Made by a program: the position numbers and the translations under genes
In this document: piece by piece, positions 1 to 64,000 of the stretch
How the letters are laid out: each line of letters starts with the position of its first letter
Position numbering within the stretch: the stretch's first letter is position 1
Assembly: GCA_950097015.1 (NCBI GenBank)
Contig: CATNEN010000001.1
Span: 10,478,001-10,542,000 of the forward strand
Reading direction: 5' to 3'
From: Macrostomum hystrix
Lineage: Eukaryota > Animalia > Platyhelminthes
Length of the DNA: 64,000 nt
Notes under the pieces: generated by a model
What the model was told of the DNA's origin: nothing
Seen by the model: the letters and a program-made list of their open reading frames with translations, nothing else
The model's database searches: none

Positions 1-165
1 GTATCGGATGAGAAAATGGGAATGAGGTGTGGTATCGGATGAGAAAATGGGAATAAGATGTGGTATCGGATGAGGAAATGGGAATAAGATGTGGTATCGG
101 ATGAGGAAATGGGAATAAGATGTGGTATCGGATGAGGAAATGGGAATAAGGTGTGGTATCGGATG
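1..165. repeat. 31-bp minisatellite (GTATCGGATGAGGAAATGGGAATAAGATGTG), truncated by the window start
   Basis: About 5 tandem units are visible directly. Confidence 0.9.
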
Positions 166-1614
166 GCATGTGGATGGGATCACATGTGACCCTCCCCAAG
201 TTAAAGCGTGCCTTGCATGGCAACCAATTCAACTAGCAATGATTCGTGTGCAACTAGAGGGCTGCAACCCCTGAATTCTATTGTCAAAAACTATCAGAAA
301 TACTTGAGTTACTGACAAACTCCCTCCTGGAGAGGGTGGGAAATCACCAGTATTATCAGGGCTTGTGATTCGCAGTTACTCACGGCTCCCCAGCAGCTCA
401 CGGCCAGCGGCACGAAGCTCGCAGTCGCCTCACGGTTGATGGAAGAAGCTGGTGATGGGCTGAAAATGATGTTGAAAACAGGGAATGGAATTCGTAGGGT
501 ATGAGTTGTGCAGGGAATTAAGAGGACGTTGGAGCAACACACCTTTGGGTTATTGGACAGTGAAACGACAGAAGGAGAATGCAATGCAATTACATTCGCA
601 TTACTAGTAATGCATTCCTACTACTGAGCTGGTTAAAAATAATGAAGATGGGATCAGTTTAAGATGGGATCAAATAAGATGAGGGAAGGGACACGGATAA
701 CATCAGAGGAAAATTACTCACTGCTCACAAGCAGCTCACAGGCAGTGGCAATGAGTTCGCAATCGTTTATTGGGTTTCTTGCAGAAGCTGCCAGCGTGCT
801 CAAGCTGTCCAGGAGGGCTTGAAGCAGTTGCATTGAGTTTTCTCTGAGTAGTTACAGCTCAGCTTTCAGTTTTCAGTCAGTTGAGGAAGGCGGGCATTTT
901 GTCCTGGAGTCTGCTGTGTTGAGTTGCCCTTAGCAACCATGCGCCCTAACTCTGACTTGTACGCTTTAACTGAGTACTTAAGAGGAGGTGGAGGAGCTAC
1001 TGACATCCTGCACCAGCTAACTGCATAGCAAGTAAGAGAGCGCGCATCCTCAGCAGTCACAGGGCATTGTGCTCAATTCCCATTGTTATGGCCTGGTCTG
1101 GGAGCTTCTCTCTCTCCACCTCCCTGCCATCTATCTGCCTCATTGTGCAAATGCTCAAGTTATGAAATTATCAGTTCTACAGGCAAAAAAACAGCTAAAA
1201 CATTCACTCTTTCTACCTCCTATCTATCAGAACATCTTTTCAACAGCCAGTTTTATGATCATCTCGAGTCTCTGGGTCTCTACAAGGGCATGCTGAGACT
1301 AGGGCTGAGTTGACGAGGCCTGGTGTTGTGGTGTTGAGTAGTTTTCTAGATGAAGTACAGACGATGCAAGAAGATCCTGAATGAGGTCAATGTTTGCACC
1401 TGCAACCTGAAAAGTGTTTGCTAACAAAGACTTTGCTAACAAAGAGCCAGTCACTGTGTCCCTCTGTGATCACGCCTTTCATGACAAGTTAGTGCTTCAA
1501 TTTCATTGTTTGTACTAAAAGCGGTCCTAGAAGTTAAGACTCTTGGTCTCAGTCACATAGCCAGTGTGGCAGCACTGGCCACAATCGTCTTTGGTAGGAC
1601 AGTCTACCCATCTC

Positions 1615-1700
1615 AGCAGTCAGCTGGAGTGTCAGTGCAGTCAGCTGCATTGTCAGTGCAGTCAGCTGCATTGTCAGTGCAGTCAGCTAGAGTGTCAGTG
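1615..1700. repeat. 21-bp tandem repeat (CAGTCAGCTGCATTGTCAGTG), ~4 copies, intronic
   Basis: Direct repeats; they explain the SVQSAAL repeats in ORF 1506-1883. Confidence 0.8.
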
Positions 1701-1759
1701 CTCCCTCTCATTCGCCCATCATTCGCTACATATCGGCTACCACCCCGCTTCCGTCGCAG

Positions 1760-2476
1760 GCTCCAAATATTTCGTCTTGGACAGCTCAACCGGCCGTCTC
1801 ATCGGCAGGCCGGCGGACATTGTAGCGGACTTCAGTCCGAAGCCTGGCCGCGGCCTTGGCTGGCAGATTCCCAGCCCGATTGAGGCGGCCTACTATGACC
1901 AGGACAGGCGGCTGGCGGTCTTCATTGCCAGAGAATGGGTGAGCAGCTGCTCGATACTCGCAAACCAATATTTGAGAAATAATCTCAACTATCACTATTA
2001 GTAGTGTCGATGCAAATTTCATTCTCGAGTGATTCAGTTCAGATTCAACACCGTTCTCCTTTGTCCAGGCATTCGAGTACGACCTCGTGCACCCGAGCGG
2101 AGCATTGCGCAAGCACAACTGCTGCGAGAGGCGGCTCAAACTGTCCCACATGTTCCCGCAGCCTTCCAGCAGTCGGCAGTCGCTGCCGTCTCGCCTGGAC
2201 GCTGCCTACTATCGGCTGAGCGACTTCGCCGTGTTCCTCATCTCCGGCAGCGACTTCTGGCGCTACGGAGCTGTCAATCAAACTGACAGCGACTTCGACT
2301 TTGAGTCCGAGCAGATGAGCAATGCCACCATGGGCGACTCTCCTGCGCCAACCGTTGAGAACCCTGAGCAGTCCAGAGTCCTGAGCTACGGTGGCAAAGT
2401 GTTTCATCAGTGGAGAAATCTGTGCGCCGTGGCGGACTCCAAGTGCGACCTGAACAGACAGGTGAAGCGGCAATGA
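1760..2476 (+). CDS. C-terminal hemopexin-repeat exons of a matrix metalloproteinase, MMP21-like (exons 1760-1938 and 2069-2476; upstream exons not identified)
   Basis: Acceptor tcgcag|G at 1760, donor TGG|gtgag at 1939 and acceptor ttgtccag|GCA at 2069 join in frame. Product: GSKYFVLDS...IPSPIEAAYYDQDRRLAVFIAREW-AFEYDL...LPSRLDAAYYRLSDFAVFLISGSDFWRY...QWRNLCAV. It has hemopexin DAA motifs and a terminal W-x3-C, and resembles the vertebrate MMP21 C-terminus as recalled from memory. Confidence 0.8.
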
Positions 2477-2624
2477 ACTGCAGAATGTGGCAACTTACCT
2501 GAGACCTACCTCGTCAACTAGTTAGTGATTTCATACTTTCGTCATTGTCTCGTTTCACCTTTGAAATTCTCCTTTTTGGAGACTGTTCTCAACTGTTCTC
2601 ATATGCGTTTCACAACTCGTTGCT

Positions 2625-3200
2625 AAGATAAAGAATTCATCTGTCAGATAAAGGATTCATCTGTCAGATAAAGGATTCATCTGTCAGATAAAGGATTCAT
2701 CTGTCGGATAAAGCATTCATCTGTCAGATAAAGGATTCATCTGTCAGATAAAGGATTCATCTGTCAGATAAAGGATTCATCTGTCAGATAAAGGATTCAG
2801 CTGTCAGATAAAGGATTCATCTGTCAGATAAAGGATTCATCTGTATGATAAAGGATTAATCTGTCAGATTAAGGACTCATCTGTCAGATATAGGATTCAT
2901 CTGTCAGATAAAGGATTCATCTGTCAGATAAAGGATTCATCTGTCAGATAACGGATTCATCTGTCAGATAAAGGATTCATCTGTATGATAAAGGATTAAT
3001 CTGTCAGATTAAGGACTCATCTGTCAGATAAAGGATTCATCTGTCAGATAAAGGATTCATCTGTCAGATAAAGGATTCATCTGTCAGATAACGGATTCAT
3101 CTGTCAGATAAAGGATTCATCTGTCAGATAACGGATTCATCTGTCAGATAAAGGATTCATCTGTCAGATAAAGGATTCATCTGTCAGGTAAAGGATTCAT
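2625..3200. repeat. 20-bp minisatellite (CTGTCAGATAAAGGATTCAT), ~29 copies
   Basis: Tandem units seen directly. Confidence 0.95.
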
Positions 3201-3917
3201 GTTTGAAAACGGCTTGATTTTTGCATTCAGTTTTTTCTCATGAAAGTCATTTTTTCTCGAAAACACGGCCCTTAAAAGCCGAAGTCCGACTGTTTTTGGA
3301 ATTTGTTTCGCTGAAAAAAATCGCAGTTTTTATCACATCAAATATAAACAAATTGTTGAGGCAGATTAGCCTACAAAGCAAATTTTAGTTTAAACGACCC
3401 CTAAATCATGTTTGTCTGCGAGTACTTGGACCTCATTTCTGGCATTTTATGCACCTATTTATATTCCTGTACTAGTCTGTTTTCTCTGTATTCTTAGAAA
3501 CCTGCCCATTGATTTCGCCAATCCACAATGAACGAGACCTTCTTACCTTCTTAAGCTTGAATAAATGAGCACAGCTGTTTTTAAATAGGTAGTGAGTAAA
3601 TAGTTTCACTAAACTGAGTATATTTTACTCAAACAATCAAAAGTCAGCCAGCCAACACGATTTGTCAATCAAAATCTAATAGAAAAACCAAGATCAATGA
3701 AGGATAAAGATAAATAGGGCCGAATAGCAAAGTAGTGGACACTCGAATAAATATTTGTTTAACGAAACACAAACCAGTGCGTGCATAAGAAATGTCATGT
3801 TTTCAATATTTCATTCTGAATAAAGAAGTAGGACATGCCAAGTACCGTAGGCACTACTCATGATAAATATTCGGCGACTCGCCAGTAGCAGAAGTAACAA
3901 ATTAGAAAAAATTAAAA

Positions 3918-4203
3918 GGGAGACTGTTGCCTAGTGGTTATTCCACAGGGCTTCTGGGCAAGAGGTCCGCAGTTCGATTCTCAGACAAAGGGAGGAGTTT
4001 GTGTATCTAACTCTCTATATAACTCTCTAATTGCTTCACCCAGCTGTAGCATTAGTGTGAGCATTGGCTGGTGTAGAAACTTTGGTGGTTTGTTGGCTTC
4101 CACAGTCCATGGACTGACCAAATGTACGCAGCACTTGGCTACAACGCTCAATAGCTGCGGCTGTGACTGCCTGTACATCTGGACCGATGGGATAGGTGTC
4201 AAT
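3918..4203 (+). mobile_element. tRNA-derived SINE, diverged copy of the family at 25078-25384
   Basis: A-box-like TTGCCTAGTGG and B-box-like AGTTCGATTC. Shares blocks TTCACCCAGCTGT, CAGTCCATGGACTG, TGTACGCAGC, CAATAGCTGCGGCTGTG and GGGAYAGGTGT with the 25 kb copy. Confidence 0.8.
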
Positions 4204-4594
4204 TTGTGGGTTTTAACTTTGAAAAGGTCTTCACAAAATAAACGAATGGAGAAACTACTAAATAAAATGAAAAAATGAAGACACCACCACATTATACATA
4301 GATGAAAAGAAGTAAGAAAACAAGAAAGCTTTACTATTCTAGGCTTTTTTCTTCCGAAAACCGCATGGACAGTAAATTATTCGAAATTTGATATTTGGGG
4401 CAATGAATTATTGTTATACTTTTAAAGTACGCTCCTAATTGCAAGAAAAAGCAAGTAAACAGTACGTTAAAACTCAACAGTTTAACCGACCTAAGCGCCA
4501 ACATAAACGTGAACGAAAACTACACTTATCGGCTAAGTCTATAATTTCTTGAAACTATAAAATGTCTCAATTTTTTACTTATAACGTACTTTAT

Positions 4595-7500
4595 TCAATC
4601 ATTTTCGATCACTGCATTGAAAACTGCGGTGAAAACTGCATTGACGTATTGCTCATACTGCTCCGAGGTGTATCGTCCATGAGGCTGACTTCTAGGCTCG
4701 GTGATGTCGGAACGAAAATGCTTCAGGTTATGTCCCTTTGGACGAGCGCACCAGACCAACACCAGGAATTGAAACCAGGCACAAATCAGGTCGATTTCAG
4801 TCTCCCAGTTTGCATTAAAGTTTGGTTCCTGATTATTCTGCAGTCCGGGGTTCACCAACAAGGACTCGACGCGGCCTCTCACAATGGCAGCTGCGTTCTG
4901 TAGCAGCAGCTTGAAGACTGGCTCAGTGAATTTGACACTCTTCACCTGCAGCGAGGGCACCGCCTCAGAATGGGTTAAGTGCTGGTAGAAAGTTTCTTTC
5001 GTCTCATCTGACCAGCGCCATTCACCATTCTCGAGAGTGGCAATGCGCAGAACTGGCACCTGGCACTTCTCGAAGAGGATTCGAAAAATGAGCTTTGACC
5101 GAGATCGAAATCGCTCTCGAAGCTGTTCGTACGCTTCTCCTCTTTTGGGGAACTCGAGAGAGCACTTCGTGATTTTCTGACTTCCACTTTCAACTCCGCC
5201 TGTTCCCCAGATGTCATGAAATTCGTACGATTTTCCGGCTGTTGAATTTTCTGCGTATCTACTTATTGTTTTATTGGCATTGTGTTTAAAAGTAGGAATA
5301 AAGACAGGAAGATTGTCTGACAAAACTCCTTTAGCTCCAGATTTTTTTGCAAGGCCTTGAATGGAATTAATGGTCCGTTTCAATAGATCAGTCAAATAAT
5401 CTTTTGGAATTTCTCCAGCCTTGAATTCAACCTGTTGAGGAAGTTTCGGGTCCCTGATGACTTCGGAATAGTCCTTTTGAGTGACTTTCTTCTGTGAGCA
5501 GACAACCATCAGAAACGAGAACCACAGGCCAATCGTGCGAATTTCCGTCTTCCATTTTCCTTCGGACTGTTCATCGTGGCTGGTCAGATCGGGGTGGACG
5601 AGCAGCGACTCGCAACGACCCCGCACAATGGCTGCCGCGTTTTGGGCAAGCTCTTTGAGCGTACTGGAATTTTTGTCTTGGGATTCAACGAATTTATTCA
5701 TTCCTTCAATTATTTTGTCATCGATAGCTTGGGCCGATACCCTCACTACTGTAAATACTTTTTGCTCTCGCCCTTCAAAAACATTTTTTAGACAATCGAA
5801 TGCCTCCTTTGGATCCTCGAACTCCAACGCGCACCTAGATATTGGCATGGCAATAGGATGGCCCTCTTGTTCCTCGGTTGAGTTCCAAATGTCAAAATAT
5901 CGGATTGGTTTCGAAGCTGTAAACCTTTTGTCGTACCGGTTTCCAATGGTTATCTTCGGCACCAGCGGTTTCGCATATGTCTTTTTGAGCACATCGAATT
6001 TTCGATATTTCTCTGTAACAACGGCACTGAAGCGACCATTGAGCAAAGAATAGAAGTACCAGAGAATACCGTCTCTGGGCATGAGATTCATCTTGAGTTC
6101 TACGCTGCTCAGGTCCAGATGAAGACTAGTGTCTCCGATGTGTAGTTTTGTAGTAGACTCGGGTAAGGATGTGTTGGTTTCCTTAATCTTTTCTTCAAAG
6201 TCTTCAGTGCCTCCATTTCTACACCAAAGGCCCATCAGGAACACAAACCACACGCCTGCGGCATTCAGGTGTGAGCGAAACGCACCAAAGTGCTTACTAG
6301 TCAGCCTGCTGTACTCAGGACTTACCAGGAAGGCTTCCAATCGGCCTCTGACGACGGCTGCCGCATTTTTCATCAGGTAGGAGGCAAAATCGTCTCTTAG
6401 CTCTGATTGCTTGAGCAGCATTCCCAAACCTGCCACAACTTTAAAGTAGTATTTTTCGTCGGTGACGACCACGTTATTTTCATAAAGCTCATAGTTTTTT
6501 CCCTTCACTCTTGCCTCATACGGAAATTTATCAAAGATTTTGCCTAGCAAATCAAAGACTTGCTTCTCTCGCCATTTGTACATTGTGTGCAGGCGGCTGC
6601 AGACTTCCTGGCGGATAAGTTTTGTAGTTTTTTCAGCGTTTTCTGGCCTCAGACCTAGCTCACTGCAATGCTCTATCGCGCTGACTTCAATGCGATCAGG
6701 TGGATTATTAAATGGGTTCTCGCCATCTTTGCCCCAAATGTCGTGCAGGTCATAAGGCCGGCTGGCCAAGTAGCGCATGTCGTAGCCTCCATCAAGCCTC
6801 ACTTGAGGAACCAAGCGTCGAGCGTATTTGTTCTTCACATCTTCATATGAGTAGTCATTCAGACCGGCCTTCAGACCGGCCTTCTGAAGCAGCGAGTGAA
6901 AGTAGTGCAGGATTTGCTCTCTCGGCAACTGATAGGTGGGCAGGTAGGGCTCCACTGTTGGTTCGCCATCGAGACCATCAATGCGAACATTGTAAGTCAT
7001 GATTCCCGGCTCAATGCCTGTAGTCAATAAGAGACTCTTCTTAGAAAATTTTTTTTGACTCAGCACTGTTAACTGTACATTTTTGTTGTCTAGAAGCTTG
7101 CCATCTCTTGGTCGGAAGGTGTATCCGTTCTCTGAGCAAGTCAACTTATCTGAATATTGGGAACTGTCTAGATTATAGCAAACGTACAGCTCCCAGCCTG
7201 AATTTCGCCGTTTGTCAAGCTTTTCGACCAAGCTTTTGGCCGAATTCGAATCAATGCTCAATAAATTTTTGTCTGATTTGTCCTGTATCCATGTTTGTTC
7301 GTCACGATTGCAGAGACAATATTCACGGATTTGGAATTCAATCTGAAGTTCTTCATTGCGGATGGTGCGCAGGGCCAGATCCTGCAGAATCAGGTAGCAA
7401 AGACGGGTGTCTTTGAATTTAGTCGTGAGGTCAATAGCACTTTCTGGTCTTCTATTATGTTGCCAGTTAATGTACATAAACAGCTTCTCATTCTCACCTA

Positions 7501-10500
7501 GAGTTTCCTTGAGTTGAATTTGCATATTCAGCCTTGCTGGTATTGAATAGAAAGGCCCTGCCATGTGGCATTGATTAGCCAAGTCTATTTCCACATAAAA
7601 TATGATGTAGTGCCTAAACAGGTCGAAGCTTGTTGCCTTCAAACCATCGATTGTATATTCTCTATCAATTTTATTATACGTCACTTTGAAGCTAATAGCT
7701 GTGCCGTCAAATGTTTGAAGACAACCTTTTGTAGTGTCCAACCGCAAATTGTAGATAGTGCGAAGCCATTTGTTGGCTCTATCGAACTCTGGGTTCTTCG
7801 TTGTCTTCGGGTTCGAATCCCTAAAGCTGAGGTTTTCTCGGCTGGCTGCTTGGATCAACAGGGTCGCAGGCAGCACGGGGTAGCAATAGAATTCCTCAGT
7901 CTCCTGAGAGTAGAAGAGAACAAATTCTATGATTCCCCATTTGAACTCTGGTTCCAATACTTTTACAACAGGTGGGTCATTGGGGTCATTGGTTCGTACT
8001 TGAAACTTTACTGAACTGAAAACTCGTTTTTCTCCTTTCGCTTTTGATGTCCGCTTCGGTAGTGAAAAATCGATTTCGATAGGCTTTTCAGTTTTCCATT
8101 CTGAGGAGGCATTTTGACATGTCAGTTTTAAATTTTCGGTTTTATCATCGATCTGAAGACTGATCCCCTCATGACTCGAGTTTAGAAGCACTTGGACATG
8201 CAGCTTGCATTTGATTTTGTCCTGAAATAAAAATAAACACGATTGTGTAATCAAATCAAATGGTTCAAAGCTACTCTGTTTATTCGTTGGGCTATTGCTA
8301 ACTGACGAAGGCAAACAAGCCTCGGTGCGAGGTTTGAACCCCACTTTAAGTGTGTCACGAGTACCAGAGATTGTTGCAACTCGCTCGCACCGGCGGGACA
8401 CAGCGCCTGTGAGGTATGAGTCAGTCCAGGCCTACGGGCTATGGTCAGCGATGCCTCACGCCTGCAGTCGCTCTTTGAGCAGGTTTGGCTGATGGGTGCC
8501 TCTGGCTACGGCTAAGAGGAAAGGTGTCACCCTTTGACCTTAATAGGGCATGCGGCCAGTCAGGTTTCTTACCTCGCTCACGAATAGACCCGCACCTGCC
8601 TTCAGCTATTGCCTCTACTAATGCCAACCGGGACTGAAGCTCCCGCTACAAACCCGACCCCTCCGGCCGCTGTTATTGACAGCGCCAATGCCGGACCTTA
8701 CGGTTCCCATGGCGGGGCCCGGGAAACGAAGTTTGGCCGCTCCAAACGGTCGGAAGAAGCCCGCCGCCGGAACCAGCGTAGCAACCAGCGACGGCGAAAG
8801 AAGAAGGCCACTGCGCTCACGGCAGGCAACGCTACTGTGGCGGAGAGGCGGAGCGGAGCGACTTCTGGACCCTTGAGAACAGACTCCTCACCCCTCCACT
8901 GCGGGTGGCGACACCGCAAGCAGGGCGCCTCCCCATGCAGCTGCGGGTGCGTCTACTGGTAATGTGGCGCTACCTCTGGAACGACCGCATCTTTCAGCAA
9001 GGCCAAGGAGACCTATGCCTCCTATGCGCTCCAACGCGCTATCATCATCTGTGGCGACGAGTGCGACCTGACGGTCGAGCAGGTCGAGAGTTTGTGGGGC
9101 ACTGTCGACGCCGGTCTCATTGACATGACCATAGAAGGCCACCTGGTCGATGTGTTCAAGTCTGCCAAAGGGCTGCGTCCTACCAGTCGGCTGAGGGACG
9201 CCTGCAGCATCTCCGCGAACTGCTGCCCTGCTTCAAGTGGGCCGAAGCTAAAACTAAAAGCGAATCTGACCAAACTGCTTACCTCGATGCCATCCTTGAG
9301 TTTAAAAGGCAATGTTGAAGCGCTAAATCTAACAAATTGCGCAAATGCTGTGAAAAGTTGGAAGGTGCGCGCCCGACCTCCAGAATGGTCAAACTTGGAC
9401 AAAATGATCAAACTTTCTACGGTCAAGAAAGCCGATGGCTGGCTCACCGTTTACCCGGAGGAAACTCGTTACTCTAGACACCATGCTCAACGCTTTCTTC
9501 TTCCCTAGTGAGCCAGCTAGGCCAGACCTGCCGGCTCATTCCGCTGGAGGTCATATATTGGCATCTGGCATCATCACGGAAGATAGAATTTAATAACTTC
9601 GTGCTCACCTTCAAGCCTTATAAGGCCCGGGGACCAGACGGCTTTGTACCTGCCTTCCTCATAGAGGTGGGTAAATGCCCTGGCTTTCTCAAAGATCTCT
9701 GCAAGCTTTTTAGGGCCTGGATTATGCTCAGTTACTTGCCGAAGGCCTGGACGGAAGCTAGAGTTGTTTTCATTCCGAAGCCAGGTCAATCGGAATACGT
9801 ACCAAAAAATCCTTCAGACCTGGTTCATCCGTTCAGCCAGCGAAAATCCACAGTCTGAACTGCGCATATCCAGTCCAAAACCAAAAAGGCCTTCGCGATC
9901 CTGGCGGTGGTACTACTTGGGGGATAACCCCAAGACGCCTCTGGTGGATCTACACTGCAGTGGTAAGACCAGCAGTCTCCTATGTGATACTGATCTGGAT
10001 CAGTGCCTTGCAAGTCAAGACCTGCCTCGAGGCCTAGGGGTGCTCGAGAGGGTGCAGGGGCGAGCTTGTCGCAAGGTCCTGAACGCTCCTCTCTCTGTGC
10101 CTTTTGGGACCCTCGTCGGCAGTCCCCATCCCAACCTGTCATCAATCGCCAGATTAATGACTGGGCAACCAAACCCATCCATCGATGATGTTTGCAGACC
10201 CGAGAACATCCCACGGCTCGTCCGATTCCTGCGGACAACCAGACGGGCTGATTTCTTCCCAGAAGAACACACTGCAGAGATGACCGGCTGACCTCCCTGA
10301 GCGGGTCTTCAGGGATTAGCGATATGGGCGACGCCTGCCTCCTCGCTGTGTCTTCGGACCGCCCTGCCGCCAGTGGCCTTTCGAAGATGCATTGTTAACT
10401 CAACAGGCCAAGTGTACTTCCAAACCCTGTCAGCCGGTGCCACATGTCTAAGGTTCATCAGCTCAGCCAGTAAACACAGAAGCCTATGTGGTTGCCAAGC

Positions 10501-10901
10501 TGCTGATCAAAATTGAACGTTTTGCAAAGCTCTACCGTGGTGCCGTGCTGATAGGCGTGCACTAAATGAGTAATAGATTTTGATATGTTATGTAGGGGTT
10601 CTTTTGTCAGAATTATTGAATATATCGACGGTCTGGAGAATTGGATTATTAGTTCAAAAGTTGCGCCAAAAGTGAGCTCTGGTATTACAGAATTTCGTAC
10701 CCCTGCGTTGCTCCCTTCGAGCGCAATATAAAAACTGTGTCGGAGGGGAAAATTCCAATGGTATTTCTATTGCTCACATGAACGCGAACTGCGTGCTGCA
10801 GTTCGAAAAGTTTTTTGACAACTTTCCGGTAATAAAAATGTCAAAGTACTGCATCGAAAACATGATAGATGACTCACATCGCTGCTCTGAGCTTGATCCA
10901 T
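4595..10901 (-). CDS. Orphan ~1216-aa protein with a beta-rich N-terminal part and three tandem ~245-285-aa unknown domains (coding exons 10901-10878 and 8221-4595)
   Basis: 3.6-kb stop-free non-repetitive frame with a strong phase-0 acceptor (tttatttttatttcag|GAC) at 8221. An upstream exon has ATG at 10901 (MDQAQSSD) and a phase-0 donor GAT|gtgagt at 10877. AATAAA overlaps the TGA stop. The first-exon assignment is inferred. Confidence 0.8.
8288..8358 (+). mobile_element. Decayed copy of the hammerhead-bearing short element (intact copy at 49652-49887)
   Basis: GGCTATTGCTAACTGACGAAGGCAAACAAGCC-TCGGT-GCGAGGTTTGAACCCCACTTTAAGTGTGT aligns to the reverse complement of ~49650-49738 but lacks AGAAACCGGTC. 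Confidence 0.7.
8400..10400 (+). mobile_element. Decayed, internally deleted non-LTR retrotransposon (LOA/R1-like), antisense in the intron of the orphan gene
   Basis: RT N-terminal motifs FKPYKARGPDGF and LPKAWTEARVVFIPKPG at ~9610-9790, pre-RT LSTVKKADGWLT, and C-terminal IARLMTG...LVRFLRTT. Frames are broken and no YADD core is visible. Ends are approximate. Confidence 0.75.
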
Positions 10902-12057
10902 GAGTCCACTGGCTCAGCCTGGACTTCTCCAAGCGACTCTACGGGTGCGTTGCCCTGCAGGTCGAGCAACCGGCTGATGGGTGACAGGTGTTAGAACCGG
11001 ACTCTGGCTGAAAAAATATATTTGAGCACCTGATTCTTAGTTTCATCCATATTAGTTCCGCATCGAAACACGCTCTCAATGTGTTTACGTGTAAAAAATC
11101 TCAAGAGAGATGACGCCACACTCATGACTGGGTATCAGATACCTGTAAGTTCTGTACTATAAACTTTTGTGTAGTGCATTCTAACATGCGCGGTGATTCT
11201 GAACCTGTTATTAGGGCGTACCAAAATGAGTATGGTATTACAAGCGCAGATGACTAAACATGAGAAAGATTTTTCGATATTTGAAGCGAGGCAGTACTTG
11301 TATCAAAAATTACTTACATTTTAAAACCTTAGAGTCCTGTCTAGCTCACAGCAAAACTTTTCGCGAAGTATACAGGTGCGAAATTGTCAACTGAAGCGTT
11401 CAAGCGGTCTTCTATTAGGTTGACTAAGAGAGCTATGTTCTCTCGCTTTTTATCGAACCTTATCTCAAGCACGAAAGCAACAACTTCATACGCATCGTCA
11501 GCAAATCGGTAAAGTTTTTTTTAAGGATTTTAGCTACATCTTGAAGCTAACTGCCAATTATTTCTCTGATAACGATATTTTCTTTCATGCCGCTATGCAG
11601 TCATCGCGCAGATATCTGAGGTCAAAGACCACGACTCCAAAAGATTCTCGAAAGATTGGATACAATACAGTACTTTGAGCTCAGTATCTCTCTAAAGTTT
11701 TAGGATTTGTAAGATTTAAGATTTAAGAAAATGGGTGCCGTTGCTTATCTTTTTTGCGCTGAAACCGAAGCTCAAAGTCCATTTTTACGGACGCGGATTA
11801 TGAGCCTAAGTCAGGTTAACTGGTACCGAATGTCACCAGATAAAGTGGTCAATAGCAACACTTTAATATTTTCACCCCCGAGCCTTCATATTGGTCTACT
11901 CAACTTAGCCTTGAATCGTACTTGCCTGCTTTAGAATCTATACTTTGACTGCGTAGCTTTAGTATGCCTTGCATTCGACTGTAACGAGCGGAGGAGGCTG
12001 CCGTGACAATGGCAATGCGGCAGACTGAATCGGATGTGTCCCTAGAAGTCAAGTTTA

Positions 12058-13560
12058 AGGATTCGGTGGTTGCCATTAAGGGTTTTGTTGGGTTGCCATC
12101 ATGGATTCGGTGGTTGCCATCATGGATTCGGTGGTTGCCATCGAGGATTCGGTGGTTGCCATCAAGGATTTGGTTGCCACCTTCGATTCGGTGGTTGCCA
12201 TCAAGGATTCGGTGGTTGCCATCGAGGATTCGGTGGTTGCTATCAAGGATTCGGTGGTTGCCACCTTCGATTCGGTGGTTGCCATCAAGGATTCGGTGGT
12301 TGCCATCAAGGATTCGGTGGTTGCCATCAAGGATTCGGTGGTTGCCATCAAGGATTCGGTGGTTGCCATCGAGGATTCGGTGGTTGCTATCAAGGATTCG
12401 GTGGTTGCCACCTTCGATTCGGTGGTTGCCATCGAGGATTCGGTGGTTGCCATCGAGGATTCGGTGGTTGCCATCGAGGATTCGGTGGTTGCCATCGAGG
12501 ATTCGGTGGTTGCCATCGAGGATTCGGTGGTTGCCATCAAGGATTCGGTGGTTGCCACCTTCGATTCGGTGGTTGCCATCAAGGATTCGGTGGTTGCCAT
12601 CGAGGATTCGGTGGTTGCTATCAAGGATTCGGTGGTTGCTATCAAGGATTCGGTGGTTGCCACCTTCGATTCGGTGGTTGCCATCAAGGATTCGGTGGTT
12701 GCCATCGAGGATTCGGTGGTTGCCATCAAGGATTTGGTGGTTGCCATCAAGGATTTGGTGGTTGCTATCAAGGATTCGGTGGTTGCTATCAAGGATTCTG
12801 TGGTTGCCATCAAGGACTTGGTGGTTGCCATCAGGGATTTGGTGGTTGCCATCAGGGATTTGGTGGTTGCCATCAGGGATTCGGTGGTTGCCATCAAGTA
12901 TTTGGTGGTTGCCATCAGGGATTTGGTGGTTGCCATCAAGGATTTGGTGGTTGCCATCAGGGATTTGGTGGTTGCCATCAGGGATTTGGTGGTTGCCATC
13001 AGGGATTCGGTGGTTGCCATCAAGGATTTGGTGGTTTCCATCAAGGATTCGGTGGTTTCCATCAAGGATTCGGTGGTTGCCATCAAGGATTTGGTGGTTG
13101 CTATCAAGGATTCGGTGGTTGCTATCAAGGATTTGGTGGTTGCCATCAAGGATTTGGTGGTTTCCATCAAGGATTTGGTGGTTTCCATCAAGGATTCGGT
13201 GGTTGCCATCAAGGATTTGGTGGTTTCCATCAAGGATTCGGTGGTTGCCATCAAGGATTTGGTGGTTTCCATCAAGGATTTGGTGGTTTCCATCAAGGAT
13301 TCGGTGGTTTCCATCAAGGATTCGGTGGTTGCCATCAAGGATTTGGTGGTTGCTATCAAGGATTCGGTGGTTGCTATCAAGGATTTGGTGGTTGCCATCA
13401 AGGATTTGGTGGTTTCCATCAAGGATTTGGTGGTTTCCATCAAGGATTCGGTGGTTGCCATCAAGGATTTGGTGGTTTCCATCAAGGATTCGGTGGTTGC
13501 CATCGAGGATTTGGTGGTTGCCATCAAGGATTTGGTGGTTGCTATCAAGGATTTGGTGGG
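12058..13560. repeat. 21-bp minisatellite (GGATTCGGTGGTTGCCATCAA), ~70 copies
   Basis: Tandem units with variant blocks. Four overlapping ORFs here are repeat translations. Confidence 0.95.
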
Positions 13561-14346
13561 ATTGAACTGGATGAAGTTACATTGGAATTGTCTCCCTGGC
13601 TACACTGGTGCACTTCTGAATGATGCAGCTGTAAAAAATAATTGAGAAATATACATTTGCAATGTACTTGTGTTTTAATCATAAACCCCAGGGATTGTCA
13701 CACCTTACTCATCATGTAACAAAAAATACTCTAAAAAGAGTTTGTTGACACTGACCAAATCGTATAAGAAATGCATTCTATGTATAGGGACGCCTTGAAA
13801 TTGTGAGGCTGTCGTTCACGCAACCGAGTTTTTGGTCGATGCAGCCGACTGGGCATTCGGTTCTCTCCCTCCTTCTTGTTCCGCCTAGATACTGCCAAGT
13901 TAGCAAGCTGGATATCTGTTCCTCTGCAAGGCCTCCAGACCCCAAACCAGTCTTCCTTTCCCCTGTTTTCCGGAAGGCTGGGGCAGGGGCAGTTAAGGCT
14001 TTGTATCCCCCTCGACGGTTCTACATCAGCCCCTCATGTGCGTTGGGACGCGGCGGAAATTGGGACGGCATTCGGTGTTACGAGCCGCAGCCCCTCTGCC
14101 TGACTGCTGTGCGTTCTTTCATTCGCGCTTTCACAAAACGAGAAGGGTTAGTAATCCCACAGCAAAGTTCCCGATAATGCACAGAATTTCTGGTGCGGTA
14201 TCTGCGCAGATTCCACAATTTCAGTTCAGATATTTACCGAACTGCCCTAGAAAATAATCAAACATGATTGCTTGCTGATTCGACCAAATAAGCGATAGAA
14301 CTAACAACACGAAACCAAAGCTTCAGTAAGAGGGATAAGAGAGGCC

Positions 14347-15682
14347 ATGTCTCATCACTGGCCCGCGAACTGTTCCGACGAACTCGAGAACAGCCTTCGC
14401 TACGGAGTTGGCACCACCCGCGCATTCTTCACGCCGATTCTGGTGATTCTCGGAGTGACTGGAAACGCCCTGACCATCGCCATATTCGTTCTGGAGGCCA
14501 GGCTGTCTCGCTGGAACCGCTTCGGAGTCTGGTGCGTGGCCCTGGCCGTGTCCGACACCAGCGTCCTGGTCTTCAGCGGCTTTATCGACGACTTCCTCGG
14601 ACGCGGACTCGCTCACGTCTATGGCCGCGAGGTTGTCAAACTGGACGCAGCCAATGCAGTCAGCTGCAAGCTGCTCGAGTACCTGCAGCACTCCACACTG
14701 TTCGCTTCGTCCTACCTGTTGGTGATTTTTTCGGCTGACCGACTACTGACGGTCAGTCAGCCAATTCGGATGATTACTCACCGGTTTGTGAAGCACTCCG
14801 TGGCCGCAGCCGGGCTAGTATCCATCCTTGGATTCGTCGTGATGTCCCCGGTGACCAGTGTCTATGGCTTGGAGACGGCTGGCTACGAGGACGTGATGTC
14901 GCAGAGCTGCATGATCGCTCTAAACTGCACCGACGGTGGACAATCCAGCAGCGCGGCAAGATTCATCTTGTACTTCAAAGCATTCGGCGTTTTCGTCGCT
15001 CCGTGTCTGCTTCAGGCCGGCCTAAGCCTGGCCATTGTTGTCAAGCTTGTCCAGGTGCGAAGAATGCGCCGCGATCTGATGCCCTGCTCGCAGGAGAAGG
15101 ACCTGGAGATGTCGCGCTACTATGCAAACCTGGCCGTCTCGCTGACCTTCTGCTTGCTCGCCAGCCCGCTCTGCGTGGTCATTGTCCTTCGAACCGGCTG
15201 CGGACTGTGCGCACCAAGGCCCAGCTGCCGGTGTCACGTGCTTGAGCAGGCTGCGAAACTACTGGACTCTGTCAAGGTACGTCATCTTTTTGATATAAGA
15301 GCAGCGGGGGTTTACAGAAGATTATCGGCAAATTTCACAGGACGTGAGCTACGCCATCAACTTCTGGGTCTACCTGCTGTTTGTTCGCAGCTTTCGCAAG
15401 CGGGTGCTGCTCGCTCTAGCCTACGGCTTCGTGCGTCTCAAGCTGGCCGCTCTGTGTCCTGCGTGCCGGGCCTCGAAGGCCGCAGTCCAGATGGTCGACA
15501 AGCTCGAGATGAAACGAAATCCTGGCGTTTTCCAGTCGCAAGCTGTGGCTGCGGCGGCGGCGGCTAACGTGGCAACGGCCGCAATGAGCAGCAGAACAGC
15601 CAGCTTGGGCCAGCTCCAGCTGCAGGCACTGCAGGAGCAGCGAGAAGACGAGGAGATAGCGGAGAAGGAGTTGATGGACTAG
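14347..15682 (+). CDS. Rhodopsin-family (class A) orphan GPCR, flatworm PROF-like type, 423 aa (exons 14347-15276 and 15341-15682)
   Basis: Seven hydrophobic segments with GVTGN (TM1), LAVSD (TM2), CKLLEY...IFSADR (TM3) and AINFWVY (TM7). The 64-bp intron AAG|gtacgt...ttcacag|GAC restores SVK-DVSYAINFWVY, matching the paralog's SVKDFNYALNFWVY. Confidence 0.9.
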
Positions 15683-15684
15683 AA

Positions 15685-16265
15685 CTCAATGACACCATGA
15701 CCCAATGACACCATGACCCAATGACACCATGACCCAATGACACCATGACCCAATGACACCATGACCCAATGACACCATGACCCAATGACACCATGACCCA
15801 ATGACACCATGACCCAATGACACCATGACCCAATGACACCATGACCCAATGACACCATGACCCAATGACACCATGACCCAATGACACCATGACCCAATGA
15901 CACCATGACCCAATGACACCATGACCCAATGACACCATGACCCAATGACACCATGACCCAATGACACCATGACCCAATGACACCATGACCCAATGACACC
16001 ATGACCCAATGACACCATGACCCAATGACACCATGACCCAATGACACCATGACTCAATGACACCATGACCCAATGACACCATGACCCAATGACACCATGA
16101 CCCAATGACACCATGACCCAATGACACCATGACCCAATGACACCATGACCCAATGACACCATGACCCAATGACACCATGACCCAATGACACCATGACCCA
16201 ATGACACCATGACCCAATGACACCATGACCCAATGACACCATGACTCAATGACACAATGACTGAA
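15685..16265. repeat. 16-bp minisatellite (CAATGACACCATGACC), ~36 near-identical copies, starting right after the GPCR stop codon
   Basis: Tandem units seen directly. Confidence 0.95.
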
Positions 16266-16804
16266 TAACCAATAGTCTCGCTGGCCTTTGTTAAATAGCT
16301 TGAGCTACTACGGAAAATATTTAGTCCTTATAATAAAATTTGCTTCGTAAAAAATAAAGTTTTCGATCACCTACTCATAGTAACGGGATAGGTAAAATAG
16401 GTAAAATAAATGACGTGTGAAATTTTATCGTTTAAGCAGCCAATTCTGTCAATAATATTTGCAAATAAAACTGTATTATCAATAAAGACGGAATAACTTT
16501 TGATAATCAATAATGGACAATTTTCTCAGTAGAAAACGATCTATATTTCTTGCTTTTTATGAAACGAAATGCCTCTTAAAAAAGCAATACCGTGTAAATA
16601 AATCCGTCATTATTAATATTCAGCATCTGATTCAAAAGAAACTCATTTTTATTGCAAGAAGTCAAGGAATTCTCCTATCGTAATGAGGCAGCCAAACATC
16701 AAAGCGATTGTTGGGCGCCTTGCCTAAATTACGACAAATATTCATTCATTGCTATGCTTACCTGAGGCTACATTTCATCATTCTTGTTTGTTTTAATCCT
16801 TACT

Positions 16805-19010
16805 ATCCCATCTCTGCCAGATCTCTTATCTCCCCCATCTCTCCCATCTCTCCCATCTCTCCCATCTCTACCATCTCTCCCACGTCTCTTATCCTTCTTA
16901 TCTCCCCCATCCCTCTTATCTCTCCCATCTCTCTTATCTCTCCCATCTCTCCTATCTCTCCCATCTCTCCCATCTCTCCCATGTCTCTTATCCCTCTTAT
17001 CTCCCCCATCCCTCTTATCTCTCCCATCTCTCTTATCCCTCTTATCTCCCCATCTCTCTTATCTCTCCCATCTCTCCCATGTCTCTTATCTCTCCCATCT
17101 CTCCCATCTCTCCCATCTCTCCCATCTCTCCGATGTCTCTTATCTCTCCCATCTCTCCCATCTCTCCCATCTCCCCCATCTCTCTTATCCCTCTTATCTC
17201 TCCCATCTCTCCCATCTCTCCCATCTCCCCCATCTCTCTTATCCCTCTTATCTCTCCCATCTCTCCCATCTCTCCTATCTCTCCCATCTCTCCCATCTCT
17301 CCCATGTCTCTTATCCCTCTTATCTCCCCCATCCCTCTTATCTCTCCCATCTCTCTTATCCCTCTTATCTCCCCATCTCTCTTATCTCTCCCATCTCTCC
17401 CATCTCTCTTATCCCTCTTATCTCCCCATCTCTCCCATCTCTCCCATCTCTCCCATCTCTCTTATCCCTCTTATCTCCCCATCTCTCCCATCTCTCCCAT
17501 CTCTCCCATCTCTCCCATCTCTCTCATCTCTCCAATCTCTCCCATCTCTCTTATCCCTCTTATCTCTTCCATATCTCCCATCTCTCTTATCCCTCTTATC
17601 TCTCCCATCTCTCTTATCTCTCTTATCTCTCCCATCTCTCCCATGTCTCTTATCTCTCCTATCTCTCCCATCTCTCCCATCTCTCGTATCTCTCCCATCT
17701 CTCTTATCCCTCTTATCTCTCCCATCTCTCCCATCTCTCTTATCCCTCTTATCTCCCCATCTCTCTTATCTCTCCCATCTCTCTTATCTCTCTTATCTCT
17801 CCCATCTCTCACATCTCTCTTATCTCTCCCATCTCTCTTATCTCTCCCATCTCTCGTATCTCTCCCATTTCTCTTATCCCTCTTATCTCTCCCATCTATC
17901 CCATCTCTCTTATCCCTCTTATCTCCCCATCTCTCTTATCTCTCCCATCTCTCTTATCTCTCTTATCTCTCCCATCTCTCACATCTCTCTTATCTCTCCC
18001 ATCTCTCTTATCTCTCCCATCTCTCCCATCTCTCCCATCTCTCATATCCCTCTTATCTCTCCCATCTCTCCCATCTCTCTTATCCCTCTTATCTCCCCAT
18101 CTCTCTTATCTCTCCCATCTCTCTTATCTCTCTTATCTCTCTTATCTCTCCCATCTCTCCTATCTCTCCCATCTCTCCCATCTCTCCCATCTCTCTTATC
18201 TCTCCCATCTCTCCCATCTCTCTTATCTCTCCCATCTCTCCCATCTCTCCCATCTCTCCCATCTCTCCCATCTCTCCCATCTCTCCCATCTCCCCCATCT
18301 CTCTTATCCCTCTTATCTCTCCCATCTCTCCCATCTCTCCCATCTCCCCCATCTCTCTTATCTCTCCCATCTCTCCCATCTCTCCCATCTCCCCCATCTC
18401 TCTTATCCCTCTTATCTCTCCCATCTCTCCCATCTCTCCCATCTCCCCCATCTCTCTTATCCCTCTTATCTCTCCCATCTCTCCCATCTCTCTTATCTCC
18501 CCCATCTCTCTTATCCCTCTTATCTCTCCCATCTCTCCCATCTCTCTTATCTCCCCCATCTCTCTTATCCCTCCCATCTCTCCCATCTCTCCCATCTCTC
18601 CCATCTCTCCCATCTCTCCCATCTCCCCCATCTCTCTTATCCCTCTTATCTCTCCCATCTCTCCCATCTCTCCCATCTCCCCCATCTCTCTTATCTCTCC
18701 CATCTCTCCCATCTCTCCCATCTCCCCCATCTCTCTTATCCCTCTTATCTCTCCCATCTCTCCCATCTCTCCCATCTCCCCCATCTCTCTTATCCCTCTT
18801 ATCTCTCCCATCTCTCCCATCTCTCTTATCTCCTCCATCTCTCTTATCCCTCTTATCTCTCCCATCTCTCCCATCTCTCTTATCTCCCCCATCTCTCTTA
18901 TCCCTCTTATCTCTCCCATCTCTCCCATCTCTCTTATCCCTCTTATCTCCCCATCTCTCTTATCTCTTCTCTTTCTCTCTCTATATTTCTTCTATCCCAT
19001 CTCTCCTATT
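16805..19010. repeat. ~2.2-kb pyrimidine-rich 9-bp satellite (ATCTCTCCC/ATCTCTCTT variants)
   Basis: Tandem units seen directly. Confidence 0.95.
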
Positions 19011-19324
19011 ATTTCCACCTCTAAAACCCACTAGGGCTATGTCGATATGAAAACTGAATGCTGCTTAAAAACTCGTATCAATTGATCCTCTACCACCCGA
19101 TTTCATCCAGCGAAGTGTAGATGATTCACCCTGAGGGCACTTGCCGAATGTCTAGCGCAAATAAAATAGTTTTTATCTTTTTCACCTTTGGGAACGACAT
19201 AGCAGCGGTATTAAGAAATTGTTTAATGCAAATAATTGCCCTGAGGTATAAAATTCGATTGCATGGAGTGAAAGAGAATGCTTCAGAAAAACTATAGTCA
19301 ATAACCACTTCAGATTTCTAATCG

Positions 19325-19832
<508 letters not shown>

Positions 19833-20289
19833 GTGCTATAAATCTATGGATAGATCTCAGTAGGAGGTGGAGAAACGCAAGAGGCTGTCTTTGACTGATT
19901 GCAGATATTTAGGGGATCAGGGCAATCTTCTGCACAGAGTGCAAGCCGCGGTCCTGTCGACGCGAATTCTGCAGCCTTACTCCGCCAAGCCTTGTCGATT
20001 AACTGACCCTCCCACTCAAACAGAGATCGGGTGGGGAATCTAGGTTGGGAAAAAATTTGCATCGACTGGGCTAGCCGGGCTGGGGACAGGAAAGCTGGAC
20101 CGTTTTCTTCTCTCGATTTCCCCAGAATTTTGTCTGGAATTCGGGCTTCAAAATGGCAGATTAGGACACTGCAGCCGAGGCAAGAGGGGAGAAGTACAAT
20201 GCCTTACTGATAGTGAAGTAATTGCACTTTTACAGATGCCATTTTACCAATGCAAGCATTTGTGCCAACACATCGACACCCCAAAAATT

Positions 20290-21095
20290 ATCTAGAACCT
20301 GAACACCTCATCCACAACCTGAACACCTCATCTACAACCTGAACACCTTATCTACAACCTGAACACCTCATCTACAACCTGAACACCTTATCTACAAGCT
20401 GAACACCTTATCTACAAGCTGAACACCTTATCTACAAGCTGAACACCTTATCTACAAGCTGAACACCTTATCTACAACCTGAACACCTTATCTACAAGCT
20501 GAACACCTCATCTACAACCTGAACACCTCATCTACAACCTGAACACCTTATCTACAACCTGAAAACCTCATATACAACCTGAACACCTCATCTACAACCT
20601 GAACACCTTATCTACAACCTGAACACCTCATCTACAACCTGAACACCTTATCTACAACCTGAAAACCTCATCTACAACCTGAACACCTTATCTACAAGCT
20701 GAACACCTTATCTACAAGCTGAACACCTTATCTACAACATGAACACCTTATCTACAACATGAACACCTTATCTACAACATGAACACCTCATCTACAACCT
20801 GAACACCTTATCTACAACCTGAACACCTTATCTACAACCTGAACACCTTATCTACAACCTGAAAACCTCATCTACAACCTGAACACCTTATCTACAAGCT
20901 GAACACCTTATCTACAAGCTGAACACCTTATCTACAAGCTGAACACCTTATCTACAAGCTGAACACCTTATCTACAAGCTGAACACCTTATCTACAACAT
21001 GAACACCTTATCTACAACATGAACACCTCATCTACAACCTGAACACCTTATCTACAACCTGAACACCTTATCTACAACCTGAACACCTTATCTAC
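20290..21095. repeat. 20-bp minisatellite (GAACACCTTATCTACAACCT), ~40 copies
   Basis: Seen directly. Confidence 0.95.
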
Positions 21096-21369
21096 CATTT
21101 CTAAAATACTTGCTGATTCTGAACCAATAGAAAATGCTTTGCCATTACTGGTATCTTCTGAACAGCAGTCGATGATGATATGCTTAGCTCAAATCAACGG
21201 TTTCTTCGAGTCTGTTGCTTCAAAGAGGAAATTGAATTTGCGGCGTTGGTTCGCTGGCTGGGCAATTCTCTACCTTCAATTTCCTGCCAACCGTCAGGTA
21301 TTTTGTCGCCGAGTTCGACTGAAAAGTAGCAATTTAGAAGCAGTGTGTTTGAATAGAAAATCTGCTGAG

Positions 21370-23900
21370 GGATGATGAGGTAGAGATGGTAGATGATGAG
21401 GGAGAGATGGTAGATGATGAGGGAGAGATGGTAGATGATGAGGGAGAGATGGTAGATGATGAGGGAGAGATGGTAGATGATGAGGGAGAGATTGTAGATG
21501 ATAAGGGAGAGATGGTAGATGATGAGGGAGAGATTGTAGATGATAAGGGAGAGATGGTAGATGATGAGGGAGGGATGGCAGATGATAAGGGAGAGATGGT
21601 AGATGATGAGGGAGAGATTGTAGATGATAAGGGAGAGATGGTAGATGATGAGGGAGGGATGGTAGATGATAAGGGAGAGATGGTAGATGATGAGGGAGAG
21701 ATGGTAGATGATGAGGGAGAGATGGTAGATGATGAGGGAGAGATTGTAGATGATGAGGGAGAGATGGTAGATGATGAGGGAGAGATGGTAGATGATGAGG
21801 GAGAGATTGTAGATGATAAGGGAGAGATGGTAGATGATGAGGGAGAGATGGTAGATGATGAGGGAGAGATGGTAGATGATGAGGGAGAGATGGTAGATGA
21901 TGAGGGAGAGATGGTAGATGATGAGGGAGAGATTGTAGATGATGAGGGAGAGATGGTAGATGATGAGGGAGAGATGGTAGATGATGAGGGAGAGATGGTA
22001 GATGATAAGGGAGAGATGGTAGATGATGAGGGAGGGATGGTAGATGATAAGGGAGAGATGGTAGATGATGAGGGAGAGATTGTAGATGATAAGGGAGAGA
22101 TGGTAGATGATGAGGGAGAGATTGTAGATGATGAGGGAGAGATTGTAGATGATAAGGGAGAGATGGAAGATGATGAGGGAGAGATTGTAGATGATGAGGG
22201 AGAGATTGTAGATGATAAGGGAGAGATGGTAGATGATGAGGGAGAGATGGTAGATGATGAGGGAGAGATTGTAGATGATAAGGGAGAGATGGTAGATGAT
22301 GAGGGAGGGATGGTAGATGATAAGGGAGAGATGGTAGATGATGAGGGAGAGATTGTAGATGATAAGGGAGAGATGGTAGATGATGAGGGAGAGATTGTAG
22401 ATGATAAGGGAGAGATGGTAGATGATGAGGGAGAGATGGTAGATGATAAGGGAGAGATGGTAGATGATAAGGGAGAGATGGCAGATGATAAGGGAGAGAT
22501 TGTAGATGATAAGGGAGAGATGGCAGATGATAAGGGAGAGATGGTAGATGATGAGGGAGAGATTGTAGATGATAAGGGAGAGATGGTAGATGATGAGGGA
22601 GAGATGGTAGATGATAAGGGAGAGATGGTAGATGATAAGGGAGAGATGGTAGATGATGAGGGAGAGATTGTAGATGATAAGGGAGAGATGGTAGATGATG
22701 AGGGAGAGATTGTAGATGATAAGGGAGAGATGGTAGATGATGAGGGAGAGATGGTAGATGATAAGGGAGAGATGGTAGATGATGAGGGAGGGATGGTAGA
22801 TGATAAGGGAGAGATGGTAGATGATGAGGGAGAGATTGTAGATGATGAGGGAGAGATGGTAGATGATAAGGGAGAGTTGGTAGATGATGAGGGAGATATG
22901 GTGGTTGATGAGGGAGAGATAATGAGGGAGAGTTGGTAGATGATGAGGGAGATATGGTGGTTGATGAGGGAGAGATAATGAGGGAGAGTTGGTAGATGAT
23001 GAGGGAGATATGGTGGTTGATGAGGGAGAGATAATGAGGGAGAGATGGTAGATGATGAGGGAGAGATGGTGGTTGATGAGGGAGAGATAATGAGGGAGAG
23101 TTGGTAGATGATGAGGGAGATGTGGTGGTTGATGAGGGAGAGATAATGAGGGAGAGTTGGTAGATGATGAGGGAGATGTGGTGGTTGATGAGGGAGAGAT
23201 AATGAGGGAGAGTTGGTAGATGATGAGGGAGATGTGGTGGTTGATGAGGGAGAGATAATGAGGGAGAGATGGTAGATGATGAGGGAGATAAGGTGGTTGA
23301 TGAGGGAGAGATAATGAGGGAGAGATGGTAGATGATGAGGGAGATAAGGTGGTTGATGAGGGAGAGATAATGAGGGAGAGATGGTAGATGATGAGGGAGA
23401 TAAGGTGGTTGATGAGGGAGAGATAATGAGGGAGAGATGGTAGATGATGAGGGAGAGATGGTGGTTGATGAGGGAGAGATAATGAGGGAGAGTTGGTAGA
23501 TGATGAGGGAGATGTGGTGGTTGATGAGGGAGAGATAATGAGGGAGAGTTGGTAGATGATGAGGGAGATGTGGTGGTTGATGAGGGAGAGATAATGAGGG
23601 AGAGTTGGTAGATGATGAGGGAGATGTGGTGGTTGATGAGGGAGAGATAATGAGGGAGAGATGGTAGATGATGAGGGAGATAAGGTGGTTGATGAGGGAG
23701 AGATAATGAGGGAGAGATGGTAGATGATGAGGGAGATAAGGTGGTTGATGAGGGAGAGATGATGAGGGAGAGATGGTAGATGATGAGGGAGAGATGGTAG
23801 ATGATGAGGGAGAGATGGTAGATGATGAGGGAGAGATGGTAGATGATGAGGGAGATAAGGTGGTTGATGAGGGAGAGATAATGAGGGAGAGATGGTAGAA
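21370..23900. repeat. 21-bp purine-rich minisatellite (GATGATGAGGGAGAGATGGTA), switching to a 56-bp higher-order unit after ~22870
   Basis: Seen directly; the ATAAT marker recurs at 56-bp spacing (e.g. 23031, 23087). Confidence 0.95.
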
Positions 23901-24377
23901 ATATATACAAGGAGTAGTTTCGAGCATACATTAATTCGGTGTCACTACAAGTCTGAAATGGCCGCTGGCCATAGCTAATCCCGGTCTATATTATGTCTTC
24001 GAAGGCTGTAAACACAGAAAATCAAATTAATAAGAAAGCTTTTAGGCTGTGACGTCATTTAGGGTATGGCTTCCAAAATAGTTTCTTTGAGAATTGCTGT
24101 ATTTTTAGCTTATTTTATATGCTTACTGAAATCATTTGTTTTAAATATAACCCGCTTGTAGTCTATCTTAATATGATACAATGCAATCAGATTTATAATT
24201 TTGATATGTTTTCTGAGAAACTTGACACCAATCTTGTTCTGCTCACGAAATTTGCTCAGAAATATGAAATTGAGACTCATTCAGTTACAAGGTTGGTTAC
24301 GTTGAGCTAAAAATTAATTCTCTCTTGTCAACATTGCTACTCCAGTAGACATCCAATATGTCTAGTGCCGATATCAC

Positions 24378-24988
24378 AAGTAATTACCCACTGTCTCTAG
24401 TAGTTAATCTAGTAATTACCCACTGTCTCTAGTAGTTAATCTAGTAATTACCCACTGTCTCTAGTAGTTAATCTAGTAATTACCCACTGTCTCTAGTAGT
24501 TAATCCAGTAATTACCCACTGTCTCTAGTAGTTAATCTAGTAATTACCCACTGTCTCTAGTATTTAATCAAGTAATTACCCACTGTCTCTTGTAGTTAAT
24601 CTAGTAATTACCCACTGTCTCTAGTATTTAATCTAGTAATTACCCACTGTCTCTAGTAGTTAATCTAGTAATTACCCACTGTCTCTTGTAGTTATTCTAG
24701 TAATTACCCACTGTCTCTAGTAGTTAATCCAGTAATTACCCACTGTCTCTAGTAGTTAATCTAGTAATTACCCACTGTCTCTAGTAGTTAATCTAGTAAT
24801 TACCCACTGTCTCTAGTAGTTAATCTAGTAATTACCCACTGTCTCTAGTAGTTAATCTAGTAATTACCCACTGTCTCTAGTAGTTAATCTAGTAATTACC
24901 CACTGTCTCTAGTAGTTATTCTAGTAATTACCCACTGTCTCTAGTAGTTAATCTAGTAATTACCCACTGTCTCTAGTAGTTATTCTAT
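24378..24988. repeat. 32-bp minisatellite (AGTAATTACCCACTGTCTCTAGTAGTTAATCT), ~19 copies
   Basis: Seen directly. Confidence 0.95.
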
Positions 24989-25077
24989 GGAATACCCAAG
25001 TACCTAACTATTAGTAATTATATATTAAATGTCCTTATCGCCCACCAAATATTCATTGTACTTACAGTGCCAAAAAG

Positions 25078-25384
25078 AAGAGGTTGTAGCCTTGTGGTTA
25101 GAGCGTCGGACTCACGACTTGAAGGTCGGGGGTTCGATTCCCGACTCCACTGGAGGAATTTCTGTCTTTTAGCAAGACACTTAACTCTGCATTGCTTCGG
25201 TTCACCCAGCTGTTAAATGGGTACCAGCATCAGCTGGGATAATTGAGGGTGGGTGTGGCGTCCCCCCAGTCCATGGACTGAACAGCTGTACGCAGCCTTC
25301 AGATGCGCCGCGCAATAGCTGCGGCTGTGCTGTCGGCTGCACATCTGACCCAATTGGGACAGGTGTAGTCAATTAAATTAAATT
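25078..25384 (+). mobile_element. Full-length tRNA-derived SINE with a CORE-like central domain
   Basis: tRNA-like head (GTAGCCTTGTGGTTAGAGCG...GGTTCGATTCCC), CORE-like AGCAAGACACTTAACTC...CACCCAGCTGTTAAATGGGTACC, structured 3' end and (AATTA)n tail. Flanked by a 12-bp TSD AGTG[C/T]CAAAAAG (25066-25077 and 25385-25396). Confidence 0.9.
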
Positions 25385-26479
25385 AGTGTCAAAAAGTTTC
25401 CACTGAATAATCTCTCTGGCGTCTTTAGTCACGCACACTCAGTGCCTCTTCACCTCGTGTTAACCCTTGGACGAAGTAATAGTTATTTAAACTAAGGGGC
25501 CTTTCGAGTCACAGCCTGTCAGCTGAAATTGACTTTGACCAGTTCACGCGAAAGTCTAATCTTATTAAATCTGCTTCCTTCAATGCTTCAATAGTGCTCA
25601 TATCGTTCATGGTTTAGCCGAATTCGAACCCATAACCTTCTCCTGTTAGCAGTCTCGGCTACTCAGTTTTCCATTTTATGAGTTTCTTCTTTTCTCTCCC
25701 CACGTCGTCGCAAATTCATCCTACCGACTCTGTCTCTCTAATCTAGCCCTTTCCTCAGATCGTCTTTGGGATATTATCCTCAGTTAAAAAAAATGGGGAA
25801 GCCTGCCTACAGATATGAGGAGGATTTTTCGACACTAAAAAAGGATCAGCGTGTATTTTCCAATCACCGTCGGCTTCCTGTTTCTCCTCCCCCACCCCCC
25901 CCACTATCCGGCTTTCGCTTTTTATCCTCTTTTTTCAGGGATGCGGGATCAGAAACCACCGACTGCCAAAAGACACTCTCTGCCTAGATCCCCTCCCTTC
26001 AGATCCTCTTTGACTTTCTCACGTTAACGGATACGGCAGAAGAGGAGGGGCTGCTGGGTCTAAGAGTTCATGGCTCAACGCAGCATGCAATGGGCGAATC
26101 GACTGCTTCCTGAATCGAGTCAAGGAAAGCAGCTTTTGCCATTGACAATTTTTTCCTACTTCAAGACAAGACGCTGCGAGGGATCGAGACAACCCGTCGA
26201 CAGGCAGAGATGGAATGAGTTTGACAAATTGTATTTCCCATCTCCGCTCACCCTACGGACGCTTGGGATAAGGGTGACAGGAAAATTTAGTTTGCCACTT
26301 GCACTTGGGATTGGGAAGACTTTAGCGCAACTGTTGTGCTCAAGCTGATCGTTGAGCAATGCGGCATTGACTCACATTTCCTTCCTCCCAGCTTGGACAG
26401 CAATCAGAGCCGGAACTCCCCACTCAAGCCGAAGCTCTGCAAGCCGAACTTGGCGACCTAGAAAATTGGTCCGCTTCGT

Positions 26480-26515
26480 CTTCTCTTATTGGCTCCCGCG
26501 TTGGCCAATCAGAGA
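26480..26515 (+). promoter_or_regulatory. Possible CCAAT boxes upstream of the second GPCR
   Basis: ATTGG and GGCCAATCAG ~150 bp upstream of the ATG at 26659; motif-only evidence. Confidence 0.3.
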
Positions 26516-26658
26516 CCAGCTCTGAGCCGAGAGACCTCTCGACTGCAAAGAGAAATCTCAAAACAGGCGTAGAAGAACTCGATAACTCGAGTCGCTTGAG
26601 TCAAATTTCTATTCGCGAAGTCAAGTTATTCAGAATCGATCGACGACTAGAGAAGAAG

Positions 26659-27939
26659 ATGGACGACGCCGTAGGAATGCTTCGCGGCTACGTCATGCCT
26701 GGAGTGGTGCTGTTGGGCCTGCTTGGAAACCTCACCACAATGACCATCTTTCTGCTCGAAAATGCGGGCAGCAAACGGTGGACCAGATTCGCCGTGTACG
26801 GCATCGCGATCGCTGTGTCGGACACCTTCGCGTTGGTGTTCAACACATTTCTAGACGACTTCCTGGGCCGAGGACTTTGGTACGCAACCGGAGGTGCAGT
26901 CCTCATCAAGATTGACACAATATCCAGCATCACCTGCAAGCTGATGGAGTACATTCCCAGTGTAGCATATTTCACCTCGTCCTACCTGCTAATTATATTC
27001 AGTTTGGATCGCACTTTAACCATTTTTCGACCATTACAATTTATGTCGCATTTTCACGTGAAAGCCACACTGCTAATTGTGGGCGTCACTTACCTGTGCG
27101 GCCTGACTTTGATGCTGCCCATGGCTCTGATTCACGACGTCCAGCTGCAGAACACCAGCCGCGTTGGTCATCAGCTGGAGCGCAAGTGCGAACTGCAGGC
27201 GCACAACGGCGTGAATCTCGGGTTATCTCGCGTTATGCTCTACTTCATGACATTTGGCTCGTTCGTTCTGCCATCGGTAATCGTGTGCATGCTTGGCGTT
27301 GTCATCGTAGTCAAGCTGACTATTATTCGACGCAATCGGGCCAGCATCCTGCCGACCGCGGCCGACAACCAGATGGAGATGAGCCGCTTCTACGCGCACC
27401 TCACCCTGGCCATCGCGTACTGCATCCTGGTGCTGCCTCTCGCTGTCAGCATCTGCGTGCGCCAGGTCTTTGAAAGCCAGCCAGAGGCCTACCAGAGGCA
27501 GCACGCCGAGTACGCAGCCTTCTTGTCGCACAATTCTAGGTTCACGTCGTCTGTGAAGGATTTCAATTACGCGCTCAATTTCTGGGTCTATTTGGTGTTT
27601 GTGCGCTCATTCAGACGGCGCTGCCTGCTCGTTTTGTCGCAGCTGCTGGTGGCAATGCGCTGCCATCGACTCTGCCGTGGCTGCGGCTGCTGTCAGGAAG
27701 CCGAAGAAAGAGTTCGACGGCTGCGTGAGGCCAAGGGCAAGTCGATTAAGTCGGCACTGTACCGGCATCGCAGCCAGCAGCAGACGGCGGTGGCTCTGGC
27801 AAGTGGCACTAGAAATAACAACCGGGAGAGGCAGCAGAACGTAAGAGAAATCGAGCGGGAGCAGGTGCGACAGCAGCTAATTAAGAGGGAGTACCTCGAT
27901 AAGCCTTCACACACGGAGTACACAGTGACTACGGTCTGA
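26659..27939 (+). CDS. Rhodopsin-family (class A) orphan GPCR, flatworm PROF-like type, intronless CDS, 426 aa; paralog of 14347-15682
   Basis: 7TM profile with GLLGN, IAVSD, FLDDFLGRGL, CKLMEY...IFSLDR, MEMSRFYA and ALNFWVYLVFVRSFR, all shared with the first GPCR. First in-frame ATG at 26659 (the track start at 26596 is a TTG). Confidence 0.92.
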   Translation: MDDAVGMLRGYVMPGVVLLGLLGNLTTMTIFLLENAGSKRWTRFAVYGIAIAVSDTFALVFNTFLDDFLGRGLWYATGGAVLIKIDTISSITCKLMEYIPSVAYFTSSYLLIIFSLDRTLTIFRPLQFMSHFHVKATLLIVGVTYLCGLTLMLPMALIHDVQLQNTSRVGHQLERKCELQAHNGVNLGLSRVMLYFMTFGSFVLPSVIVCMLGVVIVVKLTIIRRNRASILPTAADNQMEMSRFYAHLTLAIAYCILVLPLAVSICVRQVFESQPEAYQRQHAEYAAFLSHNSRFTSSVKDFNYALNFWVYLVFVRSFRRRCLLVLSQLLVAMRCHRLCRGCGCCQEAEERVRRLREAKGKSIKSALYRHRSQQQTAVALASGTRNNNRERQQNVREIEREQVRQQLIKREYLDKPSHTEYTVTTV

Positions 27940-28097
27940 ACCTGTTTGTTAGTGTGATGTTTGCACTTGAAAAATTCTCTATGCAAAACAAGGTGAAGCT
28001 CTGACGTCATGACTATACAGCTGATGCCAACCTGGGTTGCTTTTGAGTAGATCAATTATCTACTGCGAGATGAACCTGCCCTGGTACGGATCCACTA

Positions 28098-28377
28098 GCT
28101 GATGTCCCTGTCTAAATACCAATCTAACTGGTGATGTCCCTGTCTAAATAGCAATCGACCAGGTGATGTCCCTGTCTAAATACCAATCTACCAGGTGATG
28201 TCCCTGTCTAATTACCATTCTACCGGGTGATGTCCCTGTCTAAATACCAATCTACCAGGTGATGTCCCTGTCTAAATACCAATCTACCAGGTGATGTCCC
28301 TGTCTAATTACCATTCTACCGGGTGATGTCCCTGTCTAAATAGCAATCTACCAGGTGATGTCCCTGTCTAAATACCA
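28098..28377. repeat. 32-bp minisatellite (GATGTCCCTGTCTAAATACCAATCTACCAGGT), ~9 copies
   Basis: Seen directly. Confidence 0.9.
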
Positions 28378-28888
28378 GTGTATTATGCGACTTACAAGTC
28401 TTGAGATAATGTAAAGCTACATGTATATCATGAACAGCAAATAAGCTTATTTTTTGTTTGTTTTGAGAGTGTATTTATGTTTGTTTGCTTTCAGTTGTGT
28501 AGCAAAATTCCGAAATGAATAAAAAACGTGTTTGACTTGTTGTTGCGTTTTGTATCAAGTTTCTGTACCACACCTCCTTTTTCTATCCTTGCTTTTATCC
28601 ACACGCGAGATGAAATTATAAGTACTAATAAATCATGACAAATCATAACAAAATATCTTTTTACACTTAGCAATAATGCTTGCTATTTAGTTCAACCGAA
28701 CTTTACTTCTCAATGGCTGGTGTATTTATTAACAGGTTAAACGTGTGCATCACACGCTAGCAGTGTCAAATTGAACAAACGAATATTATTCTACGTCGTC
28801 TTACACATTAACAGCCTATGTTAGGACATGTAAAACTTATTGACACGCAAATTACACATTTAAGACAAGTTTTATTGATTTTTGAATG

Positions 28889-29173
28889 TTACGATCGCTC
28901 AAATTCCTTCATCGCCTGACGCCTCTTTTGATGATGCTTCTGCCTGCCCATCAGCTTCATGAAGATCTGCATGAACACCCACAGGCAGCACAGGAAGCCG
29001 TACAGCATGCCTAGGGCAATGACGCAATGGTACCAGACCCGCCACTCAGTCTGGTCGTAGCGAATGTACAACCTCGGGTTGGTACTAGCCTCGTCCATTG
29101 TGATGGCGCTGATGCACTGATAGAAACTGCTGATTAGAAACAGCAGCGTTAGGAGCAGTTGAAGAAAGTGCAT
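28889..29173 (-). CDS. Small (94 aa) predicted type I single-pass membrane protein of unknown family
   Basis: AAAAATG start context, signal peptide (MHFLQLLLTLLFLISSFYQCISA), ~23-aa ectodomain, TM helix VWYHCVIALGMLYGFLCCLWVFMQIFM, basic cytoplasmic tail. AATAAA lies ~13 nt after the stop. Confidence 0.7.
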   Translation of the reverse strand: MHFLQLLLTLLFLISSFYQCISAITMDEASTNPRLYIRYDQTEWRVWYHCVIALGMLYGFLCCLWVFMQIFMKLMGRQKHHQKRRQAMKEFERS

Positions 29174-30099
29174 TTTTAGTTGCTTTTATGCAACGGTTGC
29201 TTGTCGATTTGGATTTATAACGCAAATAAACAATAGAATGGCACGATGCAGTCAGTGTAGCATGATTATATAGTCTTGGGGTATGGGCCTGAGCAGGGTA
29301 CACGCAATGAGTAAGAAAGGGTCAAGAAATAGATGGACGCACGGTGAGACACAATTAATTGTGAGAAGCTTCTCATTTTGTGCACCTGCTTACAAGGGGC
29401 CCGCAAGGTAGGGAGAGACAGAAGGTAAGAGCTGGATGGCAAACCTATTCAACATGACTTATTTGACAATGTCTCGCCACAGTATATTTTGCTCTGTCTT
29501 GAAGCAAGCTCATCACCAAACCCCTGAATTGCTGTCGCCTAAATGACTACAGACGGGGTTTAAAGTTTTAAACTAGCCACTTTGAAAATTCGATGTGTTT
29601 TTACTCAGATAGCAAGCTAAGCATTACTAAGGCCTCCTTAACCTTCTGTATGCATTCAATGCATACATCAATGCGTGCTATAATATGCGTCACTGGAAAA
29701 ACTCACAACACACACACATGTGACTTTAGTCTTTCAAACTAGTTTGCAATGTAGACATCTCACTGTCTTTCTCTCTGCTTCTTATTCTCTCACCTACAGC
29801 TACTTTGTCTTAGCTTATTGTTGATAATGAAAAAATGAGTAGCCATTCAAAGCTCGCGTGAGTCTGTACTCAAATGCATACTCAAATGCATCATTGCAAC
29901 AACAGCCTCAAAACTGATGCTACTCTACTCTACTCTGTACAAGTAGAAGTTGTGCACACCTAGTGCCTCTGCTATGCTCACATTTGTGCTAAAAAAACAG
30001 ACAAAAAATTACATATTCAGTTCTTATTTCCTGATTATGCTTTACATTAAATGTTTTTCGGTAGACTAAAATACACCCATTTCAATATAACTTACTAGA

Positions 30100-31560
30100 T
30101 AGGGCTCGAATATTACATTGGGGCTACGGTTCTAGATTAGAGCTACGATTCTAGATTAGGGCTACGATTTTAGATTAGGGCTACGATTTTAGATTAGGGC
30201 TACGATTCTAGATTAGGGCTACGATTCTAGATTAGGGCTACGATTCTAGATTAGGGCTACGATTCTAGATAAGGGCTACGATTCTAGATTAGGGCTACGA
30301 TTATAGATTAGGGCTACGATTCTAGATTAGGGCTACGATTCTAGATAAGGGCTACGATTTTAGATTAGGGCTACGATTTTAGATTAGGGCTACGATTTTA
30401 GATTAGGGCTACGATTTTAGATAAGGGCTACGATTCTAGATAAGGGCTACGATTCTAGATTAGGGCTACGATTCTAGATAAGGGCTACGATTCTAGATTA
30501 GGGCTACGATTCTAGATTAGGGCTACGATTCTAGATTAGGGCTACGATTCTAGATAAGGGCTACGATTCTAGATTAGGGCTACGATTATAGATTAGGGCT
30601 ACGATTCTAGATTAGGGCTACGATTCTAGATAAGGGCTACGATTTTAGATTAGGGCTACGATTTTAGATTAGGGCTACGATTCTAGATTAGGGCTACGAT
30701 TTTAGATAAGGGCTACGATTCTAGATTAGGGCTACGATTCTAGATAAGGGCTACGATTCTAGATTAGGGCTACGATTCTAGATTAGGGCTACGATTCTAG
30801 ATTAGGGCTACGATTCTAGATAAGGGCTACGATTCTAGATTAGGGCTACGATTCTAGATAAGGGCTACGATTCTAGATTAGGGCTACGATTTTAGATTAG
30901 GGCTACGATTTTAGATTAGGGCTACGATTCTAGATAAGGGCTACGATTTTAGATTAGGGCTACGATTCTAGATTAGGGCTACGATTCTAGATAAGGGCTA
31001 CGATTCTAGATAAGGGCTACGATTCTAGATTAGGGCTACGATTCTAGATAAGGGCTACGATTCTAGATTAGGGCTACGATTATAGATTAGGGCTACGGTC
31101 CTAGATTAGGGCTACGGTCTTAGATTAGGGCTACGATTCTAGATTAGGGCTACGGTCCTAGATTAGGGCTACGATTCTAGATAAGGGCTACAATTCTAGA
31201 CTAGGGCTACGATTCTAGATAAGGGCTACGATTCTAGATAAGGGCTACGATTCTAGATAAGGGCTACGATTCTAGATAAGGGCTACGATTCTAGATAAGG
31301 GCTACGATTCTAGATTAGGGCTACGATTCTAGATTAGGGCTACGATTCTAGATTAGGGCTACGATTCTAGATTAGGGCTACGATTCTAGATTAGGGCTAC
31401 GATTCTAGATTAGGGCTACGATTCTAGATTAGGGCTACGGTCCTAGATTAGGGCTACGATTCTAGATAAGGGCTACGATTCTAGATTAGGGCTACGATTC
31501 TAGATTAGGGCTACGATTCTAGATAAGGGCTACGATTCTAGATTAGGGCTACGATTATAG
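30100..31560. repeat. 19-bp minisatellite (TTAGGGCTACGATTCTAGA), ~75 copies, containing the TTAGGG hexamer
   Basis: Seen directly. Confidence 0.95.
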
Positions 31561-32450
31561 ATATGACTACGGTTATAGACACTAAATTGGCAAGTCACTT
31601 TGAAGCCAGGGGACTTTCAGGATAAAACACTGTTAATCACTCGAGTCAGACTTTTCGTGTCGCTATACGATAGGTATCTAATCCTAAAGCCTAGCTACAA
31701 ATTCTTGCCCAAGTATTTAGGGTTGGAAACAGAGCATCAATTAAGCCTGTCCCACATCGCGAGTTTTAGATACATCGGCTCGATAAGCAATCAGATGCCT
31801 TGCACTCATCGCAAAGTAAAGTAGTGATAGCCTAAGGATTAGCCACACCGAGTTTCTTAGCTATTAGTCTGGGATTATTAGCACAACACCTTTGCTGTAC
31901 TATCTCCTTCTCACTCTGTATGTATTACAAAACCAAGCATAAAATTCGGTGGTCCTTAAAAGGGCCGTTTTAAGTATATTATCGTCGCTTTACTAGCCAT
32001 TGGAAACTACACGAAAGCAGCTGGTAATTTAATCATTAGTGGGAGAATTCTATGGAAATACCTGGATAATTAAAGCAACTCAGGACACTAAACCCCACAG
32101 ATTCTATATTACAGATTCTATATAGGTAATATAGAATCTGTGCTAAACCCTATCGTTATTTACATGTCGAGATTGTGACGTTCTGAGTTGTTTAGAAGTT
32201 CTCTTTCGTAGTCTATGGCCCGAAGAAGGTCCAGTTTGTTTTGACAGACTTCATAAAAAAAGCTATTTTTGGTCGTGGAAAAGGAGCTCTTTTATGATAA
32301 GTACAATACCGAGAAATAGATTTTCGATACTTTTTACCATAGGCAGTTTTTGACTAGCCAGTATTTTTGTATACAAAAATCTCTATATAATTTTATATTA
32401 ATCTGTCCGTAATTAGCAGAATTTCGACACCGGCTTCACCATTAGAGGTC

Positions 32451-32753
32451 ATGATGATTCGTTTGAGAATCCTTCACGGAGGTCGAGCTGTACTTGTCGA
32501 CTGCCCACCCTGGTTCACAGTGCAACAATTGAAGCATCGAATCCAGACTTTGCACCTGTTTCAGGAGAGCTTATATGAATTGGAGATGAAGCTTATTTAC
32601 AAGGCTGAAGTCCTGCAGGACACCAGCTCACTATACGCGTGCGGTGTCACCGACAATGACGTCATAGTGCTCATCAACGTCAAGGAGGAAGAGCGGCTGC
32701 GAAAGATTATCCAGGATCGAGTGAGGACATTGAGAATTCGGCCTGACAAGTGA
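32451..32753 (+). CDS. Ubiquitin-like domain protein (100 aa, single exon, no C-terminal di-Gly)
   Basis: Beta-grasp pattern TVQQLKHRI...KLIYKAEVLQDTSSLYACGVTDNDVIVL, followed by a short charged helix. AATAAA at ~32863. Confidence 0.75.
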   Translation: MMIRLRILHGGRAVLVDCPPWFTVQQLKHRIQTLHLFQESLYELEMKLIYKAEVLQDTSSLYACGVTDNDVIVLINVKEEERLRKIIQDRVRTLRIRPDK

Positions 32754-32929
32754 TTTGAACTGATTAACTTGGCCCTAACAATGTCTTCAATTGAGGTGTG
32801 ATTGTTGCTAACTTAAAGTCTTCACTTTTCAGTAAGACTTTCAGTAAGTCTTACAATTTCGTAATAAATTTTATAGAAACTAAGCTTTAAATAAACAAAA
32901 CGATCTCCATTATCAACCATCCATAGGTA

Positions 32930-33565
32930 TACTTATCCATTACTCAGTCTACTTTTCCATACACCAATGTACTTTTCCATAACCCAGTCTACTTTTCCAT
33001 ACACCAATGTACTTTTCCATAAACCAATGTACTTTTCCATAAGCCAGTCTACATTTCCATAACCCAGTCTACTTTTCCATAACCCAGTCTACTTTTCAAT
33101 AACCCAGTTTACTTTTCAATAACTCAGTCTACTTTTCAATAACTCAGTCTACTTTTCAATAACCCAGTCTAATTTTACATAACCCAGTCTAATTTTACAT
33201 AACCCAGTCTAATTTTCCATAACCCAGTCTACTTTTCCATAACCCAGTCTACTTTTCCATAACGCAGTCTACTTTTCCATAACCCAGTCTAATTTTACAT
33301 AACCCAGTCTACTTTTCCATAACCCAGTCTACTTTTCGATAACGCAGTCTAATTTTACATAACCCAGTCTACTTTTCCATAACCCAGTCTACTTTTCCAT
33401 AACCCAGTCTACTTTTCCATAACCCAGTCTACTTTTACATAACCCAGTCTACTTTTCCATACCCCAGTCTACTTTTCGATTACGCAGTCTACTTTTCGAT
33501 AACGCAGTCTACTTTTCCATAACCCAGTCTACTTTTACATAACCCAATGTACTTTTCCATAACCA
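32930..33565. repeat. 20-bp minisatellite (AACCCAGTCTACTTTTCCAT), ~31 copies
   Basis: Seen directly. Confidence 0.95.
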
Positions 33566-34036
33566 TTGTCTTGTTCAATGTAAATTGCTACACATTCAAC
33601 TAATCTGACACATTAAATTGTTTTTTAAATTAGTTGCAATTTTCTGCTCCAACGGTCTCTCTAGCATTTTAATTTTTCTTAAAACTCCACCATGCTAGCA
33701 AAACCAACCACTAATTGTCCCGCGTGATAGTATTCAACCTAGCAGATCAGGTTGAATTAACAAAAATCAAATAGTATAGTGACAGGATAGTCAAATATAA
33801 TTTTGGTTTTAGATACACTTTAACTTTACGTGTTTAAAAGCAATTGCTTTAGCTCGGAAGAAAAACTATATTTTTAACAAGTGCAACAAAATACACTTTG
33901 TTATGCTCGCAATTTGTCCTCGGATAGAAATATGATCAGACAGTTTGGTCACAGGCGCAGCAGACAGCACAGCTTGGATAATACCTTAGGCGGTCGATAA
34001 AACAAAATTGCACAGTATAAAAAAATTCGAGTAAAT

Positions 34037-35029
34037 TCAAAGAAAACAACAGCCAGATAAGAATGGATGATCTTTTGATTGTTCTTCCTTGTACTTTTTA
34101 GCAATTCGAGTGGCCAGCAACTGATGCTGTCCGGTGTTGTGCACTAGATTTAGTGACGCTTGATTGACCTCATCCAAGTTTACATTCCGCTGGTGAAGCA
34201 GCTGAAAAATGTTTTTGTTTTGTAAAAAAACAATTAATAACCTTAACCAGTAAACTGAATCACACCTGAGTGACTGAATCACAGCTGATAGAGTGACTGA
34301 ATCACACCTGATAGAGTGACTGAATCACAGCTGATAGAGTGACTGAATCACAGCTGATAGAGGGATTGAATCACAGCTGATAGAGTAACTGGATTTCAAA
34401 TGAGAGTGACTGAATTTCAACTGAGAGTGACTGAATTTCAACTGAGAGTGACTGAATTTCAACTGAGAGTGACTGAATTTCAACTGAGAGTGACTGAATT
34501 TCAGCTGAGAGTGACTGAATTTCAGCTGAGAGTGACTGACTTTCAACTGAGAGTGACTGAATTTCAACTGAGAGTGACTGAATTTCAACTGAGAGTGACT
34601 GAATTTCAGCTGAGAGTGACTGAATTTCAACTGAGAGTGACTGAATTTCAACTGAGAGTGACTGAATTTCAACTGAGAGTGACTGACTTTCAACTGAGAG
34701 TGACTGAATTTCAACTGAGAGTGACTGAATTTCAACTGAGAGTGACTGAATTTCAACTGAGAGTGACTGAATTTCAACTGAGAGTGACTGAATCACAGTA
34801 TACTTGTCAAAGGAATGGCTAGTTGGCTCGAAGGAGAAATCTGTGTACTCACCTTGATATTCACTGACGAAGCGTCTCGGAAAGCGTACGAAAATAAGGT
34901 CCTGTTTGGTGTGCGCCTATCAGGCATAATCACTGGGCCAGTTCTTGGCAGAACAGGTGTGTCAGGTGTTCGAGGTGTGTCACCAGGAGAAGGTTTCTTA
35001 TTGAATGATGACTGCTGACTGCTAGACAT
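34037..35029 (-). CDS. 113-aa tomosyn-like R-SNARE-only protein with a C-terminal CCFL CaaX motif (exons 35029-34853 and 34201-34037)
   Basis: Donor AAG|gtgagt and acceptor ttttcag|CTG join in phase 0. Product ...SVNIK-LLHQRNVNLDEVNQASLNLVHNTGQHQLLATRIAKKYKEEQSKDHPFLSGCCFL aligns without gaps to the neighbouring tomosyn SNARE exon. Confidence 0.7.
34253..34798. repeat. 21/23-bp minisatellite (GAGTGACTGAATTTCAACTGA) filling most of the mini-SNARE gene intron
   Basis: Seen directly. Confidence 0.93.
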
Positions 35030-35496
35030 TCTGACGTTGTTTGATAACTTTCGGTAGCAATTTCATCTCTTGCATCTCAATAAAATCAATCTAATTGCTT
35101 TTATACACGTTTTTACTTTCCTAATCACGTTGAAAAAGTAACTGACGTTGCAGGCAAATTTTTAAGTTTAGAATTTTGTCGTCACATCTGAACATTTGCG
35201 CATGCGTTAATAAGTCAGTTGAAACAAATGATCGTTTCAGATTAAAATATTCATGTGATGCAGACTGTGCATGTCAGAAATTTACAGAGAGCTAAAAATA
35301 GAAGTAAATGAAAAATTTCAGGCGAAATTGACATCTGCACTTTATCGCTTGACCAGGGCGTGCTGGAAAAACCAACAGAACCTGGAACAAAATCTGATAA
35401 CTCACATCAGCTGTTAATAATAAATCTGATGCTTCATAAACCGTCACTTCTAAATTAAAATTTGTAGGAAGGTAGCCTGACACAATCAACTAAATG

Positions 35497-35635
35497 TCGT
35501 TTAAGAGCTGGACTCACGGCTAGAAGGTCAGTGGTTCGAGTCGCGACTGGAACAATTTGTGTCCCGTAGCAAGACAATTAATTCTGCATTGATTCAGTTC
35601 ACCAAGCTGTTCACCCAGCTCGTAAATCGGTGTCG
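35497..35635 (+). mobile_element. Truncated SINE copy (head plus CORE-like part) of the 25-kb family
   Basis: GGACTCACGGCTAGAAGGTCAGTGGTTCGAGTC...TAGCAAGACAATTAATTCTGCATTGATTCAGTTCACC matches 25105-25215. Confidence 0.75.
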
Positions 35636-36465
35636 TCACCCGGTTATTATTACTCGTATTATTATATATTATTAATTAATTAATTGAACTCAATTGAGGA
35701 TCAAAGTTTCCTATTTTCTTAGCAACACAACATGTGCTAAAAAACTGGGAATTTATTATTTTTGTTGAAGTTTTATTTTTTTAAACTTCATTTATAAGAG
35801 CGAAGAAAAAAAGAAAAAAGTTCAATGAGTTAAACAAAATATAGCCTTTTGTTAATATTCGAATGTTTAGGCGCGTATTTGAAAACATGTAGCAACACTG
35901 CCATTAAAACACATAGATACCCGTGCATGCTCAAATGGATAGCTATTATAACAAAAATTATGCCATTGAGTGTGTGGAATGAGAATACAAATTACCAAAA
36001 AACACTAAAAATACATTAAAAAGTCTAAGTTTTAACATAAATAATAAAATATAAACACAAATTGTAATGTTTCAGACTATCTATCACAACAGATTAACAA
36101 AAATATTAGCACGATCTATGCTATAATTATTGGTTGGTGCAATCGGAAAATGTACTGAAAATGACTCATTGAATTAATGGATTGTTTTCGCGATTACCAT
36201 TAAATAAATAAGGAAATAAAATGGTTTATTTTTTCCTACGTCAATGACCACGAGTTAGTTTCTCACTAACTATTTGCGTCAATTAACAGATCAATTTTAT
36301 CGTCTTTAGTTTCTAATATAAAATACTCCGAAACATTTAAATAAATAAAACTAAATAACCAAAAAAACCGATTATATGATAGATTAGTTAGATCAGTTTT
36401 TACTAAGCTAACCCATTTTTGGCATGAAACTAAAACAATGAATTAGCAAGTGTTCCAGAATCGAT

Positions 36466-36530
36466 TATCCAATAGGAATCGAATCCCTGACCTTCAAGTC
36501 GGTAGTACGACTCTTTGGCAACTAGGCAAA
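36466..36530 (-). mobile_element. tRNA-like SINE head remnant
   Basis: Minus strand reads TTGCCTAGTTG...GACTTGAAGGTCAGGGATTCGATTCC, like the SINE heads at 3.9 and 25.1 kb. Confidence 0.55.
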
Positions 36531-37321
36531 AACCCCTTAGTCAACGAATTTAACATTGAAGCCTGAGAAACTCACTGATTTAAGACGTAGAGGAAAAATC
36601 TATAACCAACCAATGGAAAGACCAACGGTGCGTCGTCGGCTATCGAATTGTGAATAAAAACAGTCCATGAAAAAACATCAGTAACTTTTGTTTAAACGGA
36701 AAATAAATGTTTCCTAGAAATATCATTAACGACCGATATTTGGAGGAGTGCATTCGAGTACTCAAATAGCTAAATATCTCTCTAGAATAGGAATATAAAC
36801 TCACACATTAATTCAATATGAGTGGACAATGGACAGACAAAACATCGCTAAAATATTGCATTGAAGGTTGACTGCAGAACACACCAATCTGAATGAGAGT
36901 TTGCTAAAAAGACAGTGGCTAAAAAAATTTAACAGGAGATAAAATTTCCAACGAAGTTTGATTTATGTTTACAACACAACGCTATTATCTAATTCACTGT
37001 GGATTGCAGTAGGTTATAATGATTTTCTAATCTAATTCAATCGAACGGTAATGTTTGTGAGTTAAATTCTTTGTTTTTTTGATTGATTCAAACACAAAAA
37101 ATATTGTTTCGTAGACTATTCACAACAAAATCACAACAAAATCTGTTTAAGCAATAAAGCAATATCAATAACAATATATGTGCTAAAATAGACATCGCTA
37201 GCAAAATTAACAAGATTTTTGTCAATCGAAAATTTAATTTGTTGCGTCACTAATTGCGGCAAGTAAACAGCTATCACTTCCGTTCAGACGTTTATATAAA
37301 CAAGCGACCAGTTGAAAATGA

Positions 37322-40300
37322 TTAAAACTGCCAGAATTTCTTGTCTTTCTGCTTTTGAGCCAGTTGACTGGCCAGATTGCGATATTCCAGCGCAGCCTGC
37401 CGCATGCGCTCCGTCTGCTCGTCCACTTCGCCAAGCTTCTCTCCGCGTTCCAGACCTTTCTATAATGAGTATGACATACATAGCTTATCAGCCTAAGAGA
37501 TTGGAATTCGGCGGGTAAGAGAGCTTGATAACACTCTGGCGGAGTGAGGTGGAGGAGGGTAAGAGAGCTCGATACCACACTGAGAAAATTGAGATGGTGG
37601 GTAAGAGAGTTTGATAACACCCTGGGGGGCTGAGGTGGTGGGCAGTCTCGATAGCACACTGAGGGAGTGAGGTGGTGGGTAAGAGCTTGATAACACTCTG
37701 GGGGAGTGAGGTGGTGGGTTAAAGATATGATAGCACTCTGGTGAGTAAGGAGAAAGCTAAAATAAATTTCAAACTCGCCTGAAGAGCGTTGGCAATCTCG
37801 GAGTTGGCTCCGCTGGCACGGGCTCTAAGAGCTTCCATATTTTGCTGCGGTCCTTGCTTGACGGTGCAAATGCCGGACATGGGCTTGCCAGCAGCCGCTT
37901 CACCGACTTTAAAATTAGGTTCATTTAAAGAATAAATTGAAATGAAGAAGCACGCAAATAGCTCTACTGCAAGTAGACACAACCGACTCACAGATCTGTT
38001 CTCGGTCGATTGGAGGAGTGCTAGCGCTGCCAAATAGATTCTGGTTAAATTTTTCAAACAGACTCTTCTTTGGCGGCTCGGGCAGGTCGCAGGGTGTGTA
38101 CAGATCGGCCAGCATGTCGTTCAAATCGTTGCTTTAAATATAGACCAAGATAAATTGCATTTAAAACCATGGAAAGGCTTAACCCAACTAATCTAGCTAC
38201 CAACCCGCAGATCAAGCTACCATCTCGGATATCTAGCTACCACTCTACTAATCAAGCTACCTTCACACCGATCAAACTTCCACCCCAACTGATCAAGCTA
38301 CCACTCCACCGATCAAGCTACCACCCCACCGATCAAGCTACCACCCCACCGATCAAGCTACCACCCCACCGATCAAGCTACCACCCCACTGATCAAGCTA
38401 CCAGCCACCGATCAAGCTACCACTCTACTGATCAAGCTACCTCTCTACTGATCAAGCTAATAGCCTACTAATCAAGCTACTACTTGCCGATCTAGCCAAA
38501 ACAAAAACGATTCTACGTACTACTATAAGTAGCTTAAGCGTTAAAATAATCAAAACCTGGAGATAACTCACCACATATCACTGCAGATAGTAATTTTTTG
38601 CACTTCACTTGGCGAACAAAAATAAACAGCGTGACCATGGTTGCTGCACTGAAAGGTGCGACCAAATCTGAAAATGGTACGATAAATCCGATATTCAAAA
38701 TTACAATATTATTATAAACAACATTGCCTAAATGAGTTGTTAGTTACAGCTGTATATTTTTATAAAATGATATATTTCGATTAAAAAACAGCTCGACTCT
38801 CGTCTTATTCTTTGAAATAAAAATTAGGGCTACACGAGTTCTGAGTACGCGGAATTCGGGGTTCGTTACATGTTTTATGTTAAAAATATGCATGGGGCTA
38901 TGGCCAGGGACCCATATTCGGGCAATAGTCTATCCGCAACCAGTCAGGAGACCATTCTGCCCATTCCGCTGACTCCTGAGCACACAAAATCACACAGACC
39001 CCCGTACGCAGGCACACATAAACAGGTGTGTACATCTGCCCTAACTTTTCCATCGTGAGATCTACCGTTTCCTTCCTCAACTTCCATCTGTTCCTCATCA
39101 TCTACCGTCTCTCCCTCACCATCTACTATCTCTCCCTCATCATCTACAATCTCTCCCTCATCATCTACCATCTCTCCCTCACCATCTACCAACTCTCCCT
39201 CATCATCTACCATCTCTCCCTCACCATCTACCAACTCTCCCTCACCATCTACCAACTCTCCCTCATCATCTACCAACTCTCCCTCATCATCTACCAACTC
39301 TTCCTCATCATCTACCATCTATCCCTCACCATCCACTATCTCTCCCTCATCATCTACCATCTCTCCCTCACCATCTACCATCTTTCCCTCATTATCTACT
39401 GATTCCCACATTATCTGCCCTTGACCTGAGCTCACAAGCACACAGATACCGTACGCAGGCATACGCTCACACAGGTGTGTACATCTGCCCTGACTTTCTC
39501 ATCGTCAAGCGGTGTACACTGTCACAGTGCCTTGGAGGTAGGCACTCATGAGCGTAAATTGCACGACAAGCCCCCAAAAACTTCTCTCAGCGGCTGCGCC
39601 CCAAATGAATGTTGCATGGCCTCGGTATCGAGGCCTGAAATCTTCGCCAACTAAGCACCGCTTGAAAATTCGGGTTTCACAGAGTTTTCAGTACATGTCA
39701 AAGCAATTTAAAGCAATTTACAAAACCATAAGCCGAAAACAAAATTAAACATATAATTCCTATTGTGTTCTGGCAATCGACAAGCAAACAAAAGGTAGTG
39801 TGAGTTTGAGAACACTTGCAACAGACACGATAGAAGCATAAAGTGATAGACTGAGTGACGAATAGACAAACACCATCGAAATATTATACCAAAATAAAAA
39901 TAAAGTTAAAATAATTGTTCCGACTAACTAAGAGAAAAATATAGTTTTTAACCCAGTGATGACCAGAAAAAAAATTAGGCCATTGCTTTTGAGTACATGT
40001 GAAGCACATAATTAGTTTAAGAGACAATAAGCAAAGCACAATTGATCAATACGCTGAATTGGATCCATCTTCAATACCTGATCAAATAGCTGTCTCTATC
40101 CAAAACACGTCTAAAATAATAGAAGATTTCAATGAAGCACGCTTTCACAATGGCTGTTAGTTTGTTAATACGAGTTTGTACAAAAAATCGACGATGCTGA
40201 CGTCGGACTGCTTTGAAAATTAGTTCATCGTAAAGGGCAGAAAATTTTGATGAATATGGTGGACTTTCACGAAAATCGGTCATTCGGTTTGGGAGCTATC

Positions 40301-43300
40301 GTCAAGTGGGCAGTGGGTATTTGAAATAGCCTGTGGACTTTCTACTGCTAATTAAAACGGCACAAACCTACCTGACATCCACGCTGGGTGCATAGTCGAC
40401 GTCCATCAGCGGTTTTAAACCCGGCAGAGAGTTCACAACAATGTGACCATTGGCTAGGAGGCAGACTAGGCAGGCGTGGCCCCTCACCATGGTAACCGCC
40501 GCCTTAGCAACGCTAGAAGTTTCCGTGAGTTTCTTCTTGGCGCAGCAGGTCAGGGATGGCAGGCTGAGTATTCGGACCTGCTTATCCGAGCAGAGGCTCA
40601 CCAGCTGCGTGTCCTCGGCAGCTGGCGGCGGACTGTACAACAGGCTGACAGCCTGCATGGCGCCAAGCATGCGGATGAGTGTGCCGGATGGAGCAGCAGC
40701 CGCCGCTTGCACTGCCCTGGCCGCTTCCGTTGGCGGCAGTTGCAGCCGGACCGGAAACAGCGAGCCGTGCGAGGTACCAATCCACAGCGTGGGCGTTGGA
40801 TTGGGATCTGGGATCAATTGGGAAGTTTGTTCTCTCAGAATGAGTGCGCGACTTAAGGATAACTGTAATTGCAGGAGGGCTGCGGGCAGTGGCACATCAT
40901 TTGATGACACTAGACCCGCTGCCAGCGAGAAGGCAATTCTGCCCATTTCGCTGACTCCTGAGCACACACGCACACAGATACTGTACGCAGGCACACGCTC
41001 ACACAGGTGTGTACATCTGCCATGACTTTCTCATGGTCAGGCACTGTACACTGTCACTGTGCCTTGGTGTTTGGCCCTCAAGGGCGTAAACTGCACGACA
41101 AGAGCTCAAGCCTACTGTACGTGGCTGCGCCCCAAATGAATGTTGGCCTCGCCGCGGAATCGAGCTCAGGACCATTGGCGAGAGAGGCAAAGAGCTACTC
41201 TGCCACTTCTGCGACAAACACGCAGCCTTCGTGACGAAGCTGTTGACTACGGAGTCTTGTCTACCAACAAACGTCACGAGTGAAACGAAGTCTTGGCTTG
41301 ATAATAACGGGTGCGCTTAATTATGAAGTAATATCTAAAATCGATTCGATTCCGGACTTCACAAAAAAACAATCCATTTAACATGATCTAGAAATTTAAG
41401 ACAAGTCTCACCTATCTTCCTTAGTTGAGCTAGTCCGAATTGCAGCAGGACCACAGCCTCCTTGTTGCAATGCTCAAGACTAGATGTGCTGCTGCTGCAC
41501 GAGCGAGAGAAGTTGTCCGATTTGTCTGAAGGCGATGGGAGAAATACGAACAAAGTGTCAGAAATCGAACTGAGAAACGAACAGGTCGCAATGTCGCCCC
41601 TAGCAACAAGCGCATGTACACACGCAGACAAACAGACACGCACAATGTGATTACAATACTAAACTACCACAAAGATTTGTGCGAACATGTTCATCATAAA
41701 CATCGGCATCGTCTAGATATTCAACGTTTCTCGTCGGGGTTTTTTCTTGTTGTCTTTGTCACCAGGGTTTTCGTCAAGAGTCGCTGAATATCACGACGAA
41801 AGGGCAGAAGATTTTGATTCCGATGGTGGACTTTCGCGAAAATAGGTAATTCGGTTTGGGAGCTATTGTGAAGTTAAGTTGCTAAGGTGGCTTAACAATT
41901 AACAAGATACAGACACACACATAGTTGCTACATAGTTGCATGCAATGTCTTATGCAGCATGTTAATGTGGGAGTTATTTAAACGTTTGAGAATGAAGGAG
42001 TCGGAAGTTGTTGAACAAAGGAAAATGAGGTTGAGAAATATTCGATGACAACTTTGAGATTATATGATAGCAAAAAGCGCTTATAAAAATTCTATTTTAT
42101 AGAAAAAATCTGCAATAGGACAATTAGTTCTTATAAAGAAGATAGCTTTGCTACAACTATAATAACGGTATTGAGAAAACAGGTTACTAAAAATAGTTGA
42201 AAATATTGTGTAAACTATGAGATTGGGTCATTGCAATATTATACTGGTTGTGCAAGTGTAAAATATGTGCGGTAATGTATGAATATACAGACTAGCTCTA
42301 TGCAATGTACCAAAAGGCTAGACAAGTGCAATATAGGCCAGAGAAGTTTGAAAGCATCAGGGAAGTTTAAATGGGTCAGGGAAGTTTAAATGGGTCAGGG
42401 AAGTTTAAATGGGTCAGGGAAGTTTAAATGGGTCAGGGAAGTCAAAATGGGTCAGGGAAGTTTAAATGGGTCAGGGAAGCCAAAATGGGTCAGGGAAGTC
42501 AAATTGGGTCAGGGAAGTCAAATTGGGTCAGGGAAGTCAAAATGGGTCAGGGAAGTCAAAAAGGGTCAGGGAATTTAGAATGGGGCAGGTAAGTGAAAAA
42601 AGATTCCAGATTCTTGCTAAGTTATCAGAAAATAATTTTCGTGTTTAGACAACAGACAATAGCATGGCGTATAAATTTGTCACAAAACAACAAAAATTAT
42701 ACAAAAAAATGTAAGCATGCAAGCTGGGCGGGTGAGTCTACACTTACAATGTGGTAACATCGACTAAATAAAATAACAGAACTTAGCATTTAAATATGAA
42801 CCAAGTAGGTAGTAGCATAGTCGGCAGTGGTATTAAAAATTAAAAGTGAAACTGAAAATAGAATAAATCATGTGTGTTAGGCTACCAAACGAAGAAGAAG
42901 CGGCTGTGTTTGAGCTGCCGGGCCCGCTAGACGGCTCTTCTAAACTACGAACGAAGTGGGACGCGGCGTGCGAATAATTAACCCTAAGGTAGTGCTGCTG
43001 CTGCTGCTGCTGCAGCGGCTGCGGCTGATAATAGCGAGCAACGACGACTTCGCTAGTCTGACCTTGACTGCGGGCCCGCTTCAGTTCGGCTCGGGTGGTG
43101 GCGGCCGAGGCGGCTGCGGCTACGACTGAGCCTCCGGAAGCACTGGACGGATTATCGGAGCGTCGGACGTAGCGGCCGGGAGCTGCTGGAGTAGCTGTGG
43201 GCTGCGGAGGAACCAGCGGCGGCGTTGGCTGCTGCTGCTGCTGCTGCTGCTGAGAGGAGGCCATTGTCGATAGGCACCCGGAGCTGCCGGCGACGCCGTG

Positions 43301-46300
43301 ATGAAGCTGATGATGCTGATGCTGCTGTTGCTGCTGCTGAGCTGGCAAACCGTTGGCCTGTTTTTACAGACAGAGACAGAAACAGAGCAGAGCGAAGGAA
43401 GACACGGAGATAGTGAGAAGCGCGAGATGTCAGAAAAGAAAGAATAGAAAGAGAATCACACAAACGGGGTAGGGGGGGGGCGGGGCCAGCAATTAGACCA
43501 ACTTGCAAGCATTCCACTTTCTCAATAAGCTTACCGCCGCAAAGCACGGCATTGGCTGCTGTCAAGGGCACTGGCCTGAGCCTCTTGCACGGCAAAGAAT
43601 CGTCACGCAGATCCCAAAGCTGACACGGCAACTGCTGCTGCTGCTGTTGCTGTGGCTGGTGCTGCTGCTGTTGCTGCACCGTTGGCGTCACAGTCAATGG
43701 CTGAATGCTGGGTGCTGTGAGACGCTTAGCCAATAAGTGAGACCGAGGAGGTGGGTCAGCATTGGTTGCTGAGGCCGACAGCTCAGCGAAATTAGTCTCG
43801 CAGCTCACAAGAGACCCCGGTCGGCGCGGCTGCGGAGGCGGCGGACGCGGCGGAGGCGGCGGAGGCGGCGCCGAAGGCTTCGGTGTCACTGAATGATTTG
43901 AACCTGAAACGGCGTCGTCACTTGCTGACGGCAGCGACGTGACCGATGATGAAACTGGAAAGCCGGGCGGTGTTGTAGCGTTAGACGCAGGCTCTGATCG
44001 CTGATACTGTTCATGCTTCGGCTGCTCCTCCGAAATAGTCGGACTAATCGACTCAATATTGACATAGTCGTCATCGTCATCAACACGATTCGGCCCTGTC
44101 AACGCGACCTCCTTGCTATCGCTGTGCTCTGTCACGTGACTATCTGACTCTGTCAACTCTCCGTGCCTTTGAGATTCGTTGAACTTTGCGCAAGACTCGG
44201 TACTCTGCAATAGGCGATAAGTGCGTATACCGCAAGCGGTTGGCTTGCGAAGGCGCACTATTGACTGCGAGCCAGGCGATGAAGCTTCAACAGCAGCAGC
44301 AGTAGCAGCAGCAGCAACAGCAGGAACAGGAGACGTTGCTGTATCACTATGGTTTTGAGCTACTGTTCCAGAACTGGTTGCATCATGGTTGCTGTCAATG
44401 CTTGCTAAAGCTCGACTATGCTGAATGATGGCAGTGCTCTACAAAGCAAGGAACAGAAATAGGTGGTGATGCTATTGAAACATAATCAAAGGTCAATGAA
44501 AGTAAGGTAAACATAAACTATATAAATAAAGGCAAATTTACGCAACAACAAATACCATGATAACGTATTTTATAATTTAAACTGTCGTAAGTGATAACAA
44601 TAACACTTTGTAAAACGATTTTTGGCATTAAAATGTACAATGTTTAATAATTGCTTCTGGCATAGATACTAGAAATTCCATTTAAATGTCAATTGTCAAT
44701 AGACAAGATCATCTGCTAGAGTAATGAAATCGTAATTACAAAGCTGCTATTCTACTGTTCATGGCCACTGTTCATAATAGATATTCAACCAAGAAAAAGA
44801 CGAACGAACTCCACATTAAAGCTAAAATGTTAATCGTTTGTTTTACAGTTTGCTATGTTTTCGGGTTTTTTGAACGAATTTTAAAGAGGATTAAGTACTG
44901 GAAACCGTAATTTCCTAAACAACATATATTATTCCGATCTTAAAGTACTTTTGGAGGGACTACTCGTCATTTGAGGAAAGATTTTGTTTACAGTGGGTGT
45001 CACAAAACTAAGTTTGCAAAACGCAAAATTGTACTAAAGTGTAGGAGTGAGTATTGGTTAAAAAACACAATAAAGCATAATACTATAGAAGATATATAAT
45101 AATGGTTGATATTTAATAAATAAATATTAAACACAGGAAATAAAAAATACGATTACAACATTATTGCAGAATGGAAAGCTTTAAAATGGAAAGTTTTTAA
45201 AGCTGAAGCTCTAATTTAGTAAGCGAAAAAATTGAATGCAGAGCCCTGAATAAACGATAATAATTAGTTTATCGTTTATCGTTAATAATAAGTTCAAAAC
45301 GATAACTATGAAAACCTTGACAGCAAACATGTCACAACTGTTCTTTAATTCTGACCTGCGAGTTTTCAATTCAAGCCGTGACGGCCGACCTGTAAGCCCT
45401 TTTACAGACTATTGCCAAATTTTACAAAGCCGGAAAAAAATCGTACACAATTACGATTCTGTAGTGTTAAGTTTGATTAAAATAGCATATTTTAAACTTT
45501 TTATATTAGAAAGAGCTCGCTTTGCTAAACTTAGAACCAATAAAAATTAAACAACATTAAGCGGTTTGATAATTTCTTTAATGGTTAATTTAAACGTGCT
45601 TGCTCGCGGTAATAGGTTCACACAGTATTTCGATTTTTCTGTTTCCACGTAAAACAGTAAATGTAAATAAAAATATATTAATTATTAATAGCTTATTACC
45701 CCGCTGTACGATTAATAAATTTAATGCAAGTTTACATAATTTCCACCTGGAATAATCTCCATTTGCAGTGCCGTGCAGTGATTTATCGATATTATTTAAC
45801 TTTCGATAGTGACAGAACGACTAGCTCCCATCCGGGGAGCTAGACGCTTTTTAAGTCGTCATGAATGTTTAAATCTCAACTTAGTAAAACGTAGAAATAA
45901 AAAAATTATTTTTTTTTATCTTGGTCTTAGAAATTTAGATTTAAACGTACATAGCAAGTGTACTCAAAAAACTATTCTACAATGCTTTTGTGCACTGGAA
46001 AGATTTACAAGTAAAAAGTATGGTTCCTATGGTTCTTTACGTTCAATAAGTTCATTTTGCTCATCTAAAACATAAGGATAAAAGTTGTGGAAGCATTCTT
46101 ATACAATAAATATTTGTTGGCACATTCCAACATTTCAACACCAAGTTGAACAACACAACGCATTTTCATCAATAGCAATTATTTCTCATTTCGAAACAGC
46201 TGGAAAAGCAAATCTATTCACACTATCAAACTGCATTAATGATAATAACCTTAGTTGAAGAGTCAATAATTTGATGCCACTTAGAATGTGCCTTCGTCTT

Positions 46301-49300
46301 CTTGGAAGTGTCTGGGCTAGGGCACTGAAAGTGCATATTTGTTTCACTTTGTCAATTGCTAGTTTCTCGTCGCCAAGTATAAAATTACGTAAAATAAATT
46401 ACGTAAAAAGCTAGTAGAAGTCAATTTTTTACTTCTTAACGACTAAATAAATCCAGTCGAGTAATAAAATCCTTAATTTGAATGAAGTTTCCCCATATAA
46501 AAAAGATCAAAATTTATACACTGGCACTATAGAATAAATTTACCCAGTAAAATTTCAAAGAACATTCTAGTTATGGTAGAACTGTGAAAAACATCTAGGT
46601 TTTTCATTTAGCAGATTTCGGAAAAGAATCGGTTCCGAAATTCAATGAAAGAAAGCAGCAGAACATTGCAGCACATTGCTTTGCCACGTGAGCCATTCTA
46701 GCAGCTAAGGATAGTACTAAAAAAGCTGTCAAAACTGGTTAAAATTATATGCTACGGGAAGATTTTTTGGAAGATTATTTTTATCTGACAGCTTTATTTC
46801 CGTTAAATTAAGAACTTTTTCTCTTTCTGGAACGACGCAACGAAAAGCTTTCTAGTAGTACATAATGAAAAAAAAATTACCGAATAGCAGCGCTTTTTAT
46901 TAGGACAAATTTTAGTTTTGAAATTTCCCTTAATTTCCAACAATCGCTACTAACGTTAAAGTGCAAAAGTAGTGTGTAATGTGCAAATAATTTGTTTGTA
47001 CGCTACTTATTTTCAGTGCGATTGCTTATTGTTGCAGAGGGATGCTATCTGATAGTTCATTTGTTCTGCAAATAATCAATCCCTTTAAACCAAAAGCGTT
47101 TTAAGAGACAACACTATTGTAAATAATGCGAAATAACTATATGTAAATATATGGGTGCACATGAAAACGTTGTTTAATTCTGTTACAAGTATAATATTTG
47201 ATCTTGAATAGTATAAAAATAAAGTCTACTATGGAAACTGGTATTGGTACATGGTTAAGCAATTATAAGGTTTTACTAAAAAATCAACAAAAACTTGTAT
47301 TTGCTATAAAAATTGCAACTAAAATAATTCCGATACTGCTTATCTGAACAATCTTAGGGTTCATAGTTATGAATAAAATTATTAATGCTTTTGTTATATG
47401 TTTAGTGTTTCGAGCAAGAAAATAGTTTTTTATTGTGTAATCTGTTAAAAAATATTGATTTGAATAGTTTAACAATAAATGCTAAAACTTCATTTTTAAC
47501 GAGTTTAATCACACAAATACATAAATAAGTATTTAATTATGTATCGCGGTTTAAACTTTTAGTGAGAATCTAAAAAGGATTTTTATTTTGCGTGTTTGTG
47601 TTACTGATTTTTTTGTCCGCAAAATTCGATGTTGCTTTGCTTTTTCTTTGTAAACAATTATCGCAAGTAAATAAACAAATTATAAATAATTTTGTCTTCT
47701 CTAAACTACGGCTAAGACAAAAGATAGTATTTGTGAATAAACGCCGTTTAGGGTGTTGTTATAAGCATAAATTAATATAAGAAATAACAATGGGAAAGCG
47801 GGTTGATAAACTACAGCATTTTCTTTATGATAATGGAAGCCAAACAAAATTTGCCCAATTTCTCTACTACTGCTTCCCATACAGGCACTAGGGTGCGATC
47901 TTTGAATGCCCACCTCGTTGGCCTTCATTACGTTGATCTGCTGGCAAGACTTAGTCTTTTTATCACAGCGCAGCGCTTTAAACTGGTGCATGCGCAGCTG
48001 CGGCGATGATGGCAGCCCGCCGGCCATTGCGCCAGACGGAAACGAATGATGCAAGCACTGCACGCATATTTGTTTGATTGCGTTATGTGTGGGAATTCAA
48101 TATTATGTTTGTATTTCTGTTTCTAAAATGTATTACTTTAATTAGGAAAATATTCTTTTTTTTCAAACGCAATGCTACGTTTCTTCAAAAAATTGTGTAA
48201 ATGTGATTTAAACAAATATATATTAAACTTAAATAAACAAAACAGGAAAAGAAATTCATAGAATTTGTAGCAGTAAAGGATTTAAGAAAAATATTTGCTT
48301 TCACATGTTTTTTTAAATTTAATTCTACAACAATAGTTAATTTTAGTTATAGAAAGGTATTTCAATTGAATCATAGTAATTTTAATTTTGATCATAGTAA
48401 TTTTGTTGGCCTAACGTTACTGAGCGAAAAGCATGTCGTTGTAATCCCCAAAAATAAATATACAGGTATATTTGCCCATACGAAACCATTATTAAAATAT
48501 CACGCTGTTAATTGTAGACTAAACTTTCTTAAGTACAATATAGCTGACAGAGAAAATCATTTTGAGCCTGTTACAGCACATGTAAAAGCAGACTGCAGTT
48601 AAATAAACATCTACTTACCAATATCTTAATTTACACAGAATATAAAAAACTATAGACCAAAATTAAATAAAATAAAAGAAAGTATTAGTTAAAACAAAAG
48701 CCAAGAAGGCTGAAGCCGGAAAAAATCAAACTTTACCTGCTCAGAGCCCTGCAATCGGTCGTCTTTCTTCCCGCCAGTTGGCGAGCGCAGATTGCGAACG
48801 TGAGTGTCCACGGAGCCTGACCACGTGAAATAATATTCTGGTGTAAAATTACGAGTGGAAATATTCAATGTTTTTTATTAATTATATTTAATCAAAGCTT
48901 TACCGTGCAGATCCGGAGTGCACAATGTCATCAGGGGGCTACCCTGTACTGTGTCCACCAATCCGACACCGTTTTCATTGCCAATAGCCAAACTGAAAAT
49001 TAGTTAATTTTGAGTCATTTAAATTCTGGACGATTGGATCAATTGGATCAATAACTAGCTCTAGCTAATGCTGGCCAGAAGTTTAGTGTCCATGGACTTT
49101 GTGAGGACCCCGAGCTGGACCCAGCCAGGAGTGCTCATTTTACAGTCAGGGAGCAGACATTGAACAAAAGGACAAACGATGAGACAGTTACGATCGTAGA
49201 TCGCTCGCTTACATCTGGAACTCTGCCGAATATTTCGCAGTAATAATCGGCGCCGGTTGGCAATCCGGACAGGCGGTTGCTAGGCGACAGATGAGCTCGG

Positions 49301-52300
49301 GCTGATAGCCGGGACTCCAACGACGGCGGCCTCTCTTCACAGCCTGAGTGACCCACAGCTCCTAGGAAATGAAGGATTGCCGGATTTAGATAATACCGTT
49401 AACTTTTTCTACAGCAAAGCGGTCTAAAGCGTTTGACTCTCGCAACAGAGGTCCCCGAGCTCGATTCCGCGGCGAGGCCAACATTCATTTGTGGGCGCTG
49501 CCGCGGAGAGAAGGCTTGGGGGCTTGTCGTGCAATTTATGCCCTTGAGGGCCAACCTCCAAGGCACAGTGAAAGTGTACACTGCCTGATCATGAGAAAGT
49601 CAGGGCAGATGTACACACCTGTGGGAGTGTGTGCCTGCGTACAGTATCTGTAACACACTACAAGTGGGGAACGAACCTCGCGCTGGCAGACCGAGACCGG
49701 TTTCTGGCTTGTTTGCCTTCGTCAGTCAGCCATAGCCACACGCCATCCTCTCCCACCACTCTTAGTGTGCACAGAAGTCTTTTTTAAGCTTGCCATTTTT
49801 ATGGCGATATTATTTAGTGTTACGTGAGAGTTTTGCAGCCAAGTCTTTGCTTTTCTACTGTTGTCAGTAGTCTGAATTGTATCTCTCACAGTATCTGTGT
49901 GCGTGTGTGCTCAAGAGGCAGCGAAATGGGCAGATTTGCCTCCTCGCTGGCAGCGGGTCTAGTGTCACCAAAATATGTGCCATTGCTCGCAGCCCTCCTG
50001 CAATTATTATTATTATATAATTAATATATTGCTAGTACTTGTAATTACCAATATTTTTGTTCAGGATTTTCTCTGTTTGAAGTGTTTTCAACGCAACTTT
50101 TGTTAAACTGCTCTCTAAGTGACTGACAAGCAAATACTAATAACAAGCAGATGTGAATCGACAAAGAAGAATCGTAGTTGGTCGACAGTGCAGATTAAAA
50201 AAATCGGTGCAGTTCAATTTTTCAATATACGTCATGCGTTCAAAAATTGTTTTAATTACAAAACACGAATCACAGATTTCAAGTCGAAAAGTCACACGGA
50301 GTAAAGAAAATAGCCTTTTGAATAATGAGCAAACGGATAACACACTGTTGAATACAATCCATTCATGGGAAACATTTACAGTTTTTATCATGCAGGTACT
50401 TAATTAATTCAGTTATTTTTACGAGCGTATAATAACACATACAAAAAGCTAATTAACTTTTACCATATCTTTTACAATTAACAACCTTTAATTTTTTTTC
50501 ACTCTAAAATAATTTATCACGCAGACGAGACAATATCGTGCATTGACTTCACGAGACTATACACAAAATAAATATTATTGTTATGACTGTCAGCTACCAC
50601 GGACTAAAATAAAAACAATTTCTTAATACGCACTTTAGCTTTTTTCTGGAGAATTTAATGGAAAATTTAATTTTAAACCTTGCAACAACCCCAAGACACC
50701 AGCTCTTATCTCGAGTGAACGATTTCATTTCAACCCCTGCCCCACCCCATGACACCCACTCTTATCTCGAGTAAATGATTTCATTTCAACCCCTGCCCCA
50801 CCCCATGACACCCGCTCTTATCTCGAGTGAACGATTTCATTTCAACCCCTGCCCCACCCCATGACACACGCTCTTATCTCGAGTGAACGATTTCATTTCA
50901 AACCCTGCCCCACCCACGCCACCCGCTCTTAACTCGGTAAAAAGAGCAACATCAAACCTTGGGATGGTGAACAACGAACGCATCCGAATGAATGGGGCTC
51001 GAGGCGTGGCTTGACGCTGAACTAAATCTAGATCTATGCAAGCGCTGCAACAATAAAGTGGGATTTTAAATGTCAGATGAGTTTATTTTGCGGCAATTCG
51101 CAGTAAAAAGTCCTGCCGATGTTTTCCGTGCGTTAAAACCAAATCTGATATTGCGACAAAATATAATAATTAGCGCAGTTTCACAAGTTAGAACGAGCGT
51201 AGAAGCCACGAAAATTAAAACAATTAAGAGCAACGGAATCGCAATTTGACTATTATTTACTAATAACTTTAAAATGCGAAAAATCCGTTTATGCAATTTA
51301 CAATGTTCTTAAAAGACTATACAAGCTGGCGTACATTAATAAAAATCTAACTATACATTAAATTTTGTTTAGACTGTAATTTACAAACCTGCCTATTAGC
51401 AAATGAGTAGTCTAGTGAATTTTTTCAAATAATGCACGCATCCACTCACCCTCTCCGCGGGGTGCTTCGGCGAGCCCCAGCTGCCGATGTTCTGCTGCGA
51501 TCCGCTGCTAGCTCGCTGATGCTGAGCCGAATTGTCTTCGTGAGCTTCGCCTCCACCGGATTCCTCTAGATTTGGCTCGATGCACAGGTCAACTGTCTGT
51601 GACCACGAGGAACGGAAGTTTAATGAGAAAAGTTTTAAAGCGAAATATGAAACAACACCTTTTGACAGCTGATTGGCTAGAGCTGGTTAGAAGGGTAGGA
51701 AAGAGACATTTCAACCCTCAACCCCATCTGAAAGCTGATAGGCTAGAGCTGGCTAGAAGGGAAGGAAAGAAAAATTTCAACCCTCAACCCCATCTGAAAG
51801 CTGATTGGCTAGAAGGCAATAACAAGGGAATAGCAAGCAAGAATTTTTGTTACAAAAATTATGCTAGCAAAATTTTAACGAAACTACTTCAAGTAGAATG
51901 GTTCATCAAGAAGTAACAAAAGAGCCATACTGTTTGATAAGCAGCCGTGGATGCAGAGAAATTTGCTAGCCACAACTAAACAGAATTGCTAATTCGTTTT
52001 GAAAAACTAATTTCCTTTACCCTCACAAGAGAATAAAATAAATAGAAAGATTGCCTGGGGCGACAACCCATACCTTTCAATCCCAAAAGATTTTGATTCG
52101 AATATTTTGACAATGAAAATTGCCAATCAGATCCCTTTCCTAAGCTAAAAATTAATCCCCACCTTTGCGCGACTAGAGCCTGTGAGGCAATGACACACTA
52201 TCTGTCTTTTTCAAGCATCTTCAGCTGAAATCTGATTCTTGCTTGGACTCAAACCAACTGCTCAAACGGCGGACACCCGCCCCCCCTAACTAATCCGCCT

Positions 52301-54382
52301 CGAATTAGGAAAGGAAAAAATCCCACGGGACAGTATCCTCACAGATGTAAAAATCATCAGAGGAAAGCCTTGGAATTTCTCTGCTCCCGAGATCGATTCT
52401 AATCTAGCAAACAAAATTTTAATTCATTCAAGAAAGAAATTGACAAATAACGCGGCGCACTTAGAATATGGGACTTGTGAAGAGAATAGGCAAGAGTTTA
52501 ATAAATAAAAGTTGAAATAAGGACAACGAATAGATTAAGAAAAAGTGAGAAGAAAACAGAGATAAATGAGACACAAAATGAGAGAGAGACGGAGAGAAGT
52601 CGACAAGGGAGAAGTAGACAAGGGAGAAGTAGACAGGGTAAGAAGTAGACAGGGTGAGAAGTAGACAGGGTGAGAAGTAGACAAGAGGAGAAGTAGACAG
52701 GGTGAGAAGTAGACAGGGTGAGAAGTAGACAGGGTGAGAAGTAGACAGGGTGAGAAGTAGACAGGGTGAGAAGTAGACAGGGTAAGAAGTAGACAGGGTG
52801 AGAAGTAGACAGGGTGATAAGTAGACAGGGTGAGAAGTAGACAGGGTGAGAAGTAGACAGGGTGAGAAGTAGACAGGGTGATAAGTAGACAGGGTGAGAA
52901 GTAGACAGGGTGATAAGTAGACAGGGTGAGAAGTAGACAGGGTGAGAAGTAGACAGGGTGAGAAGTAGACAGGGTGAGAAGTAGACAGGGTGAGAAGTAG
53001 ACAGGGTCAGAAGTAGACAAGGTGAGAAGTAGACAGGGTGAGAAGTAGACAGGGTGAGAAGTAGACAGGGTGAGAAGTAGACAGGGTCAGAAGTAGACAA
53101 GCGGAGAATTAGAGTGGGGGACAAGTAGACAGCGGGAAAAAGTAGACAATGGACAAGAGTAGCACAGCATATCATGATCGCCAGCAGTCTCACCATTATC
53201 TCTGAGCTAATCTCGCGCCTATTGAAGGCCAGCACGCAGGCGTAGGTGCTGGTGCCTAGTAGGAGCCGTTGACCATCTGGCATCAAGCTGATCAGCTGGA
53301 TGGCGTGCGGCGACTCGTCCTGGAGGCTCGGCGGCAAAATCTTCGAGCTTGGACCCGATGGCCCGGCGGCTGGCGAAGATGCCGAAGGGGTTGCGCCGCC
53401 GCTGTCATCGGCAGTTGCTGTTGAAGCAGTCGCGGCTGAGCCTTCGATGTCTGTCGACACCTGCAGGTTAATGGGGTCATTGAATTGAAATCTATCTTTA
53501 GAATGACCTTCGGAAAGGAAATCCATCCGGTTTATTAGAATGACCTTGAGAAGGGAAATCCATCAGTTTTTCCAAGGGAAATCCATCAGTTTTTCCAAGG
53601 GAAATCCATCAGTTCATCCTATAATGACTTTGAGAAGGGAAATCCAAGAGGTCCTATAATGACATTAAAAATAGAAATCTATTTCTTGGAATGACCTTAA
53701 AAGGGGAAATCCATCAGTTTCTAGAATGACCTTAAAAGGGGAAATCCATCAGTTTCTAGAATGACATTAAAAGGGGAAATCCATCAGTTTCTAGAATGAC
53801 CTTAAAAGGGGAAATCCATCAGTTTCTAGAAATAGCCAGCAAAGGAAATCCATCAGTTCCTATAATGACCTTTAGAAGGGAAATCCATGAGGTCCTATAA
53901 TGACATTAAGAATTGAAATATATTTTTTGAATGACCTTGAAAGGGGAAATCCATCAGTTTCTAGAATGACCTTAAAGGGGAAACCCGAAATTCTCACTTG
54001 TCTAGACGGCGGTGCCCGAAACGACGGCGGCGCTGTTACTGACGATTGCGAAGACACAGTCGCTGGCGACCCGGTGTCAAAGTATTTGGACGTCTTCAGT
54101 CGGTACAGAGCCTGCAGCTGCAGCAGCGAGGCGTTCCAGAACTTCACGGATCCGTCGGCGTGGCCGGTGATGAGAACCTCCGAGTAGCTGGTCTTGGAGT
54201 CGCCCCACTTGCCACCCGTCACCGGCCAGCTGTGCTCGCTGAAGCCTTTGGCCTGCTTCTGAGACCGGCCGACTAAGAAGCAGTTCTCGATCAGCTTGTG
54301 CGGACAGTCGGCGACAAAGTGGCATGACGTCACCGGCGACTCGTGCAGATCCATCGGGTACGGATTCTCGAAGTTAGGGTAG
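37322..54382 (-). CDS. STXBP5: Tomosyn / syntaxin-binding protein 5 (Lgl-family WD40 plus C-terminal R-SNARE), 3' part; 5' exons not found in the window
   Basis: Phase-compatible exons: 54382-53998 (YPNFENPYPMDLHESPVT...ITGHADGSVKFW), 53460-53194, 51596-51450, 49361-49213 (SPGYQPEL), 48992-48904 (LAIGNENG), 48816-48737 (NLRSP), variable exons, 41525-41412 (FSRSCSSSTSSL), 40807-40372 (PTLWIGTSHG...LPGLKPLMD), 38667-38572 (RTFQCSNHGHAVYFCSPSEVQK), 38131-37992 (DLPEPP...DREQI), 37906-37779, 37459-37322 (LERGEKLGEV...KDKKFWQF*). Confidence 0.93.
37495..37750. repeat. ~40-bp degenerate tandem repeat (GGTAAGAGAGCTTGATAACACTCTGGGGGAGTGAGGTGGTG) in the last tomosyn intron
   Basis: About 6 imperfect units. 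Confidence 0.75.
38190..38495. repeat. 20-bp minisatellite (GATCAAGCTACCACCCCACC), intronic
   Basis: Seen directly. Confidence 0.85.
38948..39635 (-). mobile_element. Two partial copies (38948-39059, 39413-39635) of the intronic retroposon family, separated by a 21-bp array
   Basis: Both share CTGAGC...GTACGCAGGCA...CAGGTGTGTACATCTGCCCT with 40862-41215. Confidence 0.75.
39085..39400. repeat. 21-bp minisatellite (CTCCCTCATCATCTACCATCT), reverse complement of the 21.4-kb array unit
   Basis: Seen directly. Confidence 0.9.
40862..41215 (-). mobile_element. ~350-bp intronic dispersed element (probably a 5'-truncated retroposon), uninterrupted copy
   Basis: Near-colinear reverse complement of 49405-50020 apart from the insertion in that copy. 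Confidence 0.8.
42355..42590. repeat. 19-bp minisatellite (ATGGGTCAGGGAAGTTTAA), ~12 copies
   Basis: Seen directly. Confidence 0.9.
42886..43357 (-). CDS. STXBP5: Tomosyn variable-region exon (polyQ/Ala/Ser-rich, 157 aa)
   Basis: Acceptor aaaacag|GCC (phase 0) and donor TTTG|gtagcc (phase 1). This supplies the phase change needed to reach exon 41525. Confidence 0.65.
43503..44438 (-). CDS. STXBP5: Tomosyn variable-region cassette exon (312 aa, Pro/Ser/Gln-rich)
   Basis: Acceptor tgctttgtag|AGC and donor CAA|gttggt, phase 0-0. Open GC-rich frame within an AT-rich intron. Confidence 0.6.
47914..48057 (-). CDS. STXBP5: Candidate tomosyn cassette exon (48 aa, phase 0-0)
   Basis: gtgcag|TGC...GAG|gtgggc; GC-rich open frame CLHHSFPSG...KANE. 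Confidence 0.45.
49652..49887 (-). mobile_element. 236-bp hammerhead-bearing short retroelement with an 11-bp TSD (ACAGTATCTGT)
   Basis: TSD at 49641-49651 and 49888-49898; the same 11-mer occurs only once in the empty host copy near 40975-40985. Confidence 0.85.
49689..49731 (-). ncRNA. Minimal type I hammerhead ribozyme
   Basis: Minus strand GGCUGA-CUGACGA-A-GGC-AAACAA-GCC-A-GAAA-CCGG-UC^UCGGUC. Complete core, 6-bp stem I, short stem II, palindromic CCGG loop III and GUC cleavage triplet. An A-A mismatch sits at the base of stem II. Confidence 0.75.
50695..50935. repeat. ~56-bp tandem repeat (CTCTTATCTCGAGTGAACGATTTCATTTCAACCCCTGCCCCACCCCATGACACCCG), ~4 copies
   Basis: Seen directly. Confidence 0.85.
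50958..51044 (-). CDS. STXBP5: Candidate tomosyn cassette exon (29 aa, RLHRSRFSSASSHASSPIHSDAFVVHHPK)
   Basis: ttgttgcag|CGC...AAG|gtttga, 87 bp, phase 0-0, lying between phase-0 neighbouring exons. Confidence 0.45.
52595..53150. repeat. 16-bp minisatellite (GAGAAGTAGACAGGGT)
   Basis: Seen directly. Confidence 0.93.
53500..53985. repeat. ~35-bp degenerate repeat (AATGACCTTAAAAGGGGAAATCCATCAGTTTCTAG) filling a tomosyn intron
   Basis: Seen directly. Confidence 0.85.
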
Positions 54383-54439
54383 CTGGCGACAGAAAGCAAT
54401 GGGAGCTTGATTATTTTTAATGTTGGCGATTAGCGATTG

Positions 54440-54845
54440 AATGGGATATTGTCAGTTTTGGGATATCAGTGATTTTTCGGATATCTGTGATGTTTGGGAT
54501 ATTTGTGATGTTTGGGATATTTGTGATGTTTGGGATATCTATGTTTTTTGGGATATCTGTGATGTTTGGGATATTTGTGATGCTTGGGATATTTGTGATT
54601 TTTGGGATATCTGTGATGTTTGGGATATCTGTGATTTTTGGGATATGTGATTTTTGGGATATCTGTGATGTTTTGGATATTTGTGATGTTTGGGATATCT
54701 GTGATTTTTGGGATATCTGTGATTTTTGGGATATCTATGATTTTTTGGATATCTGTGATTTTTGGGATGTCTGTGATTTTTGCGATATCTAATTATATGT
54801 AATCATATGTGATGTTTTAGATATCTGTGATTCTTGGAATATCTG
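54440..54845. repeat. 18-bp minisatellite (GGGATATCTGTGATGTTT)
   Basis: Seen directly. Confidence 0.9.
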
Positions 54846-55319
54846 ATTTATTTAAACAAAAAAATCTAGAATAAAAATACTAGGGTAGAAATGATTGGAC
54901 AAGTTTTTTCAGCATAGGAGTCCAGGCAAACTCAAGCAACTCAATTTTCTTCTCCACCCTAAAGTGGAGAACCGCGACACGAGTATGACCTGACTAATCA
55001 ATGGACTCTAACACCAGCCTATTGATTATGCCGATTTTTTTAAAGGAAGTTTTCCCATACTAATAATCAGCCACACCTGAACAAAGAAAGGCCAAGATAA
55101 AAAGGATAACCATTCTTCAATCGGGCACTCAAACAAGAATATTTAAATACTGTTATTAAGCGCGTATGGTACTAGACACATGTAATTTTTTACATTGCCT
55201 TCAAATTTTCTTCATCTCCAGCTAAGAAACTTTCAAGCTGAGGTCCAAAAATTAAAATAGTATGCTTATAACGAAATGTATAACAGATATACCCTATAGA
55301 GACAGCGGACCGCATTGAC

Positions 55320-58300
55320 ATGAGAGAGATAAGACACGAGAGAGAGATGAGACACTGGAGAGATGAGACACGGGAGAGATGAGACAGGGGAGAGATGAGA
55401 CAGGGGAGAGGTGAGACAGGGGAGAGATGAGAAACGGGAGAGATGAGACACGGGTAAGATGAGACACGGGAGAGATGAGACACGGGAGAGATGAGACACG
55501 GGAGAGATGAGACACGAGAGAGATGAGACACGGGTAAGATGAGACACGGGAGAGATGAGACAAGGGAGAGATGAGACACGAGAGAGATGAGACACGAGAG
55601 AGATGAGACATGCGAGAGATGAGACACGAGAGAGATGAGACACGGGAGAGATGAGATACAGGAGAGATGAGACACGGGAGAGATGAGACACGGGAGAGAT
55701 GAGACAGGGGAGAGATGAGACACGGGAGAGATGAGACAGGGGAGAGATGAGACAGGGGAGAGGTGAGACAGGGGAGAGATGAGAAACGGGAGAGATGAGA
55801 CACGGGTAAGATGAGACACGGGAGAGATGAGACACGGGAGAGATGAGACACGGGAGAGATAAGACACGAGAGAGATGAGACACGGGTAAGATGAGACACG
55901 GGAGAGATGAGACAAGGGAGAGATGAGACACGAGAGAGATGAGACACGAGAGAGATGAGACATGCGAGAGATGAGACACGAGAGAGATGAGACACGGGAG
56001 AGATGAGATACAGGAGAGATGAGACACGGGAGAGATGAGACACGGGAGAGATGAGACACGGGAGAGATGAGACACGGGAGAGATGAGACACGGGAGAGAT
56101 GAGACACGGGAGAGATGAGACACTGGAGAGATGAGACACGGGAGAGATGAGACAGGGGAGAGATGAGACACGGGAGAGATGAGACACGGGAGAGATGAGA
56201 AACGGGAGAGATGAGACACGGGAGAGAGATGAGACAGGGGAGAGATGAGACACGGGAGAGATGAGACACGGGAGAGATGAGACACGGGAGAGATGAGACA
56301 CGGGAGAGATGAGACACGGGAGAGATGAGACACGGGAGAGATGAGACACTGGAGAGATGAGACACGGGAGAGATGAGACAGGGGAGAGATGAGACACGGG
56401 AGAGATGAGACACGGGAGAGATGAGACACGGGAGAGATGAGACACGGGAGAGATGAGACACGGGAGAGATGAGACACGGGAGAGATGAGACACGGGAGAG
56501 ATGAGACACGGGAGAGATGAGACACGGGAGAGATGAGATACAGGAGAGATGAGACACGGGAGAGATGAGACACGGGAGAGATGAGACACGGGAGAGATGA
56601 GACACGGGAGAGATGAGAAACGGGAGAGATGAGACACGGGAGAGAGATGAGACAGGGGAGAGATGAGACACGGGAGAGATGAGACACGGGAGAGATGAGA
56701 CACGAGAGAGATGAGACACGGGAGAGATGAGAAACGGGAGAGATGAGACAAGGGAGAGATGAGACACGAGAGAGATGAGACACGAGAGAGATGAGACACG
56801 GGAGAGATGAGACACGGGAGAGATGAGACACGGGAGAGATGAGACACTGGAGAGATGAGACACGGGAGAGATGAGACAGGGGAGAGATGAGACACGGGAG
56901 AGATGAGACACGGGAGAGATGAGAAACGGGAGAGATGAGACACGGGAGAGAGATGAGACAGGGGAGAGATGAGACACGGGAGAGATGAGACACGGGAGAG
57001 ATGAGACACGGGAGAGATGAGACACGGGAGAGATGAGACACGGGAGAGATGAGACACGGGAGAGATGAGACACTGGAGAGATGAGACACGGGAGAGATGA
57101 GACAGGGGAGAGATGAGACACGGGAGAGATGAGACACGGGAGAGATGAGAAACGGGAGAGATGAGACACGGGAGAGAGATGAGACAGGGGAGAGATGAGA
57201 CACGGGAGAGATGAGACACGGGAGAGATGAGACACGGGAGAGATGAGACACGGGAGAGATGAGACACGGGAGAGATGAGACACGGGAGAGATGAGACACT
57301 GGAGAGATGAGACACGGGAGAGATGAGACAGGGGAGAGATGAGACACGGGAGAGATGAGACACGGGAGAGATGAGACACGGGAGAGATGAGACACGGGAG
57401 AGATGAGACACGGGAGAGATGAGACACGGGAGAGATGAGACACGGGAGAGATGAGACACGGGAGAGATGAGACACTGGAGAGATGAGACACGGGAGAGAT
57501 GAGACAGGGGAGAGATGAGACACGGGAGAGATGAGACACTGGAGAGATGAGACACGGAAGAGATGAGACACGGGAGAGATGAGGCACGGGAGAGATGAGA
57601 CACGGGAGAGATGAGACACTGGAGAGATGAGACACGGGAGAGATGAGACACGGGAGAGATGAGACACAGGAGAGATGAGACACAGGAGAGATGAGACACG
57701 GGAGAGATGAGACACGGGAGAGAGATGAGACAGGGGAGAGATGAGACACGGGAGAGATGAGACACGGGAGAGATGAGAAACGGGAGAGATGAGACACGGG
57801 AGAGATGAGACACGGGAGAGATGAGACATGGGAGAGATGAGACACGGGAGAGATGAGACACGGGAGAGATGAGACACGGGAGAGATGAGACACTGGAGAG
57901 ATGAGACACGGGAGAGATGAGACACTGGAGAGATGAGACACGGGAGAGATGAGACACTGGAGAGATGAGACACGGAAGAGATGAGGCACGGGAGAGATGA
58001 GACACGGGAGAGATGAGGCACGGGAGAGATGAGACACGGGAGAGATGAGACACGGGAGAGATGAGACAGGGGAGAGATGAGACACGGGAGAGATGAGACA
58101 CTGGAGAGATGAGACACGGAAGAGATGAGACACGGGAGAGATGAGGCACGGGAGAGATGAGACACGGGAGAGATGAGACACGGGAGAGATGAGACACTGG
58201 AGAGATGAGACACGGAAGAGATGAGGCACGGGAGAGATGAGACACGGGAGAGATGAGGCACGGGAGAGATGAGACACGGGAGAGATGAGACACGGGAGAG

Positions 58301-58440
58301 ATGAGACAGGGGAGAGATGAGACACGGGAGAGATGAGACACTGGAGAGATGAGACACGGAAGAGATGAGACACGGGAGAGATGAGGCACGGGAGAGATGA
58401 GACACGGGAGAGATGAGACACGGGAGAGATGAGACACGGG
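55320..58440. repeat. ~3.1-kb 16-bp minisatellite (GAGACACGGGAGAGAT)
   Basis: Seen directly; the three >1000-aa ORFs here are repeat translations. Confidence 0.96.
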
Positions 58441-58877
58441 GGATATAAAGATTGATGCTGAATAGTCGGTTCCCAAAAAAGTAGAGATGATAAATGACTC
58501 TAATGTCATTAAGGAGTTAAGGGGGGTCCCGAAAATTGTGGGATGTGAAATTGACCATAAACTGAATAATAAACTATATATAAATAAAATTCCCAAACGG
58601 ATTTCAGTCCCATCGCCAGCACTAGATTGTTGTTGAAAATGGAGATTTCCTATTTTTCCCGGCGATGACAAATGGCGGCGACTTGCCTGACCGGAGATGA
58701 GGCCGGCTGGGAGTGAAAGAAGAAAAAACTGTTCGGCTGAAAATTTCGACTCAAACGTCTTGCAGGGGTCTACTTCAGTTCACAATTCTACTTCACTTTC
58801 AGTCTCGCCCATTCTCATTTCCTTCCGTCTAGGGCATCCTGTTTTTGAGATTCGAGAGTATATAAAAAACAAAACAA

Positions 58878-58884
58878 TTCTTCT

Positions 58885-58924
<40 letters not shown>
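58878..58924. repeat. (CTT)n(CTG)n trinucleotide run
   Basis: Seen directly. Confidence 0.85.
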
Positions 58925-59139
58925 AGTCTATGTGCATCTTAGGGATCTACGCGAAACGAGCCAAAAAAGATTAACTTTAATCGCCTAGGATGTTATAAGA
59001 CCGTCGATGGGGCATGTTTTGAGTTGGTTAAATCAATTTGAGAAGGGAAAAAGCGATGCCAGACACTAACGATTATAGTACATGCTCGAGTACAGAGCCT
59101 ACAACTGTATAGGCTATTCCTGCTCCGTGACTTTTAAAT

Positions 59140-59635
59140 GGCACTCTCTCCCTACGTTTCAGTGTCACTCCATACCTATGTTTCAATGTCACTCCATGCC
59201 TACGTTTCAATGTCACTCCATGCCTATGTTTCAATGTCACTCCATGCCTATGTTTCAATGTCACTCCATGCCTACGTTTCAATGTCACTCTCTCCTAATG
59301 TTTTAATTTCACTCTTTACCTATGGTTCAATGTCACTCCATGCCTATGTTTCAATGTCACTCCATGCCTATGTTTCAATGTCACTCTCTCCTTATGGTTC
59401 AATGTCACTCCATACCTATGTTTCAATGTCACTCTCTCCCTATGGTTCAATGTCACTCCATACCTATGTTTCAATGTCACTCTCTCCCTATGGTTCAATG
59501 TCACTCTCTCCCTATGTTTCAATGTCACTCTCTCCTTATGGTTCAATGTCACTCCATACCTATGTTTCAATGTCACTCTCTCCCTATGGTTCAATGTCAC
59601 TCCATACCTATGTTTCAATGTCACTCTCTCCCCAT
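59140..59635. repeat. 24-bp minisatellite (TATGTTTCAATGTCACTCCATGCC)
   Basis: Seen directly. Confidence 0.92.
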
Positions 59636-60137
59636 GCCAAAATGTCGCTCTTTATTACTCTACCTTAGGTAATTATATGTCTGAGTTCTAAAATAGTCTG
59701 CCAGAACTTCAGTATTCTAACCAAACAATTATAAATACACAGTTATCTACACAAGTGAGTTAATCAACTATATAGCAGGGACATAGTTAGTTTAAATTTT
59801 TCTCTTTCAACGCATCAATAATTTCCGCAGACTTATCACTAAAGCTAATCTTTCCATTAGGATGATTGGGTGTGCCCGCCCACGCCAGCTTTAGTTGCTA
59901 GGCAGACCGCACAAACTTGGCCATGGCAGTTGGGGAAATTGGGAAAAAAGTAAAAATTTTGTGCTTCTTTTGCACACGCGGTCTTCTGTGAGCTCACGCC
60001 CCATATATTCCTATATTCCTGTCCTTGAGTCAGGCACGATGACCTCGTGCTCCCAGTAGTGCATCTTGGGAATAAATTGGTCTGTCTGACAGCTGAGCCT
60101 ATTTAGGAATCGGGTCCATTTACCCTTTTACCTCCTA

Positions 60138-62762
60138 TCTTCAGGGCCTGAGTATTCTGCTTTCCACCGAATCTTCAGGGCCTGAGTATTCAGCTTTCCA
60201 TTGAATCTTCAGGTCCTGAGTATTCAGCTTTCCACTGAATCTTCAGGTCCTGAGTATTCTGCTTTCCACTGAATCTTCAGGGCCTGAGTATTCAGCTTTC
60301 CATTGAATCTTCAGGGCCTAAGTATTCAGCTTTCCATTGAATCTTCAGGGACTGAGTATTCAGCTTTCCATTGAATCTTCAGGGCCTGAGTATTCTGCTT
60401 TCTACTGAATCTTCAGGGCCTGAGTATTCTACTTTCCACCGAATCTTCAGGGACTGAGTATTCAGCTTTCTACTGAATCTTCAGGGCCTGAGTATTCTAC
60501 TTTCCACCGAATCTTCAGGGCCTGAGTATTCTGCTTTCTACTGAATCTTCAGGGCCTGAGTATTCTACTTTCCACCGAATCTTCAGGGCCTGAGTATTCT
60601 GCTTTCTACTGAATCTTCAGGGTCTGAGTATTCTACTTTCCACCGAATCTTCAGGGCCTGAGTATTCTGCTTTCCATTGAATCTACAGGGCCTGAGTATT
60701 CAGCTTTCTACTGAATCTTCAGGGCCTGAGTATTCTACTTTCCACCGAATCTTCAGGGACTGAGTATTCAGCTTTCCATTGAATCATCAGGGCCTGAGTA
60801 TTCTGCTTTCCATTGAATCTTCAGGGCCTGAGTATTCAGCTTTCTACTGAATCTTCAGGGCCTGAGTATTCTACTTTCCACCGAATCTTCAGGGACTGAG
60901 TATTCAGCTTTCCATTGAATCTTCAGGGCCTGAGTATTCAGCTTTCTACTGAATCTTCAGGGCCTGAGTATTCTACTTTCCACCGAATCTTCAGGGCCTG
61001 AGTATTCAGCTTTCCATTGAATCTTCAGGGCCTGAGTATTCAGCTTTCCATTGAATCTTCAGGGCCTGAGTATTCAGCTTTCTACTGAATCTTCAGGGCC
61101 TGAGTATTCAGCTTTCCACTGAATCTTCAGGGCCTGAGCATTCAGCTTTCTACTGAATCTTCAGGGCCTGAGTATTCTGCTTTCCACCGAATTTTCAGGG
61201 CCTGAGTATTCTGCTTTCCATTGAATCTTCAGGGCCTGAGTATTCAGCTTTCCACTGAATCTTCAGGGCCTGAGCATTCAGCTTTCTACTGAATCTTCAG
61301 GGCCTGAGTATTCTGCTTTCCACCGAATTTTCAGGGCCTGAGTATTCTGCTTTCCATTGAATCTTCAGGGCCTGAGTATTCAGCTTTCCATTGAATCATC
61401 AGGGACTGAGTATTCTACTTTCCACCGAATCTTCAGGGCCTGAGTATTCTGCTTTCCATTGAATCTTCAGGGCCTGAGTATTCAGCTTTCCATTGAATCA
61501 TCAGGGCCTGAGTATTCAGCTTTCCATTGAATCTTCAGGGCCTGAGTATTCTGCTTTCCACCGAATCTTCAGGGCCTGAGTATTCTGCTTTCCATTGAAT
61601 CTTCAGGGCCTGAGTATTCAGCTTTCCATTGAATCATCAGGGCATTCAGCTTTCCATTGAATCTTCAGGGCCTGAGTATTCAGCTTTCCATTGAATCTTC
61701 AGGGCCTGAGTATTCAGCTTTCTACTGAATCTTCAGGGCCTGAGTATTCTACTTTCCACCGAATCTTCAGGGACTGAGTATTCTGCTTTCCATTGAATCT
61801 TCAGGGCCTGAGTATTCAGCTTTCTACTGAATCTTCAGGGCCTGAGTATTCAGCTTTCTACTGAATCTTCAGGGCCTGAGTATTCTACTTTCCACCGAAT
61901 CTTCAGGGACTGAGTATTCTGCTTTCCATTGAATCTTCAGGGCCTGAGTATTCAGCTTTCTACTGAATCTTCAGGGCCTGAGTATTCTACTTTCCACCGA
62001 ATCTTCAGGGACTGAGTATTCTGCTTTCCATTGAATCTTCAGGGCCTGAGTATTCAGCTTTCTACTGAATCTTCAGGGCCTGAGTATTCTACTTTCCACC
62101 GAATCTTCAGGGCCTGAGTATTCAGCTTTCCATTGAATCTTCAGGGCCTGAGTATTCAGCTTTCCATTGAATCTTCAGGGCCTGAGTATTCAGCTTTCTA
62201 CTGAATCTTCAGGGCCTGAGTATTCTACTTTCCACCGAATCTTCAGGGACTGAGTATTCTGTTTTCCATTGAATCTTCAGGGCCTGAGTATTCTGCTTTC
62301 CATTGAATCTTCAGGGCCTGAGTATTCAGCTTTCCATTGAATCTTCAGGGCCTGAGTATTCAGCTTTCCATTGAATCATCAGGGCCTGAGTATTCAGCTT
62401 TCTACTGAATCTTCAGGGCCTGAGTATTCAGCTTTCTACTGAATCTTCAGGGCCTGAGTATTCTACTTTCCACCGAATCTTCAGGGCCTGAGTATTCAGC
62501 TTTCCATTGAATCTTCAGGGCCTGAGTATTCAGCTTTCCATTGAATCATCAGGGCCTGAGTATTCAGCTTTCCATTGAATCTTCAGGGCCTGAGTATTCA
62601 GCTTTCCATTGAATCATCAGGGCCTGAGTATTCAGCTTTCCATTGAATCTTCAGGGCCTGAGTATTCAGCTTTCTACTGAATCTTCAGGGCCTGAGTATT
62701 CAGCTTTCTACTGAATCTTCAGGGCCTGAGAATTGTGTTTTCCATCGAATTTTCAGGGCCTG
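60138..62762. repeat. ~2.6-kb 34-bp minisatellite (GAATCTTCAGGGCCTGAGTATTCAGCTTTCCATT)
   Basis: Seen directly. Confidence 0.96.
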
Positions 62763-63219
62763 GATAATAAGTCTATCCCCAAATCCCCTGAGAATTTGTT
62801 CTGCCCAAGTCTTGAGGTGTTTTGATTTCGATATATTTGTCTCGTCACAGTTAGCAAATTAGTTAATCTTGATCAAGGCTTAAATAACTCGATTTAAGGG
62901 GGGAGAGAAAGTTACATAGAAAAGGGATTAAGCTGCAACTGAAAACAGGATTTATTCTTGTTCAATATTACCCAAGATGGACATTAGCGATTCGAGATAA
63001 GCGTAAACATCACAGTAAATATTGCCACTGTAAAACTGATAATAAGTAGCCGATAATAAAATACCTGTCGAGAGTCTGGCTAGGAAACCAGGTAAGAATT
63101 ATACACACTTTGATAGCCCGAATGCCGTGTAAACAGGAAATAGGATAACAATATTGAAGAGAGAGGTAGAGGAAGAGAACTGACTGATCAGTTAAAAAAT
63201 AGTTGAACTGATGTGGCAA

Positions 63220-63795
63220 AGTGAGGGGTAGAGGAAGGGGCAGAGTAAGTGGTAGAGGAAGGGGCACAGTGAGGGGTAGTGGAAGGTGCACAGTGAGGGG
63301 TAGAGGAAGGGCAGAGTGAGGGGTAGAGGAAGGGCAGAGTGAGGGGTAGAGGAAGGGCAGAGTGAGGGGTAGAGGAAGGGGCGCAGTAAGGGGTAGAGGA
63401 AGGTGCGCAGTGAGGGGTAGAGGAAGGGCAGAGTGAGGGGTAGAGGAAGGGCAGAGTGAGGGGTAGAGGAAGGAGCGCAGTGAGGGGTAGAGGAAGGGGC
63501 GCAGTGAGGGGTAGAGGAAGGGGCGCAGTGAGGGGTAGAGGAAGGGGCGCAGTGAGGGGTAGAGGAAGGGGCGCAGTGAGGGGTAGAGGAAGGGGCGCAG
63601 TGAGGGGTAGAGGAAGGGGCGCAGTGAGGGGTAGAGGAAGGGGCGCAGTGAGGGGTAGAGGAAGGAGCGCAGTGAGGGGTAGAGGAAGGGGCGCAGTGAG
63701 GGGTAGAGGAAGGTGCACAGTGAGGGGTAGAGGAAGGGGCGCAGTGAGGGGTAGAGGAAGGGGCGCAGTGAGGGGTAGAGGAAGGGGCGCAGTGA
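63220..63795. repeat. 24-bp G-rich minisatellite (GTGAGGGGTAGAGGAAGGGGCGCA)
   Basis: Seen directly. Confidence 0.93.
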
Positions 63796-64000
63796 ACCTA
63801 CCCAAATGGCTTTGGCCTACCTACATAATAATTGTGGAAACACGGCATCCGCTTCCCTCAGCAGTTCAAGTGTGAGCGCGTGTTTCTGTCCTAGGTAGTC
63901 TGCCAATACTCGCTTCAGTAGCGCCAGCTTCTCTTCTTAATCTTCTGAGCGCTAATTGAGTTTCTACCCGGCCTGCAGACTGCAGTCTCCGCCCCGAAGC

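What the first reader, a model, noticed from the sequence alone, without database searches (positions are those of the whole stretch)
34037..35029. 'Mini-tomosyn': a SNARE-only, lipid-anchored microprotein apparently born from tomosyn's last exon
Seen: 2.3 kb downstream of the tomosyn stop, on the same strand, two exons give a 113-aa protein. Exon 2 (LLHQRNVNLDEVNQASLNLVHNTGQHQLLATRIAKKYKE) aligns without gaps to tomosyn's final exon (KGLERGEKLGEVDEQTERMRQAALEYRNLASQLAQKQKD). Nine of 39 positions are identical, including the zero-layer Arg, L-x-E-V and LA-x3-A-x-K-x-K. In both genes the intron is phase 0 and lies exactly four codons before that Arg. The protein ends in SGCCFL rather than tomosyn's KKFWQF. 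Known: tomosyn and amisyn inhibit fusion because their R-SNARE motif has no membrane anchor, while YKT6 is an R-SNARE anchored through a C-terminal di-Cys CaaX. Inference: a partial duplication produced a WD40-less, prenylated (possibly also palmitoylated) R-SNARE that could act as a membrane-tethered decoy or a fusion-competent SNARE. Alternatively, exon 34201-34037 is an alternative last exon of tomosyn, since the phase-0 donor at 37778 fits it, giving a lipid-anchored tomosyn isoform.
Basis: partly seen in the sequence, partly recalled or inferred. Interest (0 to 1): 0.85.

Follow-up and report, generated by a model that had tools for sequence, protein, structure and literature searches.

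The report
Lipid-tailed half-SNARE gene born from tomosyn
Next to the flatworm's tomosyn gene lies a small, expressed, spliced gene whose second exon is an old copy of tomosyn's last exon (half of its SNARE helix) with a lipid-anchor-type tail added, so it may be a new kind of membrane-tethered brake on vesicle fusion, though its translation, lipidation and binding are untested.

Summary
A two-exon, 113-codon frame lies on the minus strand: exon 1 at 35029-34853, exon 2 at 34201-34037. It starts 2.3 kb downstream of a tomosyn gene and ends in SGCCFL. Assembled contigs from three public runs of one study join 34853 to 34201 exactly, so it is a spliced transcript of its own. No tomosyn-to-exon-2 junction was seen.

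Homology of exon 2 to tomosyn's last exon is real. The only non-self hit in the 220-Mb genome is the last exon of a second tomosyn paralogue. That match has 14 of 44 identities without gaps (BLASTP E 2e-4; hhalign 87%, E 4e-6; Smith-Waterman z about 12). The intron position and phase are shared.

Synonymous sites are saturated and non-synonymous sites are not, so the copy is old and its frame has been kept. Only the C-terminal half of the R-SNARE motif was copied (layers 0 to +8, Arg kept). Exon 1 is new, proline-rich and unrelated.

Pfam's Synaptobrevin model does not match exon 2, and no homologue was found elsewhere. The complex prediction gave no verdict.

Best reading: a lineage-restricted, lipid-anchored half-R-SNARE acting as a decoy or clamp. 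Function is inferred, not shown. The scan had no other record of this on other DNA.

The parts
34853..35029 (-). Exon 1 coding part: 59 codons from the ATG (A at -3). It is rich in Pro, Ser and Thr, has four Thr-Pro sites, and resembles no tomosyn exon. The donor is AAG|gtgagt.
   Evidence: It is a single copy in the genome. There is no similarity to tomosyn's penultimate exon. The contigs' loose ends equal its 3' end.
35030..35109 (-). 5' leader of at least 31-80 nt, judged from contig lengths and assumed colinear with the genome. It holds an in-frame stop at 35065-35063, a TATAAAA at 35105-35099, and two upstream ATGs (35075, 35066). Their 17-codon frame ends at 35025-35023, overlapping the main ATG.
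   Evidence: Read from the sequence. The loose ends of 206, 226 and 255 letters are. The true 5' end and any spliced leader were not seen.
34202..34852 (-). Phase-0 GT-AG intron. It is filled by a 21-bp tandem repeat of 24.6 copies at 34268-34793.
   Evidence: The contigs skip it.
34037..34201 (-). Exon 2: 54 codons plus TGA.
   Evidence: It is covered without mismatch by contigs of runs X2, X3 and X4, which then continue into exon 1.
34061..34201 (-). The part homologous to tomosyn's last exon (codons 1-47). It corresponds to the C-terminal half of the R-SNARE helix, layers -1/0 to +8, plus the basic tail up to Pro-Phe.
   Evidence: The ungapped alignment has 14 of 44 identities with tomosyn B. 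hhalign gives 86.8%, E 4.3e-6. AlphaFold2 predicts a helix over residues 2-44.
34187..34189 (-). CGG codon: the Arg that aligns with tomosyn's zero-layer Arg. It is the fifth codon of the exon in all three genes.
34040..34060 (-). Seven extra codons (LSGCCFL) beyond the point where tomosyn stops. The first, TTA, aligns with tomosyn's stop codon (TAA in A, TGA in B). The last four, CCFL (34051-34040), form a CaaX-type box with X = Leu.
   Evidence: DNA alignment A1. Origin by stop loss is an inference. Lipidation was not tested.
33818..34036 (-). 3' untranslated region of at least 219 nt.
   Evidence: The contig ends lie at 33818, 33853 and 33919. No canonical AATAAA was seen.
37322..37459 (-). 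Last exon of the adjacent tomosyn gene (tomosyn A), the parental type of exon. It carries R-SNARE layers 0 to +8 and ends in KKFWQF plus a stop.
   Evidence: Pfam Synaptobrevin E 7.9e-6. An upstream exon of the same gene (40371-40994) matches Lgl_C.
37460..37778 (-). Tomosyn A's last intron: phase 0, GC-AG (CAG|GCGAGT), with 39-42-bp tandem repeats.

Best explanation
This is a real, separately transcribed two-exon gene of a Macrostomum flatworm. The assembly size and contig count match the published M. hystrix genome.

It arose when the last exon of a tomosyn gene, with its splice acceptor, was duplicated at the DNA level downstream of tomosyn. The copy acquired a new, unrelated first exon and promoter region. 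Its reading frame now runs seven codons past the old stop and ends in CCFL.

The predicted 113-residue product has three parts:
- a disordered N-terminal half rich in Pro, Ser and Thr;
- one helix of about 43 residues, corresponding to the membrane-proximal half of tomosyn's R-SNARE motif, with the zero-layer Arg and hydrophobic or small residues at layers +1 to +8;
- a flexible tail with a CaaX-type box. X = Leu suggests geranylgeranylation, and the second Cys could be palmitoylated.

Shown here: the sequence features, the splice junction in RNA-derived contigs, homology to the tomosyn exon, and an old age with the frame retained.

Inferred, not shown: the protein is translated and lipid-anchored, and its half-motif docks onto the C-terminal half of syntaxin/SNAP-25 acceptor complexes. 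It would then act as a membrane-tethered, non-fusogenic decoy or clamp. The closest comparisons are tomosyn's own SNARE helix and the synthetic C-terminal synaptobrevin 'Vc' peptide. It would not act as a fusogenic SNARE.
For: RNA evidence:
- Contigs of runs X2, X3 and X4 cover 33818/33853/33919 to 34203 with no mismatch.
- They continue for 206-255 letters whose first 30 are the exact reverse complement of 34855-34884, the end of exon 1.
- No contig lies on the unique intron sequence or on the unique intergenic stretch 33436-33790.
- Each exon is a single copy in the genome, so an intron-less DNA copy is unlikely.

Homology:
- The six-frame search of the 220-Mb genome with exon 2 gave one non-self hit.
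- That hit is the last exon of a second tomosyn paralogue. It carries a Synaptobrevin match of 30-32 bits.
- Smith-Waterman gives 69 against shuffles of 20 +/- 4. BLASTP gives E 2e-4, 14 of 44 identities, no gaps. hhalign gives 86.8%, E 4.3e-6.
- Against the adjacent tomosyn the score is 42, p 2e-4.
- The best alignments start at the same offset from the exon start, so intron position and phase are shared.
- As a lead only: the three nearest clusters in the protein-language-model search are all Synaptobrevin family.

Coding constraint:
- Against tomosyn B, pS is 0.93 (saturated) and pN is 0.49 (Fisher 8e-6).
- Identities by codon position are 21, 28 and 11 of 47.
- Only 3% of shuffles of exon 2's nucleotides stay stop-free.

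Structure: AlphaFold2 gives a helix over residues 2-44 (pLDDT 82-85 for residues 11-40) and an unstructured tail.

Against: - Pfam Synaptobrevin does not match exon 2 even at E 10. The PDB sequence search finds no SNARE.
- No homologue was found in 1.84 billion representative proteins or by word search. Conservation of the frame, the Arg and the CaaX box in other species is therefore unknown.
- Core-layer positions are not significantly better conserved than surface positions (Fisher p 0.08-0.4).
- The charged surface of tomosyn's helix has been replaced by Asn, His and Gln. There is a Gly in mid-helix and a His at layer +6.
- The N-terminal half of the motif is missing.
- Two upstream ATGs may hinder translation if the leader includes them.
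- The RNA evidence is three contigs from one study whose run type is not on record.
- Part of the pN < pS signal comes from constraint on the tomosyn branch.
- The complex prediction gave no verdict.
Confidence: 0.55

Rival explanations
1. The gene is real, coding and tomosyn-derived, but the helix has been repurposed. It no longer engages Q-SNAREs and serves some other coiled-coil or membrane-associated role, for example as a lipid-anchored adaptor with a phospho-regulated disordered N-terminus.
For: The surface residues are almost all changed, and the Synaptobrevin profile does not match. A half motif alone binds weakly in general, which I state from my own knowledge. Exon 1 adds four Thr-Pro sites. 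The complex prediction was not specific (no verdict).
Against: The Arg and every hydrophobic or small layer residue from +1 to +8 remain in register. The nearest matches in the language-model search are all Synaptobrevin family (lead only).
Confidence: 0.25
2. The transcript is real but the reading frame is not translated, or is decaying. Under this reading it is a non-coding RNA that happens to carry a relic of a duplicated tomosyn exon.
For: Two upstream ATGs have a frame that overlaps the main ATG. No homologue is known. There is no family match.
Against: Synonymous sites are saturated, yet the 47-codon alignment has no gap or stop and pN is only 0.49. The acceptor is kept at the homologous position and spliced in phase to an ATG-initiated exon. 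A stop-free frame is rare in shuffles. The main ATG has A at -3 and an in-frame stop 12 codons upstream.
Confidence: 0.12
3. Exon 34201-34037 is mainly an alternative last exon of tomosyn, spliced from the phase-0 donor at 37779. That would give a lipid-anchored full-length tomosyn isoform.
For: The phases are compatible, the strand is the same, and the exon derives from tomosyn's last exon. An origin as a duplicated alternative terminal exon is plausible.
Against: All three contigs that reach 34201 continue into exon 1, not into the tomosyn exon. Tomosyn's own last exon and stop lie in between. Contigs drop rare variants, so a minor isoform is not excluded.
Confidence: 0.05
4. The resemblance to tomosyn is chance between two amphipathic helices, and the gene is an unrelated orphan.
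For: Identity is only 20-32%. BLASTP against the adjacent exon finds nothing. Shuffles do not preserve heptad periodicity.
Against: The only genome-wide non-self hit falls on the other tomosyn's last exon. The exon offset and intron phase are the same, the gene is adjacent and on the same strand, and hhalign gives E 4e-6.
Confidence: 0.03

Closest known systems
Tomosyn (STXBP5 family; the adjacent gene and a paralogue on contig 7)
   Same: Exon 2 is homologous to its last exon. The zero-layer Arg, layers +1 to +8, the basic Lys-Tyr-Lys tail and the intron position are shared. Neither protein has a transmembrane anchor. [quoted passage not shown]
   Different: There are no WD40/Lgl propellers and no N-terminal half of the SNARE motif. 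The charged surface is replaced. The new gene ends in a CaaX-type box, whereas tomosyn is soluble.
Amisyn (STXBP6), a vertebrate decoy SNARE
   Same: Both are small proteins with a tomosyn-like R-SNARE helix at the C-terminus and no transmembrane domain, thought to compete with synaptobrevin. This comparison rests on my own knowledge and the citation list of PMC8377282.
   Different: Amisyn has an N-terminal PH-like domain, a full-length motif and no lipid box. It is restricted to vertebrates. No sequence relationship was tested here.
Ykt6, a lipid-anchored R-SNARE
   Same: It is an R-SNARE anchored through a C-terminal double-Cys prenyl/palmitoyl motif (CCaaX type), which I state from my own knowledge.
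   Different: Ykt6 has a longin domain and a complete, fusogenic SNARE motif. Here the box is CCFL (Cys as a1) on a half motif, and there is no longin domain.
C-terminal synaptobrevin fragment ('Vc peptide', residues 49-96, used in Delta-N acceptor complexes)
   Same: It covers the same part of an R-SNARE motif, roughly layers -2 to +8. It binds the membrane-proximal half of the syntaxin/SNAP-25 complex and controls N-to-C zippering. This rests on my own knowledge.
   Different: It is a laboratory reagent, not a natural gene product, and it is not lipid-anchored.
CCaX tails such as brain Cdc42 (CCIF)
   Same: The first Cys of a CaaX box is prenylated and the adjacent Cys can be palmitoylated. 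This rests on my own knowledge.
   Different: The protein class is different (a GTPase), and modification was not tested here.

Membership tests
R-SNARE / Synaptobrevin (PF00957) | Significant match to the family profile | tested here: not met
   Exon 2 gives no Synaptobrevin hit at E <= 10. Tomosyn A's last exon gives E 7.9e-6 and tomosyn B's gives E 3.5e-7. The genome-wide profile search also did not list exon 2.
R-SNARE / Synaptobrevin (PF00957) | Arg at the zero layer in heptad register | tested here: met
   Arg is the fifth codon of the exon. It aligns with tomosyn's zero-layer Arg without gaps, and L, V, S, L, T, H, A, I follow at +1 to +8.
R-SNARE / Synaptobrevin (PF00957) | Complete motif of 16 layers (-7 to +8) | tested here: not met
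   Layers -7 to -2 fall in exon 1 and would be T, R, S, F, S, N, with a Pro nearby. Exon 1 is unrelated to tomosyn's penultimate exon.
R-SNARE / Synaptobrevin (PF00957) | Forms a parallel four-helix bundle with Qa, Qb and Qc helices | tested here: inconclusive
   The complex prediction with exon-sized pieces of syntaxin-1 and SNAP-25 gave 'no answer'. It is not evidence either way.
Tomosyn / STXBP5 | Two Lgl-type WD40 propellers upstream of the R-SNARE helix | tested here: not met
   The product has 113 residues. Exon 1 has no Pfam match. An in-frame stop lies 12 codons upstream of the ATG.
Tomosyn / STXBP5 | C-terminal helix homologous to the tomosyn R-SNARE | tested here: met
   This applies to the C-terminal half only.
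Ykt6-type lipid-anchored R-SNARE | N-terminal longin domain | tested here: not met
   Exon 1 has no domain match and is of low complexity.
CaaX-prenylated proteins | Cys at the fourth position from the end, followed by two mostly aliphatic or aromatic residues and a specificity residue | tested here: met
   The terminal four residues are C-C-F-L. This is a pattern match only. X = Leu points to GGTase-I by general knowledge.
CaaX-prenylated proteins | Actual prenylation and membrane association | not testable with these tools
   This needs an enzyme assay or a labelling experiment.

The most novel reading that the evidence does not exclude
A flatworm lineage made a new regulator of membrane fusion from spare parts. 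These were a duplicated last exon of tomosyn, a first exon recruited from non-coding DNA, and a lipid-anchor box created by losing the stop codon. The product would be a natural, membrane-tethered 'half R-SNARE'. It would occupy only the membrane-proximal half of syntaxin/SNAP-25 complexes and so gate the last steps of zippering. That would make it a second invertebrate decoy SNARE and the first lipid-anchored one of the tomosyn type.
Probability: 0.3. Interest if true: 0.75.

Novelty: new variant of a known kind. Interest (0 to 1): 0.6.

Why it matters
[quoted passage not shown] A lipid-anchored, propeller-less half-SNARE derived from it would be a new architecture among SNARE regulators. It would also be a natural counterpart of the C-terminal synaptobrevin peptides used to dissect zippering.

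It is a compact case of new-gene birth, in which each step leaves a trace in the sequence:
- duplication of one exon;
- recruitment of a new first exon;
- extension past the old stop to create a targeting signal.

Macrostomum species can be studied by RNAi and transgenesis, so the idea can be tested directly.

If the protein is not made, or does not bind SNAREs, the finding reduces to a lineage-specific orphan transcript with an interesting pedigree.

Tried and rejected
Reads and contigs:
- As a result, exon 1, the 5' end and a possible 37779>34201 junction could not be inspected directly.
Synteny in M. lignano or other relatives could not be fetched.

Homologue searches that found nothing:
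- Word-based homologue searches with exon 2 and exon 1.
- HMMER of exon 2 against 1.84 billion representatives.
- PDB sequence search, which gave only a chance hit at E 1.8.
- BLASTP of exon 2 against the adjacent tomosyn exon. Its word seeding missed an alignment that Smith-Waterman scores at 42.

Other negative or unusable results:
- The first shuffle script used a wrong frame for tomosyn. This was corrected.
- Preferential conservation of core layers over surface positions was not significant, so I do not use it.
- A relic copy downstream of the second tomosyn was sought in about 15 kb and not found. Only dispersed repeats matched.
- Nucleotide similarity beyond tomosyn's stop codon is weak, and it is not expected to survive with synonymous sites saturated. 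The stop-loss origin of the tail therefore rests on position only.

Complex prediction:
- The chains were exon 2, the syntaxin-1 C-half exon, the SNAP-25 SN1 C-half exon and the SN2 last exon.
- The verdict was 'no answer': score 0.49, controls 0.00, 0.00 and 0.41.
- It is evidence neither for nor against binding.

Joined protein:
- The joined 113-residue protein was never searched or folded.
- In one search a script concatenated the two exons' nucleotides in memory to estimate how often a shuffle stays stop-free (0.3%). That sequence was not printed, saved or searched.

Complexin and G-gamma were considered from memory as other small CaaX proteins. They were dropped because no profile match appeared.

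Full report
**What is there**

On the minus strand an ATG at 35029 opens a 59-codon exon that ends AAG|gtgagt at 34853. A second exon runs from 34201 (after ttttcag|) for 54 codons to a TGA at 34039-34037. The 651-bp intron is phase 0 and is filled by a 21-bp tandem repeat of 24.6 copies. The frame ends in SGCCFL.

Upstream on the same strand, 2.3 kb away, a tomosyn gene ends. Its last exon (37459-37322) matches Pfam Synaptobrevin at E 7.9e-6. An upstream exon (40371-40994) matches Lgl_C. Tomosyn's last intron is also phase 0 and lies four codons before the zero-layer Arg. Its donor is GC, not GT.

**Organism**

A neighbouring ubiquitin-like ORF (32451-32750, plus strand) is 72% identical to a Macrostomum lignano protein. 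The window's assembly has 220,453,370 bases in 42 contigs. The published M. hystrix assembly is described as about 220 Mb in 42 contigs (PMC10468722). I take the window to be M. hystrix or something very close to it.

**Is it expressed and spliced as proposed?**

The run search listed four runs of one study that hold about 45% of the words of 33800-38200.

- In each of runs X2, X3 and X4 one contig covers the 3' UTR and exon 2 without a single mismatch (from 33818, 33853 and 33919 up to 34203).
- Each contig then runs on for 255, 226 and 206 letters that do not lie on the stretch.
- The first 30 of those letters are the exact reverse complement of 34855-34884, the end of exon 1. The two ambiguous letters are the AG shared by the end of exon 1 and the acceptor.
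- The junction 34853>34201 therefore exists.
- No contig lies on the unique intron sequence or on the unique intergenic sequence 33436-33790, whereas the neighbouring ubiquitin-like gene is covered.
- Both exons are single copy in the genome.

The contigs are therefore RNA-derived, although the runs' type is not on record. None of them joins exon 2 to tomosyn.

**Is exon 2 related to tomosyn's last exon?**

BLASTP against the adjacent exon finds nothing. That is a seeding failure, because Smith-Waterman gives 42 against 20 +/- 4 for shuffles (p about 2e-4).

The decisive result came from the genome.

- The six-frame search with exon 2 returned exactly one non-self place, on contig 7.
- That place is the last exon of a second tomosyn paralogue, here called tomosyn B. 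It has a Synaptobrevin match of 30-32 bits.
- Against that exon, exon 2 aligns without gaps over 44 residues with 14 identities: Smith-Waterman 69 (z about 12), BLASTP E 2e-4, hhalign probability 86.8% and E 4.3e-6.
- The alignment begins at the same offset from the exon start in all three genes, so the acceptor and intron phase are homologous.
- As an independent lead only, the three nearest clusters in the protein-language-model search are all Synaptobrevin family.

I regard homology as established. The shared intron shows that this was a DNA-level duplication, not a retrocopy.

**What was copied and what is new**

Exon 1 has no similarity to tomosyn's penultimate exon (p 0.77) and no Pfam match. 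In SNARE register its residues at layers -7 to -2 would be T, R, S, F, S, N, with a proline nearby. Only layers -1/0 to +8 are tomosyn-derived:

| Gene | Residues at layers 0 to +8 |
|---|---|
| This gene | R, L, V, S, L, T, H, A, I |
| Tomosyn A | R, L, V, T, M, A, Y, A, L |

. The pattern is kept, but layer positions are not significantly better conserved than surface ones. The surface has changed from Glu/Lys/Arg to Asn/His/Gln.

The alignment runs to tomosyn B's terminal Pro-Phe. The next codon is TTA where tomosyn has TAA or TGA, and seven codons (LSGCCFL) follow. The simplest origin is loss of the stop codon. With synonymous sites saturated, this cannot be supported by similarity in the former UTR.

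AlphaFold2 predicts one helix over residues 2-44 of exon 2 (pLDDT 82-85 for residues 11-40) and a loose tail.

**Age and constraint**

Against tomosyn B, pS is 0.93 (saturated) and pN is 0.49 (Fisher 8e-6). Identities by codon position are 21, 28 and 11 of 47. For tomosyn A against B the values are pS 0.66 and pN 0.14.

The copy is therefore old, at least comparable to the split of the two tomosyns. Yet it has no indel or stop over 47 codons, keeps its acceptor, and is spliced in phase to an ATG exon. Only 3% of shuffles of exon 2's nucleotides stay stop-free. This argues for a translated, selected frame.

Two caveats apply. Part of the pN < pS signal belongs to the tomosyn branch. Two upstream ATGs (35075, 35066) precede the main ATG if the leader includes them. 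In this genus 10-20% of genes receive a spliced leader (PMC10468722), which could remove them.

**Mechanism**

From general knowledge, C-terminal synaptobrevin fragments bind the membrane-proximal half of the acceptor complex, and lipid-anchored SNAREs are poor fusogens. CaaX boxes ending in Leu are GGTase-I substrates, and a second adjacent Cys can be palmitoylated.

I therefore propose a membrane-tethered, non-fusogenic half-R-SNARE that occupies the C-terminal half of Q-SNARE complexes. This step is inference.

The one complex prediction allowed used exon-sized pieces of syntaxin-1 (L030), SNAP-25 SN1 (L035) and SN2 (L037). It returned 'no answer' and is not used as evidence.

**Limits**

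- No homologue was found in the protein collections.
- No copy lies within about 15 kb downstream of tomosyn B.
- The joined 113-residue model was never searched or folded. All work was done exon by exon. One script concatenated the exons' nucleotides in memory for a shuffle count only.

**Verdict**

The 'SNARE-only' description is corrected to a half motif. The alternative-last-exon reading is unsupported. Function is plausible but untested.

This is a new variant of a known kind: a decoy or lipid-anchored R-SNARE.

Noticed in passing
window 37773-37778 (minus strand): Tomosyn's last intron uses a GC donor (CAG|GCGAGT) rather than GT. The GT four bases further on would break the frame.
   Followed up: partly
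L002 (G000:C7:5443186-5446323), minus strand, 1504-2259: A second tomosyn paralogue lies here. Its last intron is filled with a tandem repeat that stays open in frame (a repeated 'IHPSPSFPAS'-like unit), so a 251-codon ORF runs through the intron into the last exon. This paralogue keeps more ancestral-looking C-terminal residues (KYK...WWPF) than the window's tomosyn.
   Followed up: partly
window 33010-33564 and 34268-34793: Two tandem arrays (20 bp x 27.8 copies and 21 bp x 24.6 copies) flank or fill the new gene. Short contigs on them have depths of 50-190, against about 12 for the exons. A similar array lies near the tomosyn paralogue on contig 7. They appear to be dispersed satellite-like families.
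   Followed up: partly
window 32451-32753 (plus strand): This is a single-exon 100-codon ubiquitin-family ORF (Pfam E 1.9e-6). It converges on the new gene, is covered by a 637-nt contig in run X2, and is 72% identical to an M. lignano hypothetical protein.
   Followed up: partly
L028, L030, L032 (syntaxin-1-like) and L034-L037 (SNAP-25-like): The genome holds three loci each for the syntaxin-1 H3 C-half exon and for SNAP-25. In syntaxin-1, in SNAP-25 SN1 and in both tomosyns an intron lies within a few codons of the zero layer. The C-terminal half of each SNARE helix is therefore a separate exon, an arrangement that makes half-motif duplication easy.
   Followed up: no
window 35023-35075 (minus strand): A 17-codon upstream ORF with two in-frame ATGs has a stop that overlaps the main ATG of the new gene. 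Whether it is in the mature mRNA depends on the unseen 5' end or on spliced-leader addition.
   Followed up: no
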